Shown one piece after another: positions 1 through 14,709 of a stretch of 14,709 bases of DNA. Under the pieces are notes generated by a model. That model made no database searches, was not told where the DNA came from, and was given only the letters and a program-made list of their open reading frames with translations. How positions within the stretch are numbered: position 1 is the first letter of the stretch; each line of letters begins with the position of its first letter. The stretch is from a virus (lineage: Duplodnaviria > Heunggongvirae > Uroviricota > Caudoviricetes). The DNA is taken from IMG/VR virus record IMGVR_UViG_2541047938_000005; one strand, 5' to 3'. Made by a program: the position numbers and the translations under genes.

Positions 1-600
1 ATGGCGCATATACAACTGGTCAAACAAACCTCTTCTGGTTTACTTCTCCCGGCGACGCCGGAGAGTTGCGATTTTCTGCATCAAATCAAAATAGGTGAGT
101 GGATACACGCAGACTTTAAGCGTGTGCGTAACTACGCATTCCACAAGCGTTTTTTCAAACTCCTGCAACTGGGATTCGATTACTGGACTCCGGTCGGTGG
201 GGCGATCACGCCTCGCGAACGAGAACTGCTGTCTGGTTTCGTTGATTACCTGTGCGAATCAGTTGGTCGGGAACACACGCCAGCCCTGAGTGATGCCGCA
301 GAGCAATACCTTAACACCGTTGCGACTCGTAGAACCCGGGATACGGCGTTGCTAAAGTCGTTTGAGGCTTTCCGCGAGTGGGTAACCATTCAGGCCGGAT
401 TTTACACCGAGCATATTTATCCGGACGGTAGCCGTGGGCGTCGGGCAAAATCCATCGCTTTTGCGAATATGGACGAAGTCGAGTTTCAGCAGGTTTATAA
501 ATCTGTACTGAATGTGCTGTGGAACTGGATTCTGTTCCGTAAATTCTCCTCTCAGGAGGAAGTTGAAAATGTGGCCGCACAACTACTGGAGTTTGCGTAA
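1..600 (+). CDS. nin-region protein, DUF1367-like (function unknown)
   Basis: 199-aa ORF starting at window position 1, so the true start may lie upstream. Stop TAA overlaps the next start (TAATG at 598-602), suggesting translational coupling. Family assignment is from memory of lambdoid genes upstream of Q. Confidence 0.65.
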   Translation: MAHIQLVKQTSSGLLLPATPESCDFLHQIKIGEWIHADFKRVRNYAFHKRFFKLLQLGFDYWTPVGGAITPRERELLSGFVDYLCESVGREHTPALSDAAEQYLNTVATRRTRDTALLKSFEAFREWVTIQAGFYTEHIYPDGSRGRRAKSIAFANMDEVEFQQVYKSVLNVLWNWILFRKFSSQEEVENVAAQLLEFA

Positions 601-890
601 TGGTGAATTTACGTAAAGCGGCTAAAGGCCAGATGTGCCAGATCAGAATCCCTGGCTACTGCAATCACAATCCCGAAACCTCTGTGCTGGCGCATTACAG
701 GCTGGCGGGGACGTGCGGAACAGCGACAAAACCACATGATATGCAGGCGGCGATAGCCTGTAGCTCATGCCACGATCTAATCGACGGGCGGGTAAAAACC
801 AGCGATTACACCAAAGAAGAATTGCGCCTGATGCATGCTGAAGGGGTTTTTCGCACACAAGAAATCTGGAGAAAGAAAGGTCATTTATGA
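600..890 (+). CDS. YbcO-like Cys-rich nin-region protein (DUF1364, putative nuclease)
   Basis: 96 aa; motif MxxLRKAAxGxxCQxRIPGxCNxNPETSVLAH and CxxC pairs match what I recall of DLP12 YbcO. Start overlaps the upstream stop, and its own stop overlaps the Q start (ATGA at 887-890). Confidence 0.75.
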   Translation: MVNLRKAAKGQMCQIRIPGYCNHNPETSVLAHYRLAGTCGTATKPHDMQAAIACSSCHDLIDGRVKTSDYTKEELRLMHAEGVFRTQEIWRKKGHL

Positions 891-1429
891 TTTACCCAAC
901 GAATACAGGAAAAAGCGGAGAACACCTTCGCCTCACCACGCTGGAAAGTGTCTGGATTCAGGGAAAACTACGTATGTGGGGGCGCTGGTCGTATATTGGC
1001 GGTGGCAGGTCAGGGAATATGTTCAATCAGTTGTTGGCATCCAAAAAACTGACGAAAACAGCCATTAATGAAGCCCTGCGCAGAATGAAAAAAGCGGGAA
1101 TAGAGAAAGCTGAGCTGGAAGCGTTTTTGCGAGAGATGATCAACGGCAAGCAAAAGAGCTGGCTGGCGCATTGTACTGATGCAGAGGCGTTATGTATTGA
1201 TCGAGTCATAAGTGAGGTGCTGGCAGAGCATCCAGGATTGATTTGCATTCTCCGGCAACGCTATGAAGGGCGGGGGATGACTAAGCGCAAAATGGCTGAA
1301 TTGCTAAATGATGCACACCCAGAGTGGTGTTTTAGCACATGCGAAAAACGGATTGCTAATTGGTTAGCTGTTGCTGAGTATGCCCTATATATTCCCATGC
1401 GTGAATCATTTGCTGAGAAAATGGCTTGA
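887..1429 (+). CDS. Late-gene antitermination protein Q-like
   Basis: 180 aa, positioned right after nin genes and upstream of terminators and the lysis cassette. C-terminal segment MTKRKMAELLNDAHPEWCFSTCEKRIANWLAVAEYALY looks like a DNA-binding helix region. Family call is positional plus remembered similarity, not a search. Confidence 0.6.
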   Translation: MIYPTNTGKSGEHLRLTTLESVWIQGKLRMWGRWSYIGGGRSGNMFNQLLASKKLTKTAINEALRRMKKAGIEKAELEAFLREMINGKQKSWLAHCTDAEALCIDRVISEVLAEHPGLICILRQRYEGRGMTKRKMAELLNDAHPEWCFSTCEKRIANWLAVAEYALYIPMRESFAEKMA

Positions 1430-1507
1430 TTTCTTACGTATAAACTGCTTCAATTTTGCTATGCTTCGCAAAGCTGTATCGCGAGGCGGATTGCAGACAT
1501 GGACATC

Positions 1508-1538
1508 GTAAAAAAACCGCTTAATGCGGTTTTTTTAC
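1508..1538. terminator. Intrinsic terminator, probably bidirectional
   Basis: A-run (1510-1516), stem AACCGC (1515-1520) / GCGGTT (1526-1531), loop TTAAT, then T-run (1530-1536). About 80 nt downstream of the Q stop. Confidence 0.55.
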
Positions 1539-1856
1539 GTCAGGAAAGCAGGGGAGAATGCTGCTAGTTGGGCAACTGGTCTTTCTGCTCCAAATTATAA
1601 CAGAGACCAGTTATAGTTTCGGTGCTGTGTTTTTTTTACAATATTGTGATAACACATTGCTGGCGGGAGTTTTGATATTTCTTGGCAGGGGCTGATGATG
1701 CGTTATCCTGATGTCGTCAACTCATATAAAATGAGATGAGAGATCATTGCAGGGTGGTTTGTAATTCGCTGTTTAGCGGGACAATATGTTGTCTGATACA
1801 AGACACCCGACGCCTCAGATTACTATAATAAAGACGAAGCATCCTTTGTATTGACC

Positions 1857-1882
1857 AACCGCCTGTTTAGGCGGTTCTTTTT
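1857..1882 (+). terminator. Intrinsic terminator (candidate tR'-like element)
   Basis: Stem AACCGCC (1857-1863) / GGCGGTT (1870-1876), loop TGTTTA, followed by CTTTTT. A TATAAT hexamer lies at 1824-1829 without a convincing -35. Confidence 0.5.
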
Positions 1883-2414
1883 GGGCTGGTTTATTGTATG
1901 CCAAATGATTATTAAAAAGGTTGTGTTAATAACAAAATCCGAAATAATATGCCTGCATATTTTTATCTTGCTTATATTCTGCATATTGTGCATAGCAGGC
2001 TCATCCCTGCAATCAAAACTGTATGATGAGTATTTTTTGTTTTCCTTTTTTCCAGTCATCTGATGATGACCTGCTTCTTTTTAATCCGGATCGACATCAG
2101 TTTTTTAAGATAATTCCTGCGAGTTATATGCATAAATGCCACAAACTCCGCATTTTATGTGGTTGGGAGTTGCCGGGCGCGCAGTGAGTTTGCTAAGAAA
2201 ACTCCTGCATGGTGAATCCCCCTGTGCGGTGGGGTGATACCATTAACCTTTTCTGTCGCCGACAGGTATCACGAACATTTTGTTCACCGGGAGGCACCCG
2301 GCACCATGCACTTCAATAGATTCTCTCCACATTATGGATATTCTTTCAGAATATCCCACGCAGACTTTGTGTAAATGTTAACAAATGTGCGTTTTATTTG
2401 ATCTGATTCGCTGT

Positions 2415-2444
2415 TTGAGCGTCCAAAACAACGGTATATATAAT
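2415..2444 (+). promoter_or_regulatory. Candidate sigma70 promoter for the lipoprotein moron
   Basis: TTGAGC (2415-2420), 18-bp spacer, TATAAT (2439-2444, within TATATAAT), about 30 nt upstream of the GAGGA RBS at 2466-2470. Hexamer reading only. Confidence 0.3.
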
Positions 2445-2473
2445 CCTTTACTATATGACATATGTGAGGAAAA

Positions 2474-2902
2474 ATGGGTTTTCGTAGCGCATCAATTCTT
2501 ACGTTGATTATTAGTGGGATTATTATCGGGTGCACTGATGCTGTATCGACAAATTATCATGACCGTACATCATATTACTCCGATAAAGCAATAGAGACAC
2601 AGTATGTGAGTTCATCTGAACGTACTTCTGATGTTAGTGAGGATATCCGTCTGTATGCCCATCAAATCAAGAGCGCCATCGAAAAACAGTTCGGGGATGC
2701 GAGTAAGTATTCAGGAAAAGAGTGTACACTGAGAATGCATATGGCCCCGAATGGCCTTCTACTGGAGGTTAAAAGAGAAAGTGGAGACCTCGATTTATGT
2801 CGTGAAGCGATGAATGCGATAAAGAATGCTGATATACCTGCCCCCCCTTCGCCGGAAGTATATAAAGTATTTCAAAATGGGGTGCTGGATTTTAAACCCT
2901 GA
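2474..2902 (+). CDS. Lipoprotein with TolA C-terminal (domain III)-like module
   Basis: 142 aa. RBS GAGGA 2466-2470. N-terminal signal peptide with lipobox IIGC (Cys then Thr at +2, so no Asp Lol-avoidance signal). C-terminal ~85 aa track the TolA C-terminus as I recall it: YAHQIKSAIEKQF / CTLRMHMAPNGLLLEV / DLCREA / IPAPPSPEVYKVF / LDFKP. Confidence 0.8.
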   Translation: MGFRSASILTLIISGIIIGCTDAVSTNYHDRTSYYSDKAIETQYVSSSERTSDVSEDIRLYAHQIKSAIEKQFGDASKYSGKECTLRMHMAPNGLLLEVKRESGDLDLCREAMNAIKNADIPAPPSPEVYKVFQNGVLDFKP

Positions 2903-3052
2903 TATTTATTGTTTTGTAATAAACGGTTTCGGCTTAGGTTTGTTCTGACACAGCTACGGCACTGAGCTAAATTTAGCGGATAGTCAGCTCTGAGCCAGTG
3001 GCGGACGTAACAACTACTATTGCTGAGATTTTAATGGATTGAGGAGCAAGAA

Positions 3053-3448
3053 GTGGGATTAAAGAAAATCGTTATGTTGACTTTTTGGGTCGGTTTTGTT
3101 GCGGGATGCACACCTTTACACCCTTCAGATTGCCACAAAACTACTGCTACAGGTAGTTGCAGTTCAGGACGCTGGGATGATCAGGATGAATGGGGGGCGC
3201 AAGCGCGGGGAATCAGAGCTGCAATTAATGCCAAACTTGATGAGCCGCATAACTGGAAAGGGAAAAAATGCAGGTTGCATATGGAATTCTCTCAGGATGG
3301 CACGGCGTTAAAAATATCTACCAGTAACGGTGATAAAGCCTATTGCGAAGCGATAAAGTCCGCAGCTCATAAAGCCAAATTTCCGGCCTTCAACAATCCG
3401 GAAGTCTACAGAGATTTTCAGAAATCTGGCTTTGACATGCGAGGTTAG
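3053..3448 (+). CDS. Second, divergent lipoprotein with TolA domain III-like C-terminus
   Basis: 131 aa, GTG start 3053 with GAGGAG RBS 3041-3046. Lipobox VAGC with Thr at +2. C-terminus keeps the same scaffold in divergent form (KKCRLHMEFSQDGTALKI ... GDKAYCEAIKSAAHKAKFPAFNNPEVYRDFQ). No obvious terminator between the two genes, so probably co-transcribed. Confidence 0.7.
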   Translation: MGLKKIVMLTFWVGFVAGCTPLHPSDCHKTTATGSCSSGRWDDQDEWGAQARGIRAAINAKLDEPHNWKGKKCRLHMEFSQDGTALKISTSNGDKAYCEAIKSAAHKAKFPAFNNPEVYRDFQKSGFDMRG

Positions 3449-3573
3449 CTCTTCAATTACTATATCTCATTCATAGCAAACTGACAGATTTGATGATGTT
3501 CTATATACGAAACCTGTGATGTCAAGTCTGAGCTAATACAAATAAACATAATATCAGAGAAATACATTTTATT

Positions 3574-3596
3574 AGCTCGCTACGGCGAGCTTTTTA
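3574..3596 (+). terminator. Intrinsic terminator closing the lipoprotein moron
   Basis: Stem AGCTCGC (3574-3580) / GCGAGCT (3585-3591), loop TACG, followed by TTTTT. Confidence 0.5.
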
Positions 3597-3699
3597 TATT
3601 GCATCGTCTCCAGCATATATATCAATTAAGGCTCTGATTGATGTGTCTGAAAGCCTACACATAATAACTATGCCATCCGTTCCGTGCGGAGGTGAGGCT

Positions 3700-3915
3700 A
3701 TGAAATCCATGGACAAAATTTCAACAGGCATTGCCTACGGCACCTCCGCAGGCAGTGCTGGCTACTGGTTTTTACAGTTGCTCGATAGAGTAACTCCGTC
3801 ACAGTGGGCTGCAATCGGTGTGCTGGGTAGTCTGGTATTTGGCCTGCTGACGTACCTGACAAACCTTTATTTCAAGATTAAAGAAGATAAGCGCAAGGCT
3901 GCGAGAGGTGAATAA
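3700..3915 (+). CDS. S: Class II holin (pinholin), phage 21 S-type, with dual-start motif
   Basis: 71 aa: [26 protein letters not shown] ... [20 protein letters not shown]. Two in-frame starts (Met1 at 3700, Met4 at 3709) fit the antiholin/holin pair known for S21. The ORF track's upstream GTG (3643) is probably not the start; GGAGGTGAGG RBS at 3689-3697. Confidence 0.9.
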
Positions 3916-4412
3916 TGCCTCCATCATTACGAAAAGTCGTTGCTGCTGCTATTGGTGGCGGAGCAATTGCTATAGCATCAGTGTTAATCACTGGCCCAAG
4001 TGGTAACGATGGTCTGGAAGGTGTCAGCTACATACCATACAAAGATATTGTTGGTGTATGGACTGTATGTCACGGGCATACAGGAAAAGACATCATGCTC
4101 GGTAAAACGTATACCAAAGCAGAATGCAAAACACTCTTGAATAAAGACCTTGCCACTGTCGCCAGACAAATTAACCCGTACATCAAAGTCGATATACCGG
4201 AAACAACGCGCGGCGCTCTTTACTCATTCGTTTACAACGTGGGTGCTGGCAATTTCAGAACATCGACGCTTCTTCGCAAAATAAACCAGGGCGATATCAA
4301 AGGCGCATGTGATCAGCTACGTCGCTGGACATATGCTGGCGGTAAGCAATGGAAAGGTCTCATGACTCGTCGTGAGATTGAGCGTGAAATCTGTTTGTGG
4401 GGTCAGCAATGA
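3915..4412 (+). CDS. R: SAR (signal-arrest-release) endolysin, phage 21 R-type lysozyme
   Basis: 165 aa. Gly/Ala-rich N-terminal SAR helix ([20 protein letters not shown]), then lysozyme core with the E..D..T catalytic spacing ([24 protein letters not shown]). Start overlaps the S stop (TAATG). Confidence 0.9.
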
Positions 4413-4873
4413 ACAGAGTAACCGCGATTATCTCCGCTCTGGTTATCTGCATCATCGTCTGCCTGTCATGGGCTGTTAATCATTACCGTGATAACGCCAT
4501 TACCTACAAAGCCCAGCGCGACAAAAATGCCAGAGAACTGAAGCTGGCGAACGCGGCAATTACTGACATGCAGATGCGTCAGCGTGATGTTGCTGCGCTC
4601 GATGCAAAATACACGAAGGAGTTAGCTGATGCGAAAGCTGAAAATGATGCTCTGCGTGATGATGTTGCCGCTGGTCGTCGTCGGTTGCACATCAAAGCAG
4701 TCTGTCAGTCAGTGCGTGAAGCCACCACCGCCTCCGGCGTGGATAATGCAGCCTCCCCCCGACTGGCAGACACCGCTGAACGGGATTATTTCACCCTCCG
4801 GGAACGACTGGTAATGATGCAGGCCCAACTTGAAGGTGCTCAGCAATACATAACCGAGCAGTGTTTAAAGTAA
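4409..4873 (+). CDS. Rz: Rz inner-membrane spanin (i-spanin), lambda-type
   Basis: 154 aa from ATG 4409, overlapping the R stop (ATGA). N-terminal TM segment then coiled-coil periplasmic domain; close to lambda Rz as I recall it. Confidence 0.9.
4629..4814 (+). CDS. Rz1: Rz1 outer-membrane lipoprotein spanin (o-spanin), embedded in Rz in the +1 frame
   Basis: 61 aa: [20 protein letters not shown] (lipobox) followed by a proline-rich segment [23 protein letters not shown] about 8 nt upstream. Fully nested in Rz as in lambda. Confidence 0.85.
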
Positions 4874-5010
4874 AATCTTAACTACAATATGATTCATTTT
4901 GATGATTGTTTCATAAGGAACAGTGAAGTAAGATCTAAGAGGAGTTAAATTTTATACAGTATAATCATAATATTGCAGCAAGGTGGTTATAATTGAAAGA
5001 ATATTTAGAT

Positions 5011-6468
5011 ATGAATACATCTCATGTAAGAGTTGTTACTCATATGTGTGGGTTCCTGGTTTGGCTCTATAGTCTTTCAATGTTGCCACCAATGGTTGTA
5101 GCATTGTTTTATAAAGAAAAAAGCCTGTTCGTTTTCTTTATAACTTTCGTTATATTTTTTTGCATTGGTGGCGGAGCGTGGTATACAACTAAGAAATCTG
5201 GCATTCAATTACGTACCCGTGATGGGTTTATTATAATTGTAATGTTTTGGATTTTGTTTTCTGTTATTAGTGCATTCCCTTTATGGATTGACTCAGAACT
5301 TAATTTAACGTTCATTGATGCTCTGTTTGAAGGGGTTTCTGGAATAACAACAACAGGAGCAACTGTAATTGATGATGTTAGTTCATTACCTCGGGCATAT
5401 TTGTACTATCGGTCACAGTTAAATTTTATAGGTGGTTTAGGAGTTATTGTTCTGGCGGTTGCAGTATTGCCATTATTGGGTATTGGTGGTGCAAAGCTTT
5501 ATCAGTCAGAAATGCCGGGGCCATTTAAGGATGACAAACTCACTCCCCGCCTGGCCGATACGTCACGGACACTGTGGATAACTTATTCTTTATTAGGTAT
5601 TGCTTGTATTGTCTGTTATAGACTTGCAGGAATGCCTTTGTTTGATGCTATTTGTCACGGGATTTCCACAGTTTCGCTTGGTGGTTTCTCAACTCATAGC
5701 GAGAGTATCGGATATTTTAATAACTATTTGGTTGAGCTGGTGGCTGGTTCTTTTTCCCTGCTATCGGCTTTCAACTTCACTCTTTGGTATATTGTTATTA
5801 GCAGAAAAACGATAAAACCTTTAATCAGAGATATTGAACTTCGTTTCTTTCTGTTAATAGCCTTAGGGGTGATCATTGTTACCTCTTTCCAGGTCTGGCA
5901 TATAGGTATGTATGACTTGCATGGAAGTTTTATTCATTCGTTTTTTCTTGCCAGCTCCATGCTCACTGATAATGGTTTAGCTACGCAGGATTATGCAAAC
6001 TGGCCCACGCACACGATAGTGTTTTTGCTGTTGTCAAGTTTCTTTGGGGGATGTATAGGTTCAACCTGTGGTGGAATTAAGTCACTTCGATTTCTTATAC
6101 TTTTCAAACAAAGCAAACACGAGATAAATCAGCTTTCTCATCCCAGAGCGTTGTTGAGTGTAAATGTAGGAGGGAAGATAGTTACAGATCGTGTAATGAG
6201 GTCTGTATGGAGTTTCTTTTTTCTTTATACTCTCTTCACGGTGTTTTTTATACTGGTGTTAAATGGTATGGGATATGATTTTCTTACATCATTTGCAACA
6301 GTGGCTGCATGTATTAATAATATGGGATTAGGTTTTGGGGCTACTGCATCGTCATTCGGAGTGCTTAATGACATTGCAAAATATTTAATGTGCATAGCTA
6401 TGATTCTTGGTCGCCTTGAAATTTATCCTGTTATTATATTGTTTTCAGGTTTTTTTTGGCGCTCCTAA
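5011..6468 (+). CDS. trkG: Trk-system K+ uptake protein TrkG (TrkH/KtrB family)
   Basis: 485 aa from ATG 5011 (MNTSHVRVV...). Multi-pass membrane protein with repeated pore-loop-like glycine motifs (GITTTG, IGGLG, VSLGGF, TCGGIKS). Visibly AT-rich compared with flanking phage genes. trkG is an established Rac cargo gene. Confidence 0.9.
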   Translation: MNTSHVRVVTHMCGFLVWLYSLSMLPPMVVALFYKEKSLFVFFITFVIFFCIGGGAWYTTKKSGIQLRTRDGFIIIVMFWILFSVISAFPLWIDSELNLTFIDALFEGVSGITTTGATVIDDVSSLPRAYLYYRSQLNFIGGLGVIVLAVAVLPLLGIGGAKLYQSEMPGPFKDDKLTPRLADTSRTLWITYSLLGIACIVCYRLAGMPLFDAICHGISTVSLGGFSTHSESIGYFNNYLVELVAGSFSLLSAFNFTLWYIVISRKTIKPLIRDIELRFFLLIALGVIIVTSFQVWHIGMYDLHGSFIHSFFLASSMLTDNGLATQDYANWPTHTIVFLLLSSFFGGCIGSTCGGIKSLRFLILFKQSKHEINQLSHPRALLSVNVGGKIVTDRVMRSVWSFFFLYTLFTVFFILVLNGMGYDFLTSFATVAACINNMGLGFGATASSFGVLNDIAKYLMCIAMILGRLEIYPVIILFSGFFWRS

Positions 6469-6605
6469 TATATGGCTGATTTATAATTGTGAGTTTAATA
6501 TTATGTTGACTCACTCATTGATCCAATACCTAACTTTACCAGCAACACCTCCGCCCCCAGTAGCACTGGCTGCTGGGGTGCGTTTTATTCATAAAGCAAG
6601 GCTGT

Positions 6606-7659
6606 ATGAGCGAGAAATTAAAGATAGTCTATCGCCCATTACAAGAATTGTCACCGTATGCGCACAACGCCAGGACGCACAGTACTGAGCAGGTGGCACA
6701 ACTGGTAGAAAGTATTAAGCAATTCGGCTGGACTAATCCGGTGCTGATTGACGAAAAGGGCGAAATTATTGCGGGTCACGGTCGTGTTATGGCGGCTGAA
6801 ATGCTCAAAATGGATTCTGTTCCGGTCATTGTTCTGTCTGGCCTGACGGATGAGCAGAAAAAGGCGTACCGCCTGGCAGATAATCGCCTGCCGATGAATG
6901 CTGGCTGGGATGAAGATCTGTTGCGGATGGAGCTGTCGGACCTAATCAATGCTGATTTTGATGTCTCCCTGACAGGCTTCATCCCGGCAGAAATTGATGA
7001 ACTGTTGACGGATGTTTTGCCCGGTACAGGAAATGAGGAGGAGCCGTATACGACGAAAATTGATACGCCTGTTTATGAGCCGTCAGGCGGTAAACCGGAT
7101 ATCAGTGAACTGTACGACGATACGAAAACTCAGGAGCTGATCAGCCGGATACGTTCGGCGTCCCTTGAATCATCTCTACCAGTGGCGCGATATAGCAGAA
7201 TTCGACAAGGCAGCGGCGCAGGCTTCCAGAGATGGCAAACCCGAACCGGAATATGGAGGCCTCGGCTTTGTTGATAACGCCATACCCAATCCGGACTGCC
7301 CGAAGTGCTGCGGTGAGGGAACGGGACAGCTTTATATGGCTGATACCACTCTGCTTGATGGGGATGCGCGGCAATTATATGCAGGGGCAAAATTCGGAAA
7401 ATTCGGCGTTGAGATCCTGCTGGAGGATAAGGCTGCCGCCCGGCGTGAATTGTTGCGTTTGTTTTCTGCTGGCGGGGCTTTATGTGCAGATAAGCGGCTA
7501 CGGGAACTGGAAATTGAACGGCGCAGAATGGAAAACCAGAAGCTGCGCAAAGAGATCGAAACGGTGGAAGATAATGAACATCCCCAGCCTGTGGCGATCA
7601 ATATTAATGTGGTTGATGCCAGAGTAAGGAGTGATGAAGATGATCTCTCCGACGCTTAA
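6606..7659 (+). pseudogene. ParB-like N-terminal domain protein (candidate small terminase subunit), reading frame disrupted near 7141-7170
   Basis: Frame 0 ORF 6606-7274 begins with a ParB N-terminal domain-like sequence (LKIVYRPLQELSPYAHNARTHS ... IIAGHGR). A +1 frame ORF is open from 7141 and runs to 7659, ending in a coiled-coil/acidic tail. A one-base shift near 7164-7168 would join them into ~350 aa. Could be a true frameshift, a sequencing error or programmed. Confidence 0.5.
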
Positions 7660-8941
7660 TGTGCCTCAGGCGCGATTTCTTTCAATGCCCCATAAATTTA
7701 AAGCCTATATTGCTGGTTTTGGCTCGGGCAAAACATGGGTTGGGTGTGGCGGCATATGCAAGGGGATTTGGGAGCATCCAGGTATAAATCAGGGATATTT
7801 TGCGCCAACGTATCCCCAAATTCGCGATATTTTTTACCCTACAGTGGAAGAAGTTGCTGCTGACTGGGGATTGAACGTAAAAATTAATGAGGGAAATAAA
7901 GAGGTTCACTTTTATTACGGACGCCAGTATCGGGGAACCACTATCTGCAGATCGATGGAGAAGCCACAAACGATCGTCGGTTTCAAAATTGGTAATGCGT
8001 TGGTGGATGAACTGGACATTTTGCCGAAGGAAAAAGCCAGAACGGCGTGGCGCAAGATAATTGCACGTATGCGTTATAAGATTGATGGACTTCGCAACGG
8101 TATTGACGTTACAACCACGCCGGAAGGATTCAAATTTGTCTACGAGCAGTTTGTTAAAGCCGTGCGTGAAAAAACAGAGCTGGCCTCACTGTATGGTCTG
8201 GTGCAGGCATCTACTTTCGATAATGAAAAGAACCTGCCAGCAGATTACATTCCTTCGCTTCTTGAATCATACCCTCCAGAGCTGATTAAAGCCTATCTTC
8301 GAGGACAGTTTACTAACCTGACAAGTGGTACTGTTTACCATCAGTTTGACCGGAAACTGAATAATTGCGAAGAAGTGGAGCAGCCAGGGGAGCCGATTTA
8401 TATTGGGATGGATTTTAACGTTGGAAAGATGGCGGGAATCGTCCATGTGCTGCGTTTGGGGCTTCCATGTGCGGTAACTGAAATCATCAATGCCTACGAT
8501 ACGCCGGATATGATCCGCATCATTAAAGAACGCTTCTGGCTGTATGATGGGAATGATTACCGGAAAGTGAGGGAAATTTATATTTATCCAGATGCTTCCG
8601 GGGATTCCAGAAAATCAAGTAACGCAAGTACGACGGATATAGCCCAGCTTAAGCAGGCTGGTTTTAACGTTGTGGTGAACAGCTCGAACCCGCCAGTAAA
8701 AGATCGCGTTAACTCAATGAATGCAATGTTCTGCAATGCCAATGGTGAGCGTCGCTATAAAGTTAATGTGAAGCGTTGCCCGTTATATGCCGAATCTCTG
8801 GAGCAACAGGTCTGGGATGAGAAGGGGGAGCCTGATAAAAAATCTGGCAATGATCACCCGAATGATGCCGGAGGTTATTTCATCGTTAAGCAATTCCCTA
8901 TTGTCAAACCGACCGGAAGAGTCACATCACTTCGGATTTAA
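7640..8941 (+). CDS. Terminase large subunit (TerL)
   Basis: Walker A (GFGSGKT), Walker B-like (ALVDELD) and nuclease-domain acidic motifs (IGMDFNV, YPDASGD, NDHPNDAGG). AAGGAG RBS 7626-7631 favours ATG 7640 over the GTG at 7631. About 434 aa, apparently full length. Confidence 0.85.
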   Translation: MISPTLNVPQARFLSMPHKFKAYIAGFGSGKTWVGCGGICKGIWEHPGINQGYFAPTYPQIRDIFYPTVEEVAADWGLNVKINEGNKEVHFYYGRQYRGTTICRSMEKPQTIVGFKIGNALVDELDILPKEKARTAWRKIIARMRYKIDGLRNGIDVTTTPEGFKFVYEQFVKAVREKTELASLYGLVQASTFDNEKNLPADYIPSLLESYPPELIKAYLRGQFTNLTSGTVYHQFDRKLNNCEEVEQPGEPIYIGMDFNVGKMAGIVHVLRLGLPCAVTEIINAYDTPDMIRIIKERFWLYDGNDYRKVREIYIYPDASGDSRKSSNASTTDIAQLKQAGFNVVVNSSNPPVKDRVNSMNAMFCNANGERRYKVNVKRCPLYAESLEQQVWDEKGEPDKKSGNDHPNDAGGYFIVKQFPIVKPTGRVTSLRI

Positions 8942-8943
8942 TT

Positions 8944-9883
8944 ATGGCTGATATATCAACACCCAACCTCGACTATAACGATATGCTGGAGGCGTGGGAT
9001 ATTAACGACGCACTGATGGGCGGTACGCTTGAAATGCGCAGGCAGGGGGAAAATTATCTCCCAAAATGGCCTAACGAAGATGAAGACGCTTATAAAAAAC
9101 GCCTGTCTGTGGCTACGCTACTTCCTGTGTATGAAGAAAGCATCAAGCAAAATATTGGGCGCATATTTGCAGAGCCGACAGTATTGAGTGAGGAAACGCC
9201 GGCAAAAATCAGGGAATATGCAGAAAATATCGACATGGAGGGGAGCCGACTGGATGTGTGGGCGCAGCAATTTTTCAGCCTCGCATTTCAGTATGGTGTG
9301 GCACATGCGCTGGTGGACTATCCACGAACGGATATGAAAGAGATTCGGACAAAAGCCGATGAAAACGCGACCGGTGGAGGGATTCAATATTCACAGTTCG
9401 GCAGGTGTGAAACGAGCGCCAAAGGTTGCTGCAACTGGTTATCTCGTGAATGGAGAGAAAAAAGAAGGCGATGTTCTTATTTCCATTGATACTGGTTCGG
9501 GGAGTATTTCTGCAGGTCAGATTGTTACGTTCGCTGGTGATCCGAATCAGTATGTTGTGGCAGCAGCGACCAGCAATCTGATTACTCTTGCAGCGCCCGG
9601 ACTGCGTCAGGATCTGGCCGATGATACTGCCATCACAGTTGTTGGGGCCTTTACTGCAAATATGGCGTTTGATCGCAACGCGTTTCTGCTGGCATCCCGT
9701 ACTCCGGCAATGCCGGAAGGTGGCGATAATGCTGATGATGTAATGAATGTTACGGACCCGATTTCAGGGATTACGTTCCAGATTGCACTGTATCGTCAGT
9801 ATCGCCAGGTGCGCTATGAAGTTGGACTGGCATGGGGTGTTTCATCAGTGAAGCCGGCACATGGTTGTCTGATTCTTGGTTAA
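8944..9883 (+). pseudogene. Head-module remnant: 5' part of a head gene (tentatively portal-like) joined out of frame to the 3' part of a capsid-like gene
   Basis: ORF 8944-9489 ends in junk-like residues; the next frame (open through 9883) carries a C-terminus with an HK97-fold-capsid-like motif (RTPAMPEGG) and is followed by a strong terminator. No full-length portal, protease or capsid gene sits between TerL and the head-tail genes. Domain identities are tentative. Confidence 0.4.
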
Positions 9884-9891
9884 ACATTCAA

Positions 9892-9913
9892 ACGGGGCTT
9901 CGGCCCCATTTTT
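9892..9913 (+). terminator. Intrinsic terminator after the capsid-like gene end
   Basis: GGGGC (9894-9898), UUCG tetraloop, GCCCC (9903-9907), then ATTTTT. Confidence 0.6.
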
Positions 9914-9925
9914 AATGGGGGGCAT

Positions 9926-10102
9926 ATGGCCGGATTAACTAAAGAGCAAAGAGCACAGCGTGAAGCCGCACAAAAAACGCAAATTGAGTTAGTGGTTATG
10001 GTGACCGATTATCAGATGTTTCCCGGCGCACCAACTATCGCTAATGTTCATCCTGATGAAGTTGACAACTGGAAGGCTATGGGCTGGAAAACTCAGGAGT
10101 AA
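9926..10102 (+). CDS. Small hypothetical protein (58 aa)
   Basis: ATG 9926 to TAA 10100-10102, below the ORF-track threshold. Fills the gap between the terminator and the next gene; translation MAGLTKEQRAQREAAQKTQIELVV... is not low-complexity. Weak RBS. Confidence 0.25.
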   Translation: MAGLTKEQRAQREAAQKTQIELVVMVTDYQMFPGAPTIANVHPDEVDNWKAMGWKTQE

Positions 10103-10105
10103 CAC

Positions 10106-10501
10106 ATGATCACTTACGTGACCTGTGATGACGTTGATAATGCGTTTGGGAACGCCTGGACGAGTGAGAACGCTAAAAATAAAGCTGTTTTAATGGCTAA
10201 TGCCTGGCTTAATGGCTTCAACCTGAAAATTAACCCATCCCGTATTCCGGAAGAGGTAAAACTTGCGGGAGCATATGCAGCCAGAATTGCCTCATTCGGT
10301 AAGTTGTTTCAGCAGAAAAATGATTCTGGCGTTGTTATCAGTAAAGCCGTGTCGGCTGACGGGGTCAGTGTATCGAAATCATTTTCTGAGTTGCCAGCAA
10401 ACAGCACTGCATTGCTTGAACCCGATTTACAGCTTGCGATAGCACTGCTGAAACCGTACGGACTTAGTCGCTCACAAGTCAGGGTTGTGAGGGGGGGATA
10501 A
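10106..10501 (+). CDS. Head-tail connector protein (gp6-like), putative
   Basis: 131 aa, CAGGAG RBS 10094-10099, first of four tightly coupled small genes between the capsid remnant and the major tail gene. Assigned by position and size. Confidence 0.45.
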   Translation: MITYVTCDDVDNAFGNAWTSENAKNKAVLMANAWLNGFNLKINPSRIPEEVKLAGAYAARIASFGKLFQQKNDSGVVISKAVSADGVSVSKSFSELPANSTALLEPDLQLAIALLKPYGLSRSQVRVVRGG

Positions 10502-10884
10502 TGGGGCTTCGTGAAGAGATTCAGTCAGAGGTTGCCGCTGCTTTTGATGAGGATTTAGCGGACGCCGTGAGTGATTTTTCTGGTTCTTACGTTACGCACC
10601 GGCACTGGGATCCTGTGACGGAAACTGGCGGCGAATCCACCGCAATCTATACCGGGCGAGGCGTGTTGACACGTTATAAGCTGGGCAGAATTGATGGGAT
10701 TAATATTTTGCATGGTGACCTTAAATTAACCGCTCTGGTATGCGAGGTTACGGATAAACCAGCTGTCGACCATATTATTGAGATTTATGATCCTGTATCA
10801 AGGCAGTTACAACGATACGAGGTAATTACAGCAAGTGTAGATCCTTCCGCATCAGTTTACTCTATCCAGTTAAGGAGAGCGTAA
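10501..10884 (+). CDS. Head-tail adaptor / head closure protein, putative
   Basis: 127 aa; start overlaps the upstream stop (TAATG). Positional assignment. Confidence 0.4.
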   Translation: MGLREEIQSEVAAAFDEDLADAVSDFSGSYVTHRHWDPVTETGGESTAIYTGRGVLTRYKLGRIDGINILHGDLKLTALVCEVTDKPAVDHIIEIYDPVSRQLQRYEVITASVDPSASVYSIQLRRA

Positions 10885-11265
10885 ATGGCAAAGGCATGGG
10901 ATATAGAACCGTCAATATTTGCCGGGATGATTGAGGAAGATGTAGGGCTGAAGATTCGCTACATCGCTATGCAGATTCTTACTGCTATTGATATTGCTGC
11001 TCCGGTTGATACCGGACGTTTCAGAAATAACAACCTGGTGTCGTTACAGCATCCCGATTTTGGTATATCTGATAACGTGGATCCGAACGGTACGATTGCT
11101 GTTCAGCGTGGGATCGGGGTTATTTCGAAAGCTGCAAATTACGGGGTTATTTATATCCAGAATAACCTTCCTTATGCAGAGGCTCTTGAAAACGGTCATT
11201 CACAACAAGCGCCAACTGGCGTGTATGCCAACGCTTTTCATGGTGTTTTACAGGCTTACAAATGA
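10885..11265 (+). CDS. HK97 gp10-family neck/tail completion protein
   Basis: 126 aa; contains the PVDTGRFR motif I associate with the HK97 gp10 family; AGGAG RBS upstream. Confidence 0.55.
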   Translation: MAKAWDIEPSIFAGMIEEDVGLKIRYIAMQILTAIDIAAPVDTGRFRNNNLVSLQHPDFGISDNVDPNGTIAVQRGIGVISKAANYGVIYIQNNLPYAEALENGHSQQAPTGVYANAFHGVLQAYK

Positions 11266-11654
11266 AGTTTACTGAAATCAGAAATACGGTTATTTCCAGA
11301 ATGACGGCACAGACGATTATTGATGGAAAAGACGTATTGTATCCGAACGGGCCAACGTTCGATCCTTCCGGTAAGTTAATCTGGGCGCGGTTAAGTAATA
11401 TTCCCGGGCAGGCTGGAGTTAATGAAATTGGCGCGGGGCCGGTTGTTTATCGCACGGGGATAATCATTATTCAGTTATTTGTCCCCGCAGGTTCTGGTTC
11501 AAAACTCATTACTGAGACAGCCGATAAATTGCGGGAACTGTTTGAGTTTCAGGATGACGATCGTCTCAGTTACCAGGCTGTTTCCTCAATAGCCGTTGGC
11601 GAAAAGAATGGCTGGTTCCAGCTTAATCTTCAAATTCCATATCGCGCGCTCTAG
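11262..11654 (+). CDS. Tail terminator / tail completion protein (gpU-like), putative
   Basis: 130 aa; ATGA overlap with the upstream gene; sits immediately before the major tail gene. Confidence 0.4.
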   Translation: MKFTEIRNTVISRMTAQTIIDGKDVLYPNGPTFDPSGKLIWARLSNIPGQAGVNEIGAGPVVYRTGIIIIQLFVPAGSGSKLITETADKLRELFEFQDDDRLSYQAVSSIAVGEKNGWFQLNLQIPYRAL

Positions 11655-11680
11655 CGCAATTAATGACATAGGAGGCTCCT

Positions 11681-12643
11681 GTGAGTTCAGGTGCAAAGGT
11701 TATCTCGGCATTTATCCGGGAGACGGTTGCAGGCACTACGCCAGCAAGTGGTGACTGGAGTTTATTAAAACGCACAAGCTGGGGAGTAAAACCCACCCAG
11801 AATAAAGGCGAAAATAATGAGATTGGTGGCTCCCGGATGGCTCAGGGGGCGACGCCTGGCACTGTGGATGTCGGCGGTGATGTTGGTACCAAATTTCGCT
11901 GGGGTCAACATGATGATTTTCTTGCATCCTGTTTCGGCGCGGAATGGTCAGGCGATTCTCTGACAATGGGGAATGAGCGAATAACATTTTCTCTGGCGAC
12001 CTATGCGTCCGATGTCGGAATTGCCTCTGTCGTCAGAGGAGCGCAGGTTGGCTCATGGAAAATGCAGATCCCTAACGACGGCGATATTACAGCGACCGTA
12101 ACCTTTGCCGGACTGGACTGGGAATCAAAGGCCGATGATACGAATTTTATCAAAGGCGAACCTGTGGATAGTGCAGGAAAGCTACGTTATTCGTTTAAGG
12201 AGGTTTCAGCAGTAAGCCTGAATGGTGTTGCCGGAGGTAACGGTTTTTGTATCGACAGTTTTGATATTCAGTTCGATAACAAACTCCAGACACAGCGTTG
12301 TATCGGGACTGGCTCGCCTTATGCAGGAGCAAATATTCCGACTACTTTTACACCGTCCGGTACGGTGACGCTTTCATGGTCTAAAGCCGCGTGGGAAATC
12401 TGGAGTAAAACACTGACTGGAGAAACAGTTCCGTTCAGCTTCACGCTTTCGAATGGAGAGGGGGCATACACTTTCAGTTTCCCGAAGGTTCAGGTGTCAG
12501 GTGAATGGCCTGATGGGGGTAATAGCGACATTATCCAGGTTCAATTGAGCATTACCGCAGCAGATGAAGCACCTACGATAACCAGAAAAAAAAATTCCCC
12601 GGCTGCCGTGATCGCAAAAGCCAGTGCTGAGGCGATTAGTTGA
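11681..12643 (+). CDS. Major tail (tube) protein, putative
   Basis: 320 aa, GTG start with GGAGG RBS. Gly/Ser/Thr-rich, beta-type composition, positioned between neck genes and the chaperone-like gene. Confidence 0.5.
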   Translation: MSSGAKVISAFIRETVAGTTPASGDWSLLKRTSWGVKPTQNKGENNEIGGSRMAQGATPGTVDVGGDVGTKFRWGQHDDFLASCFGAEWSGDSLTMGNERITFSLATYASDVGIASVVRGAQVGSWKMQIPNDGDITATVTFAGLDWESKADDTNFIKGEPVDSAGKLRYSFKEVSAVSLNGVAGGNGFCIDSFDIQFDNKLQTQRCIGTGSPYAGANIPTTFTPSGTVTLSWSKAAWEIWSKTLTGETVPFSFTLSNGEGAYTFSFPKVQVSGEWPDGGNSDIIQVQLSITAADEAPTITRKKNSPAAVIAKASAEAIS

Positions 12644-12691
12644 TTTTCCGTTATTCCTCCTGTGGTACTGCCCTACAGGGGGACGCATTGA

Positions 12692-13153
12692 ATGAGGTTA
12701 TGGATGTTTATTCTTAATCAGAAAATTATCATTGGTGGAGAACGCTGGTTTACGCCAATGAAGGACTTAAAACCTGTAGACGGGTTAAAACTGTTGGTGG
12801 CAAGCAGCGATAACGATCAGTATCGCTCCCGTAATGCATTAATCCGTCGCCACATTGAGAAAATGGATGCCAGTTTGCACGTCGGAACGAAGGAGTTTGA
12901 TATTTCAAAGGTTTCCGAGGTGGATTCTGTTGATGATTTACTCATTGATAATGCCGCTCGTTATCTGCTGAAAGACTGGAAAGGGGTTGGTGAACTGGTT
13001 AATGGTGTTGAGGTTGCACTGGAATATACGGCAGAACGAGGGATCGCGCTGCTTAAGCAGAATCCAGAGTTGTACTGGCAGATCCTTGCAGAAGCAGCCA
13101 GCATCGCCCAGGGTAAAGAGCAGCAGAAGCAGGATACGATAAAAAAGCCATAG
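12692..13153 (+). CDS. Tail assembly chaperone-like protein (gpG-like), putative
   Basis: 153 aa, acidic, immediately after the major tail gene. No in-frame or -1 continuation into a T/tape-measure ORF; ends at TAG 13151-13153. Confidence 0.4.
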   Translation: MRLWMFILNQKIIIGGERWFTPMKDLKPVDGLKLLVASSDNDQYRSRNALIRRHIEKMDASLHVGTKEFDISKVSEVDSVDDLLIDNAARYLLKDWKGVGELVNGVEVALEYTAERGIALLKQNPELYWQILAEAASIAQGKEQQKQDTIKKP

Positions 13154-13276
13154 CTGCCCAGCGGTGGTTATCGGAGTTCGGGGGAGAAAGGGGGGAAAAG
13201 GCAAGATGGAAGCGAGAAAAACTCAGGTTGCCACCGATATCCAACAGCGTATGGAAATATCATTCACCTGAAAGGG

Positions 13277-14125
13277 ATGACAGCCGTTGGCGAAGGTGAG
13301 TTACTCATCGGCTGGAGTGGTACAAGCGGTGCTCATGCTCCGGCATTTATTCGTTCACGACGGGATACGACCGACGCAAACTGGTCGCCGTGGGCGCAGC
13401 TTTACACCTCGGCTCATCCTCCTGCAGAGTTTTATCCAGTCGGTGCACCAATCCCGTGGCCATCAGATACCGTTCCGTCTGGTTATGCCCTGATGCAGGG
13501 GCAGACTTTTGACAAATCTGCATACCCGAAACTTGCAGTTGCTTATCCGTCAGGCGTGATCCCTGATATGCGTGGCTGGACGATTAAGGGCAAGCCCGCC
13601 AGTGGTCGGGCCGTATTATCTCAGGAACAGGACGGCATTAAATCGCACACCCACAGCGCCAGCGCATCCAGTACGGATTTGGGGACGAAAACCACATCGT
13701 CGTTTGATTACGGAACCAAATCCACGAATAACACCGGGGTGCATACCCATAGTATTAGCGGGACCGCAAATAGTGCTGGTGCGCACCAACACAAGAGTTC
13801 CGGTGCATTTGGTGGCACGAACACGAGCATTTTCCCTAATGGTTATACCGCGATTTCAAATCTAAGCGCGGGGATTATGAGCACAACAAGCGGTAGTGGC
13901 CAGACTCGTAATGCAGGGAAGACATCATCAGATGGTGCTCATACCCACTCGCTGTCCGGCACTGCTGCAAGCGCAGGCGCACATGCACATACTGTCGGTA
14001 TTGGTGCTCATACGCACTCCGTTGCGATTGGTTCACATGGACACACCATCACCGTTAACGCTGCTGGTAACGCGGAAAACACCGTCAAAAACATCGCATT
14101 TAACTATATTGTGAGGCTTGCATAA
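13277..14125 (+). CDS. stf: Side tail fiber protein, C-terminal receptor-binding portion only (collar-like domain plus His-x-His repeats)
   Basis: 282 aa. [50 protein letters not shown] followed by repeated HTHS/HAHT/HGHT motifs and the lambda Stf-like ending [14 protein letters not shown]. The long N-terminal shaft of full-length Stf (about 700-1100 aa) is missing. Confidence 0.8.
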
Positions 14126-14709
14126 TGGCATTCAGAATGAGTGAACAACCACGGACCATAAAAATTTATAATCTGCTGGCCGGAACTAATGAATTTATTG
14201 GTGAAGGTGATGCATATATTCCGCCTCATACAGGTCTGCCAGCAAACAGTACCGATATTGCACCGCCAGATATTCCGGCTGGCTTCGTGGCTGTTTTCAA
14301 CAGTGATGAGTCATCGTGGCATCTCGTTGAAGATCATCGGGGTAAAACGGTTTATGACGTGGCTTCCGGCGACGCGTTATTTATTTCTGAACTCGGTCCG
14401 TTACCGGAAAATGTTACCTGGTTATCGCCGGAAGGGGAGTTTCAGAAGTGGAACGGCACAGCCTGGGTGAAGGATACGGAAGCAGAAAAACTGTTCCGGA
14501 TCCGGGAGGCGGAAGAAACAAAAAACAACCTGATGCAGGTAGCCAGTGAGCATATTGCGCCGCTTCAGGATGCTGCAGATCTGGAAATTGCAACGGAGGA
14601 AGAAATCTCGTTGCTGGAAGCATGGAAAAAGTATCGGGTATTGCTGAACCGTGTTGATACGTCAACTGCACCTGATATTGAGTGGCCTACGAACCCTGTC
14701 AGGGAGTAA
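14125..14709 (+). CDS. tfa: Tail fiber assembly protein (Tfa)
   Basis: 194 aa beginning [34 protein letters not shown], characteristic of lambdoid Tfa/TfaR-type chaperones. Start overlaps the stf stop (TAATG). Stop codon is at the window end. Confidence 0.9.

Follow-up and report, generated by a model that had tools for sequence, protein, structure and literature searches.

The gene for a Q-like antiterminator in the window (the whole stretch of 14,709 nt that was analysed) is followed by a 1-kb gap, 1430-2473, and this locus raises the question of what such a long gap contains between Q and the next genes. According to the original prediction, it is an expanded version of the pR′, Q-utilisation (qut) and tR′ region that lambdoid phages place after Q. 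Our comparisons instead favour, with a probability of about 70%, a mosaic late-operon leader of a Rac-like lambdoid prophage that was built from separate non-coding modules. A late promoter and a terminator do follow Q, but the expansion did not hold, because this cassette is compact (~115 bp) and the remaining 900 bp consist of separate mosaic modules. Features and their coordinates are listed in Table 1.

Table 1. Features of the gap and of the neighbouring genes, in window coordinates
Feature	Position	Strand	Basis or description
Q-like antiterminator gene, DUF1133/AntQ type, probable distant Q21 family	887..1429	+	Pfam, PHROG, PDB profile
Candidate late promoter	1426..1454	+	-35 TTGATT 1426-1431, 17-nt spacer, TGc 1446-1448, -10 TTCAAT 1449-1454
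-10-like TATGCT at predicted start; possible sigma-dependent pause element	1460..1465	+	conservation
Predicted ~75-nt terminated leader RNA, IsrK positional analogue	1461..1536	+	5′ hairpin 1463-1469/1481-1487
tR′ intrinsic terminator	1507..1539	+	stem AAACCGC/GCGGTTT, U-run 1530-1536, flanking A7 run
Conserved non-coding module, core 1660-1882	1541..1882	+	ends in second terminator
9-bp inverted repeat AACTGGTCT / AGACCAGTT	1574..1612	.	perfectly complementary arms, 1574-1582 and 1604-1612
Hypothetical small transcription unit	1824..1882	+	-10-like TATAAT 1824-1829, RNA ~1836-1882 with CAUCCUUUG, terminator
Second intrinsic terminator	1857..1882	+	AACCGCCT-GTTT-AGGCGGTT and CTTTTT
AT-rich spacer	1883..2169	.	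35.7% GC; without conserved ORF
STnc100-like RNA promoter	2170..2199	+	TTGCCG 2170-2175, 18 nt, TAAGAA 2194-2199
STnc100/PasD-family RNA element	2207..2363	+	Rfam match 2177-2363
Variable hairpin of STnc100-like RNA: palindrome 2253-2265 and GATACC/GGTATC arms	2234..2272	+	family comparison, MFE fold
Hairpin GGATATTCT/AGAATATCC at family-terminator position, without U-tract	2336..2356	+	followed by CACGCAG
Sigma-70-like proximal promoter of TolA-like gene pair	2415..2444	+	TTGAGC-18-TATAAT, 10/12 consensus matches
Two TolA C-terminal-domain proteins, lipobox-like N-termini; accessory 'moron'	2474-2902, 3053-3448	+	PF06519
Third intrinsic terminator	3574..3597	+	AGCTCGC-TACG-GCGAGCT then TTTTAT

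The terminators, the inverted repeat, the palindrome and its arms that had been listed before were all found in place. The gap is indeed AT-rich as claimed, but modestly (40.5% GC; whole window, 46.1%), and GC-contents are lowest at 1883-2176 (35.7%) and 2364-2473 (31.8%). Perfect 9-mer inverted-repeat positions occur above chance, with 8 positions versus 0.22 ± 0.55 in 300 dinucleotide shuffles. The claim that the gap is non-coding is supported by several searches: its ORFs matched nothing in Pfam or PHROGs, RefSeq genomes that are 100% identical carry no annotation within it, and six-frame comparison showed no conservation of its longest small ORFs in diverged copies. The spacer likewise had no Pfam or PHROG matches; its L005 copy, at 84% identity, has lost the ATG and differs by a 59-bp indel and by another indel that shifts the frame. 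A tRNA scan found none, and in an Rfam search of 1380-3700 at relaxed threshold, only STnc100 and a weak isrK match were credible.

Profile matches bear out the earlier reading of the upstream gene as a Q-type antiterminator. It scores 356 bits with Pfam DUF1133, matches PHROG 753 ('anti-termination protein Q-like') with E 2e-79, and lies exactly at the threshold of PF06530, the Q21 family (26.1 bits, cutoff 26). Moreover, the family profile matched Q21 in PDB (6p18, E 3.6e-5) over residues 14-39 and 95-178. The AlphaFold model, from a 10-sequence alignment, had a pLDDT of 49, too poor for a comparison of folds. Judged by these profiles, the protein is a DUF1133/AntQ-type Q and probably a distant relative of Q21. 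A Salmonella homologue with 84% identity to the present Q is located directly upstream of a true isrK, and this is also the position of AntQ in Salmonella Gifsy-1 (PMC4825925).

No late promoter could be placed originally, and the choice of tR′ was left undecided. Comparison with about 30 related Q loci puts a candidate late promoter at the 3′ end of Q, where the stop codon TGA (1427-1429) falls inside the -35 hexamer. The pattern TTG-N3-N14/15-TGn-[T/C]TnAAT was present at this position in 22 of 28 distinct DUF1133 loci, compared with 8 of 5800 shuffles (0.14%). The TTG and the TGcTTCAAT are conserved across four contexts whose upstream sequences are unrelated, and the block 1426-1488 accompanies Q in dozens of loci and across genera. 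In L008, where the promoter is consensus-like (TTGACT-18-TATATT), the -35 likewise shares bases with the Q stop codon, and the Rfam isrK match begins at position +7. The annotation of VT1-Sakai also has a late promoter over the Q 3′ end, followed by two terminators. We infer the position of the candidate promoter from these comparisons; to our knowledge, no biochemical study has addressed the late promoter of the DUF1133/AntQ branch of Q proteins. A second copy of the promoter block is located downstream of ORF6N/AnrP-like genes in L004 and L012, and hence the block need not always be a Q-loading site.

The candidate -10 does not have the usual A at its second position and relies on its TGn extension. 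As a -10 hexamer, TATGCT (five bases further downstream) is the better sequence, yet no -35 precedes it with usable spacing. The motif TA(N)GCT, 5 nt after the second hexamer, is conserved in two Q subfamilies. In lambda, a -10-like element is located at +1 to +6, and by analogy TATGCT may be a possible sigma-dependent pause element.

Of 29 related loci, 27 have a terminator whose end lies 64-113 nt beyond the Q stop, and no fewer than five distinct hairpin sequences are found behind the one conserved promoter block. Promoter and intrinsic terminator positions co-vary with Q across relatives, and a Q-family antiterminator gene lies immediately upstream, as in a lambdoid late-control cassette. 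With a promoter over the Q stop, the first terminator would therefore be tR′. Its sequence at 1508-1538 is GTAAAAAAACCGCTTAATGCGGTTTTTTTAC, and the full inverted repeat has 14-nt arms (1507-1520 and 1526-1539).

The predicted leader RNA between this promoter and terminator folds into a 5′ hairpin and the terminator (z = -4.39). It has the layout of IsrK, that is, a position directly after an AntQ-type gene, a 5′ hairpin and an intrinsic terminator, and the isrK-like match starts 34 nt after the Q stop, as against 33 nt for true isrK (L008 and L012). The score of this match (RF01394, 1463-1536) is 21.6 bits versus a gathering score of 50, and the true members in L008 and L012 reach 67-81 bits. 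With a match so far below the gathering score, the leader RNA is classed as a positional and architectural analogue of IsrK and not as a member of its family. Identity of the leader block with IsrJ was rejected, because Rfam isrJ matched neither in the window nor in L012. For targets within the window, duplex predictions with the leader RNA, and with the putative 47-nt RNA of the next module, were no better than those with shuffled queries.

Downstream of tR′, the module 1541-1882 is ~60% identical to DNA after tRNA-Thr/tRNA-Gly in L007-type prophages, and its core is also found after iraM in L005 and in metagenome variants. The core thus occurs in at least four different genomic contexts, with invariant islands amid ~60% identity; the islands GTTTAGCGGGA and CACCCGACGCCTC lie in the ~150 nt upstream of the putative 47-nt RNA. 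Pattern scans for more diverse copies, one of viral and one of metagenome sequences, yielded no more than two deep clades and hybrids, and six-frame comparison showed no conserved ORF in diverged copies. The second terminator (1857-1882, AACCGCCTGTTTAGGCGGTTCTTTTT, 8-bp stem) was also found by a terminator scan, and among homologues its stem is conserved and its loop variable. A promoter scan gave AAGACA-18-TATAAT at 1800-1829. A -10-like hexamer, a U/C-rich motif and a terminator recur in four sequence variants, and the -35 is not conserved. Near the start of the module, the arms ACTGGTC/GACCAGT of the inverted repeat are kept in L089/L118-type loci, in which they enclose a longer loop (42 nt) of unrelated sequence and are followed by an unrelated 3′ flank.

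One reading of these data is that the core is an undescribed prophage regulatory RNA locus, and that STnc100 cores serve both as the 5′ leader of accessory genes and as joints of gene-shuffling recombination. We consider this combination doubtful. Under it, the module may produce a ~47-nt terminator-ended sRNA with a UCCUUU-type seed and may move between late regions as a unit. Other assignments of this DNA found no support or were rejected. As a structured RNA, 1660-1882 gave an RNAalifold covariation term of +0.69 with double changes in only 3 of 65 pairs; many pairs are disrupted in the sequence of the window, and the fold has z = -1.7. The unit 1801-1882 is not PasA/PasC, of which the published sequence fragments differ, and a sigma-54 reading of TGGCAGGG at about 1683 has the wrong spacing as judged by eye.

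The last non-coding module belongs to a known RNA family. It matches RF02076 (STnc100) over model positions 1-206 with 86.6 bits versus a gathering score of 47 (E 8.5e-18). Its multi-stem MFE fold agrees with that of the family (z = -3.85) and reproduces the closing helix and the hairpins CCCCC..GGGG and CCGGG-AGGCA-CCCGG; the closing helix covaries in L020 and L036. As read from printed sequences, all ten family variants looked at have TAnnnn 4-7 nt before GCAUGGUGAAUCC, and most of them have a TTG hexamer 17-18 nt upstream of TAnnnn. The RNA is predicted to start at 2207, with which the mapped 5′ end of PasD2 in E2348/69 aligns (741157, PMC8550237 Table S6). PasD is an Hfq-associated small RNA in EPEC (PMC8550237), and the STnc100/PasD family is located between Q and lysis genes (bioRxiv 10.64898/2026.05.13.724894; PMC12370729). 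Typical STnc100 members end with GCCCCUC..GAGGGGC and a U-run, whereas the hairpin at this position here has no U-run, and this copy is therefore an STnc100 member by its 5′ two-thirds only. A terminator scan found no terminator between 2070 and 3574, so that the transcript probably runs on into the TolA-like genes.

These genes had been described as a moron with promoter, gene and terminator, and both this description and the promoter-like site in front of them proved real. The encoded proteins belong to PHROG 5772, of unknown function, and are named TolA-like in RefSeq. The third terminator closes the moron, with the holin gene (3643) about 50 nt further on, and the module 2283-2473, which includes the proximal promoter, is 100% identical in phage mEp460.

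Could most of the gap be functionless recombination debris of a cryptic prophage? The segment 1541-2169, the inverted repeat and the terminator-less STnc100 copy would then be relics, and their conservation would reflect recent common descent only. The full 1044 bp of the gap occur, at 99% identity or more, in at least 446 of 5,426 complete E. coli genomes, and such near-identity says little on selection. Moreover, trkG follows the lysis genes in the window, as in the defective Rac prophage, the core of the module has no real covariation, and the STnc100 copy, which has lost its terminator and lies at the recombination joint 2283, could be a non-functional remnant. However, that core recurs with its invariant islands in different genomic contexts, the inverted repeat has retained its arms where its loop and 3′ flank were replaced, and in the STnc100 copy the two invariant cores are preserved along with the closing helix and a promoter at the family offset. 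Hence, we regard debris as an improbable explanation for most of the gap.

The palindrome CTGTCGCCGACAG (2253-2265) was proposed as an operator, at which a dimeric regulator would control the TolA-like promoter 150-190 bp downstream. Its symmetry is perfect (6+1+6), it has further symmetric arms, which are in fact 8 nt long (GTGATACC, 2234-2241, and GGTATCAC, 2265-2272), and it does lie upstream of a good promoter-like site. However, these arms are spaced asymmetrically, the left one at 11 nt from the palindrome and the right one directly adjoining it, as would be expected of an RNA stem that contains an internal loop rather than of a protein site. In the MFE fold, 2234-2241 pairs with 2265-2272 and CUGU with ACAG. 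The resulting hairpin lies within a strong match to a transcribed RNA family and between two invariant family cores, where the other folded variants each have their own different hairpin(s); of the natural variants of the palindrome hairpin, one keeps pairing by a U-G wobble and one breaks one pair. In addition, mEp460 has an identical promoter and TolA-like genes with a different sequence at the palindrome position, showing that the palindrome does not travel with this promoter. An operator is thus very unlikely, and a variable hairpin in an RNA of the STnc100/PasD family accounts better for the palindrome.

That the second unit (AAGACA-18-TATAAT and the second terminator) contains the true late promoter and terminator, with the first terminator only ending the Q operon, is very unlikely: although its TATAAT is the best -10 hexamer of the region with a terminator within 50 nt, and a bidirectional-looking terminator straight after a gene could just close an early operon, this unit lacks a conserved -35 and does not accompany Q as the block 1426-1488 does, being ~800 bp further on behind tRNA genes in L007-type prophages and behind iraM, far from a different antiterminator gene, in L005.

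In accordance with the mosaic-leader reading, transcription in the lysogen would begin at the candidate sigma-70 late promoter, start near 1461 and stop at tR′. The product would be a ~75-nt RNA with a 5′ hairpin, a counterpart of Gifsy-1 IsrK, Stx-phage StxS and lambda 6S RNA. The short pR′-tR′ transcript of lambda is ~194 nt long. Newly made Q should then load onto RNA polymerase at the late promoter, and the Q-loaded polymerase would ignore tR′, the second terminator and the third terminator, and proceed to the lysis and structural genes. On its way it would cross the conserved module that ends in the second terminator, which may hold a ~47-nt small RNA gene, and the STnc100/PasD copy at 2170-2363 with its own promoter, in which palindrome and arms would form the variable hairpin. 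The STnc100-like transcript would probably be a long 5′ leader of the two TolA-like lipoprotein genes, in addition to transcription from their proximal promoter.

Our results turn an unannotated 1-kb gap of many E. coli genomes into a testable map with a late promoter, three terminators for Q to override and a known small-RNA family. This control region is ordinary but crowded, and nothing in the map will surprise a phage specialist. The comparative definition of a late promoter for the DUF1133/AntQ branch provides a template with which a Q21-like factor can be studied in vitro. Moreover, an STnc100/PasD-type RNA can sit as a leader of TolA-like accessory genes, an arrangement that bears on the exchange of prophage RNAs together with neighbouring genes.

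Among known systems, the Q profile here is similar, weakly, to that of Q21 (PDB 6P18), for whose cassette the expected layout is promoter, Q-binding element, sigma-dependent pause element and terminator (bioRxiv 10.1101/651190; PMC9388147). The Q21 binding site is a tandem 8-bp direct repeat; none could be assigned in this region, and no other Q-binding element or repeat was identifiable after the Q gene. The layout annotated in VT1-Sakai is the same as that proposed here. IsrK and PisrK of Gifsy-1 (PMC4825925) share with the cassette predicted here a DUF1133 Q, a promoter over the Q stop, an RNA start ~33-34 nt after this stop, a 5′ hairpin, an intrinsic terminator at ~75 nt and readthrough towards lysis genes. 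They differ in that no downstream C4-like RNA, orf45 or anti-repressor gene is present here as leader target; the candidate -10 is TGcTTCAAT rather than the TATATT of IsrK, and the leader sequence is not recognisably homologous. Lambda 6S RNA and StxS (PMC7547250) are likewise short late-promoter RNAs directly after Q that are ended by tR′, with Q antitermination expected on induction, although the Q here comes from another family branch and the StxS precursor has 258 nt (PMC7547250) versus ~75 nt for the predicted leader.

For STnc100 (RF02076), PasD1-PasD2 and EcOnc13, the difference lies in the hairpin without U-run that replaces the 3′ terminator. The last third of the present copy belongs to the TolA-like gene module common to phage mEp460, and its middle hairpin sequence, the palindrome, is particular to its own lineage. 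With these RNAs it shares both invariant cores, the closing helix, two conserved hairpins and the promoter offset, and like them it sits between Q and holin, just upstream of an accessory gene.

The window is from a lambdoid prophage of Escherichia coli. The stretch that follows Q (1430-2473, 1044 bp) recurs as 100% identical copies in many E. coli chromosomes. Of 5,426 complete genomes, 446 cover at least 80% of it, and it carries no RefSeq annotation in the matching E. coli genomes. As the original prediction held, the stretch is AT-rich (GC 40.5% against 46.1% for the window) and non-coding, with no family match among its ORFs (Pfam, PHROGs) and no conservation of the longest ORFs in diverged copies. 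Inverted repeats are more frequent than expected by chance, with eight positions compared with 0.22 in shuffles. All listed sequence features were recovered at the coordinates given for them, the second terminator also by a terminator scan. Both the 9-bp inverted repeat and the 13-bp palindrome are perfect, and the palindrome is flanked by arms of 8 nt with asymmetric spacing. The reading in terms of a Q context, terminators and a moron (an accessory-gene insert) also held, and an operator role for the palindrome is improbable.

Coordinates of features in and around the stretch
Feature	Position	Details	Basis
DUF1367	1-600
YbcO	600-890
DUF1133 protein (Q)	887-1429
Candidate late promoter	TTGATT 1426-1431; TGc + TTCAAT 1446-1454	17-nt spacer; TTGATT includes Q stop codon	motif comparison
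First terminator	1507-1520 and 1526-1539	inverted repeat, 14-nt arms CGTAAAAAAACCGC/GCGGTTTTTTTACG
9-bp inverted repeat	1574-1582 and 1604-1612
Second terminator	1857-1882	8-bp stem, then T-run
AT-rich spacer	1883-2169
Candidate promoter of STnc100-like RNA	TTGCCG 2170-2175; TAAGAA 2194-2199		family comparison by eye
STnc100 (RF02076) match	2177-2363
Palindrome	2253-2265	arms 2234-2241 and 2265-2272
Proximal promoter of TolA-like genes	2415-2444
Two TolA C-terminal-domain genes	2474-2902; 3053-3448
Third terminator	3574-3591
Holin	3643-3915
Lysozyme	3915-4412
Rz	4397-4873
trkG	4993-6468	as in Rac prophage

The potassium-transporter gene trkG immediately follows the lysis gene Rz, an order shared with the Rac prophage of E. 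coli K-12; Q and the lysis cassette, which K-12 Rac is not known to keep, are still present here. Near the window end, a full-length Rfam IS009 match (RF02111, 220.9 bits) at 14468-14666 (+) falls inside an ORF at 14125-14709.

By its sequence, the gene upstream of the stretch is a Q-type antiterminator. Its protein matches Pfam DUF1133 with 356 bits and PHROG 753 ('anti-termination protein Q-like') with E 2e-79. PF06530, the Q21 family (PMC9388147), is matched only at the Pfam threshold, and the solved Q21 protein is matched by a profile of ten family members (E 3.6e-5). The small RNA IsrK of Salmonella Gifsy-1 is immediately preceded by the gene of a Q-like protein, AntQ, whose expression interferes with termination (PMC4825925). 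Among the related loci, full-score Rfam isrK matches were found 33 nt past the DUF1133 gene stop in L008 (E. coli) and L012 (Salmonella), and the DUF1133 protein of the latter is 84% identical to Q. In both loci (L008 3575-3776, L012 3575-3768) a match to the a1/b1 targets of P1/P7-type C4 antisense RNA overlaps the true IsrK and is directly followed by a C4 match; therefore the AntQ-IsrK locus resembles a Q cassette to which a P1 immI-type antisense module has been joined.

Comparison of loci allowed the late promoter to be placed and tR' to be assigned, both as candidates. In the mosaic comparison, 1430-1488 is the only part that moves with Q into other prophages. In DNA following the Q stop from 29 loci of many enterobacterial genera, an intrinsic terminator ends 64-113 nt past the stop in 27, and TTG-N3-N14/15-TGn-(T/C)TnAAT occurs at the Q 3' end in 22 of 28 distinct sequences, compared with 8 of 5800 shuffles. 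This promoter block was found behind four unrelated upstream sequences, with TTG and TGcTTCAAT kept in each, and at least five different terminator hairpins lie downstream of it, which is the pattern expected if promoter and termination are selected and hairpin sequence is not. The L008 counterpart is a near-consensus TTGACT-18-TATATT, whose -35 is overlapped by the Q stop codon in the same way as in the window; counted from it, position +7 is where the isrK match begins. For the window we infer a late transcript from about 1461-1463 to about 1536. A full-length but sub-threshold Rfam isrK match (21.6 bits) covers 1463-1536, and the predicted fold comprises a 5' hairpin (1463-1469 with 1481-1487) and the terminator (z = -4.39). 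On the promoter alignment, the leader fold and the weak isrK match, the first terminator is therefore called tR', a choice that the original prediction had left undecided, and the RNA an IsrK-like leader, IsrK-like by position and architecture and not by homology. Five bases past the second hexamer is a conserved TA(N)GCT. It resembles the -10-like element at the transcript start of lambda pR', and by this analogy may be a sigma-dependent pause site. No Q-binding element could be assigned in the late cassette. StxS, lambda 6S RNA and IsrK have been described as an RNA class arising as by-products of antitermination control (PMC7547250).

A second window-type promoter/leader block is present in L004 (3480-3600) and L012 (4380-4500), downstream of an ORF6N (AnrP-like) gene. 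It occupies the isrJ position of Gifsy-1, gave no match to the Rfam isrJ model, and has a disrupted terminator in L012.

The distal part of the stretch matches STnc100 with 86.6 bits (gathering score 47). In all copies extracted from the compared loci, a 30-70-nt segment of unrelated sequence lies between two cores that hardly vary, GGUGAAUCCCCCnnnGCGGnGGGG and UCACCGGGAGGCACCCGGCACCA; this segment forms one or two hairpins in variants adopting the family fold. The closing helix covaries (GCAUGGUG/CACCAUGC; GUGGUG/CACCAC in L020; GCGGUG/CACCGC in L036). The variable segment of the window is exactly the palindrome feature: in the predicted fold (z = -3.85) GUGAUACC pairs with GGUAUCAC and CUGU with ACAG, and a small GAACA/UGUUC hairpin follows. 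The alternative that this exact palindrome is an operator for the promoter of the TolA-like genes appears unlikely. It lies inside the STnc100 match, and in phage mEp460 that promoter and the TolA-like genes are identical to those of the window and the middle segment is different; therefore the palindrome does not travel with its proposed target.

Three or more STnc100-like units stand in tandem at about 4070-4900 of L036 (Pantoea sp. plasmid pAPP145_2); every unit has both invariant cores and its own middle segment, and extra partial copies lie in between. A further case of a structured RNA leader in the Q-to-lysis interval is the cspA thermoregulator (RF01766, 155.6 bits) at 4055-4455 of L013, a Superficieibacter prophage.

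Reading of the printed sequences by eye placed a TAnnnn hexamer 4-7 nt before GCAUGGUGAAUCC in 10 of 10 family variants, and a TTG hexamer 17-18 nt further upstream in most of them. For PasD2 in EPEC E2348/69, the reported 5' end (position 741157; PMC8550237 Table S6) is the G of GCAUGG, corresponding to window 2207 in the alignment. PasD has been related to STnc100, with both placed between Q and holin, in a Storz-laboratory preprint (10.64898/2026.05.13.724894), and STnc100 copies also lie just downstream of stx genes (PMC12370729, and our analysis). Typical members carry a GCCCCUC..GAGGGGC terminator about 25 nt past the second core. In the window and mEp460 a hairpin without U-run (2336-2356) stands in its place, and no terminator-like site was found between the STnc100-like RNA and 3574-3591; hence, transcripts from 2207 would likely run into the two TolA-like genes. 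Moreover, window and mEp460 are 100% identical from 2283 on. This places the recombination joint inside the conserved second core and suggests that STnc100 cores serve as homologous crossover points between phages. The two TolA-like proteins are paralogous, with lipobox-like N-termini (PHROG 5772), and form with their promoter and terminator an insert just before holin. Speculatively, periplasmic TolA-domain decoys could block colicins or filamentous phages.

Between the late cassette and the STnc100-like RNA lies a module at 1541-1882, homologous (about 60% identity) to DNA after tRNA-Thr and tRNA-Gly genes in another prophage group, the L007 type. L005 shares only the core from about 1660, behind iraM, and has lost the small ORF of 1883-2169; metagenome variants have the last 70 nt swapped. 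The islands GTTTAGCGGGA and CACCCGACGCCTC are invariant; after them, every variant has a -10-like hexamer, then a motif of the (C/U)AUCCUUU type and a terminator. From this recurring pattern alone, a small RNA of about 47 nt from 1836-1882 is a reasonable hypothesis. Module copies of 1541-1882 showed no conserved ORF, the alignment no convincing covariation, the fold no significance against shuffles, and the window no target for the putative RNA. For the 9-bp inverted repeat, the arms ACTGGTC/GACCAGT are kept in another lineage with a longer, unrelated loop and a 3' flank leading to an AraC-type gene; the estimated chance of a kept 7-mer in a 60-nt span is about 0.4%. With its variable arm spacing, the repeat is more in keeping with an RNA stem than with a site bound by a dimer. 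In the sister lineage L118, an AraC-family regulator is encoded after the repeat (3774-4516) in place of the module.

In a lysogen, transcription from the late promoter would yield only the short leader, halted at tR'. The STnc100-like RNA and the TolA-like genes would each use promoters of their own, with transcription ending at 3574-3591, as is usual for accessory genes inserted into a late operon. Upon induction, the late promoter would be where Q loads, and polymerase would then pass all three terminators into the lysis and structural genes.

The stretch is an AntQ/IsrK-type late cassette with an STnc100/PasD-family RNA, both kinds already known. Its order of a candidate promoter over the Q 3' end and then two terminators is also that annotated in the VT1-Sakai record.

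Follow-up and report, generated by a model that had tools for sequence, protein, structure and literature searches.

TolA domain III lipoproteins in the Q–S slot of an E. coli prophage as candidate decoys for TolA-dependent invaders

Why does a prophage carry, beside its lysis genes, two lipoproteins built on a domain of a host envelope protein? TolA domain III (TolAIII), which both genes (A and B below) encode, is the entry hub shared by group A colicins and filamentous phages and the point at which force is applied to TolB–Pal. The genes lie in a window of 14,709 nt, the whole stretch of DNA analysed (IMG/VR record IMGVR_UViG_2541047938_000005, Caudoviricetes), to whose positions all coordinates refer. 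The carrier is a lambdoid (Rac-like) E. coli prophage from which head genes have been deleted; the A–B pair is still intact.

A two-gene cargo beside the lysis genes

The interval between Q and S in lambdoid phages is known for morons such as stx of Stx phages and nmpC of DLP12. Pfam matches place the A–B pair in this cargo slot, in agreement with the original prediction, with a Q-like antiterminator upstream and a P21-type holin, lysozyme and Rz/Rz1 downstream (Table 1). Homology of the window with a prophage carrying the same Q (L020) extends to 1488, and we infer the late promoter PR' to lie at about 1430–1488. No tRNA genes were found in the Q–S slot of the window; related loci have them. 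Copies of the STnc100 element, of which one precedes gene A here, flank the A gene on both sides in other loci. The A–B region has a GC content of 40–46%, against 48–55% in the flanking phage genes, and this deviant composition, together with presence or absence between related phages, fits a moron.

Table 1. Features of the A–B locus, in window positions
Feature	Position	Strand	Evidence and remarks
Q-like late antiterminator (DUF1133 / Phage_antitermQ)	887–1429	+	Pfam PF06576 2.5e-107, PF06530 8.6e-06; left neighbour of cargo slot
tR'-like intrinsic terminator directly after Q	1507–1539	+	Perfect 14-nt inverted repeat CGTAAAAAAACCGC/GCGGTTTTTTTACG
STnc100 prophage sRNA element, directly 5' of gene A	2177–2363	+	Rfam RF02076, 86.6 bits vs gathering score 47
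Candidate sigma-70 promoter of A–B unit (TTGAGC-18-TATAAT)	2415–2444	+	10/12 consensus match
Gene A, 142 aa lipoprotein with TolA domain III	2474–2902	+	Pfam, NCBIfam, PDB sequence match, AF2, Foldseek
Shine-Dalgarno GAGGAG of gene B, 6 nt 5' of GTG	3041–3046	+	Sequence
Gene B, 131 aa lipoprotein with TolA domain III	3053–3448	+	Pfam, PDB sequence match, AF2, Foldseek
Intrinsic terminator-like hairpin AGCTCGC-TACG-GCGAGCT then TTTTATATT, end of A–B unit	3574–3596	+	Pattern scan
P21-type class II holin (EssD-like)	3700–3915	+	Pfam PF04971 2e-35
Lysozyme (3915–4412); Rz (4397–4873); embedded Rz1 lipoprotein (4629–4814)	3915–4873	+	Pfam PF00959, PF03245, PF06085

The promoter and terminator that had been proposed for the unit were both recovered by our scan, the latter as a hairpin at 3574–3591 plus a T-run, as consensus and pattern matches only. 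Promoter-like sites number 14 in positions 1400–5000, where 8.0 ± 2.5 are expected, and terminator-like sites 4, where 2.6 ± 1.7 are expected. The −10 element of the candidate promoter is well spaced, about 30 nt 5' of the gene A ATG, and the terminator-like hairpin has a 7-bp stem with five G-C pairs ahead of its T-run. The promoter-like site lies in segments shared with phage mEp460_ev081 (2283–3916) and with the prophages L019 and L020 (2097–2903). It is conserved in the closest sub-lineage only; in two other A lineages, whose upstream regions are not alignable, no equivalent consensus promoter was found. A possible expression lead was set aside: 'EDL933_2012 (TolA)' of CP-933O, with 32-fold induction by ciprofloxacin, is a 'tail fiber protein' in the supplement, and its homology is not established.

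Predicted lipid-anchored copies of TolA domain III

Both open reading frames encode proteins with a lipobox, IIGC in A and VAGC in B, so that the two lipoproteins predicted at this place are indeed present. Gene A starts with ATG, GAGG lying four bases 5' of it. Its signal peptide, MGFRSASILTLIISGIIIGC, has the organization of a lipoprotein signal, with R4 in the n-region, the h-region ILTLIISGIII and lipid Cys20 (nt 2531–2533) ending the lipobox. Gene B starts with GTG, six bases downstream of its GAGGAG (PGAP starts it at ATG 3074 instead), and its signal peptide, MGLKKIVMLTFWVGFVAGC, is built likewise, with K4 and K5, the h-region IVMLTFWVGFV and lipid Cys19 (nt 3107–3109). The linker that follows is S/T/Y-rich and disordered in A (residues 21–54); in B (residues 20–45) it is conserved and contains two extra cysteines. 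The residue at +2 after the lipid cysteine is Thr in both proteins. Because it is not Asp, A and B are predicted, by the +2 rule only, to be outer-membrane lipoproteins delivered to the inner leaflet via Lol.

The remainder of each protein is TolA domain III (A, residues 55–142, nt 2636–2899; B, residues 46–131, nt 3188–3445). The profile search suggested alongside the original prediction of TolAIII-like modules matched Pfam PF06519, the TolA C-terminal family, with 82.6 bits (E 2.4e-23) for A and 54.6 bits (E 1.3e-14) for B, both well clear of the 25-bit gathering score. Sequence comparison with solved E. coli TolAIII chains gave 5e-28 and 5e-9, respectively. Aligned with E. coli TolA 334–421, A shows about 60% identity and no gaps through to the last residue; B is about 32% identical to E. 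coli TolAIII. In both proteins AF2 models the domain with pLDDT values of about 90 and leaves the part N-terminal of it disordered. Superposition by Foldseek bore out the predicted fold: A aligns to 2x9a_B with a target-normalised TM of 0.96 and an r.m.s.d. of 0.6 Å, and B to 3qdp with a TM of 0.92 and an r.m.s.d. of 1.1 Å. A and B thus share the fold of the Tol–Pal domain known from PDB 1TOL, 2X9A, 3QDP/3QDR and 1S62, and they share its disulfide as well, the C363/C388 pair of TolA being invariant as C84/C109 in A and C73/C98 in B. The BFVD viral structure library held no significant TolAIII-fold match, and the defence models of PADLOC-DB gave no match to A or B at E up to 1. PHROG 5772, to which no function is assigned, is among the significant hits for A and B, and A has a marginal Pfam match to TonB_2.

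Each protein consists of a predicted lipid-modified cysteine, a tether of 26–34 residues and a complete TolA domain III, in 142 and 131 residues compared with 421 for TolA. Neither has the membrane anchor (domain I) or the long helical domain II of TolA, and there is therefore no coupling to the TolQ–TolR motor. What they have instead is a short tether behind a lipoprotein signal peptide. NCBIfam TolA models align to A and B only over the models' last ~95 positions; scores against NF007065 (107.8 bits for A, 53.7 for B) fall below the cut-off of 213. A does exceed the cut-off of TIGR02794 (75.6 versus 59.45 bits), which is why PGAP over-annotates it as 'tolA'. Both genes lie outside the tolQ-tolR-tolA-tolB-pal operon, with phage Q, holin, lysozyme and Rz as neighbours.

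The edges at which TolAIII binds its ligands are retained to different degrees. In TolA, D418 and K420 make backbone hydrogen bonds to g3p-N1, and proline mutants lose binding of ColN, g3p and TolB (PMC4339652). The β3 strand that holds these residues, LDFKP (TolA 417–421), is identical in A; in B it reads F-D-M-R-G, keeping the Asp and β-forming residues. The colicin A site comprises L375–P380, K368, L392 and K396 (PMC3365938). A has L, L, E, V, K and R at the first six positions, then H, M and K, so that the majority of the site is kept and most ColA contacts are in common with TolA. The site is lost in B, where all three cation-π lysines are replaced (E, S and H).

Separate cassettes on phages, plasmids and chromosomes

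The A–B pair occurs at an identity of at least 99% in 774 of the 5,426 complete E. coli genomes (14%), and 25% of them match at least part of the region used as query; standard K-12 strains are not known to carry either gene. Just one of 50,697 deposited phage genomes, mEp460_ev081, carries A/B. There the A–B–holin segment (2283–3916) sits in another Q and lysis background, having moved as one module. The pair had been regarded as a single two-gene system. This view did not hold up: A and B are independent cassettes from different lineages, stacked in tandem. The same-Q prophage L020 has A without B, its homology stopping exactly at the A stop codon, and A stands alone in the Q–S slot of other prophages with several Q types. 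The suggested parallel with the stx slot, on the other hand, proved apt, since in a prophage of O113:H21 STEC a variant of A lies exactly at the stx position, 3' of tRNA-Ile and tRNA-Arg (the tRNAs that precede stx) and 5' of the nanS-p esterase. A is confined to Escherichia/Shigella and lies in a prophage cargo slot in every context examined; many truncated variants are found in databases.

B branches as a deep, separate clade and is not phage-specific. Segment 3023–3451 is 87% identical to plasmid copies, and homologues at this level are found on ~600 plasmids and in Enterobacter chromosomes. Plasmid contexts include the leading region of pO157, the IncK2/Z nikAB operon just 3' of the relaxase, and an IncFII plasmid. 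On chromosomes, the surroundings of B are conserved and non-mobile in Enterobacter, and in Pantoea B lies beside a TonB-dependent receptor. A lipobox is present in all 120 of the B homologues listed. More widely, 148 newly retrieved representative hits were examined; 95 of them are at most 170 residues long, and 63 of these 95 have a lipobox, none with Asp at +2. With ~60 further clusters of TolAIII-only lipoproteins found, A and B are members of a large and diverse set.

Possible decoys for invaders, and other readings

What might such motor-less domains do? Our preferred reading, plausible and put forward tentatively, is that A and B are outer-membrane-tethered TolA decoys against toxins and phages that enter via TolA. 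Expression in the lysogen would start at their own candidate promoter and run to the terminator that follows B; on induction both would be produced from the late transcript, the genes lying 3' of Q and the tR'-like terminator. Once Lol had delivered the lipoproteins to the inner leaflet of the outer membrane, their TolAIII domains would be positioned in the outer periplasm and meet incoming colicin translocation domains, filamentous-phage g3p-N1 and TolB–Pal. These uncoupled mimics would bind the ligands of TolA domain III by β-strand augmentation; group A colicins or bacteriocins, like the pIII of filamentous phages, would be trapped in dead-end complexes, and so the carrier cell would become tolerant. 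A would cover ligands of the β3 edge (ColN, g3p and the TolB N terminus) and of the β2 edge (ColA), and B, whose edges are altered and whose lineage is separate and older, a different set. The plasmid copy of B beside an IncK/I relaxase may shield piliated cells from pilus-specific filamentous phages, for which TolA is the coreceptor. The affinities of TolA, 1 µM for ColN and 40 µM for TolB, favour invaders. Exported TolAIII, in a construct of Levengood-Freyermuth et al. (with Click and Webster) in J Bacteriol of 1993, reportedly gave colicin tolerance and leakiness. That free periplasmic domain, uncoupled from TolQR, has the same mechanism as is proposed here; it was artificial, soluble and overexpressed, whereas A and B are natural, predicted to be lipid-anchored, diverged and borne on mobile elements.

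Other readings were weighed. The genes could be fragments of tolA produced by illegitimate recombination and mis-called as genes, and PGAP's calling A simply 'tolA' and the numerous truncated variants would fit this. Each gene, however, has an intact reading frame with a good ribosome-binding site and the conserved disulfide cysteines, and encodes a genuine lipoprotein signal peptide, a feature absent from TolA. Moreover, dN/dS is 0.08–0.36 over dS of 0.4–1.1, the domains evolve under purifying selection (ω 0.09–0.29 for A and 0.08–0.15 for B), and the TolAIII-only family is conserved across several genera. We regard debris as extremely improbable and rejected it because the selection data contradict it; a pseudogene was rejected on the same dN/dS values. 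That the proteins have a non-defensive envelope role of their own is unlikely in our estimate. They would then belong to an old family of periplasmic adaptors engaging another partner by strand augmentation, in the case of B in particular one unrelated to colicins or phages, and the phage would carry them as host-fitness cargo. The size and diversity of the TolAIII-only family, the deep B clade with its chromosomal members in Enterobacter and Pantoea, and the ColA-site residues of B, which are not TolA-like, are consistent with such a role. The linker of B is also as constrained as its domain (ω 0.10 versus 0.08), which suggests a specific interaction. Against it, A closely mimics host TolAIII at both ligand edges and is always prophage cargo in the contexts examined within Escherichia/Shigella, plasmids and phages have repeatedly captured B, and gene neighbourhoods yield no candidate partner.

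It is likewise improbable, in our judgement, that the proteins interfere with Tol–Pal. Made late and Q-dependently, A and B would compete for the TolB N terminus and loosen the outer membrane, and the resulting blebbing, vesicles and leakage would help lysis or the release of virions or toxin. The location of the pair directly 5' of the holin and 3' of Q and the tR'-like terminator agrees with this, as does the joint movement of A, B and holin among Q and lysis backgrounds. A keeps the TolB-binding β3 strand, and loss of TolA–TolB binding gives the full tol leaky phenotype (PMC4339652); a published proposal is that modulating TolB interactions could allow vesicle production to be regulated (PMC7391070). 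Yet plasmid and chromosomal homologues have no lysis genes nearby, the A–B unit is bounded by a promoter-like site and a terminator of its own, and the prophage already encodes Rz/Rz1 spanins. Large amounts of A and B would also be needed for competition because the affinity of TolA for TolB is weak (40 µM).

For the interception of TolA-dependent invaders, the accessory and mobile contexts of A and B (the Q–S slot, the stx position and plasmids) were counted in favour, being typical of protective cargo. The other points in favour are the agreement of the methods on identity and fold, the state of the ligand edges, the precedents of pIII-N1 and exported TolAIII, the affinities that favour invaders, the lipoboxes without Asp at +2, purifying selection on both genes, and the retention of the pair in 774 genomes and, intact, in this window. 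Counted against the decoy reading were the chromosomal B neighbourhoods in Enterobacter and Pantoea, which fit a housekeeping envelope role as well as defence; the prospect that a decoy for β3 ligands would also bind the TolB N terminus and could harm the envelope; and the promoter match not conserved across A lineages, the lack of a PADLOC model and the single carrier among 50,697 phage genomes. A broader and more doubtful possibility is that decoys mimicking TolA are a widespread class of immunity borne by mobile elements that has gone unrecognised, with stacking of A and B, plasmid protection and species-specific versions. Such decoys would intercept group A colicins and bacteriocins and pIII ahead of energised TolA; two diverged stacked copies would widen the spectrum; plasmid B, perhaps co-transcribed with the IncK/I relaxase, would guard piliated donors from If1-type phages, which use TolAIII as coreceptor; and the ~60 further clusters might be versions of the strategy in other species. 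If true, a motor-less, lipid-anchored TolAIII would be a new mobile-element route to altered bacteriocin and phage sensitivity or envelope behaviour, with a bearing on colicin- and phage-based antimicrobials and on M13-based tools in natural isolates. It would also give a function to a large family annotated by domain alone, of which A is mis-annotated as 'tolA'. The open-access full-text literature, where absence is not proof, yielded no study of prophage or plasmid TolA-domain lipoproteins, nor any characterised system of this kind, as had been anticipated.

Known systems resemble A and B in part. Cor (phi80/N15), Llp (T5) and TraT (F) are small accessory lipoproteins of the outer membrane that shield their carrier from phages or colicins by binding and inactivating an outer-membrane receptor (FhuA, OmpA). 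A and B are likewise predicted to be small outer-membrane lipoproteins carried as cargo, a likeness that is functional and hypothetical; Cor, Llp and TraT, unlike A and B, do not reproduce a host protein domain. Searches of Pfam, PHROG and PADLOC gave no sequence or family link to them, and the weaker sub-threshold hits are unrelated. Superinfection exclusion by pIII (g3p) blocks the same step, docking to TolA domain III, through a stoichiometric periplasmic complex, with cross-resistance to colicin A (PMC10424213). With pIII-N1 in the periplasm, cells resist colicin A and phage uptake drops by 4 logs (PMC10424213). The polarity is opposite: pIII masks the host receptor, whereas A and B would mask the invader by posing as the receptor, and there is no sequence or fold relationship between them. 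With the morons stx and nmpC, A and B have in common the Q–S slot, a GC content lower than that of the flanks, a promoter-like site and terminator, and presence/absence polymorphism; the cargo differs, being a host-domain mimic rather than a toxin (stx) or a porin (nmpC).

Lipoprotein fold and prophage setting

Genes A and B each encode a lipoprotein signal peptide (...IISGIIIGC20 in A and ...WVGFVAGC19 in B) and, at the C-terminal end, a complete TolA domain III (TolAIII; Pfam PF06519, 82.6 and 54.6 bits, respectively, against a gathering score of 25 bits). TolA domains I and II are missing, A and B being covered by only the last ~95 positions of the NCBIfam TolA equivalogs. Among PDB sequences, residues 55–142 of A align with E. 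coli TolA 334–421 without gaps to the final residue (~60% identity, E 5e-28) and B matches E. coli TolAIII at ~32% identity (E 5e-9); A and B share 29% identity. AF2 models generated from 49-sequence alignments reach pLDDT values of ~90 in the domain, with values <50 for the signal peptide and linker. In Foldseek, the A model superposes on 2x9a_B (TM 0.96, r.m.s.d. 0.6 Å) and the B model on 3qdp (TM 0.92, r.m.s.d. 1.1 Å), TonB C-terminal domains ranking far below TolAIII. The signal peptides, Pfam scores and PDB matches confirm the original prediction of two lipoproteins with a lipobox and a TolAIII-like C terminus. Since both proteins have the profile match and the TolAIII fold, that prediction is not overturned on either count.

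The window represents late-region DNA of a Rac-like lambdoid E. coli prophage, with ~1 kb devoid of long ORFs between the Q-like antiterminator and A. Two clean internal deletions distinguish it from the intact Rac-like E. coli SE11 prophage. One, of ~1.9 kb, joins the ParB-like gene to that for the terminase small subunit; the other, of ~3.7 kb, takes out most of the portal, minor head and scaffold genes together with the capsid N terminus, and head assembly is defective. No complete genome of the collection has this double-deletion arrangement in one piece. Despite the head deletions, the stretch from Q to trkG, with the TolAIII and lysis genes, is intact. The trkG-like gene, of very low GC content (33–43%), is a second moron directly 3' of the lysis cassette, as in the Rac prophage. 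The IS009 match falls within a tail-fibre-assembly-like gene at the right window end.

Features of the window, and STnc100 copies in three related loci
Feature	Coordinates	Details
Q-like antiterminator	887-1429	left part of window, after DUF1367 and YbcO
tR'-like site	1507-1539	perfect 14-nt inverted repeat, then T7; directly after Q
STnc100 prophage sRNA element	2177-2363 (+)	Rfam RF02076, 86.6 bits; directly 5' of A
Candidate promoter	2415-2444	TTGAGC-18-TATAAT, 10/12; ~30 nt 5' of A ATG
A	2474-2902	142 aa; lipoprotein signal peptide, C-terminal TolAIII
B	3053-3448	131 aa; GTG start, GAGGAG six bases before
B linker	3110-3187	B residues 20-45; C-x-PLHPS-x-CHKTTATGSCSSGRWDDQDEWG
Terminator-like site	3574-3596	clean hairpin and T-run; after B
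P21-type holin, lysozyme, Rz/Rz1		3' of A and B
trkG-like potassium transporter	4993-6468	Pfam TrkH, 1e-144; after lysis genes
ParB-like gene, terminase, head and tail genes (3' of trkG-like gene)		after lysis genes
Deletion junctions relative to SE11 prophage	7167-7168; about 9375-9377	
IS009 sRNA family match	14468-14666 (+)	Rfam, 220.9 bits
STnc100 copies, locus L020	4704-4877; 5599-5803; 5854-6061	
STnc100 copies, locus L013	6586-6798; 8558-9537	
STnc100 copy, locus L003	3874-4064	

Transcription signals and the A and B cassettes

The inverted repeat right after Q fits a tR' terminator, so everything downstream, A and B included, would be expected to be read by Q-modified polymerase at a late stage of infection. 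With its candidate promoter, a hairpin after B and no terminator-like site detected in the A–B gap by a pattern scan, the A–B unit looks like a candidate two-gene moron, possibly expressed on its own in the lysogen. The 3.6 kb scanned for consensus promoters contain one other 10/12 match besides this candidate; the scan gave 14 promoter-like sites versus 8.0±2.5 in shuffles, a modest excess. No equivalent consensus promoter was found in two other A lineages, whose upstream regions are not alignable. GC content is 40–46% in the A–B segment versus 48–55% in the flanking phage genes. The 3' hairpin of the STnc100 copy preceding A is without the usual U-run. In related loci the TolAIII gene is flanked on both sides by several STnc100 copies, and the 'terminators' 3' of A are the 3' hairpins of these elements. 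The repeats may be joints for the exchange of cargo cassettes, or a source of read-through transcription into A.

Comparison of related loci indicates that A and B form two separate cassettes. Phage mEp460_ev081 has only segment 2283–3916 (A, B and holin) in common with the window, its Q and lysis genes being different. Two prophages (L019 and L020), which are without B and have two different Q types, share 1801–2903, ending exactly at the A stop codon, and plasmids share only 3023–3451, comprising B and 30 nt upstream. In IMG/VR, the A–B–holin module is found at 38 loci in at least two lysis backgrounds, and an A variant alone (65–74% identical) at 23 further loci; at another 19, a B-like gene is found by itself close to a contig end. 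In L086–L103, 18 IMG/VR 'viral' contigs, the lone B-like gene (83–88%) lies ~1 kb from the contig end; because Enterobacter has a chromosomal B gene, these may be host flanks inside prophage calls rather than phage cargo.

Distribution of TolAIII-only lipoproteins

Of 5,426 complete E. coli genomes, 774 carry the A–B pair at ≥99% identity and 1,344 match some part of the queried region; other variants of A are present in at least 136 genomes, including many STEC. The O113:H21 copy of A lies after tRNA-Ile and tRNA-Arg and ahead of the nanS-p esterase gene, at the position of stx. The A family (46 clusters) is restricted to Escherichia/Shigella; the B family (370 clusters) spans Citrobacter, Enterobacter, Serratia, Klebsiella, Raoultella and Pantoea. 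B-type genes lie between hok/psiA and toxB in the pO157 leading region, 68 nt 3' of the nikAB relaxase genes on IncK2/Z plasmids, adjoining repA on a Klebsiella IncFII plasmid, and in ordinary neighbourhoods on Enterobacter and Pantoea chromosomes.

A profile search retrieved 585 relatives among 1.84 billion representatives. Among the best 150 of these, 95 of the 148 newly retrieved sequences are ≤170 aa; a lipobox is present in 63, none with Asp at +2. In a rough NJ tree B falls in a deep lipoprotein clade and A among diverse small lipoproteins near the true TolA clade, E. coli TolA being the nearest sequence to A outside its own family among those compared. Together, these relatives, lipobox counts and tree show that TolAIII-only lipoproteins form a large family annotated by domain alone. 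Annotation pipelines already list A and B as PHROG 5772 ('unknown function') and under PGAP domain names; A exceeds the TIGR02794 cut-off, which is why PGAP calls it 'tolA'. PADLOC has no model for either, BFVD yielded no TolAIII-type fold match, and no functional study of such proteins was found in the open-access literature searched. The A–B pair is genuine, widespread, uncharacterised and readily testable, with a function that is hypothetical.

Selection, ligand edges and candidate function

Pairwise Nei–Gojobori estimates (dS 0.4–1.1) gave ω values of 0.26–0.36 for A lineages (domain 0.09–0.29, linker 0.35–0.59) and 0.08–0.15 for B (domain 0.08, linker 0.10), showing purifying selection on both. 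A and B are functional genes; that they are tolA debris is contradicted by these values and highly improbable.

Published structures of TolAIII reveal two strand-augmentation sites (PMC4339652; PMC3365938). Strand β3 (L417–K420) is bound by g3p-N1, ColN and the TolB N terminus, binding that D418P or K420P abolishes (PMC4339652); the colicin A site comprises β2 (L375–P380) with K368, L392 and K396 (PMC3365938). Residues were mapped through gapless alignments (TolA number=A+279=B+290). A has LDFKP at β3, identical to TolA, and L, L, E, V, K, R / H / M / K at the colicin A site, residues that make it a close mimic of the host domain at both ligand edges. B has F-D-M-R-G at β3, keeping the Asp and β-forming residues, and A, L, K, I, S, T / E / K / H at the colicin A site, with all three cation–π lysines gone. 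Its ligand range probably differs.

The most likely mechanism, offered tentatively, is an uncoupled outer-membrane TolAIII decoy that traps invaders. Because +2 is Thr, A and B would be sorted by Lol to the outer membrane, where they could bind TolA ligands by strand augmentation; since the domain is uncoupled from TolQ–TolR, group A colicins and filamentous-phage pIII would be held in dead-end complexes near their entry point. Exported TolAIII reportedly causes colicin tolerance, as described in 1993. Both genes occur in mobile-element contexts, and would be protective lipoprotein cargo acting through receptor mimicry, not receptor blocking. Periplasmic pIII-N1 confers colicin A resistance and 4-log lower phage uptake (PMC10424213), a sequestration that exploits the same pathway as the proposed decoy in the reverse direction. 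TolA binds TolB weakly (40 μM) compared with ColN (1 μM; PMC4339652), so invaders could be intercepted by a moderate amount of decoy while Tol–Pal keeps working. TolAIII is the coreceptor of the I-pilus phage IF1 (PDB 2X9A), and the location of a B copy behind the relaxase genes on I-complex plasmids hints at a link.

Dominant-negative interference with TolA–TolB, loosening the outer membrane at lysis or increasing vesicles, finds support in the expected late transcription and the adjoining holin and is weakened by the homologues on plasmids and chromosomes, the weak TolB affinity and the spanins already present; it is unlikely. Chromosomal contexts and the constrained B linker support an envelope function of the family, B especially, unrelated to either; we regard this as similarly unlikely.

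The B linker is as constrained as the B domain and has two extra conserved cysteines. Its motif is near-invariant across genera (B homologues P0001–P0120) and AF2 confidence there is low. A disulfide loop, a binding site or another functional element is a more likely interpretation of the linker than a passive tether. A thioredoxin-like gene is the immediate 3' neighbour of the B-type gene on the Klebsiella IncFII plasmid (L014–L016), and a DsbC family/TrbB gene lies a few kilobases 3' on IncK2/Z plasmids (L002/L024). With four non-lipid cysteines in the B family, a functional link between plasmid B-type genes and these thiol-disulfide oxidoreductases is possible.

Follow-up and report, generated by a model that had tools for sequence, protein, structure and literature searches.

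Lpp1 and its place in a lambdoid prophage

The locus considered here lies on the forward strand of a 14,709-nucleotide stretch of Caudoviricetes DNA (IMG/VR record IMGVR_UViG_2541047938_000005, hereafter the window) and holds a gene for a 142-residue protein, Lpp1, whose coordinates are given in Table 1 with those of its neighbours. Both the open reading frame and its resemblance to the C-terminus of TolA, from which the preliminary description of this DNA had started, are real. Lpp1 almost certainly belongs to the accessory genes of a Rac-like lambdoid prophage and stands between a Q-like late regulator and the lysis cassette, and its product is, with near certainty, a lipoprotein precursor composed of a lipobox signal peptide, a flexible linker of ~34 residues and a complete TolA domain III (TolA-III). 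A second gene, Lpp2, follows 150 bp downstream, and in the cassette it always begins 579 nt past the Lpp1 start. No tRNA genes were found in the window.

Table 1. Features at and around the Lpp1 gene, with positions counted from the first letter of the window
Feature	Position	Strand	Description and basis
Q-like late-gene regulator	887–1429	+	DUF1133, weak Phage_antitermQ match; upstream bound of the accessory-gene slot
Candidate late promoter and terminator-like hairpin	1800–1886	+	AAGACA-18-TATAAT, then hairpin 1857–1876 with T run; both putative
Promoter-like site	2415–2444	+	TTGAGC-18-TATAAT, 10/12 matches; 30 nt upstream of Lpp1 start codon
Shine-Dalgarno of Lpp1	2466–2469	+	GAGG; sequence
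Lpp1 gene	2474–2902	+	stop codon included; 142-aa prophage lipoprotein with TolA domain III; ORF call, Pfam, PDB
Lpp1 signal peptide	2474–2533	+	lipobox I-I-G-C; Cys20 codon 2531–2533; Thr at +2, Asp at +3
Lpp1 linker	2534–2635	+	residues 21–54, S/T/Y-rich; AF2 low confidence, dN/dS
Lpp1 TolA-III domain	2636–2899	+	residues 55–142 (= E. coli TolA 334–421); alignment, AF2, Foldseek, dN/dS
Lpp1 beta-2 segment	2759–2776	+	LLEVKR, residues 96–101; = colicin A box LLDIKP, TolA 375–380 (PMC3365938)
Lpp1 beta-3 strand and C-terminus	2876–2899	+	NGVLDFKP, residues 135–142; TolA counterpart binds g3p-N1, colicin N and TolB N-terminus
Lpp2 gene	3053–3448	+	131 aa from GTG 3053; divergent TolA-III lipoprotein; lipobox V-A-G-C, Cys19, Thr at +2
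Terminator-like hairpin	3574–3601	+	AGCTCGC-TACG-GCGAGCT (3574–3591) and T run; between Lpp2 and holin
Lysis cassette	3700–4873	+	downstream bound of the slot; Pfam, ORFs, PGAP annotation of strain LD39-1, where the region is identical
S21-type holin	3700–3915	+	
Endolysin	3915–4412	+	
Rz	4397–4873	+	
Rz1	4629–4814	+	embedded

The contents of the slot between Q and the holin vary: Lpp1 stands there together with Lpp2, by itself, or beside other accessory genes. Lpp1 is always found in this slot in lambdoid prophages; the upstream modules that precede it are of at least three kinds and the Q types differ, and the gene is present in some related prophages and absent from others. This insertion between genes that adjoin each other in related phages, the varied upstream modules and the patchy presence are moron-like behaviour, a moron being defined in PMC3594210 as an independent accessory transcription unit in a late operon. 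It should be noticed that the promoter-like sites found in the region (11 against 7.2 expected) are barely above chance, and that the upstream DNA of the 66% Lpp1 variants has no homology to the window; terminator-like hairpins are also found 3′ of the 66% variant. The promoter of Lpp1 itself is thus a candidate, and unproven, and expression in the lysogen is only putative given the weak consensus match and the degraded -10, which reads TGTAAT in the 91% variant.

The TolA-like domain and the lipoprotein signal

Residues 55–142 of Lpp1 align without a gap with residues 334–421 of E. coli TolA, 52 of the 88 positions being identical (59.1%) and 64 positive, and the local score of 262 compares with 24.8 ± 4.5 (maximum 58) for 2000 shuffles. 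All the motifs that the preliminary description had given as colinear with the TolA C-terminus are there, namely QIKSAIE (Lpp1 64–70, TolA 343–349) in a first helix that is largely identical in the two proteins, CTLR (84–87, 363–366), APnGlLLevK (91–100, 370–379), the conserved second Cys (C109, C388), IPaPPSpeVYkVF (121–133, 400–412) and the terminal LDFKP (138–142, 417–421). This similarity is not of the low-complexity kind, since Pfam TolA_C (PF06519) is matched over profile positions 4–96 of 96 at 82.6 bits (2.4e-23; cut-off 25), TolA chains in PDB match at E = 5e-28, and the AF2 model superposes on TolA-III. Indeed, with block-mean pLDDT of ~82–94 over residues 55–142, the modelled domain (helix 56–72, strands 84–90 and 96–104, helices 106–118 and 127–133, strand 135–140) fits TolA-III at an rmsd of 0.6–0.7 Å (2x9a_B, 1tol; Foldseek), and the Foldseek matches of the Lpp1 model to 3qdp, 2x9a_B, 3qdr_A and 1tol range from E = 2.5e-12 to 3.3e-11 with rmsd of 0.6–1.8 Å. 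The fold of TolA-III, with a helix, two strands, further helices and a strand at the C-terminus, is therewith predicted in Lpp1 together with the Cys pair C84/C109, which is invariant among the aligned family members.

With TolA domain III (~334–421; PDB 1S62, 1TOL, 3QDP/3QDR, 2X9A), Lpp1 has in common the order of secondary structures, the Cys pair and LDFKP, and it differs by residue changes such as K368H, P380R, K399D, N338R and N339L. TolA has a TolQR-coupled membrane anchor (domain I) and a long helical domain II and is encoded in the tol-pal operon (ybgC-tolQRA-tolB-pal-cpoB), whereas Lpp1, encoded in a prophage, lacks both within its 142 residues and carries a lipoprotein signal and a 34-residue linker in their place; because of this replacement, its predicted place is the outer membrane, not the inner one, and it would transduce no force. 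The TolA-III domain of Lpp1 is under purifying selection (dN/dS 0.09–0.34), and the linker is relaxed in two of the three comparisons, in which its dN/dS (0.31–0.59 overall) lies above that of the domain; residues 13–52 have pLDDT below 50 in the AF2 model. Lpp2 is matched by PF06519 at 1.3e-14, has 29% identity to Lpp1 and displays a KKIV n-region that is kept in its homologues.

Scans of Lpp1 in Pfam, NCBIfam and PHROG returned only TolA/TonB-type or unnamed families, and no known defence-system model was matched in a PADLOC scan. Both Lpp1 (E = 1.6e-62) and Lpp2 (6.7e-65) fall into PHROG 5772, which is listed as ‘unknown function’. RefSeq uses the labels ‘TolA C-terminal domain-containing protein’, ‘tolA family protein’ and ‘tolA: cell envelope integrity protein TolA’. 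The database names of the two proteins give a domain and not a role.

The N-terminus of Lpp1 reads MGFRSASILTLIISGIIIGC, then TD. Read against a PROSITE PS51257-type rule (K or R within residues 1–7, a hydrophobic stretch without charges, [LVI..][..][AGS]-Cys, and Cys at 15–35), it displays R4, uncharged and hydrophobic residues 5–19, and the lipobox closing on Cys20. This Cys is invariant, and Gly19 nearly so, across 20 aligned family members, the Cys being invariant in 8/8 family variants as well; the +2 residue is Thr in all Lpp1 variants and Thr, Ala, Ser or Gly in the Lpp2 family. Under the Lol sorting rule, a lipoprotein without Asp at +2 goes to the outer membrane. Lpp1 should, by this +2 rule, be an outer-membrane lipoprotein. 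The IIGC lipobox with Thr at +2 and the stand-alone domain III behind a lipoprotein signal, both put forward in the preliminary description, are read directly in the sequence, and the rule agrees with the predicted outer-membrane anchoring, unlike that of TolA in the inner membrane. The same description had expected Lpp1 to be the first to meet an incoming colicin or g3p, and this finds support in current models, in which TolA-III sits below the peptidoglycan unless energised, so that a copy tethered to the outer membrane would be encountered earlier; TolA itself is present in only 400–800 copies per cell (PMC8928145).

Binding surfaces and distribution of the family

TolA-III is the entry handle common to Ff, If1 and CTX-type filamentous phages and to group A colicins. 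For its beta-3 strand, g3p-N1, colicin N and TolB compete by backbone strand addition, with a Kd of ~1–12 µM for the parasites and ~40 µM for TolB, and beta-3 mutations in TolA lead to a tol phenotype (PMC4339652), while beta-2 is the colicin A site (PMC3365938); PDB 2x9a holds the If1 g3p bound to TolA-III. The TolB N-terminus is an alternative ligand of the same strand as g3p and colicin N. It had been supposed that the conservation of Lpp1 reflects retained binding surfaces, and this had to be dropped as a specific property, since interface identity is no higher than the overall 59%: on the g3p/colicin N/TolB side, 14 of the 20 contact-guided positions are identical against 38/68 elsewhere (Fisher p = 0.31), and for colicin A the figures are 4 of the 8 site positions against 48/80 elsewhere (p = 0.71), three colicin A contacts being altered (K368 to H, P380 to R, D377 to E). 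Nor is the terminal LDFKP a special sign of Lpp1, because most of the family sequences listed likewise end in an xLDFKP strand; all Lpp1 variants end in (V/A)LDFK(P/L). Note that L138–K141 of Lpp1 are identical to TolA 417–420, with no proline at the equivalents of D418 and K420, and that both TolA-III sites bind largely by backbone beta-strand augmentation, for which single side-chain changes matter little (PMC4339652, PMC3365938). Ligand binding by Lpp1, which is not readable from its sequence, is plausible as the strand and the fold are kept.

The Lpp1 family was found in 898 of 5426 complete E. coli genomes (~16%), with the gene full-length and intact in 893 genomes; it is always prophage-borne, and its named hosts are E. 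coli and Shigella only. The identical gene is carried by phage mEp460_ev081, the sole record with Lpp1 or Lpp2 among isolated-phage genomes, and by many E. coli genomes, and most sightings of the family are in prophages and IMG/VR contigs. Lpp2 relatives occur in ~23% of complete E. coli genomes, including on pO157 and on many IncI1/B/O resistance plasmids, where close relatives adjoin the relaxase gene, and Lpp2 homologues with 86% identity occupy non-prophage chromosomal sites of Enterobacter and Citrobacter. Distant TolA-III lipoproteins are found on several hundred Klebsiella IncFII plasmids. The 526 ‘plasmid’ places trace to Lpp2 and not to the region upstream of Lpp1. In addition, a library-wide search gave 68 stand-alone TolA-III proteins of 110–175 aa among the 147 cluster representatives listed, at least 43 of these 68 with a lipobox. 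In a neighbour-joining tree of 88 columns, the Lpp1 family is monophyletic (183/200 bootstraps), and its branching relative to enterobacterial TolA and to other stand-alone lipoproteins has a support of at most 19/200; we therefore make no claim of a direct capture of Lpp1 from tolA.

Possible roles of a tethered TolA-III domain

The reading that we favour, and to which we give an even chance, is that Lpp1 is an outer-membrane-tethered decoy, which traps Tol-dependent invaders or the TolB N-terminus. Its TolA-III domain would hang in the outer periplasm, ahead of the host TolA-III, where beta-3 would capture by beta-strand augmentation the N1 domain of filamentous-phage g3p or, alternatively, the part of colicin N that binds TolA or else the N-terminus of TolB, the latter being the route of TolB-dependent colicins to TolA; beta-2 may capture colicin A. 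Since such a decoy would lack coupling to the TolQR motor, a captured ligand could not be pulled inward and entry would stall, the lysogen being thereby protected from Tol-dependent phages and bacteriocins, and Lpp2, with its very different surface residues, would cover other ligands. The reverse case of periplasmic titration is known to work: periplasmic g3p-N1 sequesters TolA and blocks fd and colicin A (PMC10424213). In favour of the decoy stand also the identity and fold of the domain, the invariant lipobox Cys with its non-Asp +2 residue, the purifying selection, the kept LDFK and Cys pair, the moron-like placement, the 898 E. coli genomes with the family and the Lpp2 relatives on conjugative plasmids. 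Against it count the interface positions, which are conserved no better than the remainder, the three altered colicin A contacts, the unproven promoter and the lack of a PADLOC match. Over-produced periplasmic TolA-III also makes E. coli leaky (PMC6195910, which cites Wan & Baneyx 1998 and Levengood-Freyermuth 1993), so that a decoy would carry a cost and could serve another purpose, and a physiological role is hinted at by the close Lpp2 homologues, which in Enterobacter and Citrobacter are plain chromosomal genes. More tentatively, and with the doubt prevailing, tethered TolA-III copies may form a widespread, unrecognised class of mobile-element decoys (in lambdoid prophages, IncI1/B/O plasmids and Klebsiella IncFII plasmids), intercepting g3p, group A bacteriocins or the TolB N-terminus before these reach the motor-coupled TolA, with plasmids offsetting a pilus-borne phage liability and tandem paralogues widening the ligand range. 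The pili of such conjugative plasmids are receptors of filamentous phages.

The position of Lpp1 just upstream of holin-endolysin-Rz/Rz1 and downstream of the Q-like gene, and the fact that it and the S21-type holin travel in one fixed cassette, would also suit a helper of lysis or egress, in which Lpp1 and Lpp2 expressed from the late operon would flood the outer periplasm and titrate the TolB N-terminus from TolA, so that blocked Pal mobilisation would bring about a transient tol phenotype (a loose, blebbing outer membrane) and aid the spanins or vesicle release. The leak of periplasmic proteins upon over-production of periplasmic TolA-III (PMC6195910) agrees with such a role, as does the double use of beta-3 as the TolB site, whose mutations give the tol phenotype. 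We nevertheless hold it unlikely, for a terminator-like hairpin stands between Lpp2 and the holin, the 65–68% Lpp1 variants are separated from the holin by 3.5–4.5 kb that include other accessory genes, and no lysis genes are near the plasmid and chromosomal relatives. The Rz/Rz1 spanins, which suffice for outer-membrane disruption, are moreover already present. Improbable too, in our judgement, is a modulator acting in lysogenic conversion, by which a low level of tethered TolA-III would tune the TolB-Pal cycling of the host (envelope stiffness, vesiculation, detergent or bile tolerance, Pal capture at the division site) and would not be directed at invaders; the copies on phages and plasmids would have been borrowed from a chromosomal family with a housekeeping role. 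The conserved non-prophage neighbourhoods of the 86%-identical Lpp2 homologues in Enterobacter and Citrobacter speak for it, together with the number of stand-alone, often lipobox-bearing TolA-III proteins among the representatives listed and the fact that the most recurrent C-terminal motif is the strand for the universal ligand TolB. Defence, however, fits better with the repeated capture of the domain by three kinds of mobile elements, two of which expose the cell to TolA-dependent filamentous phages, and the Lpp1 family, always prophage-borne and named from E. coli and Shigella only, likewise argues against modulation.

A last reading, that Lpp1 is an inert tolA fragment which the phage acquired or, in line with its RefSeq name, a true TolA, could appeal to the PGAP name and to the NCBIfam equivalog TIGR02794, whose cut-off of 59.45 is exceeded at 75.6 bits; yet this match is confined to model positions 265–362 of 362, as that of NF007065 is to positions 293–386. 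The lack of a transmembrane anchor and of domain II, and a prophage neighbourhood instead of tol-pal, contradict a true TolA, and the maintenance of the gene at full length in 893 genomes, with its own export signal and under purifying selection, leaves this reading very little probability.

If the decoy reading is true, mobile elements would have a new route of host defence, namely co-receptor mimicry in the periplasm as against the masking of surface receptors, and on a scale that is not marginal, given the shares of complete E. coli genomes that carry the Lpp1 family (~16%) and Lpp2 relatives (~23%). It would bear on strain variation in colicin and phage sensitivity, on host ranges in phage display and phage therapy, and on the fitness of resistance plasmids. 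A force-uncoupled TolA-III at the outer membrane could also become a natural tool for Tol-Pal studies, probing whether TolB capture needs the inner-membrane side. In addition, the RefSeq ‘tolA’ label misleads counts of tol genes.

Our literature search brought up no study of TolA-III lipoproteins from phages or plasmids, and in a 2024 review of superinfection exclusion (PMC11436027), a term count returned no mention of TolA. Three leads were rejected: phage ‘vB_AspA_Tola’ bears the name only, ‘EDL933_2012 ... (TolA)’ in PMC11125564 is a tail fibre protein in the table of that paper, and an O157 soil array paper means the host tolA. Known systems nevertheless offer points of comparison. Cor of lambdoid phages and Llp of T5 are outer-membrane phage lipoproteins that act on FhuA and block the entry of competitors. 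Cor shuts off a route by which other phages and colicins are imported and is, like Lpp1, an accessory gene of lambdoid prophages. Llp closes the import route of other phages and colicins (bioRxiv 10.64898/2026.03.26.714494). Cor and Llp bind and plug the receptor itself, whereas Lpp1 would mimic a co-receptor of the periplasm, its target being the invader or TolB. The FimU-like minor pilins of Pseudomonas prophages are a diverged copy of a host component on which incoming phages depend, used against superinfection (PMC12952977); they alter the type IV pilus, whereas Lpp1 would be a detached decoy of Tol-Pal. Finally, the laboratory use of signal-sequence-TolAIII or of periplasmic g3p-N1, the latter lowering fd uptake by 4-log and giving colicin A resistance (PMC10424213), indicates that a free domain or ligand disturbs Tol-dependent import and envelope integrity; these constructs are soluble, over-produced and of strong side effects, whereas Lpp1 is natural, predicted to be membrane-tethered, and diverged in its surface.

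Domain and signal of Lpp1

The preliminary description had read Lpp1 motif for motif against the TolA C-terminus, and pairwise alignment bears this out: the 88 residues from 55 to 142 match E. coli TolA 334-421 in a gap-free alignment (52 identical, 64 positives), the local score of 262 lies far above that of shuffled sequences (24.8 ± 4.5), and all listed motifs, down to the terminal LDFKP, occur in register. The Pfam TolA_C profile is matched with 82.6 bits (cut-off 25), and the AlphaFold2 model, with a block-mean pLDDT of ~82-94 over the domain and <50 over residues 1-52, reproduces the element order of TolA domain III (TolA-III) and superposes on solved structures (2x9a_B, 1tol) at 0.6-0.7 Å. 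Strand beta-3 reads GVLDFKP (APLDFKP in TolA), the first helix is mostly kept (SEDIRLYAHQIKSAIE versus GADINNYAGQIKSAIE in TolA), and the colicin A box is partly kept (LLEVKR versus LLDIKP, with H at the K368 position). Lpp1 is thus a stand-alone TolA domain III. The RefSeq name ‘tolA: cell envelope integrity protein TolA’ arises because a domain-only match passes the cut-off of the NCBIfam equivalog TIGR02794 (75.6 bits against 59.45, only model positions 265-362 matched). A true TolA was rejected, as Lpp1 lacks both the membrane anchor that couples to TolQR and the long domain II and lies outside any tol-pal operon.

The N-terminus, MGFRSASILTLIISGIIIGC followed by TD, combines an early basic residue with a hydrophobic core free of charges and the lipobox I-I-G-C, whose Cys is residue 20, so that the lipoprotein signal proposed earlier (IIGC, Thr at +2) agrees with the standard lipoprotein rule. 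Across all eight aligned Lpp1-family variants (family alignment A1), the Cys is invariant and +2 is Thr; the remaining signal peptide varies. Enterobacterial lipoproteins without Asp at +2 are sorted to the outer membrane, and the Thr therefore predicts transfer of Lpp1 to that membrane. For the divergent second lipoprotein, Lpp2, the signal read from GTG 3053, behind a GAGGAG Shine-Dalgarno sequence, is MGLKKIVMLTFWVGFVAGC followed by T. We prefer this start, since the RefSeq start in E. coli LD39-1 (L002), equivalent to window 3074, drops the basic n-region and puts the Cys at position 12, and since the KKIV segment is conserved among homologues. Two annotation problems emerge, namely the ‘tolA’ name of Lpp1, given on a domain-only match, and the Lpp2 start placed at the 3074 equivalent. 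Note that the Lpp2 linker contains two extra cysteines, C27 and C36 (within SDCHKTTATGSCSSGRW, Lpp2 residues 26-36; alignment A1), invariant across genera and absent from Lpp1, which may form a disulfide-stapled loop.

Prophage setting and candidate transcription signals

The window covers the late region of an E. coli lambdoid prophage. The ~1 kb between the Q-like gene and Lpp1 holds no convincing gene, and Lpp2 is followed by an S21-type holin, an endolysin, Rz/Rz1 and trkG. An identical stretch in LD39-1 is flanked by kilR, sieB, ydaE/ydaF, trkG and tfaR, which makes this a Rac-type prophage, and in the phage genome mEp460_ev081 the same Lpp1-Lpp2 pair lies between the Q gene and the lysis genes. 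The potassium transporter gene trkG, directly 3′ of Rz/Rz1, has a G+C of 0.33-0.43, clearly below the flanking phage genes; its location inside the prophage is a known Rac hallmark. A tail-fibre ORF contains a His-rich repeat run (GAHTHS, GVHTHS, GAHAHT, GSHGHT), and an Rfam match to IS009 (220.9 bits) lies within the tail-fibre-assembly gene at the window end.

A promoter-like site precedes Lpp1 with a good consensus match, in an AT-rich region where such matches barely exceed chance; its -10 is degraded in the 91% Lpp1 variant, and the upstream DNA of the 66% variants is unrelated to that of the window. An Rfam match to the sRNA family STnc100 (86.6 bits, gathering score 47) ends ~110 nt ahead of the Lpp1 start codon, and at least the 130 nt directly upstream of that start, which include the 3′ end of the match, are almost unchanged in the 91% variant loci. 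Farther upstream, a strong terminator-like hairpin (AACCGCC-TGTT-TAGGCGGTT and a T run) lies ~30 nt 3′ of a second promoter-like site; these elements could be a Q-dependent late promoter and its terminator.

Coordinates of features in the window and in comparison loci
Feature	Location	Strand	Remark
NinB-like gene	1-600
RusA-like gene	600-890
Q-like gene	887-1429		DUF1133, weak Phage_antitermQ match
AAGACA-18-TATAAT and hairpin	1800-1886	+
STnc100 match	2177-2363	+
TTGAGC-18-TATAAT	2415-2444
Lpp1 ORF	2474-2902		142 aa
Lpp2 ORF	3053-3448
Lpp2 C27/C36 segment	3128-3160
trkG	4993-6468
Tail-fibre ORF with His-rich run	13277-14125
IS009 match	14468-14666	+
Hairpins 3′ of 66% Lpp1 variant	L005 6612-6689
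Lpp2 homologue, Enterobacter	L007-L009 6001-6435
Lpp2 homologue, Citrobacter amalonaticus	L010 6001-6450
Lpp2-type copy, pO157	L017 6964-7395
Lpp2-type copies, IncI1/B/O plasmids	L018, L019
Klebsiella plasmid lipoprotein	L020 5812-6246

Maintenance, variation and relatives

Lpp2 shares 29% identity with Lpp1 and has its own Pfam TolA-III match (1.3e-14). In 79 IMG/VR loci, Lpp1 (99-100%) and Lpp2 (97-99%) keep a fixed spacing wherever the contig reaches that far, with the S21-type holin 3′ of the pair, in combination with upstream modules of at least two kinds and with two different adjoining endolysins; among complete E. coli genomes, Lpp1 occurs in 782 and Lpp2 in 784 at an identity of at least 99%. 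Variants of Lpp1 at 91, 74 and 65-69% identity are all ~142 aa long. The dN/dS among three variants (0.09-0.34 in the domain, 0.31-0.59 in the linker), together with full-length family genes in 893 of 5426 complete E. coli genomes, demonstrates that Lpp1 is a maintained gene and not debris; an inert tolA fragment, contradicted by the sequence, was rejected. One variant (P0023 in alignment A1) is a mosaic, of the 66% lineage in signal, linker and first helix but identical to the window's Lpp1 in the rest of the domain (from ~residue 76), which indicates intragenic recombination. Apart from members of its own family, the Lpp1 domain is closest to E. coli TolA (59%), followed by other enterobacterial TolA (55-56%) and the remaining stand-alone lipoproteins (51-53%); as the bootstrap tree did not resolve the placement of the domain, Lpp1 may, but need not, derive directly from a tolA gene.

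The 91% and 66% variants lie in other lambdoid prophages between the Q gene and the holin, without Lpp2, beside Q genes of another family (PF03589) or of DUF1133 and sometimes beside an AraC-like regulator or nanS-p. One 66% variant has two strong terminator-like hairpins on its 3′ side and shares its Q-to-holin slot, the one occupied by stx in Stx phages, with a SASA-domain (nanS-p-type) gene, DUF1378 and DUF826. Lpp2 homologues at 78-89% identity were found in Citrobacter, Enterobacter, Klebsiella, Raoultella and Serratia, including 86%-identical copies on non-prophage chromosome in Enterobacter (by GSHPx, RidA and TetR genes) and in C. amalonaticus (by a lactonase-like gene and the ars operon). 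Moreover, E. coli/Shigella plasmids carry ~88%-identical copies; in the three that were inspected (an IncI1/B/O plasmid, pO26_H19_1 and pO157), the copy directly follows nikB, the relaxase gene. Lpp2 relatives account for 600 PLSDB records and for 536 plasmid places in the 5426 complete E. coli genomes. In ~310 further plasmids, mostly from Klebsiella, there is a more distant TolA-III match; the only such plasmid inspected, the conjugative K. pneumoniae plasmid NZ_CP033755.1 (IncFII, MPF_F), encodes a distinct 144-aa TolA-III lipoprotein (signal MNLRAFSAPILTLVLLITAC followed by S, lipobox LITAC before that S, C-terminus ALDFRL) adjoined by a thioredoxin-fold gene. A library-wide HMMER search gave 333 clusters, and among the 147 examined, 68 are stand-alone proteins of 110-175 aa, at least 43 of them with a lipobox. 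Stand-alone TolA-III lipoproteins form a wide family without an assigned function; in PHROGs, both proteins of the window belong to family 5772 (‘unknown function’).

Ligands and possible role

The g3p-N1 domain of filamentous phages (Ff, If1), colicin N and the TolB N-terminus each add a strand to TolA-III beta-3 (A415-K420), and proline at D418 or K420 abolishes these interactions (PMC4339652, PMC7391070), while colicin A uses beta-2 (L375-P380) for strand addition and makes cation-pi contacts to K368, K379 and K396 (PMC3365938). The preliminary description took the conservation of Lpp1 as a sign of retained binding surfaces, but interface positions are no better conserved than the rest of the domain: identity to TolA is 14/20 on the g3p/colicin N/TolB side versus 38/68 elsewhere (p = 0.31), and 4/8 at the colicin A site versus 48/80 (p = 0.71). 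The xLDFKP ending recurs in most family sequences listed, which fits a conserved ligand (TolB, for example) no less well than binding of phage or colicin. Only 5/20 and 2/8 of the interface positions are shared by Lpp2, so that the two paralogues probably differ in their ligands.

We give about an even chance that Lpp1 acts as an outer-membrane decoy. A cell contains only 400-800 copies of TolA, which in current models remains below the peptidoglycan unless energised (PMC8928145); a TolA-III copy tethered to the outer membrane by 34 residues would be reached by an incoming ligand before TolA and, without a link to TolQR, would be unable to pull the captured ligand inward. Parasites bind TolA-III at ~1-12 µM and TolB at ~40 µM (PMC4339652), and periplasmic g3p-N1 sequesters TolA and protects from fd and colicin A (PMC10424213). 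Of the steps in this model, the domain, the signal, the selection and the genomic behaviour are observed; in addition, Lpp1 would have to be expressed in the lysogen, localise to the outer membrane, bind ligands and protect its host. Lpp1 could instead help lysis or egress through a transient tol phenotype late in infection, as suggested by its position beside the lysis genes and by the leakiness that over-produced periplasmic TolA-III causes (earlier work cited in PMC6195910). However, a terminator-like hairpin lies ahead of the holin, variants lie far from the holin in other prophages and relatives reside on plasmids and chromosomes, so that we regard this role as unlikely. A role in tuning Tol-Pal physiology, as hinted at by the homologues on chromosomes, appears similarly doubtful.

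The TolA-III domain is already known and the stand-alone lipoprotein architecture is catalogued without function; our full-text literature search found no study of phage or plasmid TolA-III lipoproteins. The only remark found, in a 2010 genome paper, concerns a ‘putative colicin uptake protein TolA’ in a Cronobacter lambdoid prophage, for which the authors guessed a role in phage internalisation (PMC2833190), and TolA is absent from the text of a 2024 review of superinfection exclusion (PMC11436027). Altogether, an outer-membrane decoy would extend the theme of Cor and Llp, phage outer-membrane lipoproteins that close an entry route.

Follow-up and report, generated by a model that had tools for sequence, protein, structure and literature searches.

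A conserved, mobile gene for a predicted TolAIII-domain lipoprotein in a lambdoid Escherichia coli prophage, and its possible role as a decoy for Tol-dependent invaders

The stretch of DNA analysed here, referred to as the window, comprises 14,709 nucleotides of a viral record (IMGVR_UViG_2541047938_000005) and is part of a lambdoid (Rac/mEp460-like) Escherichia coli prophage. Between a Q-like antiterminator gene and the lysis genes lie two genes of the same strand, named gene 1 and gene 2 in what follows, of which the second is the subject of this analysis. The features of the locus are as follows.

Upstream gene order: a DUF1367 gene, a DUF1364 gene, the Q-like DUF1133 gene (887-1429), about 1 kb without long open reading frames, then gene 1
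2415-2444, plus strand: candidate sigma-70-like promoter, TTGAGC-18-TATAAT (consensus scan, 10/12 matches), 30 nt 5' of gene 1
2474-2902, plus strand: gene 1, a 142-aa lipoprotein with lipobox IIGC and Cys20 (PF06519, E 2.4e-23)
2903-3052, plus strand: spacer of 150 nt between gene 1 and gene 2, to which plasmid copies of gene 2 are homologous from about 3023 on
3041-3046, plus strand: ribosome-binding site GAGGAG, 6 nt before the GTG and kept in plasmid and chromosomal homologues
3053-3448, plus strand: gene 2, whole open reading frame, 131 aa
3053-3106, plus strand: gene 2 GTG start and lipoprotein signal peptide, residues 1-18, lipobox V-A-G followed by Cys19
3107-3190, plus strand: gene 2 residues 19-46, with Cys19 (predicted to be lipidated), xPLHPS, the putative disulfide ring C27-x8-C36 and SSGRWDDQDE
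3191-3448, plus strand: gene 2 residues 47-131 and stop, TolAIII fold (alpha1, beta1, beta2, alpha2, alpha3, beta3) with Cys73/Cys98
3574-3597, plus strand: intrinsic terminator, AGCTCGC-TACG-GCGAGCT followed by TTTTTAT, preceding the holin gene
Gene order after gene 2: holin (3700-3915), lysozyme, Rz/Rz1, trkG, terminase and virion genes

The spacer between the two genes contains neither a terminator-like hairpin nor unusual RNA structure (fold z-score -0.42). Because of this, and because a promoter-like site precedes gene 1 and a terminator follows gene 2, it is plausible that both genes are co-transcribed as a single promoter-to-terminator accessory cassette, for which the site at 2415-2444 is a candidate lysogen-active promoter. 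Many E. coli chromosomes contain the 1.4-kb stretch around both genes with 100% identity, and 774 of 5426 complete E. coli genomes (~14%) have it in full. Among 50,697 deposited phage genomes the sole carrier of either gene is mEp460_ev081, where the site also lies between antiterminator Q and the lysis genes, and the two-gene module is known essentially from prophages. Both genes are intact and separated by a fixed distance in 77 of 80 viral contigs, and in one further contig both are intact with an insertion between them, which brings the intact pairs to 78/80. Only in this type of prophage do gene 1 and gene 2 occur as a pair, and there the pairing is stable.

The translation of gene 2 begins with MGLKKIVMLTFWVGFVAGCTPLHPSDCHKTTATGSCSSGRWDDQDEWG, exactly as quoted in the original prediction, and the GTG start with a strong ribosome-binding site described there is borne out, since GAGGAG and the start are both conserved in homologues. 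At the start position, plasmid orthologues have ATG, and the copies from Enterobacter and Serratia have GTG; the alternative start chosen by RefSeq, ATG at 3074, reads ATA both in pO157 and in Serratia. Both this RefSeq start codon and the RefSeq label of gene 1 as a tolA pseudogene look wrong. The first residues of gene 2 form a lipoprotein signal with a charged n-region (MGLKK), a hydrophobic h-region (IVMLTFWVGF) and a lipobox (VAGC19) that conforms to the rule [LVI][ASTVI][GAS]C, as judged by eye and by regular expression. Cys19 is nearly invariant among the homologues. Position +2 is occupied by Thr in gene 2 and by Ala, Ser or Thr in homologues, not by Asp, which in E. coli signals retention in the inner membrane, a pattern in keeping with Lol sorting, and the protein is thus predicted to be an outer-membrane lipoprotein.

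[quoted passage not shown] Residues 44-125 match Pfam PF06519 (TolA C-terminal) with E 1.3e-14 and 54.6 bits (cutoff 25), and an ungapped alignment links gene 2 to residues 341-419 of E. coli TolA; PDB sequences of TolA are matched as well. Residues 45-131 are modelled by AF2 with pLDDT >90, and the model superimposes on E. coli TolAIII (3QDP) with an rmsd of 1.1 A over 83 columns and a TM of 0.89 (Foldseek, E 7e-8), further Foldseek matches being 2x9a, 1tol, 1s62 and 4g7x. Cys73 and Cys98, a putative disulfide pair, align to C363/C388 of E. coli TolA and are invariant in the family. Gene 2 and TolA domain III (PF06519; 3QDP, 1TOL, 2X9A) are therefore alike in fold, in secondary-structure order and in their conserved pair of cysteines. 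The protein is nevertheless no TolA. It falls below the bona fide TolA equivalogs NF007065 and TIGR02794 (53.7 bits against a cutoff of 213, and 47.2 against 59.45, respectively), with the equivalog match confined to model positions 304-382 of 387, and its gene lies, by comparison with K-12, outside the tolQ-tolR-tolA-tolB-pal operon, between the Q-like gene and the holin. Unlike TolA, gene 2 lacks both domain I, which anchors TolA in the membrane and couples to TolQR, and the long helix, domain II; its anchor is instead a lipoprotein signal, which is predicted to suspend the protein from the outer membrane, where it could not be energised. It also shares only 30% identity with TolA over the domain, has the ColA box and beta3 side chains replaced and resides on mobile elements. 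Periplasmic TolAIII is reportedly the subject of a 1993 paper by Levengood-Freyermuth.

Between the signal peptide and the domain lie residues 19-46, which the original prediction regarded as a linker with extra cysteines after the lipobox. The cysteines, C27 and C36, are present and are invariant across the gene 2 family down to 30% identity, as are C73/C98. The term linker, however, does not suit this segment, as by entropy no other part of the protein is better conserved: among 119 distinct homologues residues 19-46 have an entropy of 0.19 and are 68% invariant, against 0.36 and 39% for the TolAIII domain. When distant relatives are added, weighted entropy is lowest (0.94-1.04) from the lipidated Cys to Pro24 and across the C27-x8-C36 ring (residues 19-36) and highest (1.54-1.56) at the edge strands beta2 and beta3. 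This conservation indicates that the N-terminal module is functionally constrained. In two AF2 runs, one with a 35-sequence alignment and one with a more divergent alignment of 15 sequences, residues 1-39 stay at pLDDT <50. Within the segment and its border, SGRWDDQDEW resembles the two-tryptophan TolB-binding epitope of colicin E9; the resemblance is not relied on, as the Trp spacing differs and W47 apparently lies in helix alpha1.

That gene 2 might be a decaying or non-functional fragment of tolA is suggested by the RefSeq labelling of gene 1 as an incomplete tolA pseudogene and by the scores of gene 2 below the full-length TolA equivalog cut-offs. This explanation is hardly credible, since the dN/dS of gene 2 against 14 homologues is 0.06-0.19, in the N-terminal segment and the domain alike, which points to strong purifying selection. 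The start codon, the ribosome-binding site, the lipobox and the four cysteines are conserved as well, and hundreds of intact orthologues exist across genera. The same dN/dS contradicts, at the level of sequence, the possibility raised with the original prediction that gene 2 would prove to be a non-expressed remnant. For variants of gene 1 the corresponding values are 0.32-0.36.

Comparison of both genes with the host protein clarifies how they are related. Gene 2 aligns to gene 1 with 29% identity (E 2e-18), and with PF06519 and the TolAIII fold in gene 2 the notion of one domain scaffold carrying many substitutions is sound. Over the 89-residue domain, however, gene 1 is identical to K-12 TolA (333-421) at 52/89 positions (58%) and to gene 2 at only 25/89 (28%), while gene 2 and K-12 TolA share 27/89. 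Gene 1 is thus nearer to host TolA than to gene 2, and gene 2 has its nearest relatives among plasmid and chromosomal orthologues, with 78-89% identity, which argues against the proposal that the two are tandem diverged paralogues. The ligand-binding edges differ accordingly. In TolA, the site for ColA is 375-LLDIKP-380, and beta3 (D418/K420, with backbone bonds to g3p) is a site common to g3p, ColN and TolB (PMC4339652). Gene 1 retains the beta3 motif LDFKP of TolA and has the ColA box as LLEVKR (LLDIKP in TolA), whereas gene 2 carries FDMRG and ALKIST at these places and differs at 6/6 ColN-shift positions. Because its ligand-binding edges are replaced and those of gene 1 kept, the suggestion that gene 2 has a different target is reasonable, and for the same reason the two genes probably cover different ligands and are not heterodimer partners.

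Heterodimerisation of the diverged tandem paralogues had been the alternative offered by the original prediction. In its obligate form it is in line with two adjacent genes on the same strand, at a fixed spacing and without a terminator between them, both intact in nearly all of the viral contigs, but the greater closeness of gene 1 to host TolA and the distributions of the two genes make it very improbable. Over most of its range, each gene is found without the other; the gene 1 family is narrow, being found in E. coli and Shigella only, whereas the gene 2 family spans the Enterobacterales, and with such separate distributions obligate heterodimerisation is unlikely. As to the presence of one gene or both in homologous prophages, a comparison that had been proposed, the 78 related viral contigs above hold both genes intact, and variants of gene 1 with 66-67% protein identity stand alone, without gene 2, in Stx-phage-like prophages. 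There they are located between Q (with tRNA genes in one case) and nanS-p-like and holin genes.

Gene 2 on its own travels far more widely. On MPF_I conjugative plasmids of the IncK2/Z and IncI1/B/O groups it lies 67 bp 3' of the relaxase genes nikA-nikB (MOBP), and the virulence plasmid pO157 has a remnant copy adjacent to a truncated nikB. Orthologues with 80-90% protein identity are found in about 600 plasmid records, and 488 of all 917 matching plasmid records are typed as conjugative. In 22/25 species-representative genomes it stands by itself in the chromosome, without conserved neighbours; these chromosomal copies occur in Enterobacter, Citrobacter, Klebsiella, Raoultella, Leclercia, Kluyvera, Pantoea, Serratia, Rouxiella and other genera, and around them only generic LysR regulators and short-chain dehydrogenases were found. 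In one lineage gene 2 adjoins GmrSD_N and HEPN defence-type genes. Gene 2 is a self-sufficient, horizontally mobile and functional gene.

The invariant site 3' of nikB on IncK2/Z and IncI1/B/O plasmids, together with the many plasmid orthologues and the share of conjugative records, might indicate that gene 2 belongs primarily to the backbone of the relaxase (oriT) operon of the I-complex and serves DNA transfer or mating-pair biology, the prophage and chromosomal copies then being secondary captures. We consider this improbable, as prophages maintain a 78-89% identical protein, as do chromosomes in which the gene stands alone and has no conjugation genes around it, and as the gene is retained on the non-mobilizable pO157 beside a truncated nikB. 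To our knowledge, TolA has no role in conjugation.

Gene 2 is moreover one member of a larger group. A search of 1.84 billion representative proteins gave 130 relatives, 72 of them 100-170 aa long, and a lipobox-like motif is present in 53/72 of these short relatives as judged with a crude pattern. A profile search for distant homologues of gene 2 returned almost only proteins already found. Short TolAIII lipoproteins are a broad class, and within it the gene 2 family is uncharacterised. Gene 1 and gene 2 both fall in phrog_5772 (gene 2 with E 6.7e-65), and gene 2 also weakly matches phrog_5374, both groups being of unknown function. A full-text search of the literature on prophage- or plasmid-borne TolA-like lipoproteins, decoys and colicin tolerance found nothing on this family. 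Gene 2 is, in sum, a conserved and independently mobile gene for a predicted TolAIII-domain lipoprotein, and it belongs with the envelope-acting accessory lipoproteins of mobile elements.

The function that we favour for this lipoprotein follows from what its domain copies. Group A colicins and g3p of filamentous phages use TolAIII as their handle in the periplasm (PMC4339652; PDB 1tol, 2x9a), and sequestration of TolA by periplasmic pIII-N1 leads to colicin A resistance and to a 4-log drop in phage uptake (PMC10424213). A domain copied from this colicin and phage handle, present on conjugative plasmids, may well act as a protective decoy. IncI pili are used by the filamentous phage If1 (PMC7911639), whose g3p is seen bound to the TolA C-terminal domain in PDB 2x9a, one of the Foldseek matches; plasmids that expose their host cells to a TolA-dependent phage hence carry gene 2. 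In the proposed mechanism, gene 2 protein combines a Lol-sorted lipid anchor with a short, highly conserved segment that bears the cysteine ring and with a TolAIII-fold domain, and would be tethered to the outer membrane on its inner side, without any link to the TolQR motor. As a look-alike of the TolA tip, it would catch the parts of an invader that enter the periplasm before these reach the real TolA, which is energised from the inner membrane. The invaders so captured could be group A colicins and related bacteriocins, by way of their translocation domains, and pilus-specific filamentous phages, by way of the g3p-N1 domain; their import would be aborted, resulting in tolerance or exclusion. 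In this prophage, gene 2 is stacked behind gene 1, a lipoprotein with a near-native TolAIII domain, between the Q-like antiterminator and the lysis genes.

On the strength of domain identity and genomic contexts, we regard such an outer-membrane-tethered TolAIII decoy against Tol-dependent invaders as a serious possibility, held with slightly less than even confidence. It is in agreement with the TolAIII domain and fold behind a lipobox with Thr at +2, with the strong purifying selection and with the conservation of the N-terminal segment beyond the domain. The persistence of the intact pair in viral contigs and in complete E. coli genomes, the bounding of the cassette by a promoter-like site and a terminator, and the autonomy of gene 2 on plasmids and chromosomes, with one copy beside GmrSD and HEPN genes, point the same way. 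So does the size of the class of short TolAIII lipoproteins with lipobox-like motifs, while pIII-N1 provides a precedent for titrating the TolAIII interaction from the other side (PMC10424213). Several observations are, however, less easily reconciled with a decoy. Conservation across genera can be explained by a conserved host partner (TolB, Pal or a porin) no less readily than by an arms race with invaders; beta2 and beta3, the ligand edges of real TolA, are the most variable elements of gene 2; and the cysteine ring, its most conserved element, is without a known counterpart in the biology of TolA ligands. In PADLOC-DB 2.0 no family matched gene 1 or gene 2 at E up to 1, and the outer-membrane location is a prediction from sorting rules. 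A decoy could also be costly, since overproduction of soluble periplasmic TolAIII makes E. coli leaky (PMC6195910).

Some of these observations are at home in the main rival reading, in which gene 2 protein would bind a part of the host envelope (the N-terminus or beta-propeller of TolB, Pal or a porin) and so tune stability, vesiculation or permeability to the benefit of the mobile element. Such tuning might, for instance, aid disruption of the outer membrane at lysis read-through or adjust the envelope of a plasmid donor. Placed between a Q-like antiterminator and the holin, lysozyme and Rz genes, gene 2 would be strongly transcribed late. In addition, beta3 of TolAIII is a binding site for TolB, too (PMC4339652; PMC8928145), and the leakage caused by periplasmic TolAIII overproduction (PMC6195910) is in keeping with this reading. 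The very strong conservation across genera would suit a conserved host partner, and the invariant cysteine ring suggests a specific and conserved docking partner. Nevertheless, modulation of the Tol-Pal system appears rather unlikely to us. The cassette has its own promoter-like site and terminator, which is typical of accessory genes expressed in the lysogen; stand-alone chromosomal copies under selection would be odd if their sole effect were a weakened envelope; and most of the TolA side chains at the TolB/g3p edge are replaced in gene 2.

The decoy that we favour can be compared with two known systems. With the exclusion lipoproteins Cor (of phi80, N15 and mEp phages) and Llp (of T5; bioRxiv 10.64898/2026.03.26.714494), gene 2 shares its accessory placement in a lambdoid prophage, although a PHROG scan detects no sequence relation between them. 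Cor and Llp inactivate the outer-membrane receptor FhuA, whereas gene 2 copies a periplasmic co-receptor, so that its proposed action is decoy capture and not the plugging of a receptor. The second system is pIII/g3p in infected cells, which operates on the same axis of g3p-N1 and TolAIII, excludes filamentous phage and confers colicin tolerance (PMC10424213). There, an invader ligand titrates host TolA; gene 2 would, conversely, titrate the ligand of the invader and leave real TolA free.

More broadly, we tentatively put forward, as possible, that gene 2 represents a widespread class of mobile-element immunity in which outer-membrane co-receptor decoys of the TolA tip counter Tol-dependent colicins and pilus-specific filamentous phages. 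Plasmids of the I-complex, which carry the gene in the relaxase operon, would in this manner offset the vulnerability to phages of their own pilus; the invariant putative disulfide ring might be a second docking module, directed, e.g., at a porin or TolB entry portal; and prophages would stack two specificities.

If the decoy reading is true, periplasmic co-receptor mimicry would be a new strategy for blocking entry, beside the receptor-plugging Cor and Llp. It would bear on a possible tolerance of some E. coli lysogens to group A colicins and filamentous phages, given that about 14% of complete genomes contain the cassette, and on the same possible tolerance in hosts of IncI/K/B/O plasmids, as well as on the function of a conserved, unannotated gene of pO157 and of epidemic resistance plasmids. 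Such genes could, in that case, undermine colicins or plasmid-dependent phages that have been proposed for use against resistant Enterobacteriaceae.

Within the broad class of short TolAIII lipoproteins, gene 1 and the other members resemble gene 2 in having a lipobox signal peptide, a tether of 25-50 residues and a TolAIII domain. The gene 2 clade is marked by the lipoCys-xPLxP-C-x8-C ring and WDDQDEW, neither of which is present in gene 1 or in the Klebsiella IncF form, a 144-aa protein designated 'TolA' that is encoded on IncF conjugative plasmids next to a thioredoxin-fold gene.

The RefSeq (PGAP) annotation labels gene 1 (window 2474-2902), the lipoprotein gene with a near-native TolAIII domain, as an incomplete tolA pseudogene, and places the start of gene 2, the second TolAIII lipoprotein gene (window 3053-3448), at the ATG at 3074, which yields a protein of 124 amino acids. 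The lipoprotein signals, the ribosome-binding site and the start codon are conserved, which indicates that both of these calls are wrong. Conservation ahead of gene 2 reaches further than the ribosome-binding site, as a block of about 30 nt (window 3023-3052; CTGAGATTTNAATGGATTGAGGAGCAA) is kept in the prophage, in plasmids and in distant chromosomal copies. This block may constitute a small regulatory or translation-control element.

Relatives of both genes occur in distinct genomic settings. Variants of gene 1 with 66-67% protein identity are found in other prophage loci (L121 4493-5361; L122-L125 5001-5429), where they occupy the slot of the stx genes in Stx phages, 3' of Q and 5' of genes for a nanS-p-like esterase and a holin. 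In L121, tRNA-Ile and tRNA-Arg also precede the variant, in addition to Q. A homologue of gene 2, the source record of which names Serratia marcescens, lies in two NCBI genome contigs (L012/L013 6001-8736) immediately 5' of GmrSD_N (DUF262-type) and HEPN-domain genes, in a neighbourhood flanked by nrdDG and by arsenic/phosphonate genes that resembles a defence island. A third kind of TolAIII lipoprotein is encoded on a plasmid:

L006 4812-5246, 144-aa TolAIII lipoprotein, Klebsiella pneumoniae IncFIB/FII plasmid pMR0617ctx

This protein shares 35% identity with gene 2 across residues 51-130, and its gene adjoins one for a thioredoxin-fold protein; the plasmids concerned are conjugative and of type MPF_F. 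Matches below 60% identity occur in about 310 plasmid records, mostly from Klebsiella among the matches listed.

Within the window, two features lie between the Q-like gene and gene 1:

1800-1876, + strand, promoter-like site AAGACA-18-TATAAT followed by a strong terminator hairpin (1857-1876)
2177-2363, + strand, Rfam match to the STnc100 sRNA (86.6 bits; gathering score 47)

The former, located downstream of the Q-like gene, is a candidate late promoter/terminator pair for Q-dependent antitermination. The STnc100 match falls in a stretch devoid of long open reading frames, after the Q-like gene and before the promoter-like site of gene 1.

Two further features were recorded elsewhere in the window:

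4993-6468, + strand, potassium transporter gene trkG, low GC (0.33-0.39)
14468-14666, + strand, Rfam match to the IS009 RNA (220.9 bits; gathering score 117)

The IS009 match falls within a tail-fibre-assembly-like open reading frame at the window end. trkG is cargo flanked by Rz/Rz1 and a ParB/YnaK-like gene, the latter truncated according to RefSeq, and the same arrangement is present in the Rac prophage.

Follow-up and report, generated by a model that had tools for sequence, protein, structure and literature searches.

Two overlapping open reading frames (ORFs) lie directly upstream of the large terminase gene (terL) in a 14,709-nt stretch of prophage DNA, hereafter called the window. These ORFs are almost certainly the remains of two different genes. 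The cause is a genuine, strain-private and inactivating deletion of about 1.9 kb, through which the front of a ParB-like gene came to adjoin the tail of a small terminase gene (terS) in a decaying Rac-type prophage. An exact-protein look-up found the chimeric ORF in E. coli UMEA 3329-1 (GCA_000461255.1, scaffold KE702357.1), and the window was 100% identical to this assembly over all 14,709 nt. The proteins at the junction are EQZ01482.1 and EQZ01483.1.

Structure of the junction upstream of terL

The features around the junction are as follows.
6606-7274, plus strand: ParB-like ORF of 222 aa, chimeric, with the frame change inside it (ORF listing)
6606-7168, plus strand: 5' part of a ynaK-type ParB/Srx gene, nt 1-563, aa 1-187 plus 2 nt (DNA and protein identity)
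7167-7168, no strand: deletion junction 1, the dinucleotide GA, a 2-bp microhomology (three-row junction alignments)
7169-7274, plus strand: read-through tail of the truncated ParB ORF, terS DNA in the wrong frame (codon view)
7165-7659, plus strand: +1-frame ORF of 164 aa that runs into the TerL start (ORF listing)
7167-7659, plus strand: 3' remnant of terS, last 493 nt, aa 202-364 of 364 plus the stop codon (DNA and protein identity)
7631/7640-8941, plus strand: TerL, intact, 433 aa, ATG at 7640 (PF03237 and PF17289; Terminase_6N and Terminase_6C)

The window was compared with two intact relatives, the phage vB_EcoS-666R9 (ON470614, locus L002) and the prophage of NCTC10444 (locus L004). Both have the same gene order as the window and are 99.4-100% identical to it in nucleotides on both sides of the junction. 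Unlike the window, they carry a full ParB gene, a glycosyltransferase gene, a 69-aa gene and a 364-aa TerS. By blastn against vB_EcoS-666R9, window 4409-7168 corresponded to L002 1804-4563 (99.4%) and window 7167-9220 to L002 6510-8563 (99.9%). Against the NCTC10444 prophage, window 1-7168 corresponded to L004 3001-10168 (3 mismatches, 99.96%) and window 7167-9377 to L004 12112-14322 (no mismatch, 100%). The homology to the ParB gene stops at 7168, and the homology to another gene, terS, starts at 7167. At junction 1, the ynaK-type ParB/Srx gene breaks off at nt 563 and terS takes over at nt 603. The DNA missing at this point amounts to 1,945 bp relative to NCTC10444, where it occupies L004 10169-12113, and 1,948 bp relative to vB_EcoS-666R9. 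Both lengths are 1 mod 3, and the frame changes at the junction because of this. In the alignments with both relatives, the parental flanks have nothing but GA in common. No copy of the deleted DNA or of its four protein segments was found anywhere else in the window.

The original prediction had placed the joint in the SASL/NHLYQW region and attributed it to a single-base shift. The position was right: the frame switch lies exactly between SASL(E) and NHLYQW, at nucleotides 7167/7168. The single-base shift did not survive the alignment to intact homologues, which had been suggested as a check. This alignment located a deletion junction and no one-base indel, and the two homology blocks are 1,945-1,948 bp apart in the intact relatives.

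The ParB-like ORF

ORF 6606-7274 was expected to carry a ParB N-terminal domain ahead of TerL, and it does. It matched PF02195 (ParB_N, Pfam) over aa 23-90 with 30.3 bits against a gathering cutoff of 26.3, which places it in the ParB family. A PDB sequence search with the intact ParB homologue returned Spo0J/ParB N-domains (E = 1.8e-5). The ParB part of the window is identical at 187/188 positions to aa 1-188 of an intact 263-aa ParB and then diverges. The expected run of the ParB frame into junk was also seen, with ParB similarity stopping at residue 188, followed by about 34 unrelated residues and a stop codon at 7272-7274. The full-length architecture of the phage family, an N-domain plus a C-terminal part, is lacking in this ORF, which covers positions 3-149/217 of phrog_620 compared with 3-217/217 for the intact homologue. 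The true ParB C-terminus (PDIEKFLLCAAERHT...EEEEYA, 76 aa) is missing from the window. Still present in the truncated ORF are the start codon, an AAGG that resembles a Shine-Dalgarno sequence and the complete ParB_N domain including the GHGRVMA motif, and some residual expression or activity may persist. The 222-aa chimeric ORF is annotated as 'ParB/Srx family protein' (WP_021571218.1).

The terS remnant and TerL

The +1-frame ORF 7165-7659 was predicted to reach the TerL overlap, and this was borne out by the TerL start at ATG 7640. Its sequence is identical at 161/163 positions to TerS aa 202-364. The coiled-coil and acidic tail of this frame had been read as the C-terminus of a ParB-like small terminase; they do belong to a small terminase, but they are not a ParB C-terminus. 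Missing from the remnant are a native start, the N-terminal region and the first half of the Terminase_2 core. Its only in-frame 5' start is a TTG at 7165, which was made by the junction and has no Shine-Dalgarno sequence. The N-terminal region of small terminases serves DNA recognition. Here TerS aa 1-201, and with them this region and the native start, are deleted. ORF 7165-7659 gave no Pfam match and a single weak match to phrog_51 (E = 1.4e-4, positions 160-261/261), and the ORF adjoining terL falls short of the small-terminase family as defined by PF03592 and phrog_51. Judged by sequence, the window carries a fragment of a small-terminase family member, not a member.

Gene callers report just a 107-aa piece of the remnant (7336-7659). 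Over its entire length, this piece matches all 107 positions of phrog_29114 ('unknown function'; 1.5e-69), and the identical 107-aa sequence has been deposited from Shigella sonnei too. From these matches, phrog_29114 looks like a collection of terS C-terminal remnants of eroded prophages.

TerL overlaps the terS stop codon by 20 nt, the same as in the intact relatives. Its DNA is 100% identical to that of NCTC10444, and the gene is annotated as terminase in both intact relatives.

The gene block in intact relatives

Between trkG and terL, the intact relatives carry four genes, which encode ParB, a 310-aa protein, a 69-aa protein and the 364-aa TerS. The intact ParB/Srx protein is 262/263 aa long, and the 310-aa gene overlaps the ParB gene by 8 nt. 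By PF20691 (1.1e-34) and phrog_842, the 310-aa protein belongs to the TAGT family of glycosyltransferases. The 69-aa protein is similar to an inner segment of the small-terminase family phrog_309 (1e-17). The intact TerS matched PF03592 (Terminase_2) over aa 122-321 with 35.1 bits against a cutoff of 26.1, and it matched phrog_51 over the full length (1-261/261, 2.4e-76). The only match of the intact TerS in a PDB sequence search, to the small terminase Pam5, was non-significant (E = 0.23), so that Pfam and PHROGs are the basis for assigning it as TerS. No name at family level came from NCBIfam for TerS, the glycosyltransferase or the 69-aa protein. The DNA lost at junction 1 comprised the last 76 ParB codons, the glycosyltransferase gene, the 69-codon gene and the first 201 terS codons.

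The proposal that the ParB-like gene is itself the small terminase has to be given up. In the intact relatives, three genes lie between ParB and TerL, one of them a genuine TerS; it is this separate Terminase_2/phrog_51 protein that abuts TerL. A ParB-like gene directly upstream of terL with no other TerS was not found in these relatives.

Some further observations concern this block. In vB_EcoS-666R9, outside the window, the ParB gene and the TAGT/GREB1-related glycosyltransferase gene adjoin at L002 4001-5717. The label of phrog_842 is 'beta-glucosyl-HMC-alpha-glucosyltransferase', and no hydroxymethylase or TET gene was found near the pair within the L002 stretch examined. The pair, just upstream of terS, may form a module in intact Rac-like phages. 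The 69-aa ORF (L002 5695-5904, upstream of terS) matches the middle of phrog_309 (positions 157-218/319); it may represent a relic, or else an accessory part of the packaging module that binds DNA. In RefSeq/PGAP, the intact 262-aa ParB ORF of NCTC10444 (L004 9606-10394) is tagged as a partial 'ynaK' pseudogene at 9606-9863. The truncated K-12 YnaK appears to be the naming reference, and intact copies appear to be mis-flagged in RefSeq/PGAP.

Distribution and polarity of the junction

A megablast search of 6606-7659 against 5,426 complete E. coli genomes gave 1,595 matching records, none of which covered at least 80% of the query in one place. The matches covered either query nt 1-563 (ynaK or 'ParB/Srx family') or nt 562 onward ('terminase small subunit'), and phage records showed the same two-part split. 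Junction 1 was present in 0 of the 5,426 complete genomes. Exact-match scans with the 43-nt junction gave no match in the GTDB species representatives, IMG/VR or the JGI metagenomes; the exact-protein look-up alone located it. Of the 1,592 complete E. coli genomes that matched at all, 839 contain the intact 3-kb four-gene block at a coverage of at least 80%. ParB and TerS in their intact forms each occur on about 1,000 or more contigs, compared with one NCBI contig for the chimeric 222-aa ORF.

The long form consists of four intact ORFs that fill their family profiles, and the short form of a junk tail and a start-less remnant. The long form is taken as ancestral because the profiles are filled end to end, the intact block is widespread and the chimera is on one contig. 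On these sequence comparisons, a deletion in the lineage of the window is the only reasonable polarity.

The chimeric ORF was also found in a Logan assembly contig of SRR958752, which is reported for 4 samples. This 8,502-nt contig equals window 4764-13265 at 100% across junctions 1 and 2; the Logan run is possibly the same read set as that of the NCBI assembly, so that the assembler is independent and the data not necessarily. The literature searched on Rac prophages, Rac-SA53, ynaK and the glycosyltransferase-ParB pair yielded nothing on this locus.

Alternative explanations

A true frameshift pseudogene, that is, one ParB-like small-terminase gene broken by a single-base indel, would explain why two ORFs overlap in adjacent frames with a break exactly at SASL/NHLYQW. 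We regard it as extremely unlikely, because the 76-aa C-terminus of the intact ParB is unrelated to the +1-frame sequence, because the +1 frame is aa 202-364 of another gene that lies 1.9 kb off in the intact relatives, and because no complete E. coli genome has both parts contiguous. Of the inactivating frameshift in the original prediction, the genuine inactivating discontinuity stands; its cause is the deletion of about 1.9 kb, and the two frames stem from different genes. A programmed ribosomal frameshift yielding a ParB-TerS fusion protein had also been offered, and the open-frame overlap 7165-7274 would in principle allow a +1 shift. The probability of such a shift is practically nil. 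Within the overlap, no X XXY YYZ heptamer lies in the ParB frame, and no known +1 motif or homopolymer was found; the sole heptamer there, AAACCCG at 7237, does not fit the register. No homologue shares the two-frame layout. The layout is strain-private, with no occurrence in the complete genomes, GTDB representatives, IMG/VR and JGI metagenomes searched, and the junction alignments demonstrate a deletion scar. Equally negligible is the reverse polarity, in which the window would show the ancestral short form and other strains would have gained the 1.9 kb as a cargo cassette. The mosaicism of phage genomes and a possibly accessory glycosyltransferase speak for it, but the cassette would have had to bring exactly the C-terminal part that ParB lacks here and the N-terminal part that TerS lacks. 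Moreover, the long form completes phrog_620 (3-217/217) and phrog_51 (1-261/261), which the window matches only in part, and its ORFs are intact, against a junk tail and a start-less remnant in the short form.

A false join by sequencing or assembly, with the 1.9 kb intact in the real genome, has somewhat more in its favour, since the source is a 2013 draft scaffold and was judged from assemblies, not raw reads. It is nevertheless very unlikely. The Logan contig comes from another assembler and shows junctions 1 and 2 with identical sequence, and the sequencing error considered in the original prediction is improbable for this reason. A 2-bp overlap cannot bring about repeat collapse, the missing segment is unique sequence that should have assembled somewhere, and analogous true deletions are common among complete genomes. 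About as small is the chance that the host expresses the truncated protein, ParB_N followed by 34 new residues, and has co-opted it. The start codon, the AAGG and the whole ParB_N domain with GHGRVMA are retained, and K-12 likewise retains a ynaK stub. Against this, the allele occurs in one strain only, the endpoints of the stubs in other strains are scattered from ynaK nt 496 down to nt 27 and reach as far as the trkG stop codon, and 3 substitutions in 13.2 kb relative to the intact prophage leave no time for selection. It is likewise very doubtful that the stub downstream of the retained trkG is expressed with a host-beneficial or anti-phage role.

Decay of the prophage

The window fits a defective Rac-type lambdoid prophage: it carries a lysis cassette, trkG, ynaK, ydaY and tfaR, and its morphogenesis genes are disrupted. 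Further features are as follows.
5011-6468, plus strand: trkG, Trk potassium transporter, an intact cargo gene (PF02386 TrkH; annotated in NCTC10444)
8944-9377, plus strand: 5' fragment of the portal gene (DUF4055), about 144 aa, first ~434 nt (NCTC10444 block boundaries and annotation)
9375-9883, plus strand: junction 2, with a 3-bp microhomology at 9375-9377, then the 3' fragment of a P22-type coat gene (alignments, Pfam)
13236-13239, no strand: junction 3, 4-bp overlap, about 12.3 kb missing (blastn of 13000-14709 against NCTC10444)

At junction 2, 3,670 bp are missing relative to NCTC10444. This length is also 1 mod 3 and gives an out-of-frame portal-coat fusion; the minor head protein and a DUF6651 protein were removed as well. 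The coat fragment (last ~509 nt) matches the C-terminal part of P22_CoatProtein (profile positions 331-423/423). The loss at junction 3 begins a short way past ydaY, takes in the tape-measure, tail-tip J and lom genes, and ends inside the tail-fibre gene. What is left of the fibre, its C-terminus, shares just 97-99% identity with NCTC10444, as does tfaR. Together, the three deletions remove parts of the terS, portal, scaffold, coat, tape-measure, tail-tip and fibre genes. Apart from the scars, there are 3 substitutions in 13.2 kb between the window and NCTC10444. The decay is recent for this reason, and little weight attaches to the intact appearance of terL and the tail genes.

Two ORFs with a TolA C-terminal domain (PF06519) lie at 2474-2902 and 3053-3448, in the region from the antiterminator-like genes to the lysis cassette. 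They may be cargo that interferes with Tol-dependent phage or colicin uptake.

Comparable lesions in other strains and phages

The Rac prophage of K-12 is an element of the same type, with lysis genes, trkG, a ynaK-type ParB gene, ydaY and tfaR as in the window. Its ynaK is also a 5' stub created by an internal deletion, with nt 1-254 being 100% identical. The endpoints differ: ynaK nt 254 is joined directly to ydaY in K-12, whereas ynaK nt 563 is joined to terS nt 603 in the window. The window has suffered three smaller deletions (1.9, 3.7 and ~12.3 kb) in place of the direct ynaK-ydaY join, and unlike K-12 Rac it retains the TerL, head-tail connector, tail terminator and tail tube genes.

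An independent deletion in the EcPF15 prophage (NZ_CP054227) likewise joined the 5' part of ynaK to a 3' remnant of terS, directly upstream of terL. There, the ParB-side homology stops at window 6882 (gene nt 277), the PGAP ParB ORF is 309 nt long, and the last 378 nt of terS remain, compared with the last 493 nt in the window. PGAP describes this remnant as 'terminase small subunit, incomplete, missing N-terminus'. For 'gpOterS' of Rac-SA53 (KU052037), the depositors annotated a 'fusion of two genes by deletion'. Its terS region is 93.6% identical to window 7167-7449, but the N-terminal partner is not ParB, and an in-frame 342-aa product is retained. The onset of the Rac-SA53 homology at 7167 was considered as a sign of a shared recombination hotspot. 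This was rejected, since the query is without terS upstream of 7167.

The ynaK stub of B strains stops at nt 231. In other E. coli, endpoints were found at ynaK nt 496, 438, 429, 421, 349, 110 and 27, and one lesion lies at the trkG stop codon. IS5 is annotated under the match with the nt 429 endpoint. At least 231 nt were kept in the first two samples of ynaK stubs, which suggested selection for a ParB stub; this idea was dropped after a trkG-anchored search gave the stubs of 110 nt and 27 nt and the lesion at the trkG stop. The deletion endpoints found in other strains extend as far as trkG without entering it. The retention of trkG, not of any part of ynaK, is the common denominator of these lesions.

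Proposed course of events and implications

We believe that junction 1 arose by a microhomology-mediated illegitimate deletion in the Rac-type prophage of E. coli UMEA 3329-1, between ends that shared GA. Replication slippage or illegitimate recombination would be the probable route. The ParB frame now enters the terS DNA out of frame and acquires about 34 junk residues before a stop, and the tail of terS stays open in the +1 frame up to the normal terL overlap. With no N-terminal region, only half of the Terminase_2 core and no proper start, TerS has presumably become non-functional. From the gene content, with losses in the TerS, portal, scaffold, coat and tail genes, the prophage would be unable to package DNA or form particles. 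The decay is probably neutral, and the remnants presumably persist only because the events are recent, while the neighbouring trkG is maintained.

The finding corrects the annotation of this locus. In UMEA 3329-1, WP_021571218.1 is a chimeric read-through product, and the adjacent 107-aa 'hypothetical protein' is a terS remnant. The ORF pair is not a split small terminase and not a recoding site. More generally, pairs of ORFs in adjacent frames in prophages may be deletion scars instead of indels. The junction itself is strain-private, and it is a case of ordinary cryptic-prophage erosion with mechanistically nothing new. Rac-type prophages erode by many independent small deletions, the left ends of which halt at the retained trkG.

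Follow-up and report, generated by a model that had tools for sequence, protein, structure and literature searches.

A portal-capsid gene scar and two further private deletions in the late genes of an Escherichia coli Rac prophage

The DNA analysed here (the window) is a stretch of 14,709 nucleotides, virus record IMGVR_UViG_2541047938_000005, which is contained as an exact substring in KE702357.1 of the Escherichia coli draft genome GCA_000461255.1. Its gene content points to the late region of a Rac prophage. The markers trkG, ynaK and ydaY all lie within it: trkG as a TrkH-family open reading frame (ORF) at 4993-6468, ynaK as the ParB-like gene described below, and ydaY as a YdaY-family ORF at 12692-13153, the names being those that RefSeq uses on near-identical DNA. 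In the closest complete relative, O78 strain 3 (NZ_CP084096.1), the early arm adjoins ttcA and includes intR, xisR, rcbA, ralR, recT, recE, racC, kilR and sieB; its content is restricted to int, xis, recET, kil, sieB, repressor and replication genes. It is the combination of intR, xisR, recET, kilR and sieB beside ttcA in this relative with the three markers in the window that identifies the element as Rac.

The left part of the window carries several features that are separate from the head genes. Two small genes on the plus strand (2474-2902 and 3053-3448), located upstream of the lysis cassette, encode proteins with a TolA C-terminal domain and lipoprotein-like N-termini. An Rfam match to the sRNA family STnc100 (2177-2363, plus strand; 86.6 bits vs a gathering score of 47) sits between a DUF1133 Q-like gene and these TolA-like genes. 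Strain 190 (NZ_CP020520.1) carries tRNA-Thr and tRNA-Gly at the corresponding place, and the window contains no tRNA. Rfam and tRNA scans found no match inside 8944-10105.

The packaging genes are all encoded on the plus strand. The ParB/YnaK-like gene (6606..7274; Pfam ParB_N, phrog_620) is truncated, since its alignment to intact relatives breaks at 7167/7168; the ORF comprises about 187 native codons and then continues out of frame into TerS DNA. At this deletion junction (7167..7168) 1,946 bp have been lost between sites that share a 2-bp microhomology (GA), as determined by blastn and from the junction sequences. This removed the C-terminal part of ParB, a TAGT-like glycosyltransferase gene, a 69-codon ORF and roughly the first 200 codons of TerS, and the junction is present in 0 of 5,426 complete E. 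coli genomes. The remaining TerS DNA (7165..7659) matches phrog_29114 and the C-terminal end of phrog_51, the intact protein having 364 aa. TerL (7640..8941; 433 aa; Pfam Terminase_6N and Terminase_6C) is full length, and its protein is identical to that of strain 190. Because TerS is reduced to its C-terminal part, this intact TerL is left without a working partner. In strain 190 (locus L003, 12391-13323), the glycosyltransferase-like gene deleted from the window lies between the ParB-like gene and TerS and encodes 310 aa, with a Pfam TAGT (TET-associated glycosyltransferase) match at E = 3.4e-35 and the RefSeq name "GREB1-related protein"; it may represent a predicted DNA-modification function beside the packaging genes.

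On the ORF map, the head-gene remnant falls in the interval from the end of TerL (8941) to the start of the first head-tail adaptor gene (10106). It occupies 8944-9883, which is 940 bp or 313 codons, divided between frame 1 and frame 2. The frame 1 ORF (8944-9489, 181 aa) consists of portal residues 1-145 followed by 36 out-of-frame codons and a stop. Its portal part (8944..9377, plus strand) contains codons 1-145 of 468, retains the native start two bases past the TerL stop, and is identical to the strain 190 portal at 145/145 positions of the protein alignment. Against the portal family phrog_145, ORF residues 1-144 match profile positions 7-147 of 493 (E = 1.8e-51). Pfam gives no match for this half; DUF4055, which corresponds to residues 249-386 of the intact portal, is wholly deleted in the window. 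With a phrog_145 match short of full length and DUF4055 missing, 8944-9489 is a gene fragment and not a portal. Translation and protein alignment show that the tail of the ORF (9378..9489, plus strand), 36 codons and a stop, is read from capsid DNA.

The frame 2 ORF (9359-9883, 174 aa) encodes the C-terminal part, residues 212-379, of a P22-type major capsid protein. Its ATG at 9359 is located in portal DNA and is a start by chance. The capsid part proper (9378..9883, plus strand) encodes residues 212-379 of 379 and the stop, in a frame that differs from that of the portal fragment. It matches positions 205-383 of 385 of the major head family phrog_283 (E = 2.1e-58) and, at the C-terminal end only (positions 331-423 of 423), Pfam P22_CoatProtein (PF11651), with a score of 23.5 that is slightly below the 24-bit cut-off. 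The retained residues are identical to those of the strain 190 capsid, and residues 1-211 are missing. This ORF, too, is a coat-protein fragment, as it falls short of a full-length P22-type (HK97-fold) protein. The sequence-only reading had described room for about 313 codons in two frames between TerL and the head-tail joining genes, a 5' part resembling the start of a head protein and a 3' part resembling a capsid C-terminus; separate profiling of the two halves with Pfam and PHROG bears this out and places them in two different protein families.

A terminator-like hairpin with a T run (9894..9912, plus strand), recognized by terminator scan and folding, follows about 10 nt past the capsid stop and lies in DNA common to the intact relatives. 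It consists of GGGGC-TTCG-GCCCC (9894-9907) and then ATTTTT. A terminator was thus correctly read after the capsid sequence, but the word "strong" used for it was somewhat generous: the stem is short (5 bp, all GC), and the 43-nt fold has -12.2 kcal/mol with z = -1.9. Further downstream, an intact and conserved 58-codon ORF (9926..10102, plus strand; 58 aa) covers phrog_1514 at positions 1-58 of 58, differs from strain 190 at 1 residue, and is located between capsid and adaptor genes in the intact relatives as well. It is separate from the head-gene remnant, even though it lies within the coordinates 8944-10105 originally given.

The genes for head-tail adaptor (Ad1), head closure (Hc1), tail completion, tail terminator and tail tube occupy 10106..12643 on the plus strand (PHROG, Pfam). 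All five are free of internal stops and differ from strain 190 at 0-4 residues. Past ydaY, a third junction (13233..13239) joins the DNA downstream of this gene to the C-terminus of a side tail fibre: homology to the relatives stops at 13239, and tail-fibre homology begins at 13233-13236. The junction was found in none of the complete genomes searched, and the window is without the tape-measure and tail-tip genes that the relatives carry past ydaY. The two last ORFs of the window encode the C-terminal 282 codons of a side tail-fibre gene, with a Collar domain and fibre repeats (13277-14125), and a tail-fibre assembly gene (14125-14709), inside which there is a full-length Rfam match to IS009 (14468-14666, plus strand, 220.9 bits). 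To the right of the window, a four-gene ABC metal-uptake cluster likened to sitABCD (ABC-3, ABC_tran and ZnuA families) begins less than about 200 bp past the tail-fibre assembly gene (15979-19428 of source contig L005), and a Usp gene is next to it. The position of this cluster and the Usp gene directly past the tail-fibre assembly gene indicates that the right end of the prophage is also cut short.

The origin of the two head-gene halves becomes apparent from the gene order of the intact relatives, strain 190 and ON470595.1. In these, ParB is followed by the TAGT-like glycosyltransferase, the 69-codon ORF, TerS (364 aa), TerL (433 aa), portal (468 aa), a Mu-F-like minor head protein (370 aa), a DUF6651 protein (254 aa) that matches a scaffolding family, the P22-type capsid (379 aa), the 58-aa ORF and the connector genes. 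Alignment by blastn places window positions 7167-9377 on 14116-16326 of the strain 190 locus (L003) with one mismatch, and positions 9375-13239 on 19994-23858 at 99.5% identity and ungapped, so that 16327-19993 of that locus, 3,667 bp, are absent from the window. Two genes, those for the Mu-F-like minor head protein and the DUF6651 scaffold-like protein, are missing in full, together with portal codons 146-468 and capsid codons 1-211.

The deletion junction lies at 9375..9377, and its sequence reads GACCGGTGG to the left of the join and AGGGATTC to the right. The undeleted sequence runs TGG-TCGTCC onwards from the portal site and GCGTC-TGG up to the capsid site, leaving TGG alone in common, a 3-bp microhomology. 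Comparison of the junction sequences revealed neither an IS nor a long repeat at this position. Both flanks have counterparts, at 99.5-100% identity, in uninterrupted prophage DNA from other E. coli, which holds 3,667 bp more between them, and the observation is not due to chance. The internal deletion proposed from the sequence alone, which would fuse the beginning of one head gene to the last part of the capsid gene, is therefore confirmed by the intact relatives, and the breakpoint that had been expected near 9360-9400 falls within that interval. The statement that TerL is intact also stands. The further claim that portal, protease and intact capsid genes are all absent is correct for portal and capsid, of which only fragments remain, but not applicable to the protease, since the intact relatives use a scaffold and have no protease gene in this head type. 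A second portal or capsid gene in the same prophage was sought in the window and in 20.5 kb of the source contig, and none was found; the early arm of O78 strain 3, with the gene content given above, contains neither.

The 9375-9377 junction is confined to this lineage among the genomes searched. Of 5,426 complete E. coli genomes, 718 contain the 3,667-bp segment that is missing here, at a coverage of at least 80%, and 790 contain both halves of a 201-bp query centred on the junction; the junction itself occurs in 0 of the 5,426, no place covering 80% of the query. An exact-match scan of the GTDB species representative genomes with a 39-nt junction sequence returned none. The exact 181-aa fusion product is recorded just twice, once on a contig of the NCBI draft and once on a contig that Logan assembled from SRR958752. 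The literature on Rac prophage decay and head-gene deletions yielded general papers on Rac and on defective prophages and none on this allele.

An allele known from a draft genome, with all three junctions unique to the source among the genomes searched, raises the question of an assembly artefact, in which the draft assembly would have skipped 3.7 kb that are present in the real genome. This is contradicted by the independent Logan contig of SRR958752, which is 100% identical to window positions 4764-13265 (8.5 kb) and thereby crosses all three junctions; the contigs are listed in 2 and 4 samples. Moreover, the homology at the junction is 3 bp only, and there is no repeat for an assembler to collapse. 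The Logan agreement and the repeat-free junction together make an artefact very unlikely. Another reading takes the two overlapping ORFs in different frames as a single gene expressed through a programmed ribosomal frameshift, and one protein family with a conserved frameshift had indeed been named as the result that would overturn the deletion. The two halves, however, belong to two unrelated families, each covering one end only of its profile, and in hundreds of genomes they lie 3,667 bp and two whole genes apart: the 718 complete genomes mentioned above hold these 3,667 bp, with four genes, between them, and no other complete genome carries the junction. The split into two families and the separation in relatives refute the frameshift, and its chance of being right is practically nil. 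A phage satellite (PICI or P4-like) was likewise considered and rejected, as three simple deletions are all that interrupts the collinearity of the window with full-length prophages, to which it is 99-100% identical; the gene list contains no satellite-type genes.

It may also be asked whether the truncated products have been retained for a function, either because the 181-aa portal fragment interferes with the head assembly of related superinfecting phages or because TerL and the connector and tube proteins have been domesticated. The native start of the portal fragment, two bases past the TerL stop, and the stop-free state of TerL and the five connector and tube genes would be in line with such a role. 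Yet the retained DNA is 99.5-100% identical to that of intact prophages, so that the unbroken genes reflect recency and have no power to reveal selection. In addition, the portal and capsid parts are joined in different frames, a single lineage has this allele, and relatives lose different parts of the region with no common retained core. We consider retention for function distinctly unlikely. Three private deletions in one prophage could nevertheless hint at selection over neutral decay, and a bolder version holds that they represent a selected inactivation, with an expressed 181-aa portal stub, coupled to the intact TerL, poisoning head assembly or packaging of superinfecting Rac-like phages. 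If true, this would be a defence derived from a broken prophage; we regard it as highly unlikely.

The observations are very probably explained by one event of illegitimate recombination, mediated by microhomology, in this Rac prophage, with an out-of-frame portal'-'capsid scar as its result. The lineage has three private deletions, of which this is one. Recombination between the two TGG triplets would have removed the 3,667 bp in one event, the outcome being an out-of-frame pair of portal' and 'capsid pseudogenes. The portal start is still closely coupled to TerL, and transcription of the late operon could therefore yield a 181-aa truncated product; the capsid fragment has a chance ATG only. 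The retained residues are identical to those of the intact proteins, which implies that no decay has accumulated since the deletion and suggests that it is recent. With the portal, scaffold and coat protein genes missing, no prohead assembly would be expected, and the intact TerL appears stranded in a prophage unable to build or fill heads. The sequence-only reading had concluded that the element cannot form capsids by itself, and the gene content argues for the same conclusion; it is conceivable that head proteins are provided in trans by a helper prophage at another place in the genome. Taken with the loss of the TerS N-terminus, the tape-measure gene and the tail-tip genes, the deletion makes this a defective prophage in progressive decay.

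For annotation, the ORFs at 8944-9883 should be recorded as the pseudogene fragments portal' and 'capsid and not as hypothetical proteins, and the prophage should be scored as defective despite its intact TerL. The phenomenon is an ordinary decay of a well-known cryptic prophage and involves no new biology. Its value is that of an example of prophage erosion with breakpoints defined to the base, in which three small-microhomology deletions are found in one Rac lineage.

Several known prophages share features with this element. The late regions of strain 190 and of vB_EcoS-683R6 (ON470595.1) are 99.2-100% identical over the shared segments and have the same gene order; by contrast, they carry the full run from ParB to capsid followed by the tape-measure and tail-tip genes. 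The ON4705xx records derive from a sequence survey of clinical isolates. Defective lambdoid prophages of O157 Sakai resemble the window element in having deleted or disrupted morphogenesis genes: their portal, head, tail and terminase defects have been scored gene by gene, and in silico at least one genetic defect was present in all Sakai prophages but one (Asadulghani et al., 2009; PMC2669165). Some of these defective prophages were still excised, packaged and transferred, most likely through complementation by co-resident prophages (Asadulghani et al., 2009).

Among closer relatives, O78 strain 3 is 99.99% identical over window positions 1-7168 and 100% identical over 7167-9377 and 11909-13239. 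It differs in an independent deletion, in which a 1,158-bp portal stub is joined to the tail-tube gene, and it retains TerS and the tape-measure gene; neither of the two alleles is derivable from the other. E. coli TB354 (locus L002) carries IS1 and IS3 elements in TerL, and at 10115-11395 of this locus an IS3-family element directly adjoins a capsid stub whose first base lies about 16 bp upstream of the window breakpoint. This element and the similar length of the capsid fragment suggested an IS-mediated deletion for the window as well, which is ruled out by the offset of about 16 bp between the starts and by the lack of an IS in the window. The TB354 and window events are independent, though near-coincident in position. 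The 1,946-bp ParB-TerS deletion was also considered as a step common to O78 strain 3 and TB354 and was discarded, since both retain the segment (blastn). In other sister loci, ParB leads straight to the tail fibre (L009) or trkG to the capsid gene (L016). As a rule, then, members of the family have this late region eroded, through many independent deletions.

The Rac prophage of K-12 belongs in the same comparison. It shares with the window trkG, the ParB-like ynaK, ydaY and a right end with tail fibre and tfa, and both elements are defective through lost morphogenesis genes. The K-12 map is not known to hold terminase, connector or tube genes in the interval from ynaK to ydaY. The window variant, by contrast, retains TerL, the five connector and tube genes and two head-gene stubs, and it thus represents a less eroded state than K-12 Rac, with private breakpoints of its own.

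Follow-up and report, generated by a model that had tools for sequence, protein, structure and literature searches.

Genes and features of the locus

The window considered here, by which is meant the whole stretch of 14,709 nucleotides that was analysed, is an exact substring, base for base, of scaffold KE702357.1 in assembly GCA_000461255.1 of E. coli UMEA 3329-1, the strain name being that given by the protein records EQZ01485.1 and EQZ01494.1. The host prophage belongs to the Rac family of lambdoid prophages, because it carries the markers trkG, the ParB-like ynaK, and ydaY; it is also nearly identical to prophages at the Rac site and has the uspF-ompN flank. It is integrated at the Rac site, and on the 3' side of tfa the sitDCBA genes are followed by uspF, ompN, and nifJ. 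The prophage retains a lysis cassette, trkG, TolA-like genes, terL, head-completion genes, the tube gene, ydaY, the 3' end of the fibre gene, and tfa. All of the sequence features listed in an initial annotation of this DNA were recovered in place by direct reading, ORF listing, and translation. The genes and features of the window, including three junctions designated J1, J2, and J3, are as follows.

7167-7168, no strand: deletion junction J1, as read from alignment, with GA microhomology; 1,945 bp lost, the ParB-like ynaK being joined to the middle of the small terminase gene
9375-9377, no strand: deletion junction J2, as read from alignment, with TGG microhomology; 3,670 bp lost, the N-terminal part of the portal gene (DUF4055) being fused to the C-terminal part of a P22-type capsid gene
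11681-12643, + strand: tail tube protein gene, intact (Pfam Phage_tube_2, E = 9.4e-32; annotated in relatives as 'phage tail tube protein')
12692-13153, + strand: ydaY, gpG-like tail assembly chaperone gene, intact (phrog_313, E = 4e-46; PF27119 Phage_YdaY)
13141-13147, + strand: predicted -1 slippery heptamer A_AAA_AAG, the sole X_XXY_YYZ heptamer in the frame overlap
13147-13239, + strand: what is left of the -1-frame T extension (31 native codons), with a motif conserved in Klebsiella and Erwinia relatives
13206-13271, + strand: 21-codon mini-ORF, a chimera across J3, judged spurious
13236-13239, no strand: deletion junction J3, as read from alignment, with GATA microhomology; 12,322 bp missing
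13240-13299, + strand: out-of-frame tail of the truncated G-T fusion (GT'), 19 aberrant codons of fibre DNA in the wrong frame, with the stop TGA at 13297-13299
13240-14125, + strand: stf C-terminal remnant, about codons 731-1024 of 1,024 (alignment to the Stf of strain C2; Pfam Collar and Phage_fiber repeats; phrog_295)
13277-14125, + strand: longest ATG ORF in the fibre remnant, 282 codons, its start being the internal Met743
14125-14709, + strand: tfa, tail fibre assembly protein gene, intact (Pfam Caudo_TAP, E = 3.8e-44; phrog_105, E = 5.7e-100)

The tube gene is the final complete structural gene 5' of the chaperone gene. The extent of ydaY depends on the start that is adopted: the longest ORF begins at 12692 (153 codons), gene callers place the start at 12704 (149 aa), and the K-12-type RefSeq start corresponds to 12794 (119 aa). 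The name of the phrog_313 profile is 'Tail assembly chaperone', and the PF27119 Phage_YdaY assignment comes from precomputed annotation. The initial annotation had described the tape measure and tail-tip genes as missing, and this is borne out by the wider context, as there are none in the window or in the flanking chromosome, where sitDCBA lies directly 3' of tfa.

The chaperone gene pair and its predicted shift site

In intact relatives ydaY lies between the tube and tape-measure genes, the latter being deleted in the window, and this position coincides with its homology to the tail assembly chaperones of phrog_313. In intact phages the -1 frame opens 37 nt ahead of the ydaY stop and runs on for about 104 further codons. 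This -1 ORF is conserved in phages of Klebsiella, Erwinia, Pseudomonas, and Acinetobacter, in every case as a second frame that follows the chaperone, and in the Klebsiella and Erwinia relatives the motif WL.EF.GE.GEKA.W.REKL.LPP is kept. When ydaY is fused to the -1 frame of an intact phage, the match to phrog_313 lengthens from 13-149 to 13-246 of 258 and its score rises from 159 to 174 bits; the full T part alone matches phrog_1189 (E = 1.4e-36) and, weakly, Pfam Phage_TAC_18. To judge from these comparisons, Rac-type phages have their G/GT chaperone pair in ydaY and its -1 ORF.

Where the zero and -1 frames overlap, over 37 nt, there is a single heptamer of the form X_XXY_YYZ, the A_AAA_AAG at 13141-13147, which is two codons 5' of the TAG. 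A Klebsiella phage whose protein is about 65% identical has A_AAA_AAG at the equivalent place, and Acinetobacter phage TCUAN1 has G_GGA_AAG. Both heptamers are highly shift-prone in E. coli, and the G/GT arrangement is widely conserved in long-tailed phages (PMC5009743). The heptamer at 13141-13147 is the likely site of a G-T shift, frameshifting here being predicted from the arrangement of the two frames. No frameshift-stimulating structure was detected, the fold of 13141-13235 being no better than those of shuffled sequences (z = +0.94), and there is no match to an Rfam frameshift element at the shift site.

The best known counterpart is the programmed -1 frameshift of the lambda G and GT proteins (Levin, Hendrix and Casjens 1993; Xu, Hendrix and Duda 2004, both as cited in PMC5009743). 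The two systems have in common a chaperone gene between those of the tube and the tape measure, a conserved -1 ORF that overlaps its 3' end, and a heptamer shortly before the stop, but the heptamer of the present locus is A_AAA_AAG, of the dnaX type, whereas that of lambda is G_GGA_AAG. A further difference is that the T domain is truncated to 31 codons in UMEA 3329-1, where the tape measure gene is also deleted, so that the system should be unable to work. The predicted GT' of the window has 202 aa as compared with 256 aa in the intact phage; its T domain consists of 31 native codons, after which 19 wrong-frame fibre codons lead to the TGA at 13297-13299. It should be noted that in about 2,000 E. 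coli records neither the -1 T extension nor the shift site is annotated by RefSeq.

Structure and distribution of junction J3

The intact relatives examined were FDAARGOS_497, a record called Salmonella phage SPF_0923, NCTC10444, and strain C2. The order of genes in intact relatives is tube, ydaY, tape measure, M, L, K, I, J, lom, stf, and tfa, with a tape measure gene of 3.2 kb and a fibre gene of 3.0-3.1 kb (1,008-1,024 codons). The possibility that a fibre gene of this kind is naturally short, which the initial annotation had named as an observation that would overturn its reading, was rejected, as the relatives have full-length, 1,024-codon genes annotated 'phage tail protein' and the fibre is nowhere shorter than 1,008 codons in those examined.

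Alignment to intact Rac-like prophages, the comparison that the initial annotation had proposed for locating the breakpoint, places the break between 13239 and 13240. Its suggestion of a deletion junction is thereby upheld, with a breakpoint (13236-13240) that falls within the interval it had indicated. At J3, DNA 86 nt beyond the ydaY stop is coupled to fibre nt 2186-2190, which corresponds to codon 730 of 1,024, and the DNA missing between these points comprises most of the T extension, the tape measure gene, gpM/L/K/I/J, lom, and stf codons 1 to about 730. In a megablast search of 5,426 complete E. coli genomes, the segment 12600-13400 matched 1,955 records, none of them across 13239; in these genomes the 640 nt to the left and the 168 nt to the right are matched only as separate segments, and the same is true of phage records.

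The relationship to individual relatives is close. Against NCTC10444, positions 1-7168 align with 3 mismatches, and the segments 7167-9377 and 9375-13239 match perfectly (100%); positions 1-13239 thus form three blocks with 3 differing bases in total, between which NCTC10444 has extra DNA, and past 13239 NCTC10444 matches again only about 12.3 kb downstream, at the 3' end of the fibre gene. Strain C2 is 99.8% identical to the window on the left of J3 (9375-13239) and 99.6% identical on the right (13233-14687, stf-tfaR), so that both flanks are colinear with and nearly identical to a single intact relative that has 12,322 bp between them. The missing lengths were all measured against C2 and amount to 1,945 bp at J1, 3,670 bp at J2, and 12,322 bp at J3. 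It should be recognized that the exact parent is absent among sequenced genomes, the closest relative of the left flank being NCTC10444 and those of the right flank being alleles of the C2 or Qin type; the event is pieced together from a mosaic of related genomes, and the true length of the deletion may be a few bases more or less.

The microhomologies at J1, J2, and J3 are 2, 3, and 4 nt, respectively, and the probability of a sum of at least 9 for random breakpoints in the same DNA is 0.003, a value that fits replication slippage or end joining, either of which may have been the mechanism of the deletions. Apart from short chance repeats, no insertion sequences, att sites, long repeats, or ends of mobile elements were found in 12600-13400. 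A random or artificial splice in the window is unlikely, given the microhomology statistics and the existence of the public record. The Logan contig SRR958752_98 is identical to window positions 4764-13265 and crosses J1, J2, and J3 without a mismatch; it is reported in 4 samples, and the contig may derive from reads of the same isolate. The NCBI scaffold and the Logan contig, which are independent assemblies, agree across all three junctions. None of the three junctions is present in the 5,426 complete E. coli genomes, the exact 37-nt sequence of J3 has zero matches in GTDB species representatives, IMG/VR, and JGI metagenomes, and the products of the chimeric ORFs are each recorded from one NCBI contig. 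From these absences, and because the chimeric products come from one contig each, the deletions appear to be recent and specific to the lineage.

Several features near J3 had been described in the initial annotation as suggestive. One is the continuity of frame between ydaY and the fibre ORF, which is present in the ORF listing and translation: ydaY ends at the TAG at 13151-13153, and the zero frame is then open for 41 codons (13154-13276) into the fibre ATG at 13277. In the E. coli parent, the zero frame past the TAG is open for 33 codons, and in the Klebsiella relative it is closed after 6; the frame shared by ydaY and the fibre gene is a one-in-three accident of the deletion. The stretch from the TAG to the fibre ATG had been viewed as a gap, a description that does not hold, as it is made up of 31 surviving -1-frame T codons joined to internal fibre codons. 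A second feature is the G/A-rich run GGGGGAGAAAGGGGGGAAAAGG at 13180-13201, which had been likened to the GGGAAAG slippery site of lambda. The run exists, but a role as a slippery site was rejected: it is located after the stop in the zero frame, and in the -1 frame it is read as 10 conserved codons of the T domain.

The third feature is the 21-codon ORF at 13206-13271, which, as had been described, has a strong G-rich ribosome-binding site and ends 5 nt 5' of the fibre ATG at 13277. The pairing of its G-run with the anti-Shine-Dalgarno (SD) sequence at the 16S 3' end has a calculated energy of -11.2 kcal/mol, which is in the top 0.6% of the 331 ATGs of the window. The same G/A run and mini-ORF start are, however, found without change in about 1,950 E. 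coli records in which the locus is intact. Of the residues of the mini-ORF, 11 come from the +1 frame of the parental T region and 10 from fibre DNA, its parental counterpart being a non-conserved 20-codon ORF whose end is replaced by fibre DNA in the window. The mini-ORF frame lacks an ATG in the Klebsiella relative and is interrupted by stops in the Erwinia relative. Neither the zero frame nor the mini-ORF is conserved in either of these relatives, whereas a read-through product or a coupled leader would be expected to be conserved. Because of this lack of conservation, the mini-ORF and the open zero frame appear to be incidental, and the features taken as suggestive are best regarded as coincidental by-products of T coding and the deletion.

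The fibre remnant matches Pfam Collar (E = 8.3e-12) and Phage_fiber repeats, and aligns with positions 576-794 of the 794 of phrog_295; these are C-terminal parts only. The remnant thus has the collar and fibre-repeat region of a side tail fibre and is followed by the cognate tfa, but the N-terminal tail-anchoring domain is absent, with only codons 731-1024, approximately, being left. The ATG at 13277 is immediately preceded by a weak SD sequence (-4.2 kcal/mol), with no spacer between the two. Between 11600 and 14709, promoter-like sites are no more frequent than expected by chance, and the only one on the + strand 5' of 13277 is inside the tube gene. Because the N-terminal anchoring domain is absent, the remnant is probably a pseudogene fragment like stfQ; it would be non-functional, and its sole likely role would be as a recombination substrate for incoming lambdoid phages.

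Probable prophage decay and alternative explanations

From its sequence, the interval is very probably a scar left in the decaying Rac-family prophage of UMEA 3329-1 by an illegitimate, microhomology-mediated deletion of 12,322 bp. The left break would lie inside the -1-frame T extension of ydaY, 31 codons 3' of the predicted A_AAA_AAG site, and the right break in the side tail fibre gene, near codon 730 of its 1,024. The phenomenon is one of ordinary prophage decay, which is already known, and there is no new expression mechanism.

It is very unlikely that the arrangement is instead a functional one, in which the fibre fragment is made by termination and reinitiation at the end of the mini-ORF or of GT', or by read-through of the ydaY amber codon to give a YdaY-linker-fibre fusion; the fragment and Tfa together might benefit the host, one conceivable role being that of a receptor-blocking protein. 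The SD-like run at the ATG at 13206, the spacing of 5 nt between the mini-ORF stop and the fibre ATG, with which some coupled translation is physically possible, the 41 open codons that lead from the ydaY frame into the fibre frame, and the intact state of tfa are all in keeping with such expression, but the mini-ORF start and its G-run are the same in intact prophages, where they are inside the T coding region, and it is only the -1 frame, as opposed to the mini-ORF or the zero frame, that is conserved in the Klebsiella and Erwinia relatives. Furthermore, there is no sign of selection, because the junction is found in one strain only; the fibre start has a poor SD sequence and no promoter-like site above chance upstream of it, and the fragment is without the domain by which a fibre is attached to the tail. 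A further reading, that the three deletions were one burst, arising for instance by end-joining after abortive induction or nuclease attack, and left a selected, coupling-expressed fibre C-terminus and tfa that bind receptor to the benefit of the host, is highly improbable. The basis for a single burst is that the prophage is otherwise almost identical to an intact one, with 3 mismatches in 13.2 kb; the coupling would be through the mini-ORF or the GT' terminator.

Two other explanations concern the origin of the junction. The source is a short-read draft assembly of 2013, fibre 3' ends are repeated among the prophages of one genome and often confuse assemblers, and the Logan contig ends 26 nt past J3; nevertheless, it is extremely improbable that the assembler skipped DNA really present in the strain and that there was no deletion, as two assemblies share an identical junction and the Logan contig spans J1 and J2 in addition to J3. 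The left breakpoint is in unique DNA with no repeat, the 2-4 nt shared at the junctions are far below what is needed for the collapse of a k-mer graph, and three junctions of the same style within 6 kb indicate real DNA. Recombination with another resident prophage, such as one with a Qin-type stf remnant, would imply a larger chromosomal rearrangement and has a negligible probability. The right flank is 92% identical to the fibre gene of NCTC10444 and 99.7% identical to the Qin-type stf/tfaQ of E. coli C, which would agree with such an exchange, but the native Rac flank sitDCBA-uspF-ompN-nifJ is found 3' of tfa, as in NCTC10444 and ON032529, and there are Rac prophages that have this fibre allele (C2, 99.6%). 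Extended homology is absent at the junction, and the left breakpoint of the Qin remnant is a different one, about 90 nt away.

The Qin stfQ/tfaQ remnant of K-12 and E. coli C is nonetheless similar in kind to the remnant in the window, since it too is a 5'-truncated stf that retains the C-terminal receptor-binding part and is followed by an intact tfa, with DNA that is 99.7% identical. It differs in that it starts at fibre nt 2095 beside ynfO/ydfO, whereas the remnant in the window starts at about nt 2186-2190 beside the T remnant of ydaY, and in that the window remnant has no pin invertase on its 3' side. A breakpoint shared with the stf remnant of E. coli C was considered and rejected, that breakpoint being about 90 nt upstream of the right break of J3 and having another left partner. 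Because of this distance and the different left partners, the Qin remnant and J3 appear to be the results of independent events.

The Rac prophage of K-12 provides a comparison within the same family. It occupies the same uspF/ompN site, has the markers trkG, ParB-like ynaK, and ydaY together with an stf/tfa pair, and is similarly defective through internal deletions that fuse gene fragments. However, the fusions in K-12 are ynaK::ydaY, with the loss of all head genes, and ynaA::lomR, with the loss of the region from the tape measure to lom, and stfR is full-length. In contrast, the UMEA 3329-1 copy has kept terL, the head-completion genes, and the tube gene, and has lost the region from the T extension to fibre codon 730. 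By this comparison, K-12 Rac is a copy of the same prophage that has decayed independently.

The consequences for the prophage of UMEA 3329-1 can be predicted from its gene content. The three microhomology deletions would have taken parts of the small terminase, portal, scaffold, and capsid genes, and that at J3 the whole of the apparatus for tail length, the tail tip, and fibre attachment. With lambda tail assembly as the basis, gpG would be without its partner, the tape measure, and GT' without the tube-binding part of T. This prophage should accordingly be incapable of building heads, tails, or particles.

The present analysis corrects the annotation of the locus, in that ydaY encodes the gpG-type chaperone of Rac-type phages, which has a T extension in the -1 frame that is missing from annotations and a predicted shift site, A_AAA_AAG, of the dnaX type. 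Its significance beyond annotation is small, but it provides a base-resolved map of the breakpoints by which a lambdoid prophage has been disabled through short-microhomology deletions, with the lysis genes, the cargo genes (trkG, TolA-like genes), the 3' end of stf, and tfa all retained. Fibre remnants of the Qin stfQ kind recombine with infecting lambda, and the fibre remnant and tfa of UMEA 3329-1 are the kind of sequence that infecting lambdoid phages can acquire by recombination (PMC3945230).

Additional deletions and retained genes in the prophage

Besides the junction at the fiber gene, the window prophage carries two more clean deletion junctions, each of which produces a chimeric ORF (6606-7274 and 8944-9489, respectively); neither junction is present in any of the 5,426 complete E. 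coli genomes.

7167-7168: deletion junction joining the ParB-like gene ynaK to the middle of terS, with loss of 1,945 bp
9375-9377: deletion junction between the portal and capsid genes (N-terminal part of the former, C-terminal part of the latter), with loss of 3,670 bp

The late region also holds cargo genes, and these have all been kept although the structural genes have decayed.

2474-2902 and 3053-3448: two genes, each for a protein with a TolA C-terminal domain, in the interval from the Q-like antiterminator gene to the holin gene
4993-6468: trkG, a K+ transporter gene, with the lysis cassette on one side and the packaging genes on the other

Two Rfam matches were found in the window.

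2177-2363, plus strand: sRNA STnc100, 86.6 bits (gathering score 47)
14468-14666, plus strand: IS009, 220.9 bits (gathering score 117)

The STnc100 match falls in the same interval from the Q-like antiterminator gene (887-1429) to the holin gene, a position which suggests that it represents the leader transcript of the late promoter. The IS009 match is wholly contained in the coding sequence of tfa, the tail fiber assembly gene.

Annotation of ydaY and status of the comparison records

The RefSeq entry for ydaY, the gpG-like tail assembly chaperone gene, is the K-12-type protein of 119 residues (window 12794-13153), and in the comparison loci L001, L003, and L007 (E. coli C2) neither the T extension in the −1 frame (window 13141-13239) nor a frameshift has ever been annotated by RefSeq; part of T is entered in phage records as a separate "hypothetical protein." The full-length chaperone has 149-153 residues, and the G-T fusion in intact relatives is predicted to have about 256.

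The large terminase gene of the E. coli C2 prophage (L007 23901-25202) contains an internal stop, and therefore the best "intact" prophage for comparison is itself already defective. ON032529.1, "Salmonella phage SPF_0923," is labeled a "complete phage genome," and sitABCD, uspF, and ompN lie downstream of its tfa (L002 28143-33885). Across the query it matches E. coli Rac-site DNA at 100% identity, and it appears to be a prophage region from an E. coli chromosome rather than a packaged Salmonella phage genome.

Comparison with the fiber remnant of Qin

The remnant of the side tail fiber gene, stf, in the Qin prophage of E. coli C (L014 4908-5886) begins at fiber nucleotide 2095. The right breakpoint of the fiber-gene deletion in the window is only some 90 nt away from this point, but the two left partners differ. 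Independent truncations have therefore retained nearly the same C-terminal part of the fiber together with tfa; the near coincidence may reflect chance, selection, or a module boundary.
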